Shown: one piece after another, positions 1 through 64,000 of the stretch
How the letters are laid out: each line of letters opens with the position of its first letter
Position numbering within the stretch: the first letter of the stretch is position 1
Assembly (NCBI RefSeq): GCF_030384885.1
Contig: NZ_CP128613.1
DNA: 64,000 nt
Reading direction: 5' to 3' (one strand)
DNA from: Escherichia coli
Lineage (GTDB): Bacteria; Pseudomonadota; Gammaproteobacteria; Enterobacterales; Enterobacteriaceae
Translations under genes and position numbers: made by a program
Notes under the pieces: generated by a model
The model's database searches: none
What the model saw: only the letters and a program-made list of their open reading frames with translations
Told to the model about the DNA's origin: nothing

Positions 1-230
1 GCCTGGCGCATGAGTTGGCGTAGCATTAAACCGCTCTCATCAACCATGGTCAGACCCAGTTCGTCTACGTCGCGGAAATGCCGATAAAAAGAGGTGGGAG
101 CAATGCCCGCTTCACGCGCCACTTCACGCAAACTCAGGCTGGCGAAGCTGCGTTCAGCACTTAATTGGCTAAATGCGGCTTCCACCAACGAACGGCGGGT
201 TTTTTCTTTTTGTTGCGCTCTTACGCCCAT
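1..230 (-). CDS. fabR: FabR (TetR-family repressor of unsaturated fatty acid synthesis), N-terminal part only; gene runs off the window start
   Basis: Minus-strand translation from ATG at 228-230 reads [23 protein letters not shown]..., the FabR N-terminus; divergent from sthA. Confidence 0.8.
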
Positions 231-564
231 CACGATGTCTGAATCCTTGCCAAAAGTACTGCTGGCACTATACCAGAGAATGAACATACTGGATTGCTCC
301 AGTGTTGTGAATGAACCGTAACGCAATAAAACATATTTACTGCAATTCTTTGGCTGGTTCTTTTACGAACATCGGAAACCTGCCGCTTAAACGGTGAGTA
401 TTGGCGATAAAAATCCAATAAAACGTTCAAGGCAAAAGTAAGAAACAGACAAAGCAAAGGCCGCTCACGATATAGCCAGATAAATGACGGGGATCAATTG
501 GCTTACCCGCGATAAAATGTTACCATTCTGTTGCTTTTATGTATAAGAACAGGTAAGCCCTACC

Positions 565-1965
565 ATGCCACATTCCTACGATTACGATGCCATAGTAATA
601 GGTTCCGGCCCCGGCGGCGAAGGCGCTGCAATGGGCCTGGTTAAGCAAGGTGCGCGCGTCGCAGTTATCGAGCGTTATCAAAATGTTGGCGGCGGTTGCA
701 CCCACTGGGGCACCATCCCGTCGAAAGCTCTCCGTCACGCCGTCAGCCGCATTATAGAATTTAATCAAAACCCACTTTACAGCGACCATTCCCGACTGCT
801 CCGCTCTTCTTTTGCCGATATCCTTAACCATGCCGATAACGTGATTAATCAACAAACACGTATGCGTCAGGGATTTTACGAACGTAATCACTGTGAAATA
901 TTGCAGGGGAACGCTCGCTTTGTTGACGAGCATACGTTGGCGCTGGATTGCCCGGACGGCAGCGTCGAAACACTAACCGCTGAAAAATTTGTTATTGCCT
1001 GTGGTTCTCGCCCTTATCATCCAACAGATGTTGATTTCACCCATCCACGCATTTACGACAGCGACTCAATTCTTAGCATGCACCACGAACCGCGCCATGT
1101 ACTTATCTATGGTGCTGGAGTGATCGGCTGTGAATATGCGTCGATCTTCCGCGGTATGGATGTAAAAGTAGATCTGATCAATACCCGCGATCGCCTGCTG
1201 GCATTTCTCGATCAAGAGATGTCAGATTCTCTCTCCTATCACTTCTGGAACAGTGGTGTAGTGATTCGTCACAACGAAGAGTACGAGAAAATCGAAGGCT
1301 GTGACGACGGTGTGATCATGCATCTGAAGTCGGGTAAAAAACTGAAAGCTGACTGTCTGCTCTATGCCAACGGTCGCACCGGTAATACCGATTCGCTAGC
1401 GTTACAGAACATTGGGCTGGAAACTGACAGCCGCGGACAACTTAAAGTCAACAGCATGTACCAGACCGCACAGCCGCACGTTTACGCGGTGGGCGACGTG
1501 ATTGGTTATCCGAGCCTGGCGTCGGCGGCCTATGACCAGGGGCGCATTGCCGCGCAGGCGCTGGTGAAAGGCGAAGCCACCGCACATCTGATTGAAGATA
1601 TCCCTACCGGTATTTACACCATCCCGGAAATCAGCTCTGTGGGCAAAACCGAACAGCAGCTGACCGCGATGAAAGTGCCATATGAAGTGGGCCGCGCCCA
1701 GTTCAAACATCTGGCACGCGCACAAATCGTCGGCATGAACGTGGGCACGCTGAAAATTTTGTTCCATCGGGAAACAAAAGAGATTCTGGGCATTCACTGC
1801 TTTGGCGAGCGCGCTGCCGAAATTATTCATATCGGTCAGGCGATTATGGAACAGAAAGGTGGCGGCAACACTATTGAGTACTTCGTCAACACCACCTTTA
1901 ACTACCCGACGATGGCGGAAGCCTATCGGGTAGCCGCGTTAAACGGTTTAAACCGCCTGTTTTAA
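565..1965 (+). CDS. sthA: Soluble pyridine nucleotide transhydrogenase
   Basis: 466 aa ORF; FAD/NAD Rossmann motif IVIGSGPGG near N-terminus; matches SthA/UdhA as recalled. Confidence 0.95.
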
Positions 1966-2865
1966 CACTTTATCGAAATGGCCATCCATTCTTGCGCGGA
2001 TGGCCTCTGCCAGCTGCTCATAGCGGCTGCGCAGCGGTGAGCCCGGACGATAAACCAGGCCAATAGTGCGGCGTGGTTCCGGCTTAATACACGGCAAATA
2101 AACAACCCCATCGCGTTTGCGCTCCGGCGGCACAGCCAGTGCAGGCAGTAAAGTGATCCCGCTACCTGCCGCCACCATGTTGCGCAGAGTTTCCAGGCTG
2201 GTCGCGCGGAAGTGTGTATCTTCATCCGCCCCGGCTTCAAAGCAGAAACCCATTGCCTGATCGCGCAAACAGTGACCATCTTCCAGCATCAGCAGTTTTT
2301 CCCCTGCCAGATCGGCCATTGGTACGCATTCGCGGTTCGCCCACGGGTGATCTTCATAGATAGCCAGCAACATTGGCTCATCAAACAACGGCACTTCAAT
2401 GAATGCTTCGCTCTCTTTCACCAACGCGAGGATCACGCAATCGAGTTTGCCACTGTCCAGTTGCGCCAGTAACTGGTGGGTCTGTGCTTCATGCAGATAC
2501 ATTTCCAGCTTTGGAAAGGTCTGGTGCAGCATCGGGATAATATGTGGTAGCAGGTACGGTCCGACCGTGGGAATCAAACCAATATGCAGCGGCCCGGACA
2601 TTGTCTCGCCCTGCTGGCTTGCCATCTCTTTAAGGACTTTCACCTCACGCAGCACGGTACGCGCCTGATCCACCAGCAGCATTCCCGCCTGGGTGAATAA
2701 CACTTTACGGCTGGTCCGCTCCAGCAACATCACGCCCAGCTCATCTTCCAGCTTACGAATTTGCCCGCTAAGCGTCGGCTGGCTAACGTGGCAGGAATCT
2801 GCCGCACGCCGAAAATGACGGTGTTCAGCCAATGCCACCAGGTACTCAAGATCACGAATATTCAT
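1948..2865 (-). CDS. oxyR: LysR-type oxidative stress regulator OxyR
   Basis: ORF translation from internal Met reads [44 protein letters not shown] (305 aa form); 3' end overlaps sthA convergently. Confidence 0.95.
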
Positions 2866-2960
2866 TATCCATCCTCCATCGCCACGATAGTTCATGGCGA
2901 TAGGTAGAATAGCAATGAACGATTATCCCTATCAAGCATTCTGACTGATAATTGCTCACA
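2866..2960. promoter_or_regulatory. oxyR-oxyS divergent promoter region with expected OxyR operator
   Basis: Position between oxyR start codon and oxyS 5' end; operator not delineated base by base. Confidence 0.5.
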
Positions 2961-3078
2961 GAAACGGAGCGGCACCTCTTTTAACCCTTGAAGTCACTGC
3001 CCGTTTCGAGAGTTTCTCAACTCGAATAACTAAAGCCAACGTGAACTTTTGCGGATCTCCAGGATCCGCTTTTTTTTA
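2961..3078 (+). ncRNA. oxyS: OxyS small regulatory RNA
   Basis: Sequence GAAACGGAGCGGCACCTCTTTTAACCCTTGAAGTCACTGCCCGTTTCGAGAGTTTCTCAACTCG... ending in hairpin GCGGATCTCCAGGATCCGC plus T8 matches OxyS as recalled. Confidence 0.85.
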
Positions 3079-3116
3079 TTCTACAGGCCCACAGCAAGAG
3101 AGCCTGATAGTAACAG

Positions 3117-4400
3117 TTACTCAATCCGATCTTTGACAATAAAGAAGTAACACAGCGCCCCGGTGAACGTCACACAGGCCGCGATAACCAGCGCCAGATT
3201 AAACGAGTGCGTGGTATCCACTACCCAACCGGTTACGATCGGAGCAAAGGAAGCAAAAACAAAACTGCCAAAGTTTTGAATCCCGGCGATGGAAGCCACT
3301 TTTGTTTCTGACACCATCACCTGCACCAGTCCCCATGCAGATGTTCCCGCGAAATGCACGCAGAACAGCGCCATTGAGATAAACGCTACAGCCTGGGCTG
3401 GCGAGGAGGATTGCACTACCAGCAACGTGCCTAATGCCGACATCATCAAACCGCAGACAATAGCCGTTTTACGCGTCTTCGCCAGGTCGTAGCCTTTTTT
3501 CGCCAGCCGATCGACAACAATACCGTTAACCCACATCCCGACCGCCGCCGCGAGGAAAGGAATCGCCGCCACCCAACCGGTTTTCGCCAGACTGAAGCCT
3601 TGCTCGGCTTGTAAATAACCGGGTAACCACGCGATGTAGAGCCAACCGGTATAATTGACGCCAGAGAAACCTAAAATCATCCCCCAGGTTGTCCGATGCT
3701 TAAACAGCGCCAGCCACTCGCTAAATTGTAATTGTGGACGCGGTTTAACCGGCGCGGAGAGATAGGTCCGTTCTTCGTCGGTCAGGACAAACTGCGCCCG
3801 GTTGCGATACCACGCGTACCAACAGATCCCAACCAGAATCCCCGCCACGCCGATGATGACGAACATTGCCCGCCAGCCCCATGCCAGCTGCATCAATACA
3901 AGAGCAGGAGGCGCAATAGCCTGACCGATAACGGTAGATGAGTTAAAAATCCCCAGCGCCGTGCCGCGTTCTTTTTGCGCATACCAGTCGGTGATCGACT
4001 TTACTCCCGCAGGCATAAATGGCGCTTCGCCAATACCCAGACCGATACGCATTAAAATAAAGTGGCTAAAAGAATTAACCATTCCTGTTAATGCCTGCAT
4101 TAATGACCAGAATATTAAGCCTGCGCCTAAAACTATTCGTGGGCCAAAGCGGTCTAGCAAAATACCGGAAGGGAGTTGTGAAAAACCATAAGACAGAGAA
4201 AATGCAGAAAGCAAAACGCCAAATTCTGTCGCCGATAATCCTAACTCGCCACGAATCGCTTCGCCTGCCACGCTCAATGACGAACGGTCGAGGAAATTAA
4301 CGATCCCCGCCATAAATAATAAAACCAGCGTTACTGTCTGAATACGACGAATCCGTTGCGGTTTATTACCCGCAACACTGGTTGACACATCAACGTCCAT
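3117..4400 (-). CDS. MFS transporter, anion:cation symporter-like (sugar-acid/hexuronate transporter type)
   Basis: 427 aa, multiple hydrophobic helices, MFS-type motifs; sits 66 bp downstream of the dehydratase gene on the same strand. Confidence 0.8.
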   Translation of the reverse strand: MDVDVSTSVAGNKPQRIRRIQTVTLVLLFMAGIVNFLDRSSLSVAGEAIRGELGLSATEFGVLLSAFSLSYGFSQLPSGILLDRFGPRIVLGAGLIFWSLMQALTGMVNSFSHFILMRIGLGIGEAPFMPAGVKSITDWYAQKERGTALGIFNSSTVIGQAIAPPALVLMQLAWGWRAMFVIIGVAGILVGICWYAWYRNRAQFVLTDEERTYLSAPVKPRPQLQFSEWLALFKHRTTWGMILGFSGVNYTGWLYIAWLPGYLQAEQGFSLAKTGWVAAIPFLAAAVGMWVNGIVVDRLAKKGYDLAKTRKTAIVCGLMMSALGTLLVVQSSSPAQAVAFISMALFCVHFAGTSAWGLVQVMVSETKVASIAGIQNFGSFVFASFAPIVTGWVVDTTHSFNLALVIAACVTFTGALCYFFIVKDRIE

Positions 4401-4466
4401 TTTTAGCTCCTTGAGCGGAATTAATCGATTTGCTGACTATTCAGAAAATAATTAAGCGAACCGTTA

Positions 4467-5681
4467 TTACCAGTTCCACAATGTGCCATCTTCCAGTCGT
4501 GCGACGGGGAGATACGCCGGGTCATACGGATATTTCGCCGCCAGTTTCTCATCGAAAGAAATACCCAGCCCCGGTTCATCGCCTGGGTGCATATAACCTT
4601 CATCGAAGCGCCAGCTGTGCGGGAAGACTTCAAGCATTTGTTCGGAATAGCCCATGTACTCCTGAACACCAAAGTTTGGCACCCAGAGGTCAAAATGCAG
4701 CGCCGCCGCATGACAAACAGGCGATAAATCTGAAGGGCCATGCGAACCGGTACGTACCTGATAAAGCGATGCAAAATCGGCAATCCGTCGCATCCCGGTA
4801 ATGCCGCCTGCATGGGTAATCGTCGTGCGAATATAGTCAATCAGCTGCTCTTCGATTAACTGCTTGCAGTCCCAGATACTGTTAAACACTTCACCGACCG
4901 CAATCGGCGTCACAGTATGCTGGCGAATCAGACGAAAACATTCCTGGTTCTCGGCAGGCGTCGGATCTTCCATCCAGAACAGGCGGTAATCCTCTATGCT
5001 CTTCCCAAAGCGTGCCGCTTCGATAGGAGTCAGGCGATGGTGCATGTCATGCAACAGATGTTCGTTAAAACCGAACTTATTACGCACCGCTTCAAATAAC
5101 TTCGGTGTAAAATCGAGATACTTTTCTGAAGACCACAAATGCTCTTCCGGCCACAGGCCTTTGGTTGCCGGTTCATACGCCAGTCCTTTGCCCTTCGCCA
5201 GGCCATAAGTGGTTTGCATACCCGGTACACCGCACTGCACACGAATCGCCTTAAAGCCCATCTGCTGGTGCTTTGCATAGTCTTCAAGGACTTCATCAAT
5301 CGTGCGCCCGGTGGTGTGGCAATAAACCATCACGCCTTCACGAGAAGCCCCACCAAGCAGTTGATACAATGGCATATTTGCCGCTTTGGCTTTGATATCC
5401 CACAACGCCATATCAATGGCAGAAATGGCCGACATCGTGACGGGGCCACGTCGCCAGTAAGCACCTTTATAAAAGAATTGCCAGATATCTTCAATACGGC
5501 TGGCATCGCGGCCAATTAATTGTGGACAAAGATGATCTTTCAGATAAGAAGCGACCGACAATTCGCGACCATTTAATGTGGCATCTCCCAATCCACAAAG
5601 TCCGCTTGCAGTGGTTATTTTAAGCGTAACGAAATTACGTCCTGGGCAAGTAACAAAAACATCTGCAGCAATAATTTTCAT
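4467..5681 (-). CDS. Enolase-superfamily sugar-acid dehydratase (mannonate dehydratase / RspA-like)
   Basis: Translation [59 protein letters not shown]...; start set at ATG 5679-5681 preceded by AGGAGA; the track ORF extends upstream to 5741. Confidence 0.85.
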
Positions 5682-5805
5682 TATTGCAATCTCCTGTGTT
5701 GTAAATAGACGCTTCAAACTTAATTTTACGCCTACTACCATACAAGAGAGAAAGAGCGATTATTCAACCGTGATCACATTAAAAATAAAAATTTCCGCCG
5801 AGGAG

Positions 5806-5815
5806 CCCCCCCCCC
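5806..5815. repeat. Homopolymeric C10 (G10 on coding strand) tract ~125 nt upstream of the dehydratase start
   Basis: Ten consecutive C read directly at 5806-5815. Confidence 0.9.
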
Positions 5816-6165
5816 TCAAAAACCACCTGAATAATTAACCATCATCGTTAAAACAACACGTTAAATAATCACATAACAAACTCCATTAATCATTAAAAAT
5901 GAGCGCAGCAATAGAAATGAATTATATTCAATTAATTAAAATATGTATTGATTGATGTATTGAAAATATGATTTTCATGGGGAGAGTGAAGGTAAAGAAG
6001 ACGCAAGAATAAAAAGGAATATGACAAATAATAGTTCTGGTTGGGCGTTAAATTTAAGGTCACCAGAATGCTGACAAATTTCTGCCTGAGGCAGTCCGCC
6101 TACGTAGTGTCGCTACTTTATAGGCGTGGTAAGCTCCCCATTTTCAGGGGAGCAATATAAACCAA

Positions 6166-7539
6166 TTACCCCAACCGCGCCTGCGCAAAAGCAATCGCCT
6201 GCGCCACCTGCTGCGGTGAGACGCCGCCTTTTGCCGCACGCTTGTCGAGGCACGATTGCAGCGACAGAATCGGATAGACATCTTCGCCAATCACCTGACT
6301 GAATTTCTGCAACTCACTGAGCGGCAGTTCTTCCAGCGGTTTGCCCTGACGAATGGCTTCCACCACCGCTTCACCCACAATATGATGCGCCTCGCGGAAA
6401 GGTACGCCTTTCGCCACCAGGTAATCCGCCAGTTCAGTGGCGTTGGCGTAACCCTGCTGAGCCGCTTCCTGGCAACGCGGACGTTTCACCTGAATCCCGT
6501 CCAGCACCAGCGCCGCCATATGCAGGCAGTCCAGCCAGGTATCGAGCGCGTCGAACAGACCTTCTTTATCTTCCTGCATATCTTTGTTATAGGCCAGCGG
6601 CAGACCTTTCAGCGTCATCATCATGCCGGTCAACGCGCCCTGAACACGACCGCATTTACCCCGAATCAGCTCCAGCGCATCCGGGTTTTTCTTCTGCGGC
6701 ATTAATGATGAACCGGAAGTAACACGATCAGAAAGCTCCACAAAACCCGCTTCGCCGGTGTTAAAGAAAATCAGATCTTCGGCAAAACGCGACAAATGCA
6801 CCATACCGATAGCGGCGGCAGAAAGCAGTTCCAGCACGTGGTCGCGGTCAGAAACGCTGTCGAGACTGTTACGGGTCGCCGAGGCAAAGCCCAGCCAGCC
6901 TGCTAACTGTTCACGGTCGATTTCATAGGCCGTTCCCGCCAGTGCGCCACAGCCTAACGGGCTGACATCCAGACGCTTAAGCGCATCCTGCAAACGGCTT
7001 TCATCACGCGCCAGCATCTCAACATAGGCCAGGCACCAGTGCGCAAACGTCACCGGCTGGGCGCGTTGCAGGTGAGTGTAACCAGGCATTACCGCGTCCT
7101 GATTATTCTGCGCGGTCTCGACCAGAGCGGATTGTAACTGTCGGTTAGCCGTCAGCAACTCGCTAACGGTATCCTTGCACCACAGTTTCAGGTCAGTCGC
7201 TACCTGATCATTACGGCTACGCCCGGTATGCAATTTTTTGCCTAACTGGCCCACTTTGTCGATCAGTTTGCCTTCCACCCAGCTATGGATATCTTCGGCG
7301 TCGCTTTCAAGAATTTGTTGTGGCCTGGCGCGAACATCTTCCAGCAGCACATTGAGCGCCTCTTCCAGTTGCACCTGTTCTTCTGCGGTTAACACGCCTA
7401 CCGTTACCAGCGCTTTGGACCAGGCCACAGAGCCAACAATATCCTGCTCCGCCAGACGGTAATCAAAGCGCAGTGAGTCGTTGAATTGTTTAAACCGTTG
7501 ATCTGCTGCCTGGGTAAAACGCCCGCCCCAAAGTGCCAT
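6166..7539 (-). CDS. argH: Argininosuccinate lyase
   Basis: 457 aa, [37 protein letters not shown]...; lyase signature [12 protein letters not shown]. Confidence 0.95.
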
Positions 7540-7599
7540 AACTCTGTTTCCTTATTTTGAAATTCAATGCCAGAAAGCTACGTCTCCGGCCAACAAAAC

Positions 7600-8376
7600 T
7601 TAAGCTAAAATCCGCGTACCCATCGGCATACCGTTAAACAGTGCCGGAAGCTGTTCCGCATGACGCCAGGAGGCAATATCTACCGGGCGACCCAGCGTGC
7701 GCGCAGCGTCCAGCGCCGCGTTCACTTTCACTATCATGCCGTCAGTAATAATGCCCTGCTCAATCAGTTGTTCTGCTTTCGCTGCGGTCATTTCGGCAAT
7801 ACGTTGCCCTTTGCCGTCGAGAATACCGCTGACATCAGAGAGCAAAATCAGATCCGCGCCCAGCGTTGCCGCCAGCGCCGTCGCCGCCTGGTCAGCATTG
7901 ACGTTCATCAGTTGCCCTTCGTCCGTTACGCCAATGGAGCTGACCACTGGTAGATAACCGTTTTCCAGCAACGTGTTGATAAGCTTAGGCGAACCTGGCT
8001 GCGCCAGTCCAACATGGCCTAACTCTTCATCGAGCTGGGTCACTTTTACGCTGTCGCCGTCACCGAGAAACAAACCTACGGCTGCAATCTGATGTTTCTT
8101 CGCCCATGCCAGCAGGGTTTTATTTGCCGTTCCCGCCAGCGCTCCGGTGATAATGTCTATCTGATCCGCAGGCGTCACCCGCAGGCCGTTTTTCTTTTTC
8201 ACCGGCAGATTCAGTCCTTTCATCAGCTCATCCACCACGCAGCCGCCGCCGTGGACAATCACCAGCGGACGCTGATGTGACTCGCGATAATTCACCAGGG
8301 CGCTAAACAGACGTTCCAGCGCCTCTTCACTATCCAGCAGTACGCCGCCCAGTTTGATAATTAATGGATTCATCAT
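7600..8376 (-). CDS. argB: N-acetylglutamate kinase
   Basis: [14 protein letters not shown]... amino-acid kinase family; start set at internal Met giving 258 aa. Confidence 0.9.
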
Positions 8377-8383
8377 TGCACCC

Positions 8384-9388
8384 CTAAATAAGAGACTGCG
8401 TTTCCGCATAGCCGAAACGAATATTGGCGCACTGTACCGCTTGTGCTGCCGCGCCTTTCAATAAGTTGTCTTCGGTCGCCACAATAATCAGATGTTCCCC
8501 CTGAACGGCAAAACCGATATCGCAGAACGGCAGCCCGACGACATTTTTCAGCGCCGGAACGCCTTTGTCATACAACCGTACCAGCGGTTTATGGGCATAC
8601 GCCTGCTGTAACGCTTGCGCGACTTGCGCCTGGTTCACGCCAGGCTTCAGGCGGCAGGTAATGGTTTCGAGAATGCCGCGCGGGAAATTGCCCAGATGCG
8701 GGGTAAAAATAACGTCAGCACCGAGATGCGTGGCGATCTCCGGCTGGTGGCGATGGGTAAAGACACCATACGGTTGCAGGCTAACTTCACAAAAACTATT
8801 TGAAATCGCTGCCTTACGTCCTGCTCCGCTCACACCACTGGTGGCGTTGATAACCGGCCACTGATTGAGGTCAAGAAGATCGGCATCAATCAACGGTTTC
8901 AGCGCCAATTGCGCCGCCGTCGGATAACAGCCAGGCACCGCAATTAAGTTCGCTTCTTTTAATTTATGACCGCACCACTCCGCCAGACCGTAAGCTGCCT
9001 GTTCCAACAGTTCCGGGTATTGATGGCTAAAGCCGTAATATTTTTCATAGAAGGTGGCGTCGTTAACACGAAACGCGCCGGAAAGGTCGAACACCACACA
9101 GCCCGCTTCAAGAAATTGTGGCGCTAAATCGTGACTAACTTCATGGGCAGTAGCAAGAAACACCACGTCCACCCCTGGGCTAAACTCACTGATATCCGAC
9201 ATCGGCTGCAACGGCAGATCAACGATGCCTTTTAGCTGCGGATGCAAATCGGAGATTAACTTTCCCGCATCATTGCTTTGCGCTGAAACAGTCAAAGCGG
9301 TTATGTTCATATGCGGATGGCGATTTACATAGGTCACTAGCTCTGCGCCAGCGTAACCGCTGGCACCCACAATCAGCGTATTCAACAT
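8384..9388 (-). CDS. argC: N-acetyl-gamma-glutamyl-phosphate reductase
   Basis: 334 aa, [43 protein letters not shown]... Confidence 0.95.
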
Positions 9389-9541
9389 CGGGGCTATTCA
9401 CCTTCTTATGTCTGGTTGCCTGGTTAAACGTAAAACATTCACCTTACGGCTGGTGGGTTTTATTACGCTCAACGTTAGTGTATTTTTATTCACAAATACT
9501 GCATGAATATTGATACTATCATGACCAGAGGTGTGTCAACA
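9389..9541. promoter_or_regulatory. argE / argCBH divergent control region with ARG-box-like repeats
   Basis: AT-rich imperfect palindromes (tgtatttttattcacaaatactgcatgaatattgatact) between the divergent argC and argE starts. Confidence 0.6.
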
Positions 9542-10693
9542 ATGAAAAACAAATTACCGCCATTTATCGAGATTTACCGTGCTCTGATTGCCACACCTTC
9601 AATAAGCGCCACGGAAGAGGCACTCGATCAAAGCAATGCAGATTTAATCACTCTGCTGGCGGACTGGTTTAAAGATTTGGGCTTCAATGTGGAAGTGCAG
9701 CCCGTGCCGGGAACTCGCAACAAATTTAATATGCTGGCAAGTACCGGACAGGGAGCTGGCGGTTTGCTGCTGGCGGGGCATACCGATACGGTGCCATTTG
9801 ATGACGGCCGCTGGACGCGCGATCCGTTTACGCTGACGGAGCATGACGGCAAGCTTTACGGCTTAGGCACCGCCGACATGAAAGGCTTTTTTGCGTTTAT
9901 CCTCGATGCACTACGCGATGTCGACGTCACGAAACTGAAAAAACCGCTCTACATTCTGGCGACTGCCGATGAAGAGACCAGTATGGCAGGAGCGCGTTAT
10001 TTTGCCGAAACTACCGCCCTGCGCCCGGATTGCGCCATCATTGGCGAACCGACGTCGCTGCAACCGGTACGCGCGCATAAAGGCCATATCTCGAACGCCA
10101 TCCGTATTCAGGGCCAGTCGGGGCACTCCAGCGATCCAGCACGCGGAGTTAACGCGATCGAATTGATGCACGACGCCATCGGGCATATTTTGCAATTGCG
10201 CGATAATCTGAAAGAACGTTATCACTACGAAGCATTTACCGTGCCATACCCTACGCTCAACCTCGGGCATATTCACGGTGGCGATGCATCTAACCGTATT
10301 TGCGCTTGCTGTGAGTTGCATATGGATATTCGTCCGTTGCCAGGCATGACACTCAATGAACTTAATGGTTTGCTCAACGATGCATTGGCTCCGGTGAGCG
10401 AACGCTGGCCGGGTCGTCTGACGGTCGACGAGCTGCATCCACCGATCCCTGGCTATGAATGCCCACCGAATCATCAACTGGTTGAAGTGGTTGAGAAATT
10501 GCTCGGAGCAAAGACCGAAGTAGTGAACTACTGTACCGAAGCGCCGTTTATTCAGACGTTATGCCCGACGCTGGTGCTGGGACCTGGCTCAATTAATCAG
10601 GCTCATCAGCCTGATGAATACCTGGAGACACGGTTTATCAAGCCCACCCGCGAACTGATCACCCAGGTGATTCACCATTTCTGCTGGCATTAA
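9542..10693 (+). CDS. argE: Acetylornithine deacetylase
   Basis: [23 protein letters not shown]... M20 peptidase family; start at ATG 9542 giving 383 aa. Confidence 0.9.
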
Positions 10694-10695
10694 AA

Positions 10696-10796
10696 CGTAG
10701 TCCGGATAAGGCGCTCGCGCCGCATCCGGCACTGTTGCCAAACTCCAGCACCGCAATAATGTCGGATGCGATGCTTGCGCATCTTATCCGACCTAC
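10696..10796. repeat. REP/BIME-type palindromic units (two, inverted)
   Basis: gtagtccggataaggcgctcgcgccgcatccggca and gtcggatgcgatgcttgcgcatcttatccgacctac. Confidence 0.6.
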
Positions 10797-11044
10797 ACCT
10801 TTGGTGTTACTCAAGGCGATTTTTTAACATTTCCATAAGTTACGCTTATTTAAAGCGTCGTGAATTTAATGGCGTAAATTCCTGCTATTTATTCGTTTGC
10901 TGAAGCGATTTCGCAGCATTTGACGTCATCGCTTTTACGTGGCTTTATAAAAGACGACGAAAAGCAAAGCCCGAGCATATTCGCGCCAATGCGACGTGAA
11001 GGATACAGGGCTATCAAACGATAAGATGGGGTGTCTGGGGTAAT

Positions 11045-13696
11045 ATGAACGAACAATATTCCGCATTGCGTAGTAATGTCAGTATGCTCGGCAAAGTGCT
11101 GGGGGAAACCATCAAGGATGCGTTGGGAGAACACATTCTTGAACGCGTAGAAACTATCCGTAAGTTGTCCAAATCTTCACGCGCTGGCAATGATGCTAAC
11201 CGCCAGGAGTTGCTCACCACTTTACAAAATTTGTCGAACGACGAGCTGCTGCCCGTTGCGCGTGCGTTTAGTCAGTTCCTGAACCTGGCCAACACCGCTG
11301 AGCAATACCACAGCATTTCGCCGAAAGGCGAAGCTGCCAGCAACCCGGAAGTGATCGCCCGCACCCTGCGTAAACTGAAAAACCAGCCGGAACTGAGCGA
11401 AGACACCATCAAAAAAGCAGTTGAATCGCTGTCGCTGGAACTGGTCCTCACGGCTCACCCAACCGAAATTACCCGTCGTACGCTGATCCACAAAATGGTG
11501 GAAGTGAACGCCTGCTTAAAACAGCTCGACAACAAAGATATCGCCGACTACGAACATAACCAGCTGATGCGCCGCCTGCGCCAGTTGATCGCCCAGTCAT
11601 GGCATACCGATGAAATCCGTAAGCTGCGCCCAAGCCCGGTAGATGAGGCCAAATGGGGCTTTGCCGTAGTAGAAAACAGCCTGTGGCAAGGCGTACCGAA
11701 TTACCTGCGCGAACTGAACGAACAACTGGAAGAGAACCTCGGCTACAAACTACCCGTCGAATTTGTTCCGGTGCGTTTTACCTCGTGGATGGGCGGCGAC
11801 CGCGACGGAAACCCGAACGTCACTGCCGATATCACCCGCCACGTCCTGCTGCTCAGCCGCTGGAAAGCCACCGATCTGTTCCTGAAAGATATTCAAGTTC
11901 TGGTTTCTGAACTGTCGATGGTTGAAGCAACTCCGGAACTGCTGGCGCTGGTCGGCGAAGAAGGTGCCGCAGAACCGTATCGCTATCTGATGAAAAACCT
12001 GCGTTCCCGCTTGATGGCGACACAGGCATGGCTGGAAGCGCGCCTGAAAGGTGAAGAAGTACCAAAACCAGAGGGTCTGCTGACGCAGAACGAAGAACTG
12101 TGGGAGCCGCTCTACGCTTGCTACCAGTCCCTTCAGGCGTGTGGCATGGGTATTATTGCCAACGGCGATCTGCTCGACACCCTGCGCCGCGTGAAATGTT
12201 TCGGTGTACCGCTGGTCCGTATTGATATCCGTCAGGAGAGCACCCGTCATACCGAAGCGCTGGGCGAACTGACCCGCTACCTCGGCATCGGCGACTACGA
12301 AAGCTGGTCAGAGGCCGACAAACAGGCGTTCCTGATCCGCGAACTGAACTCCAAACGCCCTCTTCTGCCGCGTAACTGGCAACCGAGCGCCGAAACGCGC
12401 GAAGTACTTGATACCTGTCAGGTAATTGCTGAAGCACCGCAAGGTTCCATTGCCGCCTACGTGATCTCGATGGCAAAAACGCCGTCCGACGTCCTGGCTG
12501 TACACCTGCTGCTGAAAGAAGCGGGTATTGGATTTGCGATGCCGGTTGCACCGCTGTTTGAAACCCTTGATGACCTGAACAACGCCAACGATGTCATGAC
12601 CCAGTTGCTCAATATCGACTGGTATCGCGGCCTGATTCAGGGCAAACAGATGGTGATGATTGGCTATTCCGACTCAGCAAAAGATGCGGGGGTGATGGCG
12701 GCTTCCTGGGCGCAATATCAGGCACAGGATGCATTAATCAAAACCTGCGAAAAAGCGGGTATTGAACTGACGCTGTTCCACGGCCGCGGCGGTTCCATTG
12801 GTCGCGGCGGCGCACCTGCCCATGCGGCGCTGCTGTCACAACCGCCAGGAAGCCTGAAAGGCGGCCTTCGCGTGACCGAACAGGGCGAGATGATCCGCTT
12901 TAAATATGGTCTGCCAGAAATCACTGTTAGCAGCCTGTCGCTGTACACCGGGGCAATTCTGGAAGCCAACCTGCTGCCACCGCCGGAGCCGAAAGAGAGC
13001 TGGCGTCGCATTATGGATGAACTGTCAGTCATCTCCTGCGATCTCTACCGTGGCTACGTACGTGAAAACAAAGATTTTGTGCCGTACTTCCGCTCCGCTA
13101 CGCCGGAACAAGAGCTGGGCAAACTGCCGTTGGGTTCACGTCCGGCGAAACGTCGCCCGACCGGCGGCGTCGAGTCACTGCGCGCCATTCCGTGGATTTT
13201 TGCCTGGACACAAAACCGCCTGATGCTCCCCGCCTGGCTGGGTGCAGGTACGGCGCTGCAAAAAGTGGTCGAAGATGGCAAGCAGAGCGAACTGGAAGCC
13301 ATGTGCCGCGACTGGCCATTCTTCTCGACGCGTCTCGGCATGCTGGAGATGGTCTTCGCCAAAGCAGACCTGTGGCTGGCGGAATACTATGATCAACGTC
13401 TGGTAGACAAAGCATTGTGGCCGTTAGGTAAAGAGTTACGTAATCTGCAAGAAGAAGACATCAAAGTGGTGCTGGCGATTGCCAACGATTCTCACCTGAT
13501 GGCCGATCTGCCGTGGATTGCGGAGTCTATTCAGCTGCGAAATATTTACACCGACCCACTGAACGTATTGCAGGCCGAGTTGCTGCACCGCTCCCGCCAG
13601 GCAGAAAAAGAAGGCCAGGAACCGGATCCTCGCGTCGAGCAAGCGTTAATGGTTACTATTGCCGGGATTGCGGCAGGTATGCGTAATACCGGCTAA
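11045..13696 (+). CDS. ppc: Phosphoenolpyruvate carboxylase
   Basis: 883 aa, [36 protein letters not shown]...; C-terminal ...GMRNTG. Confidence 0.97.
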
Positions 13697-13712
13697 TCTT
13701 CCCCTCCTGCAA

Positions 13713-13742
13713 ACCCTCGTGCTTTTGCGCGAGGGTTTTCTG
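13713..13742 (+). terminator. Rho-independent terminator downstream of ppc
   Basis: Hairpin ccctcgtgc-tttt-gcgcgaggg followed by ttttc. Confidence 0.5.
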
Positions 13743-13877
13743 AAATACTTCTGTTCTAACACCCTCGTTTTCAATATATTTCTGTCTGCATTTTATTCAA
13801 ATTCTGGATATCCCTTCAGATATCCTTAAGGAATTGTCGTTACATTCGGCGATATTTTTTCAAGACAGGTTCTTACT

Positions 13878-15611
13878 ATGCATTCCACAGAAGTCCAGGC
13901 TAAACCTCTTTTTAGCTGGAAAGCCCTGGGTTGGGCACTGCTCTACTTTTGGTTTTTCTCTACTCTGCTACAGGCCATTATTTACATCAGTGGTTATAGT
14001 GGCACTAACGGCATTCGCGACTCGCTGTTATTCAGTTCGCTGTGGTTGATCCCGGTATTCCTCTTTCCGAAGCGGATTAAAATTATTGCCGCAGTAATCG
14101 GCGTGGTGCTATGGGCGGCCTCTCTGGCGGCGCTGTGCTACTACGTCATCTACGGTCAGGAGTTCTCGCAGAGCGTTCTGTTTGTGATGTTCGAAACCAA
14201 CACCAACGAAGCCAGCGAGTATTTAAGCCAGTATTTCAGCCTGAAAATTGTGCTTATCGCGCTGGCCTATACGGCAGTGGCAGTTCTGCTGTGGACACGC
14301 CTGCGCCCGGTCTATATTCCAAAGCCGTGGCGTTATGTTGTCTCTTTTGCCCTGCTTTATGGCTTGATTCTGCATCCGATCGCCATGAATACGTTTATCA
14401 AAAACAAGCCGTTTGAGAAAACGTTGGATAACCTGGCATCGCGTATGGAGCCTGCCGCACCGTGGCAATTCCTGACCGGCTATTATCAGTATCGTCAGCA
14501 ACTAAACTCGCTAACAAAGCTACTGAATGAAAATAATGCCTTGCCGCCGCTGGCTAATTTCAAAGATGAATCGGGTAACGAACCGCGCACCTTAGTGCTG
14601 GTGATTGGCGAGTCGACCCAGCGTGGACGCATGAGTCTGTACGGTTATCCGCGTGAAACCACGCCGGAGCTGGATGCGCTGCATAAAACCGATCCGAATC
14701 TGACCGTGTTTAATAACGTGGTGACGTCTCGTCCGTACACCATTGAAATCCTGCAACAGGCGCTGACTTTTGCCAATGAAAAGAACCCGGATCTGTATCT
14801 GACGCAGCCGTCGCTGATGAACATGATGAAACAGGCGGGTTATAAAACCTTCTGGATCACCAACCAGCAGACGATGACCGCCCGCAATACCATGCTGACG
14901 GTATTTTCGCGCCAGACCGACAAGCAGTACTACATGAACCAGCAACGTACGCAGAGTGCGCGTGAATACGACACCAACGTGCTGAAGCCGTTCCAGGAAG
15001 TACTGAATGACCCTGCGCCGAAGAAACTGATCATCGTTCATCTGCTGGGTACGCATATCAAATACAAATACCGCTACCCGGAAAATCAGGGCAAGTTTGA
15101 TGGCAATACCGATCATGTTCCGCCGGGACTAAGCGCAGAAGAGCTGGAGTCATATAACGATTATGATAACGCTAACCTGTATAACGATCATGTGGTTGCC
15201 AGCCTGATTAAAGACTTTAAAGCAGCAGACCCGAACGGTTTCCTGGTTTACTTCTCTGACCACGGTGAAGAGGTTTACGACACGCCGCCGCACAAAACTC
15301 AGGGGCGTAATGAGGACAACCCGACGCGTCATATGTACACCATTCCGTTCCTGCTGTGGACGTCAGAAAAATGGCAAGCGACTCATCCGCGTGATTTCTC
15401 GCAGGATGTTGATCGTAAATACAGCCTGGCGGAACTGATCCACACTTGGTCAGATTTGGCGGGCTTATCTTACGACGGTTACGATCCAACCCGTTCAGTG
15501 GTGAATCCGCAGTTCAAAGAAACTACCCGCTGGATTGGTAACCCGTACAAGAAAAACGCGCTGATCGATTACGACACTCTGCCGTATGGCGATCAGGTGG
15601 GTAATCAGTAA
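13878..15611 (+). CDS. eptC: Phosphoethanolamine transferase (sulfatase-fold inner-membrane enzyme)
   Basis: 577 aa; N-terminal transmembrane helices plus periplasmic sulfatase-like domain; matches YijP/EptC as recalled. Confidence 0.9.
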   Translation: MHSTEVQAKPLFSWKALGWALLYFWFFSTLLQAIIYISGYSGTNGIRDSLLFSSLWLIPVFLFPKRIKIIAAVIGVVLWAASLAALCYYVIYGQEFSQSVLFVMFETNTNEASEYLSQYFSLKIVLIALAYTAVAVLLWTRLRPVYIPKPWRYVVSFALLYGLILHPIAMNTFIKNKPFEKTLDNLASRMEPAAPWQFLTGYYQYRQQLNSLTKLLNENNALPPLANFKDESGNEPRTLVLVIGESTQRGRMSLYGYPRETTPELDALHKTDPNLTVFNNVVTSRPYTIEILQQALTFANEKNPDLYLTQPSLMNMMKQAGYKTFWITNQQTMTARNTMLTVFSRQTDKQYYMNQQRTQSAREYDTNVLKPFQEVLNDPAPKKLIIVHLLGTHIKYKYRYPENQGKFDGNTDHVPPGLSAEELESYNDYDNANLYNDHVVASLIKDFKAADPNGFLVYFSDHGEEVYDTPPHKTQGRNEDNPTRHMYTIPFLLWTSEKWQATHPRDFSQDVDRKYSLAELIHTWSDLAGLSYDGYDPTRSVVNPQFKETTRWIGNPYKKNALIDYDTLPYGDQVGNQ

Positions 15612-15685
15612 ATGACCGTTGTATCGCGTCTGGCGCTATTTGCCGGATGCGATACTGGCACAATGTTTACATCGCACTCCCATCA

Positions 15686-15712
15686 GGCCACACTTTTCAG
15701 GTGGCCTTTTTT
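15686..15712 (+). terminator. Terminator-like hairpin after eptC
   Basis: aggccacac-ttttc-aggtggcc followed by ttttttaat. Confidence 0.5.
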
Positions 15713-15759
15713 AATAATGCCAGTTACTGTTTTCCCGACTACCTACCTAAGGGAATAAC

Positions 15760-16611
15760 ATGTATCACGACGTCAGCTATCTGCTCTCCCGCCTGATAAA
15801 CGGCCCACTGTCGCTGCGCCAGATTTACTTTGCCAGCAGCAACGGCCCGGTGCCCGATCTTGCGTATCAGGTCGATTTTCCACGGCTGGAAATTGTGCTG
15901 GAAGGTGAGTTTGTTGATACCGGCGCTGGAGCAACGTTAGTTCCCGGCGATGTGCTGTACGTTCCCGCTGGTGGCTGGAATTTTCCACAATGGCAAGCCC
16001 CCGCCACTACCTTTAGCGTGCTGTTTGGCAAACAGCAACTCGGCTTCAGCGTCGTGCAATGGGATGGCAAACAATATCAAAATCTGGCGAAGCAACACGT
16101 CGCCCGACGCGGCCCGCGCATTGGTTCTTTTCTGCTACAAACGCTCAATGAAATGCAAATGCAGTCGCAAGAGCAGCAAACGGCAAGGCTTATCGTCGCC
16201 AGCCTGCTTAGCCACTGCCGCGATTTGCTTGGCAGCCAAATCCAGACCGCCTCACGCAGCCAGGCACTGTTCGAAGCTATTCGTGATTATATCGACGAAC
16301 GCTATGCCTCCGCGCTTACCCGCGAATCTGTCGCACAGGCATTCTATATTTCGCCAAATTACCTCTCGCACCTGTTTCAAAAAACGGGGGCCATTGGTTT
16401 TAACGAATACCTGAATCACACGCGACTGGAGCACGCTAAGACGTTATTGAAAGGCTATGACCTGAAGGTAAAAGAAGTGGCGCACGCCTGCGGCTTTGTC
16501 GACAGCAACTACTTCTGCCGTCTGTTTCGTAAAAACACCGAACGCTCGCCGTCGGAATATCGCCGGCAGTACCACAGCCAACTGACAGAAAAACCGACTA
16601 CTCCAGAATAA
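15760..16611 (+). CDS. yijO: AraC/XylS-family transcriptional regulator
   Basis: 283 aa, C-terminal AraC-type HTH (…YLSHLFQKTGAIGFNEYLNHTRLEHAKTLL…). Confidence 0.85.
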   Translation: MYHDVSYLLSRLINGPLSLRQIYFASSNGPVPDLAYQVDFPRLEIVLEGEFVDTGAGATLVPGDVLYVPAGGWNFPQWQAPATTFSVLFGKQQLGFSVVQWDGKQYQNLAKQHVARRGPRIGSFLLQTLNEMQMQSQEQQTARLIVASLLSHCRDLLGSQIQTASRSQALFEAIRDYIDERYASALTRESVAQAFYISPNYLSHLFQKTGAIGFNEYLNHTRLEHAKTLLKGYDLKVKEVAHACGFVDSNYFCRLFRKNTERSPSEYRRQYHSQLTEKPTTPE

Positions 16612-16939
16612 GATGGGTTTGCTGCGGCGCAGAAAGCACTTTGCGCACCGCGCTCATTACCCGCTGCGGCTCACGCAGGAATGCGTAGATGCTGCATTGC
16701 ACATAGCGGCAATGTTCAAATCGCTCGGCACCGGCAAGCTCGATATCCGTAATCAACAGCGCAACATCCGCCCGACGGATATCCTCGTCCGCTAAACGAT
16801 TCTCCGTCCCCAGCGCGCCCTGAGTTTCAATGCTGACGCCCCACTTCTCTAACTGGCACAACTTTTCCAGCCGTTCCGCCGCCATATAAGTATGCGCCAC
16901 GCCACTGACGCAGGCGGTTACTGCCACCAGGTATGCCAT
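16598..16939 (-). CDS. frwD: PTS fructose-like EIIB component
   Basis: MAYLVAVTACVSGVAHTYMAAERLEK...; start at ATG 16937-16939 after AGG RBS; 113 aa. Confidence 0.85.
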   Translation of the reverse strand: MAYLVAVTACVSGVAHTYMAAERLEKLCQLEKWGVSIETQGALGTENRLADEDIRRADVALLITDIELAGAERFEHCRYVQCSIYAFLREPQRVMSAVRKVLSAPQQTHLILE

Positions 16940-16940
16940 T

Positions 16941-17819
16941 TTAACCTCCCACGGTAACCTGAAATCCGGCCCGTTCTGCCATTTCGCGCATCGTTGCCAC
17001 ATCGGCTGACGACGGCGCTGGCACCTCTTTCATCGACCATGTTTTCCCCAGCAGACGGTATTTTGGTTCGCCGTACTGATGAAACGGTAACAGATGGATC
17101 TGCCTGATATTCAGCGGGATCAGCACGTCCAGCGCCTGCTGCATATTCTCCCGGCTGAGTGTGAAACCAGGGATCAGCGGTAAACGCGGGGTCACGTTGA
17201 CACCCTCACTCACCAGCAAACGCAAGTTCTCCAGCACGCGTGGCAAGTTCATCTTCACCACATCCCGCGCCTGAGTCACGTCCATAATTTTTAAATCGAA
17301 CAACACTTCATCGCACAATTTCGCCAGCGGTAACAACTTGCTGGTCGGCGCGTCTCCGGCAGTTTCGATAGCGCATGACACGCCCCACAGACGAAGTCGC
17401 TGTAAAAAACGGGTAGCAAACTCCGCCTGCATTAACACTTCGCCGCCAGAAAGCGTGACGCCGCCGCCGGACGCGCGAAAGAAAATGTCATCTTTCATCA
17501 CTTCCCGCTCCAGCGCGTCAAGGCTGATATCGCGACCAATCCGTTCAAACGCACCGGAAGGGCATTCATCCGCATCACGCAAACATTTCGCGCAGTGCAG
17601 GCATTTCGCCTCTCTGCGTACCGTCTGGATTTTGCCGGAGATCGACTCCGGATTAGCACACCACGGGCAAAGATGCGGGCAGCCTTTAAAAAAGACCACC
17701 GTACGAATGCCCTCGCCGTCATTCAGTGAATAACGCTGAATGTTGAAAATGCGCGCCACATCATTGCGGCGCGTTTCCACAACGTTACAGCTGATGCGCT
17801 GTCCGGCGGATGATGTCAT
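16941..17819 (-). CDS. pflC: Pyruvate formate-lyase 2 activating enzyme (radical SAM)
   Basis: CPHLCPWC radical-SAM cysteine motif; start set at internal Met (MTSSAGQRIS..., 292 aa). Confidence 0.85.
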   Translation of the reverse strand: MTSSAGQRISCNVVETRRNDVARIFNIQRYSLNDGEGIRTVVFFKGCPHLCPWCANPESISGKIQTVRREAKCLHCAKCLRDADECPSGAFERIGRDISLDALEREVMKDDIFFRASGGGVTLSGGEVLMQAEFATRFLQRLRLWGVSCAIETAGDAPTSKLLPLAKLCDEVLFDLKIMDVTQARDVVKMNLPRVLENLRLLVSEGVNVTPRLPLIPGFTLSRENMQQALDVLIPLNIRQIHLLPFHQYGEPKYRLLGKTWSMKEVPAPSSADVATMREMAERAGFQVTVGG

Positions 17820-20082
17820 CCTGGATCTCCTTCGACAATTCAACAAAGAAGGCGCTGTATCCGGCTACGCGCACCACCAGCCCGGCATAGTCCTGTGGGC
17901 GCTGTTGGGCTTCCCGCAACGTGTCAGCGTTCACCACGTTAAACTGAATATGCTGCAACTTAAGCTGGGTAAATGCCCGTAAGAAGTCGGCTAGTTTGCG
18001 TAATCCCGCTTCACCTTCCAGGGTCGCCGGAGTGAATTTCACGTTCAGCAACGTACCGTTAGAAAGCAGCGTGTTATCGAGCTTGCTGACTGATTTCAGT
18101 ACCGCCGTTGGTCCTTGTGCATCCTGGCCCAGCATGGGAGACAAACCACCGTCTGCCAGTTGTTCCCCGGCAAAACGGCCGTCTGGCGTCGCACCAACCA
18201 CCGATCCCAACGGGACGTGAGCAGAAACGGTATACGATCCCGGCGTGAAGTAGCCGCCGCGCGGGTTCTGGTATTTTTCCACTTCTTTGCAGTAATGACG
18301 CAGGAGTTCGGCGCTAATGTTATCCACCTCGTCGATATCGTTACCGTATTTCTCAAAGCGGTTAATTAAGCGAGCGCGGACTTTTTCGCCTTCTGGCGTT
18401 GCGAAGTTGGCTTTTAATACCGACAGCAATTCGTCAAAACTTAAACGCTGTTGCTCAAAAACCATCCCTTTCAACGCATGGAGAGAATCGCTCAGGTTGG
18501 CGATACCGATCCCCTGTACGCCGGAGAAGTTATAACGCGCGCCGCCATCGGTAATATCGCGGCCTTTTTCCAGACAATCGCTGATAAACGACGAGAGCAG
18601 CGGTACAGGGGCCCAGTCACGGTGACCGATATCACAAATATTGCTGCCTTCAACCATCAGGGTGATGTAGTGGCTGATCTTGGCGCGGATCTGTTCCAGC
18701 AAACCTTCATAACTCAGCGTGGCATTACCTTCATTTTCATGCAGGCAGATTTCCATCACTTTCAGCAGGTTAAACATCGCGATGTCATGCAGACCATAGG
18801 TTCTGCCAGGAATAGATAACTCCACGCAACCCACTACGGAATAATCGCGCGCATCTTCCAGCGAAACGCCACGATTGAGGAACGCTGGCACCACCACTTC
18901 ATCGTTGAAGATTTGCGGAATACCCGTGCCGAGGCGAATGGTTTCTGCGGTTATCATCAGGAACGGCGTGTCGATCAAGGCGTTAGTGCGCACACCCAGG
19001 TTCGGTTGTGGTAATTGCACGCTTTGATAGGCATCGAGGCAAAGGAACGAAAGCACGTTCACCGCGCTACGTCCGTTTTCGGTTAACCCACCGAGCAGGG
19101 CGGTATAGCCGGTCGGGAAACCTGCGAAATAGCGCGCGCTGCTGGTGGAGCGCAACAGCACGATGTCGTTGCATTTCACCCATAAAGATTCGAGCAGTTC
19201 TTTCAGGAACGCCGGATCTTCGCCCTGGGTTAATGATGCCTGATAGAATGGCAACATATACTGGTCGAAGCGCCCTAAAGACAGCGAGCTGGCGTTGGAT
19301 TCGTATTGCAGAATGATGTTCATGTACCAGAACAACTGGCACGCTTGCCAGAACGTCTGCGGCTTATGTTCGGCGTTATGGCGGGAGATCTCCGCGATAG
19401 TCAGCAGTTCTTCGCGACGCTGGGCATCGGTGCAGTTTGCCGCCATCGTTTCCGCCAGTTCGGCGTAACGCAAAATGTGTTTCTGCGAGGCTTCGAGCAA
19501 TAACAGCGCAGCCTGATAAAAGTGATTCTCCGGCTGTTGCTGGCAATGTTGCTGCATCTGCGCCACCAGCTCACCCAGCCCGTGATTCAGCAGGCGCGGG
19601 TAATCAATAATGATGTGCCCCTGGCCTTTATCTGTCTGGTTGATACTGAAAATCTGCGTGCTGGTCGCGGCTTTTACTTCATCCGTCATCTGCCCGTTAA
19701 TGAAATCTTTCATCGAGCGTTTTTCCCAGTATGGGAACAGCTCTTCGCGGTAGATACGTTTATCTTCTTCACTAATGGCGAAGCGGTCCTGCGGTCGCGT
19801 CGGAAATTGATCCAGCTCTTTCAGCAGCCAGTAAGGGTCCATTTCCGGCGACATAATCCCGGCGCGCGGTTTTACGGTACGGTTACCAGCAATCAGTTCT
19901 TCATCACGAATCGAAATTTCAACATGTTCAAGGATATACGCTGTTGCTTTCGCCCGGCGCAATATCACTGGTTCGCCTTCGGTTTGCCGATGGCTGGCGG
20001 TATAAAGCAGCGCCCGCTCCAGCGAGATTTCACGGGTATTAGCAAACAGTGCAGTTTTAAGGCGAGAGATACGATTCGTCAT
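17785..20082 (-). CDS. pflD: Formate acetyltransferase 2 (glycyl-radical enzyme)
   Basis: 765 aa; C-terminal glycyl radical motif region ...VVRVAGYSAFF... Confidence 0.95.
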   Translation of the reverse strand: MTNRISRLKTALFANTREISLERALLYTASHRQTEGEPVILRRAKATAYILEHVEISIRDEELIAGNRTVKPRAGIMSPEMDPYWLLKELDQFPTRPQDRFAISEEDKRIYREELFPYWEKRSMKDFINGQMTDEVKAATSTQIFSINQTDKGQGHIIIDYPRLLNHGLGELVAQMQQHCQQQPENHFYQAALLLLEASQKHILRYAELAETMAANCTDAQRREELLTIAEISRHNAEHKPQTFWQACQLFWYMNIILQYESNASSLSLGRFDQYMLPFYQASLTQGEDPAFLKELLESLWVKCNDIVLLRSTSSARYFAGFPTGYTALLGGLTENGRSAVNVLSFLCLDAYQSVQLPQPNLGVRTNALIDTPFLMITAETIRLGTGIPQIFNDEVVVPAFLNRGVSLEDARDYSVVGCVELSIPGRTYGLHDIAMFNLLKVMEICLHENEGNATLSYEGLLEQIRAKISHYITLMVEGSNICDIGHRDWAPVPLLSSFISDCLEKGRDITDGGARYNFSGVQGIGIANLSDSLHALKGMVFEQQRLSFDELLSVLKANFATPEGEKVRARLINRFEKYGNDIDEVDNISAELLRHYCKEVEKYQNPRGGYFTPGSYTVSAHVPLGSVVGATPDGRFAGEQLADGGLSPMLGQDAQGPTAVLKSVSKLDNTLLSNGTLLNVKFTPATLEGEAGLRKLADFLRAFTQLKLQHIQFNVVNADTLREAQQRPQDYAGLVVRVAGYSAFFVELSKEIQDDIIRRTAHQL

Positions 20083-20132
20083 GAGGAACTCCTGTGGGGA
20101 AGCGAACCCGCCCTTGCGAGCGGGATAAGGAC

Positions 20133-20453
20133 TTAAGCGGTTTGTGCCAGGTGAGCTTCAATTTTGCTCATAATGGCGTCAGCGCGTTTTACCGCGTCGC
20201 TGATGTTGACGCGCACAATGGTCTTGCCAGCAAAACGCTCTTCAAACTTGATGCCGATATCTTTGGTCAGAATCACCATATCGGCGCTCGCCACGTCTTC
20301 CGCAGTCAGTTCATTTTCCAGACCAATCGAGCCCTGAGTTTCTACTTTCACTTCCCAACCTTTCGCTTTCGCAGCGCTTTCAAGCGCCTCTGCCGCCATA
20401 TAAGTATGGGCAACACCAGATGGACATGCGGTTACTGCAATAATTTTCGTCAT
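20133..20453 (-). CDS. frwB: PTS fructose-like EIIB component
   Basis: 106 aa, MTKIIAVTACPSGVAHTYMAAEALE... Confidence 0.9.
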   Translation of the reverse strand: MTKIIAVTACPSGVAHTYMAAEALESAAKAKGWEVKVETQGSIGLENELTAEDVASADMVILTKDIGIKFEERFAGKTIVRVNISDAVKRADAIMSKIEAHLAQTA

Positions 20454-20467
20454 GGCTCGTTCCTCAA

Positions 20468-21547
20468 TTAATTAATTTCAAAATCCAGATCCAGGTCGTC
20501 TTCCTTCTCATCAGTCGAAGGCCCATTTTTACGCGCCAGACTTTTCAGCACGTTCACACAAACTGCTGTCACTACTGCCCCGACAGCCACTGCGGCGATA
20601 TAACCCAGCTTGCCTTCAACCACAGGCAGCACAATCAGACCACCCCAGCCTGCATAGCACTGCGCACCGACCAGCGCCGCAGTCACTGCACCACAAACTG
20701 AACCGACCATGATGGAAGGAATGACACGCAGCGGATCGGCAGCGGCGAAAGGAATCGCCCCTTCAGTAACCCCAACACACCCCATCACCAACGCCGCTTT
20801 GCCGGTTTCGCGCTCTTCTGCAGAGAAATTTTTACGACCAATCAGCGTCGCCAGCCCCATGCCCAACGGTGGAACACAAATCCCCACGGCAGCAATGGCC
20901 ACCACGGTATAAACGCCCTGAGCCACACAGATCAGCATGAAGGCATAGGCCACTTTGTTAACCGGGCCGCCCATATCAAAGGCCAGCATCAATCCCATGA
21001 TCACCGCCAGCATCACTACGCTGCCTTGTTGCATGCCCTGAAGCCACTGGGTCAGGCTGTTGGTCAACGCCCCCACCGGCTCGCCCAGTCCCCACATCAT
21101 GACACCAGCGGTAATCAGTGTGCCGACGATCGGAATGATGAAGATTGGCATCACCGAGCGCAGAACTTTATGCACCGGAATTTTCTTCAGGTAATGCACC
21201 ACGATGCCGCCGATAATCCCGGCGATCAGCGCGCCAAAGAAGCCCGCACCAAAGCTGTTACCAACCCAGGCACCGATAGCGCACGGAGCCAGCGCAGAAC
21301 GTTCTGCAATGGAATAACCGATGTACGCTGCGAGGAAAGGCACCATCAGCGTCAACCCCGCAACGCCGATATCAAACAGTTTTTTTAGATTCGGATCGGC
21401 TACGGCATCCGGCACTGCGCCTTTGCCATACAACATGACGGAAACCGCCAGCAAAATACCGCCCGATACCACGAAGGGAATCATATGTGAAACGCCCGTC
21501 ATTAAATGCTGACGGGTATTTTTCAGGATCTGCACCAACTCATTCAT
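20468..21547 (-). CDS. frwC: PTS fructose-like EIIC permease
   Basis: Polytopic membrane protein; start set at internal Met (MNELVQILKNTRQ...). Confidence 0.85.
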   Translation of the reverse strand: MNELVQILKNTRQHLMTGVSHMIPFVVSGGILLAVSVMLYGKGAVPDAVADPNLKKLFDIGVAGLTLMVPFLAAYIGYSIAERSALAPCAIGAWVGNSFGAGFFGALIAGIIGGIVVHYLKKIPVHKVLRSVMPIFIIPIVGTLITAGVMMWGLGEPVGALTNSLTQWLQGMQQGSVVMLAVIMGLMLAFDMGGPVNKVAYAFMLICVAQGVYTVVAIAAVGICVPPLGMGLATLIGRKNFSAEERETGKAALVMGCVGVTEGAIPFAAADPLRVIPSIMVGSVCGAVTAALVGAQCYAGWGGLIVLPVVEGKLGYIAAVAVGAVVTAVCVNVLKSLARKNGPSTDEKEDDLDLDFEIN

Positions 21548-21855
21548 AAGCTGCTCCCGGGCTTGCAAAAGCCCATGTCCATATTTTTGATGGAGGAAAC
21601 AATAGGCAATCGCAGGCGGAGCAAACAGTGGATAAAAAGGCCATTTACTGGACTTTTGTAATATCAGTACAAAAATGCGATCCGCCTCATAACTTGCGAT
21701 AACCCGGAAGCATGCCGCAGAACGGCGTCTTGTGAGACGCGTCGCAAATTGACGGTTACATTACATTTGTCCAGCTTTTGGCAGATTTGTCACATGGCAG
21801 GCCGTTGCCGTGCGCTCTTATCCTGTAAACAGAAAACCGTACCGGGAGAGAGGCA

Positions 21856-24357
21856 ATGGCCCTGATTGTGGAATTTATTTGTGAGCTACCTAACGGCGTA
21901 CATGCGCGTCCGGCAAGCCACGTTGAAACGCTGTGTAATACTTTTTCATCACAAATTGAGTGGCATAACCTGCGCACTGACCGCAAGGGCAACGCCAAAA
22001 GCGCCCTTGCGCTGATTGGCACCGATACGCTGGTGGGCGATAACTGCCAGTTACTGATTTCCGGGGCCGACGAGCAGGAAGCGCACCAGCGTTTAAGCCA
22101 ATGGCTGCGCGATGAATTCCCCCACTGCGACGCACCGCTGGCAGAAGTAAAATCTGACGAACTGGAGCCGCTGCCGGTTTCACTGACCAACCTGAATCCG
22201 CGAATTATCCGCGCCCGCACCGTGTGCAGCAGTAGCGCAGGCGGCATTCTGACGCCGATCTCTTCTTTAGATCTCAATGCGCTGGGTAATCTTCCCGCTG
22301 CCAAAGGCGTTGACGCCGAGCAATCCGCGCTGGAAAACGGCCTGACGCTGGTACTGAAAAACATTGAGTTTCGTCTGCTGGATAGCGACGGTGCTACCAG
22401 CGCGATTCTGGAAGCGCACCGATCCCTGGCTGGCGATACTTCCCTGCGCGAACATTTACTGGCAGGCGTCTGCGCCGGATTAAGCTGCGCCGAAGCAATT
22501 GTTACCAGTGCGAATCACTTTTGCGAAGAGTTTTCCCGTTCCAGCAGCAGCTACCTGCAAGAACGCGCGCTGGATGTGCGCGATGTCTGCTTCCAGTTAC
22601 TCCAGCAAATCTACGGCGAGAAACGCTTTCCGGCACCGGGCAAGCTGACGCAGCCCGCCATTTGTATGGCTGATGAACTGACCCCTAGCCAGTTCCTCGA
22701 ACTGGATAAAAATCACCTCAAAGGATTGTTGCTCAAAAGTGGCGGCACTACCTCACACACGGTGATCCTTGCCCGTTCGTTCAACATTCCGACGCTGGTT
22801 GGTGTGGATATTGATGCCCTTACTCCGTGGCAGCATCAAACGATTTATATCGACGGCAACGCTGGGGCGATTGTGGTTGATCCTGGAGAAGCCGTAGCCC
22901 GTTATTATCAGCAAGAAGCCCGCGTACAGAACGCCCTTCGTGAGCAACAGCGTGTCTGGCTGACCCAACAAGCCCGTACCGCTGACGGTATCCGCATTGA
23001 AATTGCCGCTAACATCGCTCACTCCGTCGAAGCGCAGGCCGCATTCGGCAATGGTGCGGAAGGCGTTGGTTTGTTCCGCACTGAAATGCTCTATATGGAT
23101 CGCACCAGTGCACCGGGCGAAAGCGAGCTGTACAACATTTTTTGTCAGGCGCTGGAGTCCGCCAACGGACGCAGCATTATTGTGCGCACTATGGATATTG
23201 GCGGTGACAAACCCGTTGATTATCTGAATATTCCCGCAGAGGCAAACCCGTTCCTCGGTTATCGCGCCGTGCGTATTTATGAAGAGTACGCGTCGTTATT
23301 TACCACGCAGCTACGATCGATCCTGCGCGCCTCCGCTCATGGTAGCCTGAAAATCATGATCCCGATGATCTCTTCAATGGAAGAGATCTTATGGGTGAAA
23401 GAAAAACTGGCAGAAGCTAAACAGCAGCTGCGTAACGAACACATTCCGTTTGATGAGAAGATCCAGCTCGGTATCATGCTTGAAGTGCCGTCAGTAATGT
23501 TCATCATCGATCAATGCTGTGAGGAGATTGATTTCTTTAGTATTGGTAGTAATGACCTGACGCAATATCTGCTGGCAGTGGATCGCGATAACGCTAAGGT
23601 AACTCGTCACTACAACAGCCTGAATCCGGCATTCTTACGAGCGCTTGATTACGCCGTGCAGGCAGTGCATCGCCAGGGCAAATGGATTGGTCTGTGCGGT
23701 GAACTGGGGGCGAAAGGTTCCGTGCTGCCGTTGCTGGTCGGTTTAGGGCTGGATGAGTTGAGCATGAGTGCACCGTCAATTCCGGCGGCGAAAGCGCGAA
23801 TGGCGCAACTTGATAGCCGCGAATGCCGCCAGTTACTCAACCAGGCAATGGCCTGCCGTACTTCGCTGGAAGTGGAACACCTGCTGGCACAATTCCGCAT
23901 GACGCAACAGGATGCACCACTGGTCACCGCCGAGTGCATCACGCTGGAAAGCGACTGGCGCAGCAAAGAAGAAGTGCTCAAAGGCATGACCGATAACCTG
24001 CTGCTGGCGGGCCGCTGCCGCTATCCGCGTAAACTGGAAGCCGACTTGTGGGCGCGCGAGGCCGTTTTCTCTACCGGTCTGGGCTTTAGTTTTGCCATTC
24101 CACACAGCAAATCAGAACACATTGAGCAGTCCACCATCAGCGTGGCGCGTCTGCAAGCGCCAGTGCGCTGGGGCGATGATGAAGCACAATTCATCATTAT
24201 GTTAACCCTTAACAAACACGCTGCCGGCGATCAGCATATGCGCATTTTCTCGCGCCTCGCTCGCCGCATCATGCACGAAGAATTCCGTAACGCGCTGGTT
24301 AACGCCGCCTCTGCCGACGCTATCGCCAGCCTGCTGCAACATGAACTGGAACTGTAA
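21856..24357 (+). CDS. ptsA: Multiphosphoryl transfer protein (HPr-like, enzyme I-like and EIIA-like domains)
   Basis: 833 aa; enzyme I PEP-utilizing motifs and C-terminal EIIA(Fru)-like domain. Confidence 0.9.
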
Positions 24358-24368
24358 AAGGAAACATC

Positions 24369-25031
24369 ATGGAACTGTATCTGGACACCGCTAACGTCGC
24401 AGAAGTCGAACGTCTGGCACGCATATTCCCGATTGCCGGGGTAACAACTAACCCGAGCATTATCGCGGCCAGCAAGGAGTCCATCTGGGAAGTACTGCCG
24501 CGTTTGCAAAAAGCGATTGGTGATGAGGGTATTTTGTTTGCTCAGACCATGAGTCGTGACGCACAGGGGATGGTGGAAGAAGCGAAGCGCCTGCGCGACG
24601 CCATTCCGGGCATCGTGGTGAAAATCCCGGTGACTTCCGAAGGTCTGGCCGCCATTAAGATGCTGAAAAAAGAGGGTATTACTACACTTGGCACCGCTGT
24701 ATATAGCGCCGCACAAGGATTATTAGCCGCGCTGGCAGGGGCAAAATATGTTGCTCCGTATGTTAACCGCGTCGACGCCCAGGGCGGTGACGGCATTCGT
24801 ACGGTTCAGGAGCTGCAAGCGCTGTTGGAAATGCACGCGCCAGAAAGCATGGTGCTGGCTGCCAGTTTTAAAACACCGCGTCAGGCGCTGGATTGTTTGC
24901 TGGCAGGATGTGAGTCCATCACCCTACCCTTAGATGTAGCGCAACAAATGCTCAACACTCCTGCGGTAGAGTCGGCTATAGAGAAGTTTGAGCACGACTG
25001 GAATGCCGCATTTGGCACTACTCATCTCTAA
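24369..25031 (+). CDS. fsaB: Fructose-6-phosphate aldolase 2
   Basis: 220 aa, [35 protein letters not shown]... transaldolase-like. Confidence 0.9.
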
Positions 25032-25041
25032 AGGAGCAATT

Positions 25042-26145
25042 ATGGACCGCATTATTCAATCACCGGGTAAATACATCCAGGGCGCAGATGTCATTAATCG
25101 TCTGGGCGAGTACCTGAAGCCGCTGGCAGAACGCTGGTTAGTGGTGGGTGACAAATTTGTTTTAGGTTTTGCTCAATCCACTGTCGAGAAAAGCTTTAAA
25201 GATGCTGGACTGGTAGTAGAAATTGCGCCGTTTGGCGGTGAATGTTCGCAAAATGAGATCGACCGTCTGCGTGGCATCGCGGAGACTGCGCAGTGTGGCG
25301 CAATTCTCGGTATCGGCGGCGGTAAAACCCTCGATACAGCCAAAGCACTGGCACATTTCATGGGTGTTCCGGTCGCCATTGCCCCGACCATTGCTTCAAC
25401 CGACGCGCCTTGTAGCGCTCTTTCCGTTATCTACACTGACGAAGGTGAATTTGACCGCTATCTGCTGTTGCCAAATAACCCGAATATGGTCATTGTCGAC
25501 ACCAAAATCGTCGCGGGCGCACCTGCACGTCTGTTAGCGGCGGGTATCGGCGATGCGCTGGCGACCTGGTTTGAAGCGCGTGCTTGCTCTCGTAGCGGTG
25601 CGACCACAATGGCGGGCGGTAAGTGTACTCAGGCAGCGCTGGCGCTGGCTGAACTGTGCTACAACACGCTGCTGGAAGAAGGCGAAAAAGCGATGCTTGC
25701 CGCCGAACAGCATGTAGTAACTCCAGCACTGGAACGCGTGATTGAAGCGAACACCTATTTGAGCGGCGTTGGCTTTGAAAGCGGTGGGCTGGCTGCGGCG
25801 CACGCGGTGCATAACGGCCTGACTGCAATACCTGATGCCCATCACTATTATCATGGTGAAAAAGTGGCATTCGGTACGCTGACGCAGCTGGTTCTGGAAA
25901 ATGCGCCGGTGGAAGAAATCGAAACCGTAGCTGCACTTAGCCATGCGGTAGGTTTGCCAATAACCCTCGCTCAACTGGATATTAAAGAAGATGTCCCGGC
26001 GAAAATGCGGATTGTGGCAGAAGCGGCATGTGCAGAAGGTGAAACCATCCACAACATGCCTGGCGGCGCGACGCCAGATCAGGTTTACGCCGCACTGCTG
26101 GTAGCCGACCAGTACGGTCAGCGTTTCCTGCAAGAGTGGGAATAA
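25042..26145 (+). CDS. gldA: Glycerol dehydrogenase
   Basis: [24 protein letters not shown]...; AAGGAG RBS at 25031-25036; 367 aa. Confidence 0.92.
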
Positions 26146-26152
26146 TCTATGC

Positions 26153-26289
26153 CAAACTCCCGGCTTGTCCGGGAGTTTGAACGCAAAATTGCCTGATGCG
26201 CTACGCTTATCAGGCCTACGAAATATCTGCAACGCATTGAATTTACGTGTTTTTTATGTCTGACAAGGCGTTCACGCCGCATCCGGCAC
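26153..26289. repeat. Stem-loop plus REP-type palindromic units downstream of gldA
   Basis: Perfect 10-bp stem aaactcccgg/ccgggagttt; REP-like gcctgatgcgctacgcttatcaggcctac and gacaaggcgttcacgccgcatccggcact. Confidence 0.55.
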
Positions 26290-26416
26290 TCTGTGCCATT
26301 AATCTGATACTCCCACGTTGTTCGGGAGTTTTTATCCGCTTCTGGACATTTTCTCCACAGAACAATCGTTAGCCCGGAAGGTCGAATCTGTGAATATTTT
26401 TTCACGGACGAAACAG

Positions 26417-27034
26417 ATGAAAGCTTCACTGGCGTTGTTCAGTCTTCTGACGGTATTTACCAGTTACTCCTTAAAATCTCCCGCTGTTCCACCAACCGTG
26501 GTACAAATCCAGGCCAACACCAATCTTGCCATCGCAGACGGTGCCAGACAGCAAATTGGCAGCACGCTATTTTACGATCCGGCGTATGTGCAGCTTACTT
26601 ATCCTGGCGGTGATGTCCCGCAAGAACGCGGCGTATGTTCCGATGTGGTAATCCGTGCATTGCGCAGCCAGAAGGTCGATTTGCAGAAACTGGTGCACGA
26701 AGATATGGCGAAGAATTTTGCTGCGTACCCGCAAAAATGGCAGTTAAAGCGCCCGGACAGCAACATCGATCACCGTCGGGTGCCTAATCTGGAAACCTGG
26801 TTTACCCGCCACGATAAAACACGCCCCACCAGCAAAAACGCCAGTGACTACCAAGCGGGCGATATTGTCTCCTGGCGATTAGATAATGGGCTGGCACATA
26901 TTGGGGTGGTTTCAGATGGCTTCGCCCGCGACGGTACGCCGCTGGTGATACATAACATTGGCGCAGGCGCGCAGGAAGAAGACGTGCTGTTTAGCTGGCG
27001 GATGGTGGGGCATTATCGGTATTTTGCTAAATGA
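26417..27034 (+). CDS. yijF: DUF1287-family secreted protein
   Basis: Start at ATG 26417 (MKASLALFSLLTVFTSYS signal-like N-terminus), 205 aa. Confidence 0.8.
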   Translation: MKASLALFSLLTVFTSYSLKSPAVPPTVVQIQANTNLAIADGARQQIGSTLFYDPAYVQLTYPGGDVPQERGVCSDVVIRALRSQKVDLQKLVHEDMAKNFAAYPQKWQLKRPDSNIDHRRVPNLETWFTRHDKTRPTSKNASDYQAGDIVSWRLDNGLAHIGVVSDGFARDGTPLVIHNIGAGAQEEDVLFSWRMVGHYRYFAK

Positions 27035-27058
27035 GCGCTCGCCCCACCTGTAAAAAAT

Positions 27059-27964
27059 TCAGATCCTTTTTACGCTGACGGCTTCTTTTTTCTTACGGCT
27101 CACCAGCGCCAGTGCCAGCACAATCAGCACAATGCCGCTACCTTCAACGGTCCCCGGATTTTCACCGAGCAGCCACCAGGAAAAGAGTACGCCGCAAACA
27201 GGAACTGCTAACGTGCTTAGGCTGGCGATACTGGCGGGTAAGTTTTTCAATACAAACAGCCATAAGCTCCAGGCCAGCGCTGTCGCCAGAATCGCACTGT
27301 AGGCCAGCGCCCAGAACACGGTGGGCTGCCAGTCAATTTCACGTTGCGGCACCAGCCAAGCGACCACGCTCATCACCAGCGCCGCATAAAGCATCTGCCA
27401 GGATGTTAACGACAATAAATCCACGCGTGGATGGCGGGCGTATAGGCGTTTCGCGACAATCGCGCTCGCCCCCCAACTAACACCGGAGAGGATCGCCAGC
27501 ATGGCGCTTTTCATCGAAGAGAAATCGAGTTGCCACGGCTGCAACACCAAAAATAAGCCGAAAGCGGCAATCAGAATCGCCAAATATTGCCCGCGTCGCA
27601 GGCGTTCACCGAGAAACAACGCGGCGAAAATCACCACCCAGAATGGCATGGTATAGCTCAGGATTGCCACCTTCCCTGCTCCGCCGCTCACCAGCGCCCA
27701 CTGCGCCAGGCCAACCATCCCGCAGGTTTGTAACAGGGCAATGGCTAAGGTGTATTTAAACGGCGTCGGGCGCATTCCGCGACCACGTAATAAAAGGACG
27801 ATGAATAAAACGAGAGCGCCGAAAATGCAGCGTAAAGCGGTAAAGTCGAAGGCACCGATGTAGCTGGTGACTTGCTTCATGAAAATCCAGCTATAACTCC
27901 AGATAAGTGTGAGCACAACCAGGCCACTGATTGCCAGTGGGTTGCTCTTTCCTGCGGCAGACAT
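27059..27964 (-). CDS. yijE: EamA/DMT-family inner membrane transporter
   Basis: Ten-helix hydrophobic profile; start chosen at internal Met, start uncertain. Confidence 0.8.
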
Positions 27965-28057
27965 GAGAGATCCAGTGTGTAGTTTTCCTGTGGACACTAT
28001 ACGCTGGTAAAGAAACTTCAGCGACTGCCAGACAGACAGTCGCTGAAGAAGGTTAGA

Positions 28058-30292
<2,235 letters not shown>

Positions 30293-30565
30293 TTATAATT
30301 GAATTAATCCACGGATGCGATAGTTGAGATCTTACATATTGTTGGTTAAAGAGATGTAGATCAAATTGATCGTAATTAAGACTTTTTGATTATGTCCGAT
30401 TTCGGACAAATGCTTTATAAAAAAGGTTTTAGCTTCGTAAGCTTCAAGAAATGAGGGAGAAAACAAGGCTGACTACCTTATTTTCTCACTCGCATTTCGA
30501 GGCAGCATTTTGTGCTCTGTTTAAAATTTGTGATCACAGTGTGATTTTCACAAAAGGCGCACTAT

Positions 30566-31459
<894 letters not shown>

Positions 31460-31510
31460 TTACCTCATCAATCGCTTGTAGTTATATGTTGTGTTGTGCA
31501 CATCTATCCG

Positions 31511-31535
31511 TTTAGACGTCCAGATGTAAAGATGA
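31511..31535. promoter_or_regulatory. MetJ operator (met-box repeats) upstream of metF
   Basis: Tandem 8-bp AGACGTCT-like repeats ttagacgtccagatgtaaagatg just upstream of the metF start. Confidence 0.5.
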
Positions 31536-31808
31536 AGGAAAAGCTGAAGGGCGTCAACCGAAAAATGACCAATGATGGTGAGGAAAAATCAGGGAAGATG
31601 AAAAAAATTCAGGATAAAGGCCAAAGTTCCTCGTACCTGAACATGTGGAATATACCTCATTTAAGATGATATTTATTTGTTTAATTATTTTTTCTATTAA
31701 CCGGTGCAACGAGTGTTAAAGCGTGTAATTTTAGGATTATATCAATAGTCACGGTTATACAAACAGTGATAATTTATGAAATAATTTTATTTACCAGAGG
31801 AATAGCGC

Positions 31809-32783
31809 ATGTATCTTAATACTCAAGTTCAATATAATAAGTTAAATAAAGATGAAAAAAAGATCCTGTTGTTACAAAAGCTAGCCCATTTAACTGATTT
31901 TACTTTTGACAGAATAGAGACATTTTCAGCATTTGGACAATCTACTGAAACAGGTGTTTTTAAATATAAAGATGGCAATGAATTTGTTGTTGTCCCCGGG
32001 GATACAGTAATATTAGGGTGGGATGCCAGTCTCAATAATATGGATGGTCCGACAAAACAAGAATTTGAAGAGATGTTGGAACCAGAAGGTTTAGATTTGA
32101 ATAATTATCTCACCGACTCTTGCACACCTGTCAGGAAGGTTACAATTTCCCCGATGCTGGTTGAAAGAAACGTTCACGCCGAACCAAGTTGGAAGGAAGT
32201 ATCTCTTACGGACCCCCGCATCACAGAGAACAGCATGCTGCAAAAATTTCTGTCTGATTATATGGAAAAAATTAATCCTGGAGTTCACGAATTAAACGCA
32301 AGATTGAGATTACAATATATAGATGGGGATTTATTTGCACAAATATATGAATCAATTAGCTATGATGAGTTACTTCAAAATATCCAAAGCAATAGTTTTG
32401 ATCTTCCGAGCGAAGATGAATGGGAATATTTATGTGGCGGTGGTTCCAGGACACTCTGGCGCTGGGGGAATAATTTCGACTATCAAATGAAAATCCCATT
32501 TATTACTTCAGAAGAACCAACAACCTGGGATATAGAATGGCCTAATCAGTTTGGGTTGCAGATTGCATTTGATCCCTATCTTCAGGAAATTATTAATGAT
32601 AAAGATATTCTTCTGAAAGGTGGCGATGGTGGGTGCAATCTCTGCGGAGGTGCTAATGTTGTATTAGGATTCTTGCCTGTGGCAACTTATTACAAAGGAT
32701 ATAATAAACATACGGACGAATTAGAATATATGGATGACATTGGAGACAATTATACTTCTTATCGCAGAATAATTCGTTTATGA
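31809..32783 (+). CDS. Hypothetical protein, AT-rich gene; weak FGE-sulfatase (SUMF1)-like motif
   Basis: 324 aa ORF with AGAGGA RBS; motif LPSEDEWEYLCGGGSRTLWRWGNNFD resembles the FGE-domain EWEY...GG core; no other FGE signatures recognised. Confidence 0.6.
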   Translation: MYLNTQVQYNKLNKDEKKILLLQKLAHLTDFTFDRIETFSAFGQSTETGVFKYKDGNEFVVVPGDTVILGWDASLNNMDGPTKQEFEEMLEPEGLDLNNYLTDSCTPVRKVTISPMLVERNVHAEPSWKEVSLTDPRITENSMLQKFLSDYMEKINPGVHELNARLRLQYIDGDLFAQIYESISYDELLQNIQSNSFDLPSEDEWEYLCGGGSRTLWRWGNNFDYQMKIPFITSEEPTTWDIEWPNQFGLQIAFDPYLQEIINDKDILLKGGDGGCNLCGGANVVLGFLPVATYYKGYNKHTDELEYMDDIGDNYTSYRRIIRL

Positions 32784-32864
32784 GTAAAAATTATATTTCA
32801 GGACAAGAAGTTATGCTCGAGTCAAGCTAATGAATTGCTTAACGCAAGGAATAAAAACGTATTG

Positions 32865-34346
32865 ATGAACACTGGGAATTTCGAGTCGATACAAATCATG
32901 ATCGCCGCGCAAGAGTGGCGTAGCCTGCCGCTGCATCTGCGTTTGTATCAGGCTTTTCGTCAGTTGGTGATTTCTGGCGCGTTGTCTGATGGCGCAAAAC
33001 TGCCGTCCGCTCGCGCACTGGCCCAGCAACTGCACCTTTCCAGAGATACCATCGAAAATGCCTATTCCCAGCTCCACCGCGACGGTTTTATGGCTCGCAG
33101 GCAGGGGGCCGGGAGTTTCGCCAGCCGCCAGGGGATACCGCATATTCAGGGCCAGCATGCGCAACCACCCTCGCCCGGACAAGTACCGGCTTTAAGCGCT
33201 CGCTGGCAGCCAATTGCCGATCGCGCAGTCTCTTTCGATGCCCGCCAGATGCAGACCTTTACGCTTGGCCTGCCGGAAACGCGAAACTTCCCGCTAAACA
33301 TTTGGCAGAACTTTTCCCGCCAGATCCAACGTGAGCAGGCGCATACGCTGATGTTAAATAGCGATCCGCAGGGCGAGCCACAGCTGCGCCAGCAAATTGC
33401 GCATTACCTTAATTTTGAACGCGGCGCGAAGGTAGATGCCGGGCAGATTGTGATTGTCAGCGGCGCACGGCAGGCGTTCTGGCTGTGCGGGCAACTGCTG
33501 GCAGAGGCCGGACAGTCGGTGGCGATGGAAAATCCGGGCTATCCCGGCGCGCGTCAGGCGTTTTCTGCCGCACAGCTTAATCTTCTTCCCGTTGAAGTGG
33601 ATGACGCCGGGATCCGGGTGGATAAACTGCCGCCCGCGCCGCTGGTTTACGTCACGCCCTCGCACCAGTTTCCTTCCGGTCATTTGCTCACGCTGGCGCG
33701 GCGTCATGCCCTGATTGCCTGGGCGCAGGCGCACAATGCATGGATTATCGAAGACGACTACGACAGCGAATTTCACTACACCAGCGCGCCCGTCGCCTGT
33801 CTGCAAGGGTTAGACTGCGAGCAACGCACCCTGTATGTCGGCACTTTCAGCAAAACGCTCTATCCCGGCCTGCGCATCGGTTATCTGGTGGTGCCGACGT
33901 CGCTGGCTGCGCACTTTGCCGCCGCGCGTAATTTGCTTGATGGCGCAACGCCTGCGTTATCCCAACTAACGCTGGCGCGATTTATCGAGTCCGGTCATTT
34001 TGCCGCCCATATTCGCAACATGCGCAGTATGTACGCAGTGCGACAGGCGAGCCTGGCAGAGGCTATTCATCAACACTTAAGTGAATGGGTCACGCCAGTG
34101 GTGACATCCGGTGGGTTACAAATGCCCTGCTGGCTGCATGAAGGTATTGATGAGCAACAGACGCTAAATGCCGCGCGCCGCGCCGGGTTAAACATCGCCG
34201 GAATGCGCCAGTTCTGGCTGACGCACCCCGCGCCCGCGGGCTGGCTGCTGGGATTTGCCGCCTTTACCCCCTACGAGATTGAACAGGGCGTCAAGCGTCT
34301 GCGGGCTGCATTATGCACTGAAAACGTGCGCCCAGCCGGGTCATAA
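32865..34346 (+). CDS. MocR/GntR-family regulator with fused PLP aminotransferase-like domain
   Basis: N-terminal GntR HTH (…LPSARALAQQLHLSRDTIENAYSQLHRDGFMARRQGAGSFAS…) and large C-terminal fold-type-I-like domain; start ambiguous (TTG 32835, ATG 32865 or 32898). Confidence 0.8.
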   Translation: MNTGNFESIQIMIAAQEWRSLPLHLRLYQAFRQLVISGALSDGAKLPSARALAQQLHLSRDTIENAYSQLHRDGFMARRQGAGSFASRQGIPHIQGQHAQPPSPGQVPALSARWQPIADRAVSFDARQMQTFTLGLPETRNFPLNIWQNFSRQIQREQAHTLMLNSDPQGEPQLRQQIAHYLNFERGAKVDAGQIVIVSGARQAFWLCGQLLAEAGQSVAMENPGYPGARQAFSAAQLNLLPVEVDDAGIRVDKLPPAPLVYVTPSHQFPSGHLLTLARRHALIAWAQAHNAWIIEDDYDSEFHYTSAPVACLQGLDCEQRTLYVGTFSKTLYPGLRIGYLVVPTSLAAHFAAARNLLDGATPALSQLTLARFIESGHFAAHIRNMRSMYAVRQASLAEAIHQHLSEWVTPVVTSGGLQMPCWLHEGIDEQQTLNAARRAGLNIAGMRQFWLTHPAPAGWLLGFAAFTPYEIEQGVKRLRAALCTENVRPAGS

Positions 34347-35397
34347 TCTCATACGGGATGGTGTTGCAGGCAGCGGCAACCTGTTCCAGCGTCTGGCCTG
34401 CGCCAATAAATTCCACCTTATCGCCCGCTGTCGGCGTGACGGCGCTGGCATCGACCATAAAGCTGTCCATACAAACCCGCCCCAATACCGGTAACCGCAC
34501 GCCGCGCCAGCATACGCCCGCCGGAGGACGCATATTTCGCGGAACGCCATCCGCGTAACCCGCGGATATCGTAGCGATACGCAGCGGACGCGTGGCGGTA
34601 ATCGTACTGCCATAGCCAACTGGCGTTCCCGCCGGGACATCCTGCACGCGCAGAATAGTTAGCGTCAGCGTAAAAGCCGGTTTTAGCGGCCTGGAAAACC
34701 ACGGCTGGGCGACGCCAAACAGCGCAATCCCCGGACGGCAGAGATCTTCCCGCCAACCTGGTTGCAAAAACATTCCGCAGGAGTTCGCCAGCGAAAATCG
34801 GCTGCTGGGGAAAACCGTTTTTGCCTGCTGGAATAGCGCGTGTTGCGCCACATTTAACGCATGATCCGGCCTGTCGGCGTTCGCCAGATGGCTGATGATA
34901 TAGTCCGGCGCAGGCCAGTTACGCTCACGAAATATCGCCGCCAGACGCATCAGTTGTTGCGGCATCACGCCCAGCCGCGACATACCGGAATCGAGCTGGA
35001 TCATCACCGCACGCCGCTGCTGGCGCGTTTCCAGTAACGTAAGCCACGCCATCACCTGGTCAATGGAATTGAGCAATGGCGTGATCTGCTGCGCGTAACA
35101 ATACGCCATCGCCTCCGGCATAACCCCATTAAGCACTACCACCATCGCATCAGTGGGCAGGATTTTACGCAGCGCCACGCCCTCCGAAAGCTGTGCCACA
35201 AAAAAGATCCGGCAGTTCGCCGCATACAGGGCGGGCGCAATCGCCTCCGCCCCCAGACCATAGGCATTGGCTTTCAACACCGCGCCACATTGCGCAGGGG
35301 CAACATGGCGCGCCAGCGTGCGATAATTATCGACGATGGCGGCGAGATTGACGCACATAACGCCGCACGCCGCCTGGATTTCAGTAGAAGTCATCAT
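34291..35397 (-). CDS. Alanine racemase-family PLP enzyme (fold type III)
   Basis: PLP-lysine motif AVLKANAYGLGA and C-terminal GRVCMDSFMVD motif; start ATG overlaps the stop of the upstream SHMT-like gene (ATGA). Confidence 0.85.
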   Translation of the reverse strand: MMTSTEIQAACGVMCVNLAAIVDNYRTLARHVAPAQCGAVLKANAYGLGAEAIAPALYAANCRIFFVAQLSEGVALRKILPTDAMVVVLNGVMPEAMAYCYAQQITPLLNSIDQVMAWLTLLETRQQRRAVMIQLDSGMSRLGVMPQQLMRLAAIFRERNWPAPDYIISHLANADRPDHALNVAQHALFQQAKTVFPSSRFSLANSCGMFLQPGWREDLCRPGIALFGVAQPWFSRPLKPAFTLTLTILRVQDVPAGTPVGYGSTITATRPLRIATISAGYADGVPRNMRPPAGVCWRGVRLPVLGRVCMDSFMVDASAVTPTAGDKVEFIGAGQTLEQVAAACNTIPYEIMTRLGARFQCIMQPADA

Positions 35398-36632
35398 TGA
35401 TAAGACAACGGGTAGCGGTTGGTTAGTTGTATTACTTTTTGCTCAATATCGGCGCAAATGCCTGCGATATCTGACGAGTTGATGGCGAAAATGATTTCAC
35501 TTATCCAGTCAGCAATAAGCACAAAATCATCCGCCTTCATCCCACGCGTGGTGCAGGCCGCGCTGCCAATACGGACCCCGGAGGTAATCGACGGCGGCTG
35601 CGGATCGCCCGGCAGGGTGTTTTTATTGACCGTGATCCCCGCCAGTTCGAGAAAGTACTCCACCTGTGCGCCGGTTAACCCCTGCGGGCGCAGGTCGATA
35701 ATCCCCAGATGGCAGTCGGTGCCGCCCGTTAACAGCGTCAGACCGCGCTGCGCCAGTTGCTGGCACATCGCCTGCGCATTGTCGATAACCTACCCGGCGT
35801 AACGTTTAAATTCTGGTTGTAATGCCTCGCCAAGCGCCACCGCTTTCGCCGCGATAACGTGCATCAACGGCCCGCCCTGCAAACCGGGAAAGATGGCGCT
35901 GTCGATTTTTTTCGCAAGCCTGGCGTCATTGGTGAGGATCATGCCGCCGCGCGGCCCGCGCAACGTTTTATGCGTGGTGGTGGTGACCACATCAGCATAC
36001 GCCAGCGGCGAAGGAAAACAGCCGCCCGCCACCAGCCCGGCAAAGTGCGCCATATCCACCAGCAAAATGGCATCAACGGCATCGGCAATGCGGCGAAAAC
36101 GGGCAAAATCATAGTGGCGTGGATAAGCCGATCCTCCGGCAATAATTAACCGTGGGCGCTCGCGTAGCGCGATCATCTCGACCTCATCCATATCAATCAG
36201 GCCACTATGGGCATCGACGCCATAGTGAAAGGCGTTAAACCATTTGCCGGATTGATTGACCGGAGAACCGTGCGTGAGATGCCCGCCGCATTGCAGGCTC
36301 ATGCCAAGAATTTTGTCGCCGGGCTTCAGCAACGCCAGATAGACCGCCTGATTCGCCTGGCTGCCGGAGTGAGGCTGCACATTGACGTAACGCGCGCCAA
36401 AGAGCTGCTGCGCGCGGGTTATCGCCAGCATCTCAACCTCATCAATAAACTTACAGCCGCCGTAATAGCGATGCTGGTAATAACCTTCGGCGTATTTATT
36501 GGTTAACACCGACCCCTGCGCCGCGAGAACGGCGGGGCTTACGAAATTCTCCGAGGCAATCAGTTCCAGCGACTGCTGCTGGCGCTGTTGCTCCTGGTTA
36601 ATCAATGCAAAAAGTGGATCGTTATTTATCAT
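35394..36632 (-). pseudogene. Serine hydroxymethyltransferase (GlyA)-like gene interrupted by an in-frame TAG at 35790-35792
   Basis: N-terminal ORF (…[31 protein letters not shown]…[14 protein letters not shown]…PEFKRYAG*) and C-terminal ORF (VIDNAQAM…TSGVRIGSAA…) are in the same frame, separated only by TAG where GlyA has Gln. Confidence 0.75.
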
Positions 36633-36864
36633 GCGCTTCCCCCGCAAATTCATCATGCGATGATTTTCGCAGGGAAAACCTCGTCCGCACCCTGCCACTT
36701 TTTAGACTGAGCGCAGACCACCTATGTCGTTTTACTTAAAAGAAGAGGGAAGAAGGCTCCAGGCATCTCCATATGCGATTCTGGTTGGTAATACATCATA
36801 TTCCAGCTGCTCTTATCCGCCTACGTTATTGCATATACGGATAAGGCAGCCTCAATACGTACTT

Positions 36865-38430
36865 TTACTTGATATCTTTCACGCGCATACCGTTGATCTG
36901 TTCATCCGTGATGGTATTACCCGCTTTAAAGTAATCAACCACCGCGTGATAAACGTAATAACCGCCCGTCGTATTGCGCGCTTTACCCTCGGTAAACGCG
37001 GTAAAACCATCTCCACCATCAGCAAGGAAACTCTGAGTGGCAATGTGGTAAACCGTCGCATCTTCAATCGGTTCGCCATTCAGAGTCAGCGAGATAACCC
37101 GCTGACCAACCGGCTTGCTGCTGTCGTACTTCATTTCCAGGCCTTTCGATACCTGTAAAACGCCATTACTTAAACTTGCGCCGTGTTCCATCAAACTGCG
37201 TAATTGTTTACCCGTGAGTTCCATCGTCACCAGTTCGTTGGGGAACGGGAAGGTACTGATGACGCCACCCATCGTAATTGCACCCGCCGGGATCTCATTG
37301 CGGATACCGCCAGAGTTGGTTAACGCCAACTGGGTATTTTTACCCGCCGCTGCCAGCAAAGCGTCCGCCGCCAGATTCCCGAGAGAAGCCGATTCACCAT
37401 AGGCACGTTTCAATTCAACTGGCGATTGCGCCACCGTTTGCTGCACGACTTCATCCAGCTTTTTATTCCAACTATCAATCACCTGTTTTGTTTGCGGATC
37501 GGGCTTCCACTCGTCGGCGTAAAGGGTTTTAAGCTCGAAGTTTTTCACCGTAAAAGTGTGCGGCTTCTCTTTGTAGTCTAGAACCAGTTTACCCACATCA
37601 ATCCCGCCGCTGTCAGTGGAGAGGATTAACGTATTGCCGACTTTAATCGGTTCCGGCGTACCCACATGTGCATGCCCGGTGATCAAAATATCCAGCCCTT
37701 TCACCTGACTTGCCGTCTGAATATCTTTATCCAGTGCGCGGCGCACATCTGTGCCCCCCATACTGGACTGGCGGGCCGGAACACCTTCGTGAATCAGCGC
37801 AACGGTCAAATCAACCTTGCCTTTGAGTTCATCGATATAACGTTGTAGCCATTTAATTTCATCACGCGCCTCAATACCCACTCGCGTTGCCGCAGATACC
37901 GTATCATTAAAGGCAAATACACCGTGCAAACCAATCACGCCAATTTTCACGCCGTCTTTTTCAATGATGGTATAGGGCTTATCCCAGAATGATTTACTGC
38001 TGTTCTGATAAAAAACATTACCCTGCACAATCGGGAATTTTGCCTGACTCAACTGTAATAACGTATTGTCCCAGCCGTGATCAAATTCATGATTACCTAT
38101 AGTGGCCGCATCGAACGGCATGGTATTCATAATATCGATAATCGCCTTGCCTTTAGTCAGGCTGCTAATATACGGCCCGGTAAAATAGTCACCCGCATCA
38201 AAAAACCAGGTCGCTTTGTTTTTAGCTTTTTCTTGTTTAACAAGCGTAGTGATATTTGCCCAGCCGCCAATATCTCGTTTACCGTCAGCAATCCACGGCA
38301 CTTTATAAGGCTCTACATGTGCATGGAGGTCGTTGGTATAAATGATGGTGACATCTTTGGCGCAAGCCCAAAACGGCAGTGTTAATGCGATACCCGCAGC
38401 AAGCATTTTAATTTTCATAAACAATCCCAT
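36865..38430 (-). CDS. UshA/CpdB-family periplasmic nucleotidase (paralog A)
   Basis: Signal peptide [20 protein letters not shown]; metallophosphatase motifs [26 protein letters not shown]; C-terminal 5'-nucleotidase-type domain (…[13 protein letters not shown]…). Confidence 0.85.
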
Positions 38431-38550
38431 CCAGTGAGATAAAGGATTGCTACATTACGTTCTGAAAGGCTTTTTTATGTGAGAATACTCACATCCAGAG
38501 GCGATAACTGTAGGACAAAATCAACGACCTTATGAAATCGTTGGTGATAT

Positions 38551-39678
38551 ATGTCAAATCTGTTTGCGATTAATGTCTGTAAAACGTTCGGTTGTCGAAA
38601 TTTGGGATTGGCCTCATCGGAAGATTACAGTTGGCCAGACTATAAACTGGGTTTTCCGGCACTGCACTGCCAGGCATGCGGAAGTTACCCCCCTTTGTTT
38701 GATGAACAACAATTTCGTGACTGGTTGTCAGTTCACATGACTGCGTGTGCCATAGAAACAGGGCATTTTTGTCCATCATGCTATTGTAAAGAAAAGATTT
38801 TTTATGGCCACAACCCGCAGGGAACACAACGCGTTCAATGCCGTTCATGCAAAAAAGTCTGGACTCCGAAACAGCAGCCAGCAAGAGAAATTACGTATCC
38901 CCAGTCCATTGAAACCGTTCAACTGTTCATGCCCTTTCAAGGAGCCAGCGCAGTACAAAAGCTCTATGTTTTAGTCAGTCTTGACGCCACTCGTGGCAAC
39001 ATCCTTCATCTCTCCACGAATTATACGCAACATCAGACAGGAGACAGTCTGCGGTACAGTTACAGAGGCAATACAGAACCAACTGAGCACCATAGCGATA
39101 TTGCGCAGAGGGTAGATATGCGTGAAGCACAATTCTTGCGCCGGAGCCAGTTCGATGAAATTCAGTATGGCAGTGCTGTGCTCAAGCGCAACGGCAAGGG
39201 AGCCATACTACGCCCGGTTATCACGGCACACGGGCATTTCAGAATACTGAAAATCCGCTTTCCACATGTCAAAACGCATATCATTTCACACGAATGTTTT
39301 CTGAGAGGCGCAATTATTACAGCCTGGGCAGATCAGTTCCGCCAACAACAAGGCGAACTTTGGTTCGTAGAGGAAGAAATCAGCGACCGTAATGCTGATA
39401 TTCCCTGGCATTTTCAGGGAACGACATACCATGGTTGGTGGCAAAATCAGTGGCAACGCTGGGGGCAGGGGAATAACAGCAAGATGGTCTGCCTGCTCAC
39501 AGGAGTCTCCTTAGAAAGGGGCGCAAATGTTTCTCTGGCAACCAGTCGTTGCTTTATCACATGGCTGACAGACCAACACGACTTTACCCAAAGCGCGTTA
39601 TTATCCGCAGGTCGCGTAACGAAAATGCTGACCTCACTGGCGTTAAAATACAATGAATCGCTCACTCCATCTTGTTAG
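38551..39678 (+). CDS. Hypothetical cysteine-rich protein with N-terminal zinc-ribbon motifs (transposase-like zinc ribbon?)
   Basis: 375 aa; C-x4-C, C-x2-C, C-x2-C…C-x2-C spacing including FYGHNPQGTQRVQCRSCKKVW, resembling IS1 InsA / IS1595-type ribbons; remainder unassigned. Confidence 0.6.
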   Translation: MSNLFAINVCKTFGCRNLGLASSEDYSWPDYKLGFPALHCQACGSYPPLFDEQQFRDWLSVHMTACAIETGHFCPSCYCKEKIFYGHNPQGTQRVQCRSCKKVWTPKQQPAREITYPQSIETVQLFMPFQGASAVQKLYVLVSLDATRGNILHLSTNYTQHQTGDSLRYSYRGNTEPTEHHSDIAQRVDMREAQFLRRSQFDEIQYGSAVLKRNGKGAILRPVITAHGHFRILKIRFPHVKTHIISHECFLRGAIITAWADQFRQQQGELWFVEEEISDRNADIPWHFQGTTYHGWWQNQWQRWGQGNNSKMVCLLTGVSLERGANVSLATSRCFITWLTDQHDFTQSALLSAGRVTKMLTSLALKYNESLTPSC

Positions 39679-39907
39679 TCAATACACTCGACAAACGACC
39701 ATAAATTAATGGGATCACTATTTCTCATTTAATTAAATATATGAATGTATGACTGAAAAATATAATCACAGTCAATGTTTAATTAATAACATTATTTGTT
39801 ACTAAGATCACATAATACTTTCCTGACCTATGTTTACATAAAAATAAGACACGGTGTTCCTTTTATTTAAATAATTCAACCAATGTAACAACCCCTATCA
39901 AGGAGGG

Positions 39908-41461
39908 ATGATGAGAACTGTATTTACGACTTTATCAGTCATATTCAGCGTGATGTTTTCTCACAGTATACTAGCTCAGGACGTTACTATTTATTATACG
40001 AATGATATTCACGCACATGTCAATCCGGCAAAAATTCCCGCTGTTGATAAGAACAGACTTGTAGGTGGTATGGCTAATATTGCAGGCATCGTTAATGAAG
40101 CGAAGAAAAAAAACAAAGATGTCTTTTTCTTTGATGCAGGCGACTATTTTACCGGTCCGTATATCAGTACCCTGACCAAAGGTGAAGCTATTATTGATAT
40201 CATGAACACCATGCCCTTTGATGCGGTGTCCGTTGGTAATCACGAGTTCGATCACGGCGTGCCCAATATGGTATCTCAGTTATCAAAAGCAAAATTCCCC
40301 ATTCTGCTGGGAAATATTTACTACACCGATACAAATAAACCAGTTTGGGATCATCCGTGGACCATTATCGAAAAAGATGGTTTAAAGATTGGTGTGATTG
40401 GATTGCATGGTGCATTCGCTTTCTATGATACAGTCGCGGCAAAAGCACGTGAAGGCGTAGAAGCCAGAGACGAAATTAAATATTTAAATAAAGCACTTGC
40501 AGAATTAAAAGGTAAAGTCGACATTACCGTTTTGCTAATTCACGAAGGTGTTCCGGCGCGTCAATCAAGCTTTGGTAGTAAAGATGTGGAGCGGCTACTA
40601 CAGGCAGATATTGAGACAGCTAAAAAAGTGAATGGTGTTGATGTCTTAATTACCGGTCACGCACATGTCGGAACACCGCAACCAATAAAAGTTAATAACA
40701 CATTAATTGTATCTACCGATGCATACGGCACCGACATCGGAAAACTTGTGCTTGATTACAATCCGAAAACAAAGAAAATTGATAGTTATAATGGTGAGTT
40801 AATCACCATCTTTGCAGATCAATTTAAACCTGACACCATCGTTCAAAATACTATCGATAAATGGAGCATAAAGCTTAACAAAATAACACAGGAAGTTGTC
40901 GGCCATTCTCCCGTAGTTTTAACACGTGAGTATGGCAGTTCTTCTTCTACCGGTAACCTTATTCTAGATGCAATGATGGAAAAAACACCTGATGCCATTG
41001 CCGGATTTCAAAATAGCGGTGGGATGCGAGCTGATTTTCCTAAAGGTGATATCACACTGGGAGATGTTATTAGCACATTCCCCTTTAATAATGACCTCAT
41101 CGAGATGGATTTGACGGGCCGCGATCTCAAATCATTGATGACGCATGCAACCAATCTAACTAACGGTGTGTTACAGGTTTCAAAAAGCGTTGCGGTTGTC
41201 TATGACAGCAAAAAACCACTCAACCAACGGTTAATCTCTTTCACCATTAACGGCAAACCCGTGGAAGATAATCAAACATATCGTATTGCCACGCACTCCT
41301 TTTGTGCCAGTGGTGGTGACGGTTTTGAAGCATTTTTGAATGGAAAAAATGTGAAGACGATACCGGGAACAACCTCGGCGGAATCTATCATCGATTATTT
41401 CAAAAATCATAAACCTGTCACCCCAGACTTAACTAAACGAGTCATGGACGTCGCCAAATAA
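39908..41461 (+). CDS. UshA/CpdB-family periplasmic nucleotidase (paralog B, most divergent)
   Basis: Signal peptide, same metallophosphatase motif set ([26 protein letters not shown]); AGGAGG RBS at 39901. Confidence 0.85.
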   Translation: MMRTVFTTLSVIFSVMFSHSILAQDVTIYYTNDIHAHVNPAKIPAVDKNRLVGGMANIAGIVNEAKKKNKDVFFFDAGDYFTGPYISTLTKGEAIIDIMNTMPFDAVSVGNHEFDHGVPNMVSQLSKAKFPILLGNIYYTDTNKPVWDHPWTIIEKDGLKIGVIGLHGAFAFYDTVAAKAREGVEARDEIKYLNKALAELKGKVDITVLLIHEGVPARQSSFGSKDVERLLQADIETAKKVNGVDVLITGHAHVGTPQPIKVNNTLIVSTDAYGTDIGKLVLDYNPKTKKIDSYNGELITIFADQFKPDTIVQNTIDKWSIKLNKITQEVVGHSPVVLTREYGSSSSTGNLILDAMMEKTPDAIAGFQNSGGMRADFPKGDITLGDVISTFPFNNDLIEMDLTGRDLKSLMTHATNLTNGVLQVSKSVAVVYDSKKPLNQRLISFTINGKPVEDNQTYRIATHSFCASGGDGFEAFLNGKNVKTIPGTTSAESIIDYFKNHKPVTPDLTKRVMDVAK

Positions 41462-41495
41462 AATATCATTTATCAGTCTATTTATTTAACAAGGA

Positions 41496-43121
41496 ATGCG
41501 AATGAAAACAGTGCAGCGTACTTTACTTGCCGCAACATTGCTGACTATTTTTTCGGTCTCGGTCATGGCGCAGGATGTCACGATTATTTATACAAATGAT
41601 CTTCACGCTCATGTGGATTCTTATAAAGTGCCGTATATCGCAGACGGAAAACGCGACATTGGCGGCTTTGCCAATATATCTACTTTAGTAAAACAAGAGA
41701 AAGCGAAAAATAAAGCCACCTTTTATTTTGATGCTGGAGACTATTTCACCGGCCCTTATATCAGCAGTCTGACAAAGGGCGAAGCAATAATTGACATTAT
41801 GAATACCATGCCTTTTGACGCAGTATCAATCGGTAATCATGAGTTTGACCATGGCTGGGATAATGCCCTGCGACAATTAAGCAAAGCGAATTTTCCTGTT
41901 TTATTGGGCAATGTTTATCATAAAGAGAGTGAAAAACCCTTCTGGAACAAGCCCTACACCATCCTGGAAAAAGATGGCATCAAGATTGGTATTATTGGGC
42001 TACACGGCGTATTTGCATTTAATGATACGGTCTCGGAGCTCTCTCTCCAGGGACTCGATAATGACAATAATAACCGCTTTGATAAATCTTCCGAGACCCT
42101 TAAGAATCAGGGGATTGAAGCACGTGATGAAGTGAAGTATTTGCAGCATTATATCGACGAGTTACGTGATAAGGTTGACCTCACTGTGGCGCTGGTTCAT
42201 GAAGGCGTTCCGGCGCGTCAGTCCAGCATTGGCAATACAGATGTTAGACGCGCTCTTGATAAAGATATTCAAACCGCTAGCAAGGTGAAAGGATTGGATA
42301 TTCTGATTACCGGGCATGCCCACGTCGGAACGCCAGAACCAATCAAAGTCGGCAACACCTTAATCCTTTCGACTGATAGTGGCGGTATCGATATTGGTAA
42401 ATTAGTCCTTGATGTCAACCCTACAGCTCGTACCCATAAAATGAAGAGCTTTGAGCTGAAAACAGTTTATGCCGATGAATGGATACCCGATCCAACGACA
42501 CAAAAAGTTATCAATGGCTGGAATAAAAAACTGGCGGATATTGTACGCCAACCAGTGGGTGAATCATCGATTGCATTAACTCGCGCCTATGGTGAGTCAT
42601 CGCAACTAGGCAACCTGTTTACCGATGCAATGCTTGTCGCTGCTCCGACTGCACAGATTGCATTGATAAACTCCGGCAGCTTACGTGCGGATATAAATGC
42701 AGGCACGATTACCTTTGGCGACATTACCAGTACATTCCCCTTCAAGAATGAACTTACTGAAATGGATCTCAGCGGTAAGGATCTGCGTAACCTACTGGAA
42801 CACGGGGCATCGCTTACCAATGGCATCCTGCAAATGTCAAAAGGCGCAGAAATGCGCTATACCCCGCAGAAACCAGTAGGTCAGCGCATAGTATCTTTTA
42901 AAATTAATGGTGAAGAGATCGTTGATACGAATATTTACCATGTTGCAACAACGACTTTCCTTGCACTGGGGGGCGATGGTTTTCTGGCATTCAAAGAAGG
43001 GAAAAATGTTCAGGTCCGCGCCGGAAAAAACATGTCCGATGTCGTGATCGATTATTTGAAGAAAGGCCACAAGATTACGCCTGCACAGGTAAATGAAATG
43101 CGGGTGGACGTTAGCAAATAA
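41496..43121 (+). CDS. UshA/CpdB-family periplasmic nucleotidase (paralog C, with ~27 aa Asn/Asp-rich insert)
   Basis: Signal peptide; same motif set; insert ELSLQGLDNDNNNRFDKSSETLKNQG absent from paralogs A and B; real start probably ATG 41502. Confidence 0.85.
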   Translation: MRMKTVQRTLLAATLLTIFSVSVMAQDVTIIYTNDLHAHVDSYKVPYIADGKRDIGGFANISTLVKQEKAKNKATFYFDAGDYFTGPYISSLTKGEAIIDIMNTMPFDAVSIGNHEFDHGWDNALRQLSKANFPVLLGNVYHKESEKPFWNKPYTILEKDGIKIGIIGLHGVFAFNDTVSELSLQGLDNDNNNRFDKSSETLKNQGIEARDEVKYLQHYIDELRDKVDLTVALVHEGVPARQSSIGNTDVRRALDKDIQTASKVKGLDILITGHAHVGTPEPIKVGNTLILSTDSGGIDIGKLVLDVNPTARTHKMKSFELKTVYADEWIPDPTTQKVINGWNKKLADIVRQPVGESSIALTRAYGESSQLGNLFTDAMLVAAPTAQIALINSGSLRADINAGTITFGDITSTFPFKNELTEMDLSGKDLRNLLEHGASLTNGILQMSKGAEMRYTPQKPVGQRIVSFKINGEEIVDTNIYHVATTTFLALGGDGFLAFKEGKNVQVRAGKNMSDVVIDYLKKGHKITPAQVNEMRVDVSK

Positions 43122-43133
43122 TAAAAAAATTAT

Positions 43134-43165
43134 AATGCCATTCATTCACTGAATGGCATTATTTT
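43134..43165 (+). terminator. Terminator-like hairpin after nucleotidase paralog C
   Basis: atgccattca-ttcac-tgaatggcat followed by T-rich tract. Confidence 0.5.
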
Positions 43166-43198
43166 CTCTAAATCAACAATAGATAATGAGATATATTT

Positions 43199-44059
43199 AT
43201 GTGTATAAAAAAGCACGGGATAGCTTTATCGATTCTATTAATACCTTGCATTGGAAACGCTCAGAAAATTAAAAGTGAGGAAGGCTGGTTACATCAAAGC
43301 TTGAATGTCATTGGTCGCACAGACTCTCGCTTTGGCCCAAGGCTGACTAACGACCTCTACCCTGAATATACTGTAGCAGGAAGAAAAGACTGGTTTGATT
43401 TTTATGGTTATGTTGATCTACCAAAATTCTTTGGCGTCGGCAGTCACTATGATGTTGGGATCTGGGATGAGGGCTCACCACTATTTACGGAAATAGAACC
43501 TCGGTTTTCCATTGACAAATTGACCGGATTAAATCTTGCGTTCGGCCCTTTTAAAGAATGGTTCATTGCAAACAACTATGTCTATGATATGGGTGACAAC
43601 CAGTCATCCCGGCAAAGTACATGGTATATGGGGCTTGGTACAGATATCGACACGGGTCTACCAATTAAGCTTTCTGCCAATATATACGCCAAGTATCAGT
43701 GGCAAAACTATGGTGCCGCTAATGAAAATGAATGGGACGGATATCGATTCAAAATAAAATATAGCATTCCTCTTACCCATTTATTCGGAGGGCGATTGGT
43801 ATACAATAGTTTTACTAACTTTGATTTTGGATCCGATCTTGCGGACAAATCACACAATAATAAACGAACCAGTAATGCTATTGCTTCAAGCCATATCCTT
43901 TCCCTGCTATATGAACACTGGAAATTTGCATTTACACTACGTTATTTTCACAACGGTGGACAATGGAATGCTGGGGAGAAAGTTAACTTCGGAGATGGTC
44001 CATTTGAATTAAAAAACACAGGATGGGGAACCTATACTACTATTGGTTATCAATTTTAA
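43199..44059 (+). CDS. Tsx-family nucleoside-specific outer-membrane channel paralog
   Basis: Signal peptide, C-terminal Phe; long colinear blocks matching Tsx as recalled (…KDWFDFYGY…[12 protein letters not shown]…[14 protein letters not shown]…[26 protein letters not shown]…). Confidence 0.85.
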
Positions 44060-44275
44060 ATCAGGTGATGTTTTAGATATTTTTACTTAATGCCATTTTG
44101 TAATTGTCATAAATAACTTCACCATTCACACTGTGAATTCATCGCTCAACACAAAAGCCCCCTTATTACCGGGGCACTGACCAAAGGCAAAATGACAATC
44201 AATCACCACCTCCGCAGGAGGTGGTTTAGAGGTGACAACAAAAGCTGGCAACTGCCAGCTTTTGTTCAATAATCA

Positions 44276-46708
44276 CTACAACAACTGCGCCAGACGGTTA
44301 ATATCCGACTGAATCGCCCCGGCGGTGACGTCGCGCCCTGCGCCTGGCCCACGGATCACCAGCGGGTTGTCGCGATACCAGCGGCTTTCGATGGCAAAGA
44401 CGTTATCGCACGGTAGTAGTGATGCCAGCGGATGGTCTTCTCGCACCGCTTCCACGCCTACTCGCGCTTTGCCGTTAGCATCGAAACGCGCCACGTAGCG
44501 CAACACCAGCCCCATTTCACGGGCCGCTTCCAACCGTTGTACCATCTGCTCATTAAGTTCATCGCCATTTTCAAAGAAATGGTCGATGCTGCCACCTTCG
44601 CAATGGGTTGGCACCAGTGATTCAACACGCACCTGGTCCGGTTCAATGTTGTAACCCGCTTCACGCGCCAGAATCACCAGCTTGCGCATCACATCTTTGC
44701 CGGAGAGGTCATCACGCGGGTCAGGTTCAGTTAAGCCCTGCTGCCACGCCTGATCCACCAGCTCAGTAAACGGCACGCTACCGTCGAATTGCAGGAACAG
44801 CCAGGAGAGCGTGCCGGAGAAGATCCCGCTGATCGACAAAATAGTGTCGCCGCTGTCGATCAGATCGCGCACGGTATGGTTGATCGGCAAACCTGCGCCG
44901 ACGGTGGCGTTGTATAGCCAGTGACGCCCGGTTTTTTCGAACGCGTCGTGGATCTGTCGATATTTATTGCTGTCGCTGGCTCCCGCCAGTTTGTTGGCAC
45001 TGATGACGTGGAAACCGTGGCTGGCGAAATCGAGATACTGATCAGCAAGCTGCTGGCTGGCAGTAACGTCCAGCACCACTAAATCATCATACGGATGGGC
45101 ACGCATCCACAGGAACAGCGACTCTTCATCCTGTTCGACGGCTTCATCATTAAAGAAGGCTAGCGCACGGCTGGCGTCCAGCCCGTCATAGCTCAACAGG
45201 CTGCGACGGCTGTCCACCACGCCTGCCAGCACAAATTCAAAGCCGGTGCGCGCCGAGAGCGTGCTCTGCTCACGGGCGAACAGTTCCAGCCAGCGGGAAC
45301 CGATATTGCCCTTACCGAACAATACCAGGCCGATGCGTTTTTCTGCGCGGAAGACGGACTGATGCAGCCCCTGAATCAGGCTTTCGGTAGGTCCGGTACG
45401 CAGTACTGCCACCAGGCTGATGCCGTCATCGGACTGCCAGGTAAATTCGACCGGCTGGCCTTTCAGTTGCTGCCAGAAGCGGTGGCAATGCAGCGGGTTA
45501 CGGGTGACGCCTGCACCAACCATCGCCACCAGCGCCAGCCCCTGACGCAGGCGCAGTTCGCCAGGTAATCCTGCTTCGTCGAGGATTTTCAGCGCACTAT
45601 CGGCCACTTCCGAGGTGTAGCAAAATTGCAGCAACTGGCGATCGTTATGCACGCCAACCGCCAGTGGGCGCACCTGAGCACGTTTCAGGATTTGGTCGAT
45701 CTCTTTATGCGCCAGTTTGAAATCCTGACTGGCGGGCACCTGAAACTCAATCAAACAGACATCATCGTGGCTGGTGACAATACGCGCGCCAGTACCGGAA
45801 GCCAGCACGCGTTCAATGCGCGTGGAACCTTGATCCGGCGTGTAGCTACAGCGCAGCTGCAGGTCGATTTCACTGCCAGAAACTGGCTGTAAAGTACGGG
45901 CGTGAAGAACGGGGGCCGCCAGACGCGCCAGTTCACTGGCTTCATCAAGACGCAGCAATGGCAGCAGGCAGGCATCTTTCACTTTACGCGGGTCAGCGCT
46001 GTATACCCCGGCGACGTCGCTCCAGATGGTTACGCGGGAAACTCCCGCCAGCGCACCGATTTGTGTCGCGGAATAGTCGGAACCGTTACGCCCCAGCAGC
46101 ACCGTTTCACCGGCGTTGTTACGGCTGATAAACCCGGTCACCACCAGACGTTTGCCCGGATGTTGTACCAGTAGCTGTTGCAGCAACGGGTAAGAAAGCC
46201 CTTCATCAACCTGCGGCTGCGCGGCGCGTTCAGCGCGTAAAAACTCGCGGGCATCAAGCCAGGCCGCAGGCAATCCTTGTTGATTAAGTACCGCAGACAT
46301 CAGGCGCGCCGACCACACTTCACCGTGGCCCACCACTTCCGCATACACCGCATCGTTAATACCGCTGTCGAGCAGCGCCGCCAGGCGTTCCAGATCGCTG
46401 ACAAAAGCGCTAATGAGGCTATCGGCTTCTTCGGCGGGTAGCAGGCCGCTAATCAGATCGCACTGATAGCGACGCAGCGTTTGTTGAACCTGATGCGCAG
46501 AGAGACGATCGGTCTGGCTTAGTTTCAACCAGTTAATCAACTGGTTAGTGGTGCTACCGGCGGCGGAAACCACCATCATATCGTCAGGCTGAGAGTACTC
46601 CGCCATAATGCCCGCGACACGCAAATAACACTTCACATCAGCCAGACTACTGCCACCAAATTTATGCAGTTGACGACCTTTCGCCCCTGCCTGCGCAATC
46701 ACACTCAT
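44276..46708 (-). CDS. metL: Bifunctional aspartokinase II / homoserine dehydrogenase II
   Basis: 810 aa, MSVIAQAGAKGRQLHKFGGSSLADVKCYLRVAGIMAEY... Confidence 0.95.
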   Translation of the reverse strand: MSVIAQAGAKGRQLHKFGGSSLADVKCYLRVAGIMAEYSQPDDMMVVSAAGSTTNQLINWLKLSQTDRLSAHQVQQTLRRYQCDLISGLLPAEEADSLISAFVSDLERLAALLDSGINDAVYAEVVGHGEVWSARLMSAVLNQQGLPAAWLDAREFLRAERAAQPQVDEGLSYPLLQQLLVQHPGKRLVVTGFISRNNAGETVLLGRNGSDYSATQIGALAGVSRVTIWSDVAGVYSADPRKVKDACLLPLLRLDEASELARLAAPVLHARTLQPVSGSEIDLQLRCSYTPDQGSTRIERVLASGTGARIVTSHDDVCLIEFQVPASQDFKLAHKEIDQILKRAQVRPLAVGVHNDRQLLQFCYTSEVADSALKILDEAGLPGELRLRQGLALVAMVGAGVTRNPLHCHRFWQQLKGQPVEFTWQSDDGISLVAVLRTGPTESLIQGLHQSVFRAEKRIGLVLFGKGNIGSRWLELFAREQSTLSARTGFEFVLAGVVDSRRSLLSYDGLDASRALAFFNDEAVEQDEESLFLWMRAHPYDDLVVLDVTASQQLADQYLDFASHGFHVISANKLAGASDSNKYRQIHDAFEKTGRHWLYNATVGAGLPINHTVRDLIDSGDTILSISGIFSGTLSWLFLQFDGSVPFTELVDQAWQQGLTEPDPRDDLSGKDVMRKLVILAREAGYNIEPDQVRVESLVPTHCEGGSIDHFFENGDELNEQMVQRLEAAREMGLVLRYVARFDANGKARVGVEAVREDHPLASLLPCDNVFAIESRWYRDNPLVIRGPGAGRDVTAGAIQSDINRLAQLL

Positions 46709-46710
46709 TT

Positions 46711-47871
46711 TTACCCCTTGTTTGCAGCCCGGAAGCCATTTTCCAGGTCGGCAATTAAATCTTCGCCATCTTCAATACCGGTGGAGATACGCAGCAGCGT
46801 CTCGGAGATCCCGGCGGCAGCACGCGCTTCTGGTGCCATGCCTGCATGTGTCATGGTTGCGGCGTGAGAGATTAAACTTTCCACTCCCCCTAATGATTCC
46901 GCCAGCGTAAACAACGACAACCCGCCCAGGAAACGACGCAGCGTCTGCTCATCGCCATCCAGTTCAAAACTCAACATTGCGCCAAAGCCTTTTTGCTGGC
47001 GCGCGGCAATTTCATGCCCCTGATTTTCCGGCAGCGACGGGTGATACAGTTTTTTCACTAACGGCTGGGTTTGCAGATATTTCACTATCGCCTGCGCGTT
47101 GCGCTGCGCCAGCTCCATACGCGGCACCAGCGTTCGCAAACCGCGCAGCAACAAATAACTGTCAAACGCGCCGCCCGTCACGCCAATATTGTTTGCCCAC
47201 CAGGCCAGTTCGGTGACAACGTCCGGGTCTTTAGCAATCACCACGCCAGCCACTACATCTGAGTGACCGTTCAGATATTTCGTGCATGAATGCAACACCA
47301 GATCGGCACCTAATGCCAGTGGATTTTGTAATGCCGGGCTTAAGAAGGTGTTATCCACCACGCTCACCGCCCCGACTTCCCTTGCCAGATGGCAGATTTT
47401 CGCAATATCCACGACGCGTAACAATGGATTACTTGGGCTTTCTACCAGTACTAGTTTGGGTTTTTCTGCCAGTGCAGCCTGCAATGCCTGCTCATCTCCT
47501 TGATCAACAAACAGCACGCGATAACAGCCGCGTTTCGCCAGGCTGTCGAACAGGCGATAGCTGCCGCCGTAGCAGTCGTGCGGCGCAACCAGCAAATCGC
47601 CAGGTTTCAAAAAGACGGTCGTTACCAGGTGGATGGCAGACATGCCGGTATTAGTCAGCACTGCACCAGCACCGCCTTCCAGTTCAGCCAGCGCACGCTG
47701 AACCACATCGCGCGTTGGGTTGCCGCGACGCGAGTAATCATGCGCGCGCGGTTCATTAAATCCGGTAAAGTTATAGGTGCTGGAAAGATGGATGGGAGGG
47801 ACAACGCAACCATACTGTTCGTCGTCATTTAACCCGCTACGCACTGCAATGGTGGCCTGTTTACGCGTCAT
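46711..47871 (-). CDS. metB: Cystathionine gamma-synthase
   Basis: MTRKQATIAVRSGLNDDEQYGCVVPPIHLSSTYNF...; start at internal Met giving 386 aa. Confidence 0.95.
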   Translation of the reverse strand: MTRKQATIAVRSGLNDDEQYGCVVPPIHLSSTYNFTGFNEPRAHDYSRRGNPTRDVVQRALAELEGGAGAVLTNTGMSAIHLVTTVFLKPGDLLVAPHDCYGGSYRLFDSLAKRGCYRVLFVDQGDEQALQAALAEKPKLVLVESPSNPLLRVVDIAKICHLAREVGAVSVVDNTFLSPALQNPLALGADLVLHSCTKYLNGHSDVVAGVVIAKDPDVVTELAWWANNIGVTGGAFDSYLLLRGLRTLVPRMELAQRNAQAIVKYLQTQPLVKKLYHPSLPENQGHEIAARQQKGFGAMLSFELDGDEQTLRRFLGGLSLFTLAESLGGVESLISHAATMTHAGMAPEARAAAGISETLLRISTGIEDGEDLIADLENGFRAANKG

Positions 47872-48147
47872 GTGATGAAGTTCCCTGGGCTTGGTCGGTG
47901 AAATGTCAGGCACCAGAGTAAACATTGTGTTAATGGACGTCAATACATCTGGACATCTAAACTTCTTTGCGTATAGATTGAGCAAATCCCAAATAGCCGT
48001 TAAAATTATATGCATTATCACGCCGACAGGTGCATTACACGATGTCACGGTAACGCCTGTACGGTAAACTATGCGGGTTTACGGTCAGTACCCACATAAA
48101 TTGTGTGGTCTGATCTCAATTTATTGACGAAGAGGATTAAGTATCTC
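47872..48147. promoter_or_regulatory. metB / metJ divergent promoter region with met-box-like repeats
   Basis: acatctggacatctaaac contains AGATGT repeats typical of MetJ boxes; between divergent metB and metJ. Confidence 0.45.
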
Positions 48148-48465
48148 ATGGCTGAATGGAGCGGCGAATATATCAGCCCATACGCTGAGCACGGCAAGAA
48201 GAGTGAACAAGTCAAAAAGATTACGGTTTCCATTCCTCTTAAGGTGTTAAAAATCCTCACCGATGAACGCACGCGTCGTCAGGTGAACAACCTGCGTCAC
48301 GCTACCAACAGCGAGCTGCTGTGCGAAGCGTTTCTGCATGCCTTTACCGGGCAACCTCTGCCGGATGATGCCGACCTGCGTAAAGAGCGCAGCGACGAAA
48401 TCCCGGAAGCGGCAAAAGAGATCATGCGTGAGATGGGGATTAACCCGGAAACGTGGGAATACTAA
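48148..48465 (+). CDS. metJ: Methionine repressor MetJ
   Basis: [66 protein letters not shown]..., 105 aa. Confidence 0.95.
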
Positions 48466-48524
48466 AGCGGAAAAGAGCGGCGCGGAGTTAACCAGCCGCT
48501 TTTTTCATACATGGACGTTTAACT

Positions 48525-49133
48525 ATGAAATACAGGCTACTGATCCTCAACCTGCTGGTTTCTGTGCCTGCCTTTGCCTGGCAGCCGCAAACTGGCGACA
48601 TCATCTTTCAAATCTCTCGCTCATCGCAAAGTAAAGCGATCCAACTGGCGACCCATTCCGATTACAGCCACACCGGTATGCTGGTGATGCGTAACAAAAA
48701 GCCCTACGTTTTTGAAGCGGTCGGCCCGGTGAAATACACCCCGCTCAAGCAGTGGATCGCCCATGGTGAAAAGGGTAAATACGTTGTTCGCCGCGTTGAA
48801 GGCGGACTGAGTGTTGAACAACAGCAAAAACTGGCGCAAACGGCAAAACGTTATCTCGGAAAACCGTACGATTTCAGCTTCTCATGGAGCGACGATCGCC
48901 AGTACTGTTCGGAAGTGGTGTGGAAGGTTTACCAGAATGCGCTGGGGATGCGCGTGGGTGAACAGCAAAAACTGAAAGAGTTCGATCTCAGCAACCCGCT
49001 GGTTCAGGCGAAGCTCAAAGAACGTTACGGGAAAAATATTCCGCTTGAGGAAACGGTGGTCTCGCCACAAGCCGTTTTCGATGCGCCACAACTCACCACA
49101 GTCGCCAAAGAATGGCCGCTGTTTTCGTGGTAA
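48525..49133 (+). CDS. yiiX: YiiX-family secreted protein (permuted papain-like fold)
   Basis: 202 aa with signal peptide MKYRLLILNLLVSVPAFA. Confidence 0.85.
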   Translation: MKYRLLILNLLVSVPAFAWQPQTGDIIFQISRSSQSKAIQLATHSDYSHTGMLVMRNKKPYVFEAVGPVKYTPLKQWIAHGEKGKYVVRRVEGGLSVEQQQKLAQTAKRYLGKPYDFSFSWSDDRQYCSEVVWKVYQNALGMRVGEQQKLKEFDLSNPLVQAKLKERYGKNIPLEETVVSPQAVFDAPQLTTVAKEWPLFSW

Positions 49134-49136
49134 TGG

Positions 49137-49225
49137 ATGATGAAAAAAATAATTCCCGCCGTAGTCTGTTTGTTGCTTTGTAGTTGCACGACCTTTCCGC
49201 AAGCTGTCGCTCCGGCAGGGAAAGA
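49137..49225 (+). pseudogene. Lipoprotein gene start, apparently truncated by the adjacent H-repeat element
   Basis: MMKKIIPAVVCLLLCSCTT has a signal peptide with lipobox LLCSC; the reading frame then runs antisense into the transposase gene. Confidence 0.3.
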
Positions 49226-50362
49226 TTACGAAAGCCCGCTCCCAGCAAGGACTGACGCCAGATACTTTCTGTCCATGGCTGCTTTTCGCATCTTACGTCT
49301 TAACCCTGCCTTGAATACCTTATCATTCGTTAAAATATTAATAGCGATGTGCCGTATCCCTGAAAATAATTCTGCGGCGTTTCCTCTTCGTATTTTGCAG
49401 TCGTCTTCATTCATTACCACGTCCAGACGCCAGTGCAGCTTATTCTCCACGTGCCAGTGGTTTCGGATTGCTGTGGCGAACTTTTCTGCGGTTAAATCAG
49501 CAGAACTGATATAATATCTGACCGTCATTTCTGGCTCTTTCTTTTGTTCTGCTATTATTGACCGAAAGGAGAATGCCACGCATAATTTCTTCAGTCCTTT
49601 CCATTCAAACGTGAAATCAATAAGTTCATCACGGACATCGCAAACAATATGAAGACGGATTTCTTCTCTGCCGTGACTCTTTTCACTCATTGCGTAACTG
49701 TCATGCTCTGGATTATTTAATTCTTTCAGCGGAAATTTTTCCTCGAAGGCTTTATTTAGCCGCCCCTGGTTTCCTTTTACAGCGAATACATAATCACCGC
49801 CCTGTTTTTGTATCTTCTCTGCAATATCTTTCTGGCAACCCATCGCATCAGTTGTGATGATTTTTCCTTTAATATCCAGCATGTTAAGAAGTTCAGGGAT
49901 AGCTGTAATTTCATTGGATTTCTCATCCGTCCTGATCTGTCCGATGACCAGACTGTGCATTGTTGAGAATGCACTAATGACATGAATCGCTCCCCTGCGG
50001 CGACTCTTGTCATAAGAATGCCGGAGTGTTTTTCCATCAATTGCGATGACGTCTTTATCATCTGAAGTATGGCAATCTCGCATCCAGTTAATAAAGCACT
50101 CGTGAAATTTTGAAGGACTGATACAGGATACAACTCTGGCGATGGTATCGTGAACAGGAATACCATTTTCAAAATCACCATATTGTTTTAAAAAATCGCG
50201 ATGTGCTTCCCCAAAATCCTCTATATGTTCCCAGCCTTCTGCACCAGAAATAACGGCGCAAATAGTCAACAGTAGAATATCCGATAATTTATGTTCCACT
50301 TTCCAGGTTTGTCTGTAATCGGGGATAATAGAAATATGTTCCATCAATTTTTTAAGTTCCAT
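49226..50362 (-). mobile_element. H-repeat-associated (ISAs1-family) transposase gene, intact ORF
   Basis: 378 aa, [59 protein letters not shown]... matches Rhs-associated H-rpt proteins as recalled; element ends not mapped. Confidence 0.8.
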
Positions 50363-50469
50363 TCTTTTCTCCTTAATTATGTAAGGAGTATTTGATCATG
50401 TATAAGCAATAAAAAAACAGCTTCAGGCAATGAGGAATATCTCAATTTTTAAACATAAAATGCGAATTG

Positions 50470-50905
50470 TTTAGTACAAAAAAGCAGCGTTAAGTGAGTA
50501 GGCCACCGGAACCTCCCCGACAGCCTCTCGCAGAACCGTACGTGAAACTCTCGCTTCATACGGCTCCCGTCAGGCAAACGCGCTTCCTGGTCCTGCTTTC
50601 CAGTGGGCAAACAACTCCGGCTTCTCTTTTGACAGCCTTTCCATTAGCTGACACGCCTTCGTCTTTCTATACCGCAGGGTTTTATATTTCTTTCTCGCCC
50701 ACGCAATCAGCGTCAGATTAATATATCTGCATACTTTCTTCATCGCTGATTTGTGGTATCTCGCGTAATAATTCAGCCACCCCAATATTATCGGATTCAG
50801 CCACTTCGCAATATCTTCGAGACTCATCTCCACCCTGCGTCTGATCCACAGTTTCCTGAGTTTTCCAATCATGCCTTCGGGTTTACTCATCTCACTGTAT
50901 CTCAC
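50470..50905 (-). mobile_element. Group II intron 3' remnant: maturase C-terminal fragment plus domain V
   Basis: ORF fragment has maturase motif WLNPIILGWLNYYARY; just downstream, minus-strand 50566-50533 reads GAGCCGTATGAAGCGAGAGTTTCACGTACGGTTC, a 34-nt domain-V-type hairpin. Confidence 0.6.
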
Positions 50906-51111
50906 ATAGGATCAGATCTCGTCTGATCGTTCCCCCTGCGCTCACTACCATGGCTCTTTACCACAGCAGCCGGGGTTGTTTGGGACCGACTTCCGACAGC
51001 AGATCCCGGTGGGCCTGCCACCATCTCTTCACAAGCTTATGCTTATTACATGCAAAACGTCCCGTTTTGCATCTTTGTGCCTACGGCACACCGTGATCTT
51101 TCCCTGTCGGC

Positions 51112-51330
51112 ATGTTGACCACTGACGAATGGGGTAGTTACGCTAGAGAGTTACCAAAGGAGAAGCATCTGACTGGTAAGATTTTTACTCAGCATATTGA
51201 GCGTAACAATCTGACCCTGAGAACCCGAATCAAACGTCTGGCCCGCAGAACCATCTGTTTCTCGCGTTCTGTAGAACTTCATGAAAAAGTCATCGGTGCT
51301 TTTATCGAAAATATATGTTCTACTAATTGG
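51112..51330 (+). pseudogene. IS1-family InsB transposase C-terminal fragment
   Basis: …DEWGSYARELPKEKHLTGKIFTQHIERNNLTLRTRIKRLARRTICFSRSVELHEKVIG… parallels the InsB C-terminus (…[37 protein letters not shown]…); no N-terminal part present. Confidence 0.6.
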
Positions 51331-51395
51331 AGTCATCACCCTTCTGATGAGCTTTCCTTGGATGATTACCAGACTGAATACATAGCCAAAGATTT

Positions 51396-51755
51396 TTACC
51401 TCATTCTGCTTTTTTTTCTCAAATGACATATATTATATTTTACATCATATTCATAGGCATATGACATTCCCCCGCCCCCCATTATGTCATTGTGGGTTGA
51501 TGTTGGGCTTTCATAAAAAAATACATCTTTTTTTGAACTAGCATTAATTATATTTACTTTATATATTAAAATATTTTCTCCATCTGGAAATATTTTAGCC
51601 ACACAATATAAAGCAGCCAAATCCGAATTACTTAAAAATATATTGTCATCACTCATAACTCCAGCCATTAAATGACTGGAGACTAAAGCAAGGAAATAAC
51701 AACATTGTATTGCCTTCATTTTAATTACTCCCTTGCCTGATAATTGTAACTCCAT
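51396..51755 (-). CDS. Putative Rhs-toxin immunity protein (secreted/membrane-anchored); 3' end may be truncated by the IS1 fragment
   Basis: ORF directly downstream of and overlapping the Rhs C-terminal tip; internal start [21 protein letters not shown] looks like a signal peptide; AT-rich. Confidence 0.45.
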
Positions 51756-52275
51756 TCCCTTTAGCTTTGGGATTATATTTTAGATAGGTGTTATTTGGTG
51801 TTCCCAAGTAACTACTGTATTCTTTTTTTCCCATTCCATTCATATAAGAATTCGTTAAATCTTTGCTTGAAAAATTTAGACTATCATAAACATCATTTTC
51901 TTTTGTTACTTTATTTCCTTTATCGTCAGAGTAAAAACCGTGAGTGTGATAATCGCCTACTCTCTCTGAACCTTCAGGGCATTTTATATTTCGCAAGTCT
52001 ACACTATCATTATCATTTGAACTTATCGGATTCATGGGGAAATATTCACCTTGCTTCTTACATATTAGTCCACCATATTCTTTATTCTCGTTAATTGATT
52101 CTCCATTACACATTGCCAATGCAAATATTCCAATATCATCTATATTTTTTGATTTAAATTCATATAATCCTAATGGATCCATGCCATTCACCGGGCTCAG
52201 CGGATATGTATACAGGTTCCATCCCCCCTTCAGCCCAATCGGATCCTGAGTGATATACCGCCCCTGTAACCGTCC
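51721..52275 (-). pseudogene. Rhs core-end plus C-terminal toxin tip (RhsA-CT-like), detached from any intact rhs core
   Basis: Open frame reads [36 protein letters not shown]…; tip contains [16 protein letters not shown], resembling the K-12 RhsA C-terminal region as recalled. Confidence 0.6.
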
Positions 52276-52664
52276 TCACCGGGAAACAGGTGCTCAAAAT
52301 ACAGGCTTCTGCCGCCGTTATCACTGAGTATCAGAGTGTTATCGCGCAGCTGCAAGCGGATATCCGCAGGCATTTTCCAGCCGGGGCCGAGGCTCCCCAC
52401 CGGCGCGGGCGTTTTTGTCCGGTAACTGCTGTAGGTGCGGGAGAGGATGAACGGCAGCGGGCCGGGCAGGGCAAGGTCGGTTTCGCCGGGAAGGACCTTC
52501 GCACCGAGCAGCGGATTGACCGGATGGCCGGACGTCACCCCGCCGGGGCACACCGAACAGGCCACGCCGGTGGGGGCACCAATACGTACCCCGGCAGAAC
52601 CCTGGACAATGGGGCCACCATACTGCGTCATGTCGCCCTGACGCGCCGCCGGTTTTCCGCTCAT
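52230..52664 (-). pseudogene. Rhs N-terminal fragment (PAAR-like region), 144 codons then stop
   Basis: MSGKPAARQGDMTQYGGPIVQGSAGVRIGAPTGVACSVCPGG… matches Rhs N-termini; frame differs from the downstream core-end/CT frame. Confidence 0.7.
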
Positions 52665-52783
52665 CGTAAAATCCTTTTAAAATAAATAAGAACCAGAAGC
52701 CTAGCGCCAGTCAACAACAGGAAATGATAATGAGTTAACACCCCGGAATGTTTCAGAATTTATAAAAGGCAAATTACAGGCAC

Positions 52784-52811
52784 AAAAAAAGCGCCGTGCG
52801 GCGCTTTTTTC
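52784..52811 (-). terminator. rpmE rho-independent terminator
   Basis: aaaaaaagcgccg-tgc-ggcgcttttttc; on the minus strand the hairpin is followed by a T-run. Confidence 0.6.
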
Positions 52812-52823
52812 GGAAATCCGGTC

Positions 52824-53075
<252 letters not shown>

Positions 53076-53079
53076 CTAA

Positions 53080-55437
<2,358 letters not shown>

Positions 55438-55592
55438 TGCGCAAACGATGCGAGGCGGATCGAAAAATTCAATATTCATCACACTTTTCATGAAAATTCT
55501 GTAACCGTTTTCACGCGCTATCTGCTAAAAATGTTGCCGATGTGAAGTAAACATGGAAGTAGTACGCCTGCCGTGCCGGGCGAGGAGTGAGT

Positions 55593-56618
55593 GTGAAAGC
55601 GAAGAAGCAGGAAACTGCCGCGACCATGAAAGACGTTGCCCTGAAGGCAAAAGTCTCTACAGCGACCGTCTCCCGAGCATTAATGAATCCCGATAAAGTC
55701 TCCCAGGCCACCCGTAATCGGGTTGAAAAAGCGGCCCGGGAAGTAGGTTATTTGCCGCAGCCTATGGGGCGCAACGTCAAACGTAATGAATCCCGCACCA
55801 TTCTGGTGATTGTCCCGGATATCTGCGATCCCTTCTTTAGCGAAATTATTCGCGGTATCGAAGTTACGGCGGCAAATCACGGATATCTGGTGCTGATTGG
55901 CGACTGTGCGCATCAAAATCAGCAGGAAAAAACCTTTATCGATTTGATTATCACCAAGCAAATTGATGGCATGTTGCTGCTGGGTTCAAGGCTGCCGTTT
56001 GATGCCAGCATTGAGGAACAGCGTAATCTGCCGCCGATGGTGATGGCGAACGAATTTGCGCCGGAACTGGAGCTGCCTACAGTTCATATCGACAATCTGA
56101 CCGCCGCATTTGATGCAGTAAATTATTTATATGAGCAAGGTCATAAACGGATTGGCTGTATAGCCGGTCCCGAAGAGATGCCGCTGTGTCACTACCGCCT
56201 GCAAGGCTACGTTCAGGCGCTGCGTCGCTGCGGCATTATGGTTGATCCGCAATACATCGCCCGGGGCGACTTCTCCTTTGAAGCCGGAAGCAAAGCGATG
56301 CAACAGCTGCTTGCTCTTCCGCAACCGCCTACTGCTGTCTTCTGCCATAGCGATGTAATGGCGCTCGGCGCACTTTCTCAGGCAAAACGCCAGGGGCTGA
56401 AAGTCCCGGAAGACCTTTCCATAATCGGTTTTGATAACATCGACCTGACGCAATTTTGTGATCCGCCGCTGACAACCATCGCGCAGCCGCGTTACGAAAT
56501 CGGTCGGGAAGCTATGCTGTTATTGCTTGATCAAATGCAGGGGCAACACGTTGGCAGTGGCTCTCGTTTAATGGACTGCGAACTTATCATCCGGGGATCA
56601 ACGCGCGCGTTACCTTAA
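55593..56618 (+). CDS. cytR: LacI-family transcriptional repressor CytR
   Basis: GTG start after GAGGAG RBS; VKAKKQETAATMKDVALKAKVSTATVSRAL… HTH. Confidence 0.92.
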   Translation: MKAKKQETAATMKDVALKAKVSTATVSRALMNPDKVSQATRNRVEKAAREVGYLPQPMGRNVKRNESRTILVIVPDICDPFFSEIIRGIEVTAANHGYLVLIGDCAHQNQQEKTFIDLIITKQIDGMLLLGSRLPFDASIEEQRNLPPMVMANEFAPELELPTVHIDNLTAAFDAVNYLYEQGHKRIGCIAGPEEMPLCHYRLQGYVQALRRCGIMVDPQYIARGDFSFEAGSKAMQQLLALPQPPTAVFCHSDVMALGALSQAKRQGLKVPEDLSIIGFDNIDLTQFCDPPLTTIAQPRYEIGREAMLLLLDQMQGQHVGSGSRLMDCELIIRGSTRALP

Positions 56619-56709
56619 AGTAAACCTTTAAGACTGCCGTGACTGGTCAAAGGCCCGCCGCTTAAGTAACATGGCGGGCTGACGAACGAATAAATACAGC
56701 GAAACGATA

Positions 56710-57657
56710 GTGGCACAACGAGATTATGTACGCCGCAGCCAACCGGCACCTTCGCGGCGAAAAAAAAGCACCTCACGGAAAAAGCAACGAAATCTGCCTG
56801 CGGTTTCTCCCGCAATGGTCGCTATTGCTGCCGCCGTTCTTGTGACCTTTATCGGTGGTCTGTACTTCATTACGCATCACAAGAAAGAAGAGTCCGAGAC
56901 ACTGCAAAGCCAGAAAGTGACCGGAAACGGATTACCACCGAAACCAGAAGAACGCTGGCGCTACATTAAAGAGCTGGAAAGTCGCCAGCCGGGTGTGCGT
57001 GCACCAACAGAACCTTCTGCCGGTGGTGAAGTGAAAACGCCGGAGCAACTGACACCAGAACAACGTCAGCTTCTTGAACAAATGCAGGCTGATATGCGCC
57101 AGCAACCAACGCAACTGGTTGAAGTCCCATGGAATGAACAGACGCCGGAACAGCGTCAGCAAACGCTTCAACGTCAGGCACAACAGCGTCAGATTCAGGC
57201 GGCTCAACAGCAGCAGCGTCAGGCTGAGCAGGCATATCAACAACCGCGTACCGCGCAAGCGCAGCAACCACCGCGCCAGACGCAGCAGACTCGCCAGGCG
57301 GCTCAGCAGCCGTACCAGGATCTCCTGCAAACGCCAGCACACACTGCCGCGGCGCAGCCGAAGTCACAGCAAGTCGCGCCTGTTAGCCGGGCCGCTGACG
57401 CGCCAAAACAGACGGCGGAGAAAAAAGACGAGCGGCGCTGGATGGTACAGTGCGGTTCGTTCCGAGGCGCGGAACAGGCAGAGACGGTACGTGCTCAGCT
57501 GGCGTTCGAAGGCTTTGACTCGAAAATTACCACCAACAATGGCTGGAATCGTGTGGTGATTGGCCCGATTAAAGGGAAAGAAAATGCCGACGGCACCCTG
57601 AATCGCCTGAAGATGGCGGGTCATACAAACTGTATTCGACTCGCTACCGGGGGTTGA
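56710..57657 (+). CDS. ftsN: Cell division protein FtsN (Gln-rich linker, C-terminal SPOR domain)
   Basis: GTG start; …QRDYVRRSQPAPSRRKKSTSRKKQRNLPAVSPAMVAIAAAVLVTFIGGLYF…; Q-rich periplasmic region. Confidence 0.92.
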   Translation: MAQRDYVRRSQPAPSRRKKSTSRKKQRNLPAVSPAMVAIAAAVLVTFIGGLYFITHHKKEESETLQSQKVTGNGLPPKPEERWRYIKELESRQPGVRAPTEPSAGGEVKTPEQLTPEQRQLLEQMQADMRQQPTQLVEVPWNEQTPEQRQQTLQRQAQQRQIQAAQQQQRQAEQAYQQPRTAQAQQPPRQTQQTRQAAQQPYQDLLQTPAHTAAAQPKSQQVAPVSRAADAPKQTAEKKDERRWMVQCGSFRGAEQAETVRAQLAFEGFDSKITTNNGWNRVVIGPIKGKENADGTLNRLKMAGHTNCIRLATGG

Positions 57658-57749
57658 AACCCTCAAAATCCCCCCCATCTATAATTGCATTATGCCCCGT
57701 ACTTTTGTACGGGGTTTGTACTCTGTATTCGTAACCAAGGGGTCAGCTC

Positions 57750-58280
57750 GTGACAACTATAGTAAGCGTACGCCGTAACGGCCATGTGGTCATCGCTGGT
57801 GATGGTCAGGCCACGTTGGGCAATACCGTAATGAAAGGTAACGTGAAAAAGGTCCGCCGTCTGTACAACGACAAAGTCATCGCGGGCTTTGCGGGCGGTA
57901 CTGCGGATGCTTTTACGCTGTTCGAACTGTTTGAACGTAAACTGGAAATGCATCAGGGCCATCTGGTCAAAGCCGCCGTTGAGCTGGCAAAAGACTGGCG
58001 TACCGATCGCATGTTACGCAAACTTGAAGCACTGCTGGCAGTCGCGGATGAAACCGCTTCACTGATCATCACCGGTAACGGTGACGTGGTGCAGCCAGAA
58101 AACGATCTTATTGCTATCGGCTCCGGCGGCCCTTACGCCCAGGCTGCGGCGCGCGCGCTGTTAGAAAACACTGAACTAAGCGCCCGTGAAATTGCTGAAA
58201 AGGCGTTGGATATTGCAGGCGACATTTGCATCTATACCAACCATTTCCACACCATCGAAGAATTAAGCTACAAAGCGTAA
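57750..58280 (+). CDS. hslV: ATP-dependent protease subunit HslV
   Basis: 176 aa, [38 protein letters not shown]…. Confidence 0.95.
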
Positions 58281-58289
58281 GGATCTCCC

Positions 58290-59621
58290 ATGTCTGAAAT
58301 GACCCCACGCGAAATCGTCAGCGAACTGGATAAGCACATCATCGGCCAGGACAACGCCAAGCGTTCCGTGGCGATTGCACTGCGTAACCGCTGGCGTCGC
58401 ATGCAGCTTAACGAAGAGCTGCGCCATGAAGTGACCCCGAAAAATATCCTGATGATCGGCCCGACCGGTGTCGGTAAAACTGAAATCGCTCGTCGTCTGG
58501 CTAAGCTGGCGAATGCGCCGTTCATTAAAGTTGAAGCGACCAAATTCACCGAAGTGGGCTATGTAGGTAAGGAAGTGGATTCTATTATCCGCGATCTGAC
58601 CGATGCCGCCGTGAAAATGGTACGCGTCCAGGCTATTGAGAAAAACCGTTATCGCGCTGAAGAACTGGCAGAAGAACGTATTCTCGACGTGCTGATCCCA
58701 CCGGCTAAAAACAACTGGGGACAGACCGAACAACAGCAGGAACCGTCCGCTGCTCGTCAGGCATTCCGCAAAAAACTGCGTGAAGGCCAGCTCGATGACA
58801 AAGAAATCGAGATCGATCTTGCCGCAGCACCGATGGGCGTTGAAATTATGGCGCCTCCGGGAATGGAAGAGATGACCAGCCAGCTGCAGTCCATGTTCCA
58901 GAACCTGGGTGGTCAGAAACAAAAAGCGCGTAAGCTGAAAATCAAAGACGCCATGAAGCTGCTGATTGAAGAAGAAGCGGCGAAACTGGTGAATCCGGAA
59001 GAGCTGAAGCAAGACGCTATCGACGCCGTTGAACAGCACGGGATCGTGTTTATTGACGAAATCGACAAAATCTGTAAGCGCGGCGAGTCTTCCGGTCCGG
59101 ATGTTTCTCGTGAAGGTGTTCAGCGTGACCTGCTGCCGCTGGTAGAAGGTTGCACCGTTTCCACCAAACACGGGATGGTCAAAACTGACCACATTCTGTT
59201 TATCGCTTCTGGCGCGTTCCAGATTGCGAAACCGTCTGACCTGATCCCGGAACTGCAAGGTCGTCTGCCAATCCGCGTTGAACTGCAGGCACTGACCACC
59301 AGCGACTTCGAGCGTATTCTGACCGAGCCGAATGCCTCTATCACCGTGCAGTACAAAGCACTGATGGCGACTGAAGGCGTAAATATCGAGTTCACCGACT
59401 CCGGTATTAAGCGGATCGCGGAAGCAGCATGGCAGGTGAACGAATCTACCGAAAACATCGGTGCTCGTCGTTTACATACTGTTCTGGAGCGTTTAATGGA
59501 AGAGATTTCCTACGACGCCAGCGATTTAAGCGGTCAAACCATCACTATTGACGCAGATTATGTGAGCAAACATCTGGATGCGTTGGTGGCAGATGAAGAT
59601 CTGAGCCGTTTTATCCTATAA
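58290..59621 (+). CDS. hslU: ATP-dependent protease ATPase subunit HslU
   Basis: 443 aa, [39 protein letters not shown]…; Walker A GPTGVGKT. Confidence 0.97.
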
Positions 59622-59687
59622 TCGCGTTCAATCATTTTCATCATTGTTTGATGGGGCTGAAAGGCCCCATTTTTATTGGCGCGTATT

Positions 59688-60614
59688 ATGACTGAACAAC
59701 AAATTAGCCGAACTCAGGCGTGGCTGGAAAGTTTACGACCTAAAACCCTCCCCCTCGCCTTTGCTGCAATTATCGTCGGGACGGCGCTGGCATGGTGGCA
59801 AGGTCACTTCGATCCGCTGGTCGCCCTGCTGGCACTGATTACCGCCGGACTGCTTCAAATTCTCTCTAACCTCGCTAATGATTACGGCGATGCAGTAAAA
59901 GGCAGCGATAAACCTGACCGCATTGGCCCGCTACGTGGCATGCAAAAAGGGGTCATTACCCAGCAAGAGATGAAACGGGCGCTCATTATTACCGTCGTGC
60001 TCATCTGTCTCTCCGGGCTGGCACTGGTTGCAGTGGCGTGCCATACGCTGGCCGATTTTGTCGGTTTCCTGATTCTTGGCGGGTTGTCGATCATTGCCGC
60101 TATCACCTACACCGTGGGCAATCGTCCTTATGGTTATATCGGTTTGGGTGATATTTCCGTACTGGTTTTCTTTGGCTGGTTAAGCGTCATGGGCAGCTGG
60201 TATTTACAGGCTCATACATTGATTCCGGCACTGATCCTTCCGGCGACCGCATGCGGCCTGCTGGCAACGGCAGTACTGAACATTAATAACCTGCGTGATA
60301 TCAATAGCGACCGCGAAAATGGCAAAAACACGCTGGTAGTGCGCTTAGGTGAAGTGAACGCGCGTCGTTATCATGCCTGCCTGCTGATGGGCTCTCTGGT
60401 GTGTCTGGCGCTGTTTAATCTCTTTTCACTGCATAGCCTGTGGGGCTGGCTGTTCCTGCTGGCGGCACCATTACTGGTGAAGCAAGCCCGTTATGTGATG
60501 CGGGAAATGGACCCGGTGGCGATGCGACCGATGCTGGAACGCACTGTCAAGGGAGCGTTACTGACTAACGTGCTGTTTGTTTTAGGGATATTCCTAAGCC
60601 AGTGGGCAGCATAA
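59688..60614 (+). CDS. menA: 1,4-dihydroxy-2-naphthoate octaprenyltransferase
   Basis: MTEQQISRTQAWLESLRPKTLPLAF…; polytopic UbiA-family; start at internal Met of the track ORF. Confidence 0.9.
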   Translation: MTEQQISRTQAWLESLRPKTLPLAFAAIIVGTALAWWQGHFDPLVALLALITAGLLQILSNLANDYGDAVKGSDKPDRIGPLRGMQKGVITQQEMKRALIITVVLICLSGLALVAVACHTLADFVGFLILGGLSIIAAITYTVGNRPYGYIGLGDISVLVFFGWLSVMGSWYLQAHTLIPALILPATACGLLATAVLNINNLRDINSDRENGKNTLVVRLGEVNARRYHACLLMGSLVCLALFNLFSLHSLWGWLFLLAAPLLVKQARYVMREMDPVAMRPMLERTVKGALLTNVLFVLGIFLSQWAA

Positions 60615-60706
60615 CTGACAAATATCAATTAACAATTGATGATTTTGCCAACAGCCCACATAGCGCGATATACTGAAAATTCTCGCAGCAACTGAATGTT
60701 AAGCCT

Positions 60707-61192
60707 ATGAAATACGATACTTCCGAGCTTTGTGACATCTATCAAGAAGATGTTAACGTCGTGGAACCGCTGTTCTCCAACTTTGGCGGACGGGCGTCGT
60801 TTGGCGGACAAATAATCACGGTAAAATGTTTCGAGGACAACGGGTTGCTGTACGATCTGCTCGAACAGAATGGCCGTGGTCGTGTTCTCGTCGTTGATGG
60901 CGGTGGTTCTGTTCGTCGCGCACTGGTCGATGCTGAGCTGGCGCGTCTGGCAGTACAAAATGAATGGGAAGGCCTGGTCATTTACGGCGCGGTGCGTCAG
61001 GTAGATGACCTGGAAGAGCTGGATATCGGCATCCAGGCGATGGCAGCAATTCCAGTCGGTGCCGCTGGCGAAGGCATTGGCGAAAGCGATGTCCGCGTTA
61101 ATTTTGGCGGCGTCACCTTCTTCTCCGGTGACCATCTTTATGCCGACAATACCGGAATTATTCTTTCAGAAGATCCGCTGGATATTGAATAA
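60707..61192 (+). CDS. rraA: Regulator of ribonuclease activity A
   Basis: 161 aa, [47 protein letters not shown]…. Confidence 0.92.
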
Positions 61193-61209
61193 GTACCTGC
61201 CATGCGTTA

Positions 61210-61236
61210 AAAGGGGAATTAAATTCCCCTTTTTTA
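61210..61236 (+). terminator. rraA terminator
   Basis: aaggggaatt-aaattcccc followed by ttttttat. Confidence 0.55.
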
Positions 61237-61450
61237 TATGCAAAATATTCATAAAGACTATCATTTGTTTTTATTTAATTCATTTTAAATATCAATAGTT
61301 CACATCTGACAATATAAATTAATTATCGATAAATCATTTCATAAAAATATGCAGCATTAAAAATTAATGCTATATGGTAAATTAACTATTCTGGGAATAG
61401 GGATATGAATCATCGTTAGTAGCGAACGTATTATATAATAAGGGATTGAT

Positions 61451-62167
61451 ATGAGATACGTTATCTTATTAATACTATGGATAATAACTACTTTTCTTAG
61501 TCATCTTCAGCACAGCAACCTACTGTCTGGAGATCCTGGCATGGTTGGCGAGTATATCGGTTCAGTATTTCTGGGGCCGTTGTTACTTCCCGTGCTTGTG
61601 TCAGGTATTCTGTGCGCATTTATTAAAAAAAAACGTAACTTCGCCAGTTTTACTCGCGGGTGCTGTTGGGTATTGGGAATCCTGCTTTTATCCAAAGTCG
61701 GCAATACGTTTCGTATGTTTACCCCGTGGCAATATACCTTTGAGAATGCTGCGATAACCGTGACTATCCCGAACCGACACTGGAATACGGTTTCCATTAG
61801 TACTAATAAAACCATTGATATAAGAAGTGAGGATAATAGCGTCTTCATTTCTGCTTTCCGCCTGCCCGCAGGACGTAGCGCCGATGACCCGCTGGAAGCG
61901 TTAAAGAAGAAGCAGCGAGACAATCTCAAGGATCAATACAATGAGGAAGCCTTCCAGTTTCATGATTGTAATGCCAAACATTTCACCTGTAAGTATCAGG
62001 ATGTGTTGATAAATTTTGATGGTCAGCAGAAAAGAACCATCAGTGTTTATCTTGAAGACACCCCCAGGGCTGTGGGGATCATTGCATTAATGGCGCCAGA
62101 TACGGCAGATAAATATCGCCAACAGGCGATGGAGATTATGCTTTCCGCTAAAAATGCAGTGAAGTAA
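61451..62167 (+). CDS. Hypothetical membrane protein (orphan, AT-rich gene)
   Basis: 238 aa; two to three N-terminal hydrophobic helices (MRYVILLILWIITTFLSHL; SVFLGPLLLPVLVSGILCAFI; CCWVLGILLLS) then soluble domain; no family recognised. Confidence 0.6.
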   Translation: MRYVILLILWIITTFLSHLQHSNLLSGDPGMVGEYIGSVFLGPLLLPVLVSGILCAFIKKKRNFASFTRGCCWVLGILLLSKVGNTFRMFTPWQYTFENAAITVTIPNRHWNTVSISTNKTIDIRSEDNSVFISAFRLPAGRSADDPLEALKKKQRDNLKDQYNEEAFQFHDCNAKHFTCKYQDVLINFDGQQKRTISVYLEDTPRAVGIIALMAPDTADKYRQQAMEIMLSAKNAVK

Positions 62168-62169
62168 AA

Positions 62170-62192
62170 AATAAGGCGCCTTGCGGCGCCTC
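62170..62192. terminator. Terminator-like hairpin between the orphan gene and zapB (convergent)
   Basis: aggcgcc-ttgc-ggcgcct flanked by A-run on one side. Confidence 0.45.
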
Positions 62193-62205
62193 TGCGTGGA
62201 AGAGA

Positions 62206-62514
<309 letters not shown>

Positions 62515-62876
62515 TTAATAAATACGAGCGCACTTTAGTTAGCTCCGATTGTATGAAGCCGCGCCATCGCTGTCCAGCGGCACGCCTTGCAGATTACGGT
62601 TTGCCACACTTTTCATCCTTCTCCTGGAGACATAATCCACGCAAATCGAAAATGTTAATAAATTTGTTGCGCGAATGATCTAACAAACATGCATCATGTA
62701 CAATCAGATGGAATAAATGGCGCGATAACGCTCATTTTATGACGAAGCACACACATTTTAAGTTCGATATTTCTCGTTTTTGCTCGTTAACGATAAGTTT
62801 ACAGCATGCCTACAAGCATCGTGGAGGTCCGTGACTTTCACGCATACAACAAACATTAACTCTTCAGGATCCGATT

Positions 62877-63722
62877 ATGAGTCAAACATCAACCTTGAAA
62901 GGCCAGTGCATTGCTGAATTCCTCGGTACCGGGTTGTTGATTTTTTTCGGTGTGGGTTGCGTTGCAGCACTAAAAGTCGCTGGTGCGTCTTTTGGTCAGT
63001 GGGAAATCAGTGTCATTTGGGGACTGGGGGTGGCAATGGCCATCTACCTGACCGCAGGGGTTTCCGGCGCGCATCTTAATCCCGCTGTTACCATTGCATT
63101 GTGGCTGTTTGCCTGTTTCGACAAGCGCAAAGTTATTCCTTTTATCGTTTCACAAGTTGCCGGCGCTTTCTGTGCTGCGGCTTTAGTTTACGGGCTTTAC
63201 TACAATTTATTTTTCGACTTCGAGCAGACTCATCACATTGTTCGCGGCAGCGTTGAAAGTGTTGATCTGGCTGGTACTTTCTCTACTTACCCGAATCCTC
63301 ATATCAATTTTGTGCAGGCTTTCGCAGTTGAGATGGTGATTACCGCTATTCTGATGGGGCTGATCCTGGCGTTAACGGACGATGGCAACGGTGTACCACG
63401 CGGCCCTTTGGCTCCCTTGCTGATTGGTCTACTGATTGCGGTCATTGGCGCATCTATGGGCCCATTGACGGGCTTTGCCATGAACCCAGCGCGTGACTTC
63501 GGTCCGAAAGTCTTTGCCTGGCTGGCGGGCTGGGGCAATGTCGCCTTTACCGGCGGCAGAGACATTCCTTACTTCCTGGTGCCGCTTTTTGGCCCTATCG
63601 TTGGCGCGATTGTAGGTGCATTTGCCTATCGCAAACTGATTGGTCGCCATTTGCCTTGCGATATCTGTGTTGTGGAAGAAAAGGAGACCACAACTCCTTC
63701 AGAACAAAAAGCTTCGCTGTAA
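62877..63722 (+). CDS. glpF: Glycerol uptake facilitator (aquaglyceroporin)
   Basis: 281 aa with two NPA motifs (HLNPAVT and MNPARD). Confidence 0.95.
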
Positions 63723-63744
63723 TATGACTACGGGACAATTAAAC

Positions 63745-64000
63745 ATGACTGAAAAAAAATATATCGTTGCGCTCGACCAGGGCACCACCAGCTCCCGCGC
63801 GGTCGTAATGGATCACGATGCCAATATCATTAGCGTGTCACAGCGCGAATTTGAGCAAATCTACCCAAAACCAGGCTGGGTAGAACACGACCCAATGGAA
63901 ATCTGGGCCACCCAAAGCTCCACGCTGGTAGAAGTGCTGGCGAAAGCCGATATCAGTTCCGATCAAATTGCAGCTATCGGTATTACGAATCAACGTGAAA
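63745..64000 (+). CDS. glpK: Glycerol kinase, N-terminal part only (runs off window end)
   Basis: [54 protein letters not shown]…. Confidence 0.9.

Follow-up and report, generated by a model that had tools for sequence, protein, structure and literature searches.

The window, a 64-kb stretch of Escherichia coli DNA, carries on its minus strand an insertion sequence of the ISAs1 family (ISEc1/H-repeat) with an intact transposase gene and, inside that insertion sequence, the remnant of a group II intron; a fragment of IS1 and an Rhs core gene stand alongside (Table 1). A scan for promoters and terminators across 50300-51500 returned signals at chance level only.

Table 1 Features of the intron locus and other annotated elements of the window.
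Feature	Position	Strand	Basis or remark
OxyS sRNA	2961-3070	+	Rfam, 139.5 bits; ordinary for the region
ISEc1/H-repeat (ISAs1 family), 1,891 bp; 1,292 bp without the 599-nt remnant	49216-51106	minus	Inverted repeats
ISAs1-family transposase ORF, intact, 378 aa	49226-50362	minus	NF033564 transpos_ISAs1, 415.6 bits
E.c.I9 remnant, 599 nt; nt 1-216 joined to nt 1505-1887 of the 1,887-nt intron	51091-50493	minus	Alignment to 2013C-4282
Domain VI	50531-50493	minus	Rfam match and fold; 3′ splice site at 50493
Domain V, 34 nt	50566-50533	minus	Reads GAGCCGTATGAAGCGAGAGTTTCACGTACGGTTC; AGC triad, 2-nt bulge, GAGA loop
ltrA remnant, codons 340-440 and stop (X/maturase domain, C-terminal tail)	50875-50570	minus	Identical to residues 340-440 of 2013C-4282 ltrA
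Deletion junction; intron nt 217-1504 (1,288 bp) gone	50877-50875	minus	BLAST and prefix/suffix comparison
RF01999 group-II-D1D4-2, intron nt 70-187	51022-50905	minus	93.1 bits against a gathering score of 36, E about 1e-18
Retained 5′ segment, intron nt 1-216 (proximal domain I)	51091-50876	minus	Alignment to full copy
ISEc1 left inverted repeat, the intron 5′ exon	51106-51092	minus	Last 6 nt AUCACG, candidate IBS1
IS1 InsB C-terminal fragment	51112-51426	+	ORF list; neighbour of the intron, 5 nt beyond the left end of ISEc1
L31 ribosomal protein leader upstream of rpmE	53043-53095	minus	Rfam, 60.1 bits; ordinary for the region
ClpQY (hslVU) promoter element	57695-57752	+	Rfam, 63.6 bits; ordinary for the region

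We delimited the insertion sequence by its terminal inverted repeats, CAGGGAAAGATTACG (49216-49230, plus strand) and CAGGGAAAGATCACG (51106-51092, minus strand), which match at 14 of 15 positions. Members of the ISAs1 family carry a DDE transposase between terminal inverted repeats, and 49216-51106 has this arrangement; the transposase ORF runs in the same orientation as the intron, strain 2013C-4282 has the identical sequence, annotated there as a transposase of the ISAs1 family, and the name ISEc1/H-repeat appears in the annotation of related loci. No target-site duplication of this ISEc1 copy (49216-51106) was seen, because one of its sides is rearranged against IS1. On that side, the IS1 fragment is flanked by the left end of ISEc1 and by dsORF-f3, the Rhs downstream ORF (about 51396-51719 of the window). 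Its sequence is identical in 2013C-4282, where it is annotated as a partial IS1 family transposase, and the fragment recurs together with its junction at the RhsE locus of strain C5.

The 3′ part of the intron was recognised by both covariance-model search and RNA folding. Rfam scanning placed RF00029 (Intron_gpII, domains V-VI) at 50568-50493 on the minus strand with 62.8 bits against a gathering score of 40 (E = 1e-10), and the minus-strand RNA of 50566-50533 was predicted to form a hairpin of two helices, closed by a GAGA tetraloop and interrupted by a 2-nt bulge. The fold had a minimum free energy of −36 kcal/mol (z = −3.4). The sole bulged base of the domain VI fold is A50499, which lies 7 nt from the intron 3′ end, in agreement with a bulged A 7-8 nt from the 3′ splice site, and is our branch-point candidate.

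Immediately ahead of domain V, the minus-strand ORF 50905-50570 carries the motif WLNPIILGWLNYYARY and ends in a stop codon (50572-50570) 3 nt before the hairpin. The ORF matched Pfam GIIM (E = 2.3e-14) and the NCBIfam model for group II RT/maturase proteins, TIGR04416 (E = 8.6e-11), with no other family in either collection reaching significance. RT and X domains do not stand together in one protein here: the ORF holds GIIM only, and scored 41.5 bits on TIGR04416 against a cut-off of 300. The first-pass annotation had read a domain V at exactly this position, with the same letters, and just before it an ORF with a maturase motif but no RT domain; these readings stand, and the Rfam scan and the ORF alignment, both named beforehand as results that could refute them, favoured a group II intron. 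Of the 111 codons of the ORF, however, only 101 derive from ltrA; the first 10 are fused, non-coding domain I sequence.

Intron RNA also extends upstream of the ORF remnant, as follows from the RF01999 match to intron nt 70-187, the only Rfam match 5′ of that remnant. The 5′ splice site, GUGUG at 51091-51087, directly follows the ISEc1 inverted repeat, fits the GUGYG consensus and coincides with the published 5′ end of the intron known as E.c.I9. Complete domains I-IV with exon-binding sites were not found, intron nt 217-1504 being absent.

A megablast search of window positions 48500-53100 against 5,426 complete RefSeq E. coli genomes revealed the origin of this gap. Strain 2013C-4282 (NZ_CP027579) matched in two pieces of 100% identity; its locus is about 1.3 kb longer and has ltrA annotated. 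The locus there reads metL-metB-metJ-yiiX, ISAs1 transposase, ltrA, IS1 fragment, dsORF-f3, Rhs core and rpmE-priA, and its intron is intact at 1,887 nt. Window positions 48000-50877 and 50876-52266 are each 100% identical to 2013C-4282, in which 1,288 bp separate the two blocks. When compared with the full intron, the window shares a prefix of 216 nt and a suffix of 385 nt that overlap by 2 nt; these 2 nt (AA, 50877-50876) are common to both sides of the junction as microhomology.

The full ltrA of 2013C-4282 encodes 440 aa (intron nt 488-1810; TIGR04416, 426.6 bits), with RVT_1 at residues 92-312 and GIIM at residues 339-410. No HNH endonuclease match was obtained in this protein, which stops 30 aa past GIIM, and the window remnant has kept the same C-terminus without an endonuclease domain. 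What the window copy has lost comprises ltrA codons 1-339, including the whole RT domain, a candidate EBS1 and the 271 non-coding nt upstream of the ORF; by position, the latter would correspond to distal domain I, domains II-III and proximal domain IV.

The alignment also settled how the damage is to be described. The locus had at first been annotated as the 3′ fragment of an old intron insertion, later truncated, that lacks the 5′ domains and abuts the IS1 InsB fragment. Truncation of the 5′ side by an IS1 insertion or rearrangement, with loss of all 5′ domains, would be compatible with the missing RT domain and with an IS1 fragment only 20 nt upstream of the intron 5′ end. However, the 5′ splice site, 216 nt of domain I and the RF01999 match (93 bits) are all present upstream of the ORF remnant, the 15-nt ISEc1 left inverted repeat stands between the intron and IS1, placing the intron inside ISEc1, and the intact 2013C-4282 locus has the same IS1 junction, so IS1 was not the cause of the damage. 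The alignment to 2013C-4282 already refutes truncation from the 5′ side, to which we give almost no credence; the damage is an internal deletion. The extent originally assigned, 50470-50905, was accordingly too narrow on the 5′ side, where the intron runs to 51091, and slightly too wide on the other, where it ends at 50493 and positions 50470-50492 are ISEc1 sequence outside the intron. The damage had furthermore been misdated: the 599 retained nucleotides and about 4.3 kb of flanks (48000-52266) show no substitution against the strain with the intact intron, which argues for a recent 1,288-bp deletion.

We then compared the boundaries of the intron with occupied and empty copies of the same insertion sequence. 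The intron starts after nt 15 of ISEc1 in the window, 2013C-4282, ATCC 8739 and USMARC-49610, and the boundary positions hold in the latter two strains despite a different flank outside the insertion sequence. An intron-free ISEc1 in ETEC6335, which aligns to window 49216-50482, reads CAGGGAAAGATCATC^AGAAGTACAC, and ATCC 8739 has the same AGAAGTACAC directly 3′ of the intron end; the window 3′ exon reads TAACGCTGC instead, a sequence variant of ISEc1. The remnant boundaries thus agree both with the published E.c.I9 coordinates in ATCC 8739 and with the empty ISEc1 site.

At nt 266-271 of the full-length intron, CGUGAU pairs with AUCACG, the last 6 nt of the 5′ exon; within the first ~620 intron nt, no other 6-nt stretch is a perfect Watson-Crick complement to any part of the last 16 nt of that exon. 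This hexamer is a good candidate for EBS1, and lies inside the deleted segment. For EBS2, CCUGU (nt 217-221) and UCUUUG (nt 355) were considered and found ambiguous, and neither is claimed. Separately, we observed that the empty ETEC6335 site (locus L007, about 4663-4690) has TC at exon positions −2/−1 where occupied sites have CG, and would therefore mispair with the candidate EBS1; some ISEc1 variants may not be usable as homing sites.

Judged by established group II intron biology, the remnant would neither splice nor retrohome, because EBS1, the catalytic scaffold and the RT are missing. One could nevertheless suppose that it functions, either by encoding a protein that acts as a maturase alone or as a mini-intron without ORF for which another E.c.I9 copy provides splicing or mobility in trans: the 101-codon X-domain frame is open and contains in-frame ATG codons, PGAP annotates a protein from it, and domains V and VI and both splice sites are intact. 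What is missing, however, goes beyond the ORF to the 271 nt of ribozyme sequence together with the candidate EBS1, and the retained sequence is identical to its parent, so there is no evidence of selection; nor did the Rfam scan detect a second group II intron signal elsewhere in the 64-kb window. To our knowledge, the trans-complemented ORF-less introns described so far retain all such ribozyme sequence. We regard a functional remnant as very improbable.

The exact deletion allele occurs in none of the 5,426 complete genomes searched, and E. coli genomes contain repeated copies of both E.c.I9 and the Rhs core, two facts that would be expected if the deletion were an assembly artefact from a collapsed repeat. 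Against this, the draft GCA_025467095.1 carries the identical junction in a 151-kb contig that matches the window at 100% over 6,303 bp, and the junction-spanning protein (MSKPEGMIGK..., WJS55427.1/WP_289787403.1) lies on a 4.74-Mb contig; the 106-aa junction protein has an exact match in the protein collection, and a further accession, EHR9216932.1, known here from the protein record alone, corresponds to the 100-aa remnant protein. Repeat collapse normally breaks contigs. Clean microhomology junctions are not what it should leave, and we consider an artefact hardly credible. The other assemblies with the deletion allele could belong to the same clone.

Two further searches for the allele gave the following results. 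The 39-nt junction sequence had no exact match in the GTDB species-representative genomes, a collection that is uninformative on this point as it holds one genome per species. A 100-aa protein variant (P0004, 25 contigs) was considered as a marker of further deletion alleles and rejected, because all 4 of its places among those listed are contig ends, at which draft assemblies are interrupted within the repeated intron.

A second clean deletion lies no more than 1.4 kb from that of the intron: relative to 2013C-4282, the Rhs core gene (region 52230-52664) lacks 3,238 bp internally, with the junction at 52264-52266 and 3 nt of microhomology. The N-terminal ~130 codons are joined out of frame to the C-terminal tip (ORF 51721-52191), and the Rhs toxin gene is therefore a pseudogene in the window. 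Both deletions are common to the draft GCA_025467095.1.

We also considered whether the short copy was made at retrohoming, through an RT template switch from about nt 1505 to nt 216 that installed a shortened cDNA. USMARC-49610 (locus L001, 4016-4396) has, at the RhsE locus, a 1,506-bp internal deletion in an intron copy of ATCC 8739 type with the same left breakpoint after nt 216 (junction CCCGAA/GGCGTG, versus CCCGAA/GGCATG in the window), apparently of independent origin, and with 4 nt of junction microhomology versus 2 nt in the window; a breakpoint common to two alleles hints at a preferred acceptor site. An origin of the USMARC-49610 allele from a window-type deletion, by a second slip between 7-nt CGAAGGC repeats, was rejected, since what it retains is sequence of the ATCC 8739 lineage and the locus is a different one. 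A template switch is nonetheless improbable: the flanks and the retained intron are 100% identical to the full-intron locus, so that deletion in place is more parsimonious, and the nearby 3,238-bp Rhs core deletion, with its short microhomology, indicates that ordinary DNA deletions occur at this locus.

The sample for the nt-216 breakpoint consists of only two alleles, and their agreement could be due to chance. A metagenome scan for intron nt 194-216 yielded no further deletion allele and no added support for a hot spot, with all 11 contigs recovered continuing intact at nt 217, and the sample therefore stays at two. That intron position 216/217 is a preferred deletion breakpoint, whether as an RT template-switch acceptor or as structure-prone DNA, is in our view unlikely; if it were true, short copies that lack the RT but have both splice sites would be produced repeatedly and not at random.

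Taken together, we hold with high confidence that the feature is an inactivated E.c.I9, a class D mobile intron in its usual ISEc1 target, crippled by an internal deletion. From the anatomy of the locus, the intron would have retrohomed into ISEc1 at a point 15 nt inside its left inverted repeat, guided by EBS1-IBS1 pairing; this ISEc1 copy is situated downstream of an Rhs element and between yiiX and rpmE. Comparison with 2013C-4282 shows the later loss of 1,288 bp, in all probability in place and through a single illegitimate-recombination event at the 2-nt microhomology. The 5′ splice site with 216 nt of domain I, the last 101 ltrA codons, domains V and VI with the candidate branch-point A and the 3′ splice site survive. 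The remnant would now be an inert 599-nt passenger between the ISEc1 inverted repeat and the intact transposase gene. NCBI records name the junction-spanning ORF 'maturase'; its proper label is a degenerate E.c.I9 inside ISEc1/H-repeat, and not a free-standing maturase gene.

The element, its site and its biology are already known, and the window copy is newly decayed. The locus adds one case in which a full-length intron and a freshly deleted derivative occupy the identical position, and fits the published view in which group II introns of enterobacteria do not proliferate but become inactive and disappear (PMC3522654). Along with the adjacent 3,238-bp Rhs core deletion, the intron deletion points to an Rhs/IS island that is actively eroding in this lineage.

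A copy is named E.c.I9 when its nucleotide identity to the reference is 90% or more (Leclercq & Cordaux 2012, PMC3522654), and NC_010468 (ATCC 8739) 2411599-2413485 is listed there as a 100% match to E.c.I9, 'in a Rhs region'. The full 2013C-4282 copy is 96.3% identical to ATCC 8739 2411599-2413494, and the window copy has 98.1% identity to ATCC 8739 in nt 1-216 and 94.0% in the 385 nt at the 3′ end; with its insertion in the Rhs-associated ISEc1/H-rpt, it belongs to E.c.I9 by both identity and site. E.c.I9 is class D in Table S2 of the same survey (PMC3522654), and the literature together with the missing En domain places the remnant in class D as well. The full-length ATCC 8739 copy of E.c.I9, an intron name from the Zimmerly database, shares the insertion 15 nt inside the left end of ISEc1/H-rpt beside Rhs, and its ltrA encodes a 440-aa RT-X protein without endonuclease, as in the 2013C-4282 sister. 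It resides at the RhsE/pptA locus, whereas the window copy is at the yiiX-rpmE Rhs locus (with dsORF-f3) and lacks nt 217-1504.

Decayed copies of this intron are common. E.c.I9 was reported as full-length in ATCC 8739 and elsewhere as fragments of 193 bp or 159 bp (PMC3522654), and these Rhs-region copies, E.c.I9-tr1 (193 bp) and E.c.I9-tr2 (159 bp), are reported in IAI1, Sakai, BL21 and others. Both are 5′ fragments without the downstream part, whereas in the window copy both splice sites, the X domain and domains V-VI have been retained. Of the 5,426 complete genomes, 83 contain 80% or more of the intron and 2,565 contain some part of it, most of the latter carrying nt 1-193 or nt 1-159. 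In nearly all of the fragments that we sampled, nt 1 is present and the 3′ part is gone (1-193, 1-159, 1-150, 1-147, 1-145, 1-97 and 1-43). At the RhsE locus of strain C5 (L002, 4018-4260), a 193-nt fragment that is 100% identical to nt 1-193 of the window remnant is followed directly by a second ISEc1 left end, TTAGGGAAAGATCATCAAAAGTTCAC...; the arrangement suggests that the 193-nt fragment may have arisen via an intron-free ISEc1 inserting into, or recombining with, an intron-bearing copy.

Strain NDM1 (locus L013, 2501-3299, beside gmd-fcl-gmm) carries an 88%-identical E.c.I9-like copy (43% match) in an ISAs1 element within an O-antigen/colanic-type cluster; it stops at nt 862, and a partial gene for an IS256 transposase lies some 70 nt beyond that point. 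This copy was considered as a further case of the nt-216 breakpoint and set aside as unrelated, being truncated at nt 862.

Other introns share part of this biology. E.c.I2 and E.c.I9 both target 'Rhs IS (=ISEc1-5)', at two different positions (PMC3522654); E.c.I2, likewise class D, thus resides in ISEc1-type Rhs insertion sequences but at another insertion position from the window intron. We observed a relative with 71% nucleotide identity (~29% divergence) and an annotated ltrA in ~169 E. coli genomes (e.g., NZ_CP032515 269316-270631); given a position similar to the coordinates published for UMN026, this relative is probably E.c.I2. Decay by internal deletion has a precedent in a different class D intron of E. 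coli, one whose homing target is IS679 and which lies on a plasmid. A tblastn search with the X-domain remnant gave matches on Sinorhizobium plasmids most numerously, at ~39% amino-acid identity. The class D prototype, RmInt1 of Sinorhizobium meliloti, is ~1.9 kb in length, encodes an RT and X protein without endonuclease and homes into ISRm2011-2; the window intron differs from it in its host and in its target insertion sequence.

Follow-up and report, generated by a model that had tools for sequence, protein, structure and literature searches.

The window, that is, the whole stretch of 64,000 nucleotides analysed here, is a piece of the Escherichia coli chromosome with the gene order priA, rpmE, a Rhs relic, an IS1 fragment, a group II intron, ISAs1 and yiiX. 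The small ORF downstream of the relic carries the product name 'RHS element protein dsORF-f3' at NCBI, and therefore the element is RhsF. The position between rpmE and yiiX, together with the dsORF-f3 gene, also identifies RhsF, by synteny and annotation in L001 and L002. We take RhsF to be part of the Rhs A-B-C-F subfamily in the nomenclature of the Hill laboratory, and the history of the element was reportedly set out by Wang, Zhao and Hill in J Bacteriol in 1998.

Our reference was NZ_CP027579.1 of strain 2013C-4282 (L002 from here on), and L002 coordinates are positions in that reference stretch. Compared with it, the window shows 7 mismatches in 64 kb and two deletions, both of them within multicopy elements, namely the Rhs core and the group II intron. 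The intron junction lies at window 50876/50877. Strain 2013C-4282 has at the same site an intact RhsF of 1394 aa (WP_106907683.1). The features of the window that concern us are the following:

51112..51330, plus strand: IS1 transposase fragment bounding the Rhs element, its extent approximate (ORF translation)
51396..51719, minus strand: dsORF-f3, 107 aa, intact candidate cognate immunity gene (NCBI annotation, family alignment, linkage)
51721..52170, minus strand: C-terminal tip of RhsF with a DUF4329 / Tox-JAB-2 domain, the TAA included (Pfam, AF2, Foldseek)
52171..52275, minus strand: kept 3' end of the Rhs core in the frame of the tip, with both DPxGL motifs (DPIGL...DPLGL) (translation)
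52230..52664, minus strand: truncated rhsF 5' ORF of 144 codons, with a PAAR-like region and DUF6531 (NCBIfam RHS_core, Pfam)
52264..52266, minus strand: deletion junction with a 3-nt CAG microhomology, where L002 1996 is joined to 5238 (blastn against L002)
52665..52823, minus strand: rpmE-rhsF intergenic region, with the rpmE terminator, the native rhs upstream region and the ribosome-binding site AAAGGA 7 nt before the ATG

The intergenic region is co-linear and identical with the region upstream of intact rhsF in L002. At the other end, the IS1 fragment is annotated in L002 as a partial IS1 family transposase and is 100% identical there. Between them we found the combination that marks a Rhs element, a PxxxxDPxGL core end followed by an AT-rich variable tip and a small downstream ORF. 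The G+C content is 61-69% in the N-terminal piece versus 27-35% in the tip and dsORF-f3, and this contrast between N-terminal piece and tip is the classic Rhs pattern.

The deletion and its junction

The preliminary description of this DNA, made without database searches, reported a Rhs N-terminal ORF of 144 codons ending at 52230, and we found it at 52664..52230 on the minus strand. It matches the NCBIfam RHS_core profile (NF041261) with E=4.7e-85 over profile positions 1-139 of 1261, and Pfam DUF6531 with E=3.7e-19. The PAAR-like region that had been seen in it corresponds to a weak, partial PAAR match (Pfam E=0.037). The RHS_core score of the ORF stays below the curated whole-protein cut-off (2000 bits) because the protein is truncated. 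When it is compared with the N-terminus of intact RhsF, codons 1-133 turn out to be native and codons 134-144 to be out-of-frame read-through past the junction. The exact protein encoded by this ORF is on record as CAD6104945.1.

The core end had been placed in a second frame, from 52275 downward. It is found there; this frame opens right after the stop codon at 52278-52276 and ends at the TAA at 51723-51721. The last ~32 core-end codons are kept, and they are identical to the C-terminal region of intact RhsF.

Alignment to the intact allele in this near-identical strain maps a single deletion, which agrees with the internally deleted Rhs element originally proposed; the same alignment confirms that N-terminus, core end, tip and downstream ORF are all kept. 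The missing core had been put at ~1200 residues. It is absent indeed, but the loss amounts to 3,241 bp (L002 1997-5237, from blastn and the junction sequences) or about 1,080 codons. This length is 3n+1 and the frame is shifted. The YD-repeat shell of a Rhs protein takes about 1,100 residues, and L002 1997-5237 is not present in the window; since the shell is deleted, we regard the element as a relic and not as a functional RHS core member.

A deletion within a multicopy element calls for caution, and it could be argued that the source strain has an intact rhsF and that the 3.2-kb loss is a mis-join or a collapse across the multicopy Rhs core. Seven mismatches and two deletions, both in multicopy elements, make up a pattern that misassembly can give. 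Furthermore, each rhs breakpoint is embedded in ~70-110 nt of perfect identity to the K-12 rhsA/B/C cores, and the junction was found in 0 of 5,426 complete E. coli genomes; a search of metagenome contigs with a 36-mer spanning it gave no match either. The same junction does occur on a draft contig (CAJGVI010000014.1 of GCA_904842275.1), over 7,789 nt at 100% identity. Further downstream this contig differs from the window, with a different internal deletion of the intron, and then it ends, so the intron region at least is assembly-dependent. Nevertheless, the identical junction is thereby found next to downstream sequence unlike that of the window, which speaks against an artefact. The microhomology is of 3 nt only, and k-mer graph assemblers would presumably need spanning reads to make such a join, while 3.2 kb is not bridgeable by short-insert scaffolding.

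Moreover, analogous microhomology deletions of rhsF are present in finished genomes, although they differ from ours in size and endpoints. One of them removes L002 3070-5099 (2,043 bp with a 13-nt overlap) and is present in finished L001, L013, L015, L017 and L018; another one removes L002 4669-5185 (about 520 bp) and is present in finished L020. The assembly collection has 412 blocks with a stand-alone tip ORF of 153 aa. These finished genomes with different endpoints, together with the 412 blocks, indicate that such decay is real and frequent. We therefore consider an assembly artefact unlikely.

The toxin tip and the gene behind it

The C-terminal tip was borne out at the level of the toxin family, since a profile search gives Pfam DUF4329 (PF14220) with E=3.7e-16 over model positions 6-108 of 116. 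DUF4329 is Tox-JAB-2, a recognised family of polymorphic toxins in which E, H[ST]H, S and D are the conserved positions (PMC3482391). In the tip of the window, which is 100% identical to that of L002, the motif made up of E (EYGG), HTH and S..D (FSSKD) is intact. The tip of the window has all of the residues E34, H78, T79, H80, S104 and D107, which vary little or not at all among 63 homologues. The preliminary description had likened the tip motif to that of K-12 RhsA, which was a mistake: KCPTGTDRVAAYHTHG belongs to the tip of K-12 RhsD, and RhsB has a related one. K-12 RhsA can be discarded as a relative, its tip being unrelated and without the H[ST]H motif.

Regarding the structure, the AF2 model of the tip has a pLDDT of 93.2. 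When this model was compared with the PDB by Foldseek, the top 50 matches were JAMM/MPN+ enzymes or complexes, except one eIF3 MPN-core model, with probabilities of 0.96-1.0; the best JAMM/MPN fold matches had a probability of 1.0 and an E of about 2e-4. The search of solved structures with the tip sequence returned one chance match only (E=0.18). On this modelling, the tip is a predicted JAB/MPN-type metallohydrolase toxin. The toxin JAB clades have been argued to have no ubiquitin-tail tunnel and to be possible nucleases (PMC3482391). Later papers repeat the label 'RNase' for DUF4329; in those consulted here the label is a prediction, and none of them describes an assay of DUF4329 activity, target or compartment.

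The downstream ORF had been listed as 51755..51396, overlapping the tip. The ORF is there, but the overlap disappears with the likely start, the ATG at 51719, which lies two bases after the tip stop with the Shine-Dalgarno sequence AAGGGAG 8 nt upstream and gives the product of 107 aa that NCBI annotates. The signal-peptide-like start that had been noticed in it recurs in the homologues, where the signal-like N-terminus is conserved down to 26-29% identity. All 7 members of the dsORF-f3 family, which is small, have an N-terminal signal-like segment, with a basic residue, a hydrophobic core of about 12-18 residues and small residues ahead of a putative cleavage site, and the family alignment also shows an invariant GGGG motif. 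For dsORF-f3 the Kyte-Doolittle maximum is 1.84 versus 0.32 for the cytoplasmic YibA, and there is no lipobox. In the AF2 model the signal segment is a detached helix of low confidence, followed by one helix and four strands.

The searches with dsORF-f3 placed it in no family other than its own. Pfam and NCBIfam gave no match, and Foldseek of the model against the PDB gave nothing significant. Against AFDB50 we obtained its own family, several PepSY matches and one 'NTF2 fold' at E=6e-3, which amount to a weak fold resemblance only. We rejected membership in Imm-NTF2-2 (PF15631), as there was no Pfam match even at E<=10 and hhalign against YbbC/YhhH gave a probability of 0.5%. By eye, SDDNIFL of dsORF-f3 resembles SDENIIF of YbbC/YhhH, and the GGxx..E.D region is similar. 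Homology with the signal-less ORFs behind the DUF4329 toxins of Acinetobacter and Limnobaculum was likewise rejected (hhalign probability 0.3%, E=0.2). A similar G.G..Y.YE.D...MR C-terminus can be seen in those ORFs and in dsORF-f3.

The gene had been called a putative immunity gene, and linkage supports this: in the four contexts examined (the window, L010, L011 and L012) the gene of the dsORF-f3 family stands directly behind a RhsF-type DUF4329 tip (4/4). Toxin tip and dsORF-f3 partner also diverge together, at 72% and 48% identity. As a candidate cognate immunity protein, dsORF-f3 is thus well supported by conserved linkage. It had further been considered that the toxin might act in the cell envelope, and here only a part of the idea stood. 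It suits only the E. coli-type pairs, as the DUF4329 partners in Acinetobacter, Limnobaculum and Tenacibaculum are without signal peptides.

Interpretation of the relic

The account that we consider probable is that the locus is the relic of a RhsF polymorphic-toxin element, which suffered a recent deletion and lost its delivery, and whose intact immunity gene is possibly still protective. One recent microhomology-mediated deletion of 3,241 bp would have taken away nearly all of the YD-repeat shell and put what follows out of frame, so that the native promoter would now yield only a PAAR/DUF6531 stub of 144 residues. The tip, no longer fused to the delivery shell, would not be loadable onto the type VI secretion spike, and therefore the locus would be dead as a weapon; delivery of the toxin after the loss of the Rhs shell appears implausible. 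On the other side of the pair, dsORF-f3 has its own ribosome-binding site and, if transcribed, could provide a residual immunity and protect the cell from the RhsF-type toxin of the many E. coli with an intact element.

The intactness of the candidate immunity gene should be read with care. The copy in the window does not differ from that of the intact relative, so it may be intact for no other reason than that the deletion is recent. Furthermore, in 5 of 10 sampled strains with a disrupted rhsF, dsORF-f3 is frameshifted to 78 aa, which means that retention of the immunity gene is not generally enforced.

A different reading would be that the tip is made in the cell from an internal start, on an internal or read-through transcript, and works together with dsORF-f3 as a TA-like or regulatory module, independent of the type VI secretion system. 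The tip lies in an open frame of 185 codons with two possible internal starts, GTG 52191 and ATG 52182, and a weak GGTGA upstream of the ATG; the 153-aa tip ORF is called by gene callers in many genomes. Precedents exist as well: in EHEC, internal promoters near the 3' ends of rhs genes express the C-terminal domain and the immunity gene (PMC7618764), and Salmonella Rhs elements have been reported as type II TA-like modules (PMC7043789). However, we found no strong ribosome-binding site or promoter for such a product, and the promoter scan of the locus returned 5 promoter-like matches versus 4.7 expected, that is, the chance level. The N-terminus of dsORF-f3 suggests export, and in that case the protein would be unable to neutralise a toxin produced in the cytoplasm. 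A tip with cytoplasmic toxicity would then kill the cell, and one that acts in the periplasm would do no harm in the cytoplasm. Moreover, many strains with an intact 153-aa tip ORF have a frameshifted dsORF-f3, which argues that the stand-alone tip is non-toxic or unexpressed. We judge such a module improbable.

Least credible is a short effector, a deliverable, shell-less protein of ~320 aa in which a ribosomal frameshift at the junction would join the stub with PAAR and DUF6531 to the core end and tip. The frames do overlap across 52230-52275, where a +1 shift would give the fusion, and shell-less PAAR-toxin fusions exist among DUF4329 proteins (PF05488 + PF14220), but direct reading of the overlap reveals neither a slippery sequence nor any known frameshift signal, PAAR is matched only in part, and the junction is an accidental deletion product that the complete genomes do not contain, all of which makes this idea scarcely tenable.

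The relic of RhsF, as preferred here, is of little weight by itself, since it adds a further decayed allele to those of an annotated Rhs locus. This locus is common and already known, the element is a decay product of the usual kind, and E. coli loci with Rhs pseudogenes and relics have been documented (PMC2935791). It has a minor value as a clean and very recent deletion, whose flanks show 100% identity to the intact parent allele, and an intact dsORF-f3 beside a broken rhsF offers a natural test case for 'immunity-only' protection.

More general is the question of what these toxins do. A single chromosomal copy of the module formed by tip and dsORF-f3 is carried by 2,164 of the 5,426 complete E. 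coli genomes. The Tox-JAB-2/DUF4329 family is present in about 40% of these genomes, and the signal-like E. coli partner proteins fit poorly with its usual 'RNase' label. Tentatively, and with considerable doubt, we would suggest that the E. coli Tox-JAB-2 tips (RhsF, RhsB and RhsD) might be periplasmic JAMM-type metallo-(iso)peptidases or amidases rather than RNases, and that relics might persist as exported immunity-only loci. This reading comes from the partners, because two families between which no relationship was detected, dsORF-f3 on the one hand and YbbC/YhhH (PF15631) on the other, both have signal- or lipobox-like N-termini. If it were true, RhsF relics would protect as 'immunity-only' loci against the roughly 40% of E. 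coli with the RhsF tip module.

Comparison with known systems

The closest system is the RhsF of NZ_CP027579.1, which occupies the same rpmE–yiiX site and in which the 5' 400 nt, the core end, the tip, dsORF-f3 and the IS1 fragment are 100% identical to the window; it differs in retaining the 3,241 bp of core with an unshifted frame. Other deleted rhsF alleles, in OW1E2 (NZ_CP067245.1), CP027675.1 and CP007391.1, are found at the same locus and arose by the same kind of event. Their parts are also the same: the 5' piece as a pseudogene, the core end and tip as a stand-alone ORF, dsORF-f3 and IS1. They differ in breakpoints and sizes, and many of these strains have a dsORF-f3 frameshifted to 78 aa, while that of the window is intact.

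The K-12 pairs RhsD-YbbC and RhsB-YhhH are like RhsF in having DUF4329 tips with the E...HTH...S..D motif, and YbbC and YhhH are, like dsORF-f3, small downstream ORFs that start with a signal- or lipobox-like hydrophobic segment. However, the K-12 RhsD and RhsB tips share only 31-35% identity with the RhsF tip, and in RhsF-type tips, unlike in these, about 20 inserted residues stand between HTHG and FS..D. The partners also differ, as YbbC and YhhH belong to Imm-NTF2-2 (PF15631), the published immunity family of Tox-JAB-2, where dsORF-f3 is not filed.

With the JAMM/MPN+ zinc isopeptidases (AMSH/Sst2, CSN5, Rpn11) the tip shares the predicted fold and the E/HxH/S/D metal-site motif, although sequence identity is only 12-16% and the TM about 0.45-0.5.

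The 'RhsF/RhsFI' of a 2025 NAR paper (PMC7618764) should not be confused with the element described here, as that name, given under another scheme, stands for another locus (ECs0604, S-loop 44), whose tip is unrelated; it serves here only as a precedent for internal promoters. Finally, orphan Rhs/CDI toxin-immunity modules and the pairs of Rhs C-terminal domain and immunity gene that are expressed from internal promoters (PMC3150448, PMC7043789, PMC7618764) also consist of a tip and an immunity gene without a delivery domain. The module of the window differs from them in its place, since it lies in its original position behind the deleted core and not in a downstream orphan array.

Architecture and identity of the rhsF relic

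The minus strand carries the remains of an Rhs element, in three reading frames:

52664-52230, minus strand: 144-codon ORF, 5' piece of rhsF, with RHS_core, DUF6531 and weak PAAR matches
From after the stop codon 52278-52276 to the stop at 51723-51721, minus strand: second frame, core end and tip (DUF4329)
51719 (ATG) to 51396, minus strand: downstream ORF, dsORF-f3, 107 residues

The preliminary description had read an Rhs N-terminal ORF ending at 52230 and, in another frame from 52275, a core end followed by a C-terminal toxin tip, and both are present. The former matches profile positions 1-139 of the 1261 of NCBIfam RHS_core (E=4.7e-85), and in Pfam it matches DUF6531 (E=3.7e-19) and, weakly, PAAR; the tip matches the toxin family DUF4329 (E=3.7e-16). 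Furthermore, the 5' piece has a G+C content of 61-69%, against 27-35% across the tip and the downstream ORF, which is the classic drop between Rhs core and tip. Given these profile matches and this drop, the ORFs are not chance ORFs.

In other genomes NCBI names the downstream ORF 'RHS element protein dsORF-f3', and therefore we take the locus to be the RhsF element of the Hill laboratory nomenclature. The DNA of the tip and dsORF-f3 forms a chromosomal module, present in single copy in 2,164 of the 5,426 complete E. coli genomes, including O157:H7, and most of these 2,164 have a co-linear full-length gene. The motif KCPTGTDRVAAYHTHG, assigned at first to K-12 RhsA, does exist, but in K-12 RhsD. 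The RhsB tip is related to that of RhsD, whereas the RhsA tip is unrelated, which discards RhsA as a relative.

DUF4329 is the Tox-JAB-2 clade in the account that Zhang et al. 2012 give of this family (PMC3482391), defined by a JAB fold on which E, H[ST]H, S and D are conserved. Across 63 diverse homologues, E34, H78, T79, H80, S104 and D107 vary little or not at all, and the tip in the window has all of them. Its AlphaFold2 model (pLDDT 93.2, pTM 0.89) was compared with the PDB by Foldseek, and the top matches were almost all JAMM/MPN+ isopeptidases (Sst2/AMSH, CSN5, Rpn11; probability 1.0, E about 2e-4, TM about 0.5).

The gene order on this E. coli chromosome is priA, rpmE, Rhs relic, IS1 fragment, group II intron remnant, ISAs1, yiiX, metJ. 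Upstream of rpmE lies, as expected, an L31 leader (53043-53095, minus strand; Rfam RF03157, 60 bits). Between the intron remnant and yiiX, the transposase gene of the ISAs1 family (H-repeat type) is intact (49226-50362, minus strand, 378 aa); strain OW1E2 has no copy at the corresponding position, and in K-12 the ISAs1-family yhhI occupies the equivalent place beside rhsB. OW1E2 also lacks around 12.6 kb between metF and metL (window ~31,800-44,050), these two genes being adjacent there. According to the 2013C-4282 annotation, this stretch has three paralogous metallophosphatase/5'-nucleotidase genes, a Tsx-like channel, an alanine racemase, an aminotransferase-family regulator and a serine hydroxymethyltransferase pseudogene.

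The deletion and its possible origin in assembly

Strain 2013C-4282 (NZ_CP027579.1) differs from the whole window by 7 mismatches and one gap over 64 kb, and at the same site it has an intact RhsF of 1394 aa. Aligned with this allele (locus L002), the window lacks L002 1997-5237, that is, 3,241 bp (3n+1), and the ends meet at a 3-nt CAG microhomology (window 52264-52266). In the 5' remnant the first 133 codons are native and the next 11 are out of frame, and the 3' remnant keeps the last ~32 core codons, among them both DPxGL motifs, as well as the whole tip and dsORF-f3, all retained parts being 100% identical to the intact allele. Thus the core is missing as proposed, although the loss is of ~1,080 codons and not of around 1200 residues.

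The junction was absent from the 5,426 complete E. coli genomes (0/5,426) and from the metagenome contigs searched; it is a rare strain-level allele. The 144-aa junction protein has an exact match, CAD6104945.1, on contig CAJGVI010000014.1 (GCA_904842275.1), which is 100% identical to the window across 7,789 nt, junction included.

We consider the rhsF deletion probably real. An assembly artefact could have produced it, since both rhs breakpoints lie inside runs of 70-110 nt identical to the K-12 rhsA/B/C cores, and the sole further difference between the window and 2013C-4282 is also in a multicopy element, the group II intron: a 1,288-bp deletion with its junction at 50876/50877 and a 2-nt overlap. 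Moreover, CAJGVI010000014.1 has a different intron deletion (L002 6868-7681, 6-nt GCAGAG overlap), after which the contig ends; either closely related strains have lost different parts of the intron, or the assembly is wrong in this region. However, a k-mer graph assembly would need spanning reads to join a 3-nt overlap, the same junction stands on CAJGVI010000014.1, whose downstream sequence departs from that of the window, and analogous rhsF deletions with other endpoints occur in finished genomes (L002 3070-5099 with a 13-nt overlap in at least 5 genomes; L002 4669-5185 in another). An artefact is therefore improbable. In addition, a stand-alone 153-aa tip ORF was found in 412 blocks of the assembly collection, so rhsF disruption is common.

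As for the intron itself (window 50493-51100, between the IS1 fragment and ISAs1), most of ltrA falls within the lost 1,288 bp, and Rfam recognises a D1-D4 piece (50905-51022) and a D5/D6 piece (50493-50568).

dsORF-f3 as a candidate immunity gene

The downstream ORF had been described as overlapping, with a signal-peptide-like start. The signal-like N-terminus holds across the family, but dsORF-f3 begins 2 nt after the stop of the tip and thus abuts it without overlap, with a good Shine-Dalgarno sequence, AAGGGAG, 8 nt upstream of ATG 51719. It matched no Pfam or NCBIfam family. An exhaustive search found a small family reaching down to 26-29% identity, and in all of its members the N-terminus is first basic and then hydrophobic, GGGG is invariant, a Cys is conserved and MR or MK stands at the C-terminus.

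In all four genomic contexts examined (the window and loci L010, L011 and L012) a gene of this family lies directly behind an RhsF-type DUF4329 tip. In L012 the Rhs tip is intact and 72% identical and its partner 48% identical, and in L011 an orphan, frameshifted tip precedes the gene. Because this linkage is conserved and the pairs co-diverge, there is good evidence from sequence comparison for dsORF-f3 as the putative cognate immunity gene, in line with the role first suggested for it.

L010 (83-972, enterobacterial Logan contig ERR14949685_246) is an independent Rhs relic with the same architecture: a PAAR/DUF6531 stub of 116 aa, only the C-terminal half of DUF4329 in another frame, the catalytic Glu being gone, and an intact homologue of dsORF-f3, P0071, with an identity of 29-33% according to alignment or HMMER. 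Clearly, the toxin was destroyed here and the partner gene survives.

The published Tox-JAB-2 partner family is Imm-NTF2-2 (PF15631: YbbC, YhhH), and a relation of dsORF-f3 to it was not demonstrable (hhalign probability 0.5%). The dsORF-f3 model (pLDDT 73.5) has a detached N-terminal helix, followed by a single helix that packs against four strands; its structure search gave weak PepSY/NTF2/cystatin-like resemblances and nothing stronger.

Regarding the fate of the relic, the YD-repeat shell is gone and the frame is shifted, so that by the established architecture of Rhs effectors encapsulation of the tip and its mounting on the secretion spike would be impossible, and the locus would be dead as a weapon. 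Expression of dsORF-f3 might continue, either from the rhs promoter by read-through or from an internal promoter, the latter having precedents in other Rhs loci (PMC7618764, PMC7043789). A scan of the relic gave promoter-like matches at chance level.

However, immunity is not universally maintained, because in 5 of the 10 sampled genomes with a disrupted rhsF (stand-alone tip ORF) dsORF-f3 is frameshifted to 78 aa. The frameshift is shared by L015, L017, L018, L019 and L022 (3464-3700 in each locus; FFYESP to FFMKAQ), and in a sixth genome the gene ends at 50 aa. Thus dsORF-f3 decays too, in a sizeable lineage, and its intactness in the window may merely reflect a recent deletion, as the flanking sequence shows no difference from the intact allele.

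Site of toxin action and comparison with known systems

Two K-12 genes of PF15631, downstream of the RhsB and RhsD DUF4329 tips, also have lipobox- or signal-like hydrophobic N-termini, which bear on where Tox-JAB-2 toxins act:

L007 (K-12 rhsB locus) 4900-5283: yhhH, beside the RhsB tip, hydrophobic start
L009 (K-12 rhsD locus) 5082-5450: ybbC, beside the RhsD tip, lipobox-like ...FFILFAC|NE

PF15631 is not described as exported in the passages of the 2012 survey covered here. The N-termini of the dsORF-f3 family, YbbC and YhhH favour the view that the E. coli pairs have a target in the envelope. Nevertheless, the envelope action first proposed was over-general, because the ORFs downstream of the DUF4329 toxins of Acinetobacter baumannii, Limnobaculum and Tenacibaculum have no signal peptides, and action in the periplasm is at best evenly balanced. 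Two of these signal-less partners (A. baumannii L023 3391-3717 and Limnobaculum L026 2999-3316) are 32% identical, and their C-termini (G.G..Y..E.D...MR) resemble the end of dsORF-f3; homology with dsORF-f3 was unsupported by profile comparison (E=0.2).

The preliminary description was essentially right, save that it named RhsA instead of RhsD, put the loss too high and drew the envelope inference too widely. Annotation already exists for the RhsF element, the tip family and the downstream gene, all of them very common, and E. coli Rhs pseudogenes and relics are well documented (PMC2935791). The sole wider interest is in the label of these common toxins: nuclease activity was a guess in the treatment of Tox-JAB-2 by Zhang et al. 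(PMC3482391), later papers reuse 'RNase' for DUF4329, those covered here describing no assay, and the exported-looking partners in E. coli sit uneasily with it.

What the first reader, a model, noticed from the sequence alone, without database searches (positions are those of the whole stretch)
61193..62205. Orphan AT-rich membrane-protein gene between rraA and zapB
rraA and zapB are adjacent in K-12 as I recall. Here a 238-aa ORF with N-terminal transmembrane helices and a soluble C-terminal domain sits between them, in visibly AT-rich DNA, bracketed by the rraA terminator and a hairpin shared with convergent zapB. I recognise no family. Small single-gene insertions encoding membrane proteins are often immunity, exclusion or abortive-infection factors, but that is speculation.
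Basis: inference. Interest (0 to 1): 0.5.

Follow-up and report, generated by a model that had tools for sequence, protein, structure and literature searches.

The report
Fast-evolving membrane protein gene beside rraA
The ORF is a real gene for an inner-membrane protein with a periplasmic PsbP/DcrB-type binding domain; it belongs to a tiny, undescribed, fast-evolving Enterobacteriaceae family that always sits just downstream of rraA, and most E. coli (K-12 included) have lost it, so it is an old resident and not a recent insertion.

Summary
A 238-aa ORF (61451-62167, +) lies between rraA and convergent zapB in AT-rich DNA, bracketed by two terminator hairpins, and matches no Pfam, NCBIfam, PADLOC or PHROG family. 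K-12 has only 84 bp there.

The "single-gene insertion" reading does not hold:
- The slot is occupied in 679 of 5426 complete E. coli genomes. 661 of these carry two tandem paralogs (29% identical).
- It is also occupied in E. albertii, E. whittamii and cryptic Escherichia clades.
- Relatives only 18-44% identical sit in the same place, directly after rraA, in Atlantibacter, Kluyvera, Enterobacter and Huaxiibacter/Lelliottia.
- Synonymous divergence matches the flanks. No mobility genes, flanking repeats, phage copies or plasmid copies were found.

dN/dS is 0.10-0.31, against 0.00-0.05 for the neighbouring genes, so this is a real gene whose protein evolves about ten times faster than its neighbours.

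The most likely mechanism is a membrane-tethered, non-catalytic periplasmic binding module. Whether it protects the cell (immunity-like) or maintains the envelope is undecided. Interest is modest.

The parts
60707..61192 (+). rraA, the conserved upstream neighbour. In every Enterobacteriaceae locus examined the family gene lies directly downstream of it on the same strand.
61209..61238 (+). rraA intrinsic terminator: perfect 12-nt arms AAAAGGGGAATT/AATTCCCCTTTT plus a T-run. It is shared by the one-gene and two-gene forms of the locus.
   Evidence: One compensatory AU>GC change in E. albertii.
61240..61439 (+). AT-rich non-coding spacer (GC about 27%) that takes the place of paralog 'gene A'. 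It is present in only 18 of 5426 E. coli genomes, but is homologous to the spacer of E. albertii, E. whittamii, Escherichia sp. E1V33 and E. coli SCPM-O-B-8794.
   Evidence: No conserved RNA structure, no Rfam family, no conserved small ORF.
61299..61326 (+). Promoter-like site TTCACA-16 nt-AATTAT inside the most conserved block of the spacer. Candidate promoter for the gene; inferred only.
   Evidence: the number of sites in the region is no higher than in shuffles; conservation
61440..61445 (+). Shine-Dalgarno-like AAGGGA, 5 nt before the ATG. The string ATAATAAGGGATTGATATG is invariant in five Escherichia lineages and also precedes gene B in the two-gene form.
61451..62167 (+). The gene ('gene B'): 238 aa plus stop.
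   Evidence: dN/dS 0.10-0.31
61451..61711 (+). Membrane anchor, codons 1-87. Three hydrophobic segments (about 3-20, 35-58, 64-85). The loop 58-70 (IKKKRNFASFTRG) carries 5 positive charges and loop 18-33 carries none. Predicted topology is N-in, C-out.
   Evidence: helices in the AF2 model (low confidence); conserved in the family
61541..61543 (+). Internal ATG (M31) used as the start in the RefSeq/PGAP 208-aa annotation. Probably not the true start.
61712..62164 (+). Periplasmic domain, codons 88-238: PsbP/Mog1/DcrB-type alpha-beta sandwich (five strands, helix, four strands, helix).
61967..61990 (+). Codons for C173 (61967-61969) and C180 (61988-61990), a nearly invariant / invariant cysteine pair. 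In the model the two residues face each other across a beta-hairpin. A periplasmic disulfide is inferred.
62173..62192 (.). GC-rich hairpin shared by the convergent genes. It is the zapB terminator (T-run on the - strand) and corresponds to the K-12 rraA/zapB intergenic hairpin.
62206..62451 (-). zapB, the convergent downstream neighbour.

Best explanation
The ORF is a functional gene for a small inner-membrane protein.

Architecture and topology:
- Three N-terminal transmembrane helices (N-terminus in the cytoplasm) hold a roughly 150-residue C-terminal domain on the periplasmic face.
- That domain has the PsbP/Mog1/DcrB (DUF1795-like) alpha-beta sandwich and is probably stapled by a C173-C180 disulfide.
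- The only residues conserved across the family are structural ones (P107, W111, C173, C180, Y182, L201, S232). No catalytic-looking polar cluster is conserved.
- The protein therefore most likely acts as a membrane-tethered, non-enzymatic binding module for a periplasmic or envelope partner, as the characterised proteins of this fold do.

Evolution:
- It is not a mobile insertion. It belongs to a very small Enterobacteriaceae family plus a distant branch elsewhere (31 clusters at 50% identity among 1.84 billion proteins).
- The family resides directly downstream of rraA, duplicates in tandem, diverges about ten times faster than its neighbours under weak purifying selection, and is often lost. 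87% of E. coli, K-12 included, lack it.
- The window carries the rarer one-gene form, which E. albertii and E. whittamii also have.

What is shown and what is inferred:
- Shown: the gene is real, its selection regime, its distribution, its synteny and its fold.
- Inferred: the topology, the disulfide and the binding function.

Favoured role (weakly supported, about one chance in three): the domain binds and blocks something variable that enters the periplasm from outside, such as a toxin or a phage component. Under this reading it is an orphan, immunity-like protective factor and not a housekeeping one.
For: Gene reality and selection:
- dN/dS is 0.10-0.31 over 10 allele pairs, with dS (0.13-0.38) similar to rraA, menA and glpF.
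- The start context is invariant.
- The N-terminal 30 aa are conserved in the paralog (BLASTP E 1e-34) and in the family.

Topology:
- Hydropathy and charge distribution.
- Conserved Cys pair on paired strands of the model.

Fold:
- AF2 pLDDT 87.9.
- Foldseek gives the same set.
- 2 of 20 members give weak PsbP Pfam hits, E 0.002.

Residency at the locus:
- The same slot is occupied in Escherichia spp., Atlantibacter, Kluyvera, Enterobacter, Huaxiibacter/Lelliottia and unnamed relatives.
- No phage or plasmid copies and no flanking repeats.

Fast divergence:
- Family proteins are 22-51% identical where HslU, RraA, ZapB and GlpF are 87-98% identical.

Turnover:
- 679 occupied against 4717 empty E. 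coli genomes.
- Tandem paralogs in 661 genomes.
- A frameshifted gene A, an IS5 insertion, a transposase fusion in Shigella dysenteriae and truncated forms.

Hints for a protective role:
- The fold is shared with three T6SS periplasmic immunity proteins (the Tsi3 paper PMC3792639 notes the Mog1p/PsbP likeness).
- The fold is also shared with phage-encoded lipoproteins, one of them named 'host cell surface-exposed lipoprotein'.
Against: - No experimental datum exists. Three literature searches found nothing on this locus.
- The full-length model is poor in the membrane part (pLDDT 61 overall, below 50 for residues 14-47), so the number and orientation of helices rest on hydropathy and charge alone.
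- The fold is a generic protein-binding scaffold and does not identify the partner.
- Against a protective or immunity role: no toxin, T6SS, Rhs, CDI or bacteriocin gene is adjacent in any locus; there is no PADLOC hit; inheritance is vertical with dN/dS well below 1; and the family is very narrowly distributed.
- The divergence seen is explained by steady weak constraint (omega about 0.2-0.4) without invoking an arms race.
- Frequent loss and pseudogenisation are also compatible with a gene of little current use.
Confidence: 0.45

Rival explanations
1. DcrB-like envelope accessory factor. The tethered periplasmic domain partners with an inner-membrane protein or with lipid/lipoprotein biogenesis, as DcrB does with YciB/Lgt and LpqN does with MmpL transporters. 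It would contribute, redundantly, to envelope homeostasis and would not face foreign proteins.
For: - Same compartment and the same bacterial family.
- Vertical inheritance in a housekeeping neighbourhood (ftsN-hslVU-menA-rraA ... zapB-glpFKX).
- Purifying selection.
- DcrB is described as an inner-membrane lipoprotein acting with YciB in membrane fluidity (PMC9487459).
Against: - No sequence relationship to DcrB: hhalign probability 0.4%, and no PF08786 hit in any of 20 members.
- DcrB is at least 78% identical across genera, whereas this family falls to 18-44% over the same span. The constraint regime is quite different.
- The gene is dispensable in 87% of E. coli.
- It is anchored by three TM helices and not by a lipobox.
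Confidence: 0.25
2. One reading: a recently acquired single-gene island encoding an immunity, superinfection-exclusion or abortive-infection factor.
For: - AT-rich composition.
- Presence/absence polymorphism in E. coli.
- Membrane protein of no known family.
- Phage lipoproteins share the fold.
Against: - The synonymous divergence of the gene is congruent with its flanks.
- The gene and its spacer are present at the same site in E. albertii, E. whittamii and cryptic clades, and diverged homologues occupy the same site in other genera.
- No integrase, IS or direct repeats.
- No homologue in 50,697 phage or 72,556 plasmid records; the single 'plasmid' hit is a 4.9-Mb chromosome.
- No PADLOC or PHROG match.
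- The common form has two genes, not one.
Confidence: 0.07
3. A decaying relic. The gene once had a role but is now nearly neutral in Escherichia, retained by chance in some lineages and on its way to loss. Its rapid evolution would simply reflect lack of function.
For: - Lost in 87% of E. coli.
- Frameshift, IS insertions and truncated forms.
- dN/dS is 5-10 times that of the neighbours.
- Low GC and possibly poor expression (not tested).
Against: - dN/dS of 0.10-0.31 is far below 1 in every comparison and in both halves of the protein.
- The full-length reading frame, the three-TM-plus-domain architecture and the Cys pair are kept down to 17-20% identity across genera.
- Both tandem paralogs have been maintained since before the split from another genus.
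Confidence: 0.1
4. A regulatory or sensory anchor. The periplasmic PsbP-like domain senses an envelope cue or docks another protein, and the TM bundle relays this to a cytoplasmic or membrane partner. That partner might be functionally tied to the neighbours rraA (RNase E control) or zapB (division).
For: - Strict linkage to rraA on the same strand. In the two-gene form only 60 nt and a terminator separate rraA from the first paralog, so read-through co-transcription is possible.
- The linkage to rraA survives even where zapB has been replaced downstream.
Against: - The cytoplasmic parts are tiny (a 2-residue N-terminus and a 13-residue loop), with no output domain.
- The linkage is equally explained by vertical inheritance.
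- rraA has its own strong terminator.
- RraA is a soluble cytoplasmic protein, and most E. coli function without this gene.
Confidence: 0.08

Closest known systems
DcrB (PF08786, DUF1795/DcrB family), an inner-membrane-anchored periplasmic lipoprotein of E. coli and Salmonella (PDB 6e8a)
   Different: No detectable sequence homology. Anchored by three TM helices and not by a lipid-modified Cys. DcrB is highly conserved and near-universal in the family, whereas this protein is hypervariable and usually absent from E. coli.
T6SS periplasmic immunity proteins of the same fold: Tsi3 (PDB 4luq/3wa5), TplEi/Tli4 (5h7y), Tli5/PA3488 (7wdk)
   Different: No cognate effector or T6SS gene lies next to any family member. 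Those proteins use signal peptides or lipoboxes and not a three-TM anchor. There is no sequence similarity.
PsbP / CyanoP (PF01789) and PsbP-like lumenal proteins
   Different: PsbP proteins are photosynthetic-membrane proteins, soluble or lipid-anchored, and below-threshold sequence scores do not establish membership. Enterobacteria have no photosystem.
Eag chaperones (EagT6/PA0094, SciW; DUF1795)
   Different: Eag proteins are cytoplasmic, have no TM segments, and are encoded next to the Rhs/PAAR effectors whose TM helices they shield. None of this applies here.
Phage-encoded lipoproteins with a PsbP-like domain (BFVD A0A8S5SJ17 'host cell surface-exposed lipoprotein', A0A6J5RR90)
   Same: Membrane-anchored, extracytoplasmic domain of the same fold (Foldseek E 4e-6 and 1.5e-4, TM 0.68-0.69).
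   Different: Those are lipoproteins of uncultured phages with untested function. No sequence homologue of the window protein exists in the phage collection.

Membership tests
DcrB / DUF1795 (Pfam PF08786) | Sequence match to the family profile at or above the curated threshold | tested here: not met
   No PF08786 hit for the window protein at E<=10 or for any of 20 family members at E<=1. hhalign of the family domain alignment against a DcrB alignment gives probability 0.4%. UniRef nevertheless labels two members 'DUF1795 domain-containing'.
DcrB / DUF1795 (Pfam PF08786) | Mog1/PsbP-type alpha-beta sandwich fold | tested here: met
DcrB / DUF1795 (Pfam PF08786) | Lipoprotein signal peptide with lipobox cysteine (DcrB proper) | tested here: not met
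   The N-terminus MRYVILLILWIITTFLSHLQHS has no Cys. It is followed by two further hydrophobic segments.
PsbP family (Pfam PF01789) | Sequence match at or above the gathering score | tested here: not met
   Only 2 of 20 members give sub-threshold hits (best E 0.0021). The window protein gives none.
PsbP/Mog1 fold superfamily | Overall topology and structural superposition with several solved members | tested here: met
T6SS periplasmic immunity proteins (Tsi3, TplEi/Tli4, Tli5) | Encoded next to the cognate effector, or within or near a T6SS, vgrG or Rhs cluster | tested here: not met
   Neighbours in all loci are hslVU, menA, rraA, zapB, glpFKX or pfkA, fieF, cpxP.
T6SS periplasmic immunity proteins (Tsi3, TplEi/Tli4, Tli5) | Periplasmic localisation | tested here: inconclusive
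   Predicted from three hydrophobic segments, a +5 loop at 58-70 and a conserved Cys pair. No experimental test was possible.
T6SS periplasmic immunity proteins (Tsi3, TplEi/Tli4, Tli5) | Binds and neutralises a specific toxin | not testable with these tools
   Needs competition assays or binding assays.
Known anti-phage defence / abortive-infection systems | Match to a model of a known or candidate defence protein | tested here: not met
   0 PADLOC families at E<=10.
Known anti-phage defence / abortive-infection systems | Location in a mobile element or defence island | tested here: not met
   No phage or plasmid copies. No flanking repeats. Conserved housekeeping neighbourhood.
   dS of the gene (0.13-0.38) is comparable to that of rraA, menA and glpF in the same genome pairs. 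The gene and its spacer are present at the site in E. albertii, E. whittamii and Escherichia sp..
   GC is 0.27 in the spacer and 0.42-0.46 in the ORF, against 0.51-0.57 in the flanks.
New family proposed here (rraA-downstream three-TM / PsbP-like proteins) | 227-241 aa; three N-terminal hydrophobic segments; the motif [VIL]-x-[VIL]-P-x(2,3)-W; C-x6-C-x-Y in the domain; gene directly after rraA in Enterobacteriaceae | tested here: met
   Alignment of 20 members. Profile search finds 31 clusters, and all full-length ones are 227-241 aa. Synteny.

The most novel reading that the evidence does not exclude
The rraA-downstream slot is a chromosomally fixed, hypervariable 'orphan immunity' locus of Enterobacteriaceae. 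Its three-TM-anchored PsbP-like proteins, often present as divergent tandem paralogs, would each neutralise a different periplasm-acting toxin (a T6SS, bacteriocin or CDI effector) or block a phage envelope-crossing step. That would define a new immunity or exclusion protein family with a new architecture, kept without any cognate toxin gene.
Probability: 0.25. Interest if true: 0.6.

Novelty: new variant of a known kind. Interest (0 to 1): 0.35.

Why it matters
If the reading is right, this is an undescribed small protein family. It combines a known periplasmic binding fold with a new three-helix membrane anchor. It is present in major pathogens (E. coli O157:H7 and O145:H28, E. albertii) and absent from the K-12 laboratory strain, which helps explain why nobody has studied it.

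Its behaviour is unusual for a gene sitting among core genes. The position is fixed, the protein sequence diverges to the limit of detection within one bacterial family, it duplicates in tandem and it is lost repeatedly. Loci of this kind are good candidates for factors that interact with competitors, phages or the host envelope environment.

Two practical points follow. The RefSeq gene model is probably 30 codons too short, which removes the first transmembrane helix. The rraA-zapB interval is also a simple presence/absence and one-gene/two-gene marker among Escherichia lineages.

As it stands, however, this is a hypothetical membrane protein with a predicted fold and no phenotype. A specialist would find it mildly interesting, not surprising.

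Tried and rejected
- Family assignment by sequence. Pfam, NCBIfam, PADLOC and PHROGs gave only noise (BOF / OB-fold, E 0.05-0.14). These OB-fold hits were rejected because the confident model is a PsbP-type sandwich.
- Profile search of PDB sequences gave nothing meaningful.
- hhalign against a DcrB alignment gave no relationship. The DcrB alignment was shallow (at least 79% identity to K-12 DcrB), so this test is weak beyond DcrB proper.
- The word-indexed homologue search found only Escherichia and Shigella sequences. The exhaustive HMM search was needed to reach other genera.
- The search for related loci failed with the diverse alignment because no conserved 7-10-column stretch exists. With the close alignment it returned only Escherichia.
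- The AFDB50 fold library was unavailable, so no survey of predicted structures with the same three-TM-plus-domain architecture could be made.
- The full-length AF2 model was poor (pLDDT 61). Only the domain model was used for fold searches.
- The idea that the 260-nt AT-rich spacer hides an sRNA, riboswitch or small ORF was rejected. Rfam gave only a sub-threshold sraA hit over the rraA terminator (24 bits against a gathering score of 56). RNAalifold gave a covariation term of about 0 and supports only the terminator. No conserved ORF was found. Spacer divergence is about neutral.
- The mobile-element hallmarks were rejected (annotations).
- Three literature searches for the locus, its accession numbers and guessed O157 locus tags found nothing. 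The EDL933/Sakai tags were guessed from memory and may be wrong.
- Paralogs next to the distant-clade members were looked for and not found.
Full report
**1. The observation**

The window contains hslU, menA and rraA (60707-61192, +), then an ATG-started 238-codon ORF at 61451-62167 (+), then convergent zapB (62206-62451, -) and glpF.
- GC content drops to 0.27 just after rraA. It stays at 0.42-0.46 through the ORF, against 0.51-0.57 in the neighbours.
- A perfect hairpin plus T-run follows rraA (61209-61238).
- A GC-rich hairpin at 62173-62192 lies 5 nt after the ORF stop. Its T-run is on the zapB strand.
- In K-12 MG1655 rraA and zapB are 84 bp apart.
- Every factual element of the finding is therefore confirmed.
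- No Pfam, NCBIfam, PADLOC or PHROG model matches beyond noise.

**2. The gene model**

RefSeq genomes carrying the identical DNA annotate a 208-aa 'hypothetical protein' starting at M31. The 238-aa form is better supported:
- Residues 1-30 align with the paralog and with homologues down to about 20% identity. M1, I5, L6, H18, L24, L25, G27 and G30 are invariant among the close set.
- The upstream string ATAATAAGGGATTGATATG is invariant in five Escherichia lineages.

**3. The locus in E. coli and Escherichia**

- The segment is present in 679 of 5426 complete E. coli genomes, always on the chromosome.
- 4717 genomes have the K-12-type empty junction.
- In 661 carriers, including O157:H7 EDL933 and O145:H28, there are two genes. 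A 224-aa 'gene A' starts 60 nt after rraA. The window's gene ('gene B') starts 32 nt after gene A. A and B are paralogs over their full length (29% identity, E 1e-34).
- The window's arrangement has gene B alone, preceded by a roughly 260-nt AT-rich spacer. It occurs in only 18 E. coli genomes.
- That arrangement is, however, the one found in E. albertii, E. whittamii, Escherichia sp. E1V33 and a divergent E. coli, with a homologous spacer 75-95% identical.
- The spacer shows no conserved RNA structure, no Rfam family and no conserved small ORF. It contains one conserved promoter-like site (61299-61326).
- Decay is visible in places: gene A frameshifted, gene B split by an IS5-family element, truncated products and a transposase fusion in Shigella dysenteriae.

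**4. Not a mobile insertion**

- Nei-Gojobori estimates give dS of 0.13-0.17 for gene B between the window allele and the common E. coli alleles. The same genomes give 0.10-0.12 for rraA and 0.09-0.10 for menA.
- Against E. albertii, dS is 0.34 for gene B, 0.23 for rraA, 0.28 for glpF and 0.65 for menA. The gene has diverged in step with its flanks.
- No direct or inverted repeats bracket it.
- No integrase or transposase accompanies it.
- tblastn finds no homologue in 50,697 phage records. It finds none in 72,556 plasmid records apart from a 4.9-Mb chromosome filed as a plasmid.

**5. The family**

An exhaustive profile search of 1.84 billion cluster representatives found only 31 clusters. 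All full-length members are 227-241 aa.

Named members come from Escherichia, Shigella, Atlantibacter subterraneus, Kluyvera ascorbata, Enterobacter spp., Huaxiibacter chinensis, Lelliottia and Pseudocitrobacter. They are called 'hypothetical protein', 'putative membrane protein' or, in UniRef, 'DUF1795 domain-containing protein'.

Wherever an enterobacterial contig is long enough, the gene lies directly after rraA on the same strand:

| Host | Context |
|---|---|
| Atlantibacter | an NlpA-type lipoprotein gene is interposed |
| Enterobacter | rraA fragment upstream, zapB downstream |
| Huaxiibacter/Lelliottia | exactly between rraA and zapB, at 18% identity |
| Kluyvera and one unnamed genus | zapB-glpFKX replaced by pfkA-fieF downstream; the rraA linkage persists |
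| Another unnamed genus | both an A-like (51%) and a B-like (40%) copy in tandem, so the duplication predates that split |

- A distant branch (17-23% identity) occurs in unrelated contexts in unidentified bacteria.
- Where HslU, RraA, ZapB and GlpF are 87-98% identical to the window's proteins, the family proteins are 22-51% identical.

**6. Selection**

- dN/dS for gene B is 0.10-0.31 in all pairs and in both halves of the protein. For gene A it is 0.41 in the one usable pair. The neighbours give 0.00-0.05.
- This shows a translated, constrained gene whose protein evolves roughly an order of magnitude faster than the surrounding core genes.
- A steady omega of 0.2-0.4 is enough to explain the inter-genus divergence. 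Positive selection is neither required nor excluded.

**7. The protein**

- Hydropathy gives three segments (3-20, 35-58, 64-85).
- The loop 58-70 has five Lys/Arg and the loop 18-33 has none. The positive-inside rule then puts the N-terminus in the cytoplasm and the C-terminal domain in the periplasm (inference).
- Family-wide conserved residues are P107, W111, C173, C180, Y182, L201 and S232.
- In the domain model the two cysteines lie on adjacent antiparallel strands opposite each other (strands 84-88 and 91-102 in domain numbering). This fits a periplasmic disulfide (inference).
- The full-length AF2 model is poor (pLDDT 61). The domain, modelled with a 24-sequence alignment, is good (pLDDT 87.9, pTM 0.84).
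- Foldseek agrees.
- Against viral models, the best hits are phage lipoproteins (E 4e-6, TM 0.68).
- At sequence level there is no membership. PF08786 is never hit. PF01789 is hit weakly by 2 of 20 members. hhalign against DcrB is negative.

**8. Interpretation**

Characterised members of this fold are non-enzymatic protein-binding (or lipid-binding) modules on the non-cytoplasmic side of a membrane, or chaperones:
- PsbP on photosystem II.
- DcrB, acting with YciB (PMC9487459).
- LpqN with MmpL transporters (from the PDB description).
- Tsi3, TplEi and Tli5, which neutralise periplasmic T6SS effectors.

With only structural residues conserved, the best-supported mechanism is a membrane-tethered periplasmic binding module.

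What it binds is open.
- Several features lean towards a partner that is itself variable or foreign, that is an immunity-like or exclusion-like role: rapid divergence, tandem divergent paralogs, presence/absence polymorphism, and a fold shared with immunity proteins and phage lipoproteins.
- Other features lean towards a weakly constrained envelope accessory protein: strictly vertical inheritance, absence of any toxin or secretion genes nearby, absence from mobile elements, no defence-model hit, and dN/dS well below 1.
- I rate the protective reading at about one in three and the DcrB-like reading at about one in four. The last of these is largely refuted as far as 'insertion' goes.

**9. Novelty and verdict**

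- The gene is annotated in hundreds of genomes, but only as hypothetical. Three literature searches found nothing on it.
- It defines a small new family: a new sequence family and a new three-TM anchor on a well-known fold. It is a new variant of a known kind.
- The positional fixity combined with extreme divergence is the most interesting aspect. Without a phenotype it merits modest interest (0.35).

Noticed in passing
window 61541 (M31) versus 61451 (M1); L001 2849-3475: RefSeq/PGAP gene models for this protein start 30 codons too late (208 aa). This cuts off the first predicted transmembrane helix. Most database entries of the cluster are the 208-aa form.
   Followed up: yes
L003 1560-2234; L022 2294-2968 (E. 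coli O157:H7 EDL933): Most carrier genomes (661 of 679) have a second, upstream paralog ('gene A', 224 aa, 29% identical). In the window it is replaced by a non-homologous 200-nt AT-rich spacer. Neither form derives from the other by a simple deletion.
   Followed up: yes
L023 1549-3375 (E. coli TCM3e1); L002 1560-2233; P0017 (Shigella dysenteriae 1617): Independent inactivations are seen: an IS5-family (ISKpn26) insertion splitting gene B, a frameshift in gene A, and a fusion of a gene B fragment to a transposase ORF in Shigella.
   Followed up: partly
window 61193-61240 and 62168-62205 versus L004 3762-3845 (K-12): The K-12 empty junction is not a clean excision. The rraA stop codon differs (TGA against TAA). 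K-12 has about 50 nt of private sequence with its own small hairpin next to zapB. Its terminator stem matches the window's zapB-side hairpin but with the loop sequence inverted (GCAA against TTGC).
   Followed up: partly
L028 6837-11009 (Kluyvera) and L026/L027 6827-8874: In Kluyvera and one unnamed genus the synteny breaks immediately after the family gene. zapB-glpFKX is replaced by pfkA-fieF-cpxP (plus an esterase/MFS/AraC cassette in Kluyvera, and P2-like prophage tail genes in L026). The gene therefore marks a rearrangement boundary.
   Followed up: no
L010 4796-5614 (Atlantibacter subterraneus); L030 7761-8072: Other cargo occupies the same rraA-zapB interval in relatives. Atlantibacter has an NlpA/Lipoprotein_9 gene on the opposite strand, and another genus has a Y1-transposase (IS200/RAYT-like) gene. 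The interval thus accumulates variable content.
   Followed up: no
window 60707-61192 (rraA) and 59688-60614 (menA): The window's rraA and menA differ from other E. coli, including strains whose gene B is 99.6-99.7% identical to the window's, at dS about 0.10. zapB and glpF are nearly identical (dS 0-0.04). This suggests a recombination breakpoint between rraA and gene B in this lineage.
   Followed up: partly
window 62194-62222: A 14-nt imperfect inverted repeat (GCGTGGAAGAGATT / AACCTCTTCCATGC) spans the zapB stop codon, next to the shared terminator. Its significance is unknown.
   Followed up: no
NZ_CP141089.1 in the plasmid collection: A 4.94-Mb E. coli record is filed as a plasmid in PLSDB. 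It is evidently a chromosome, and it accounts for the only 'plasmid' hit.
   Followed up: no
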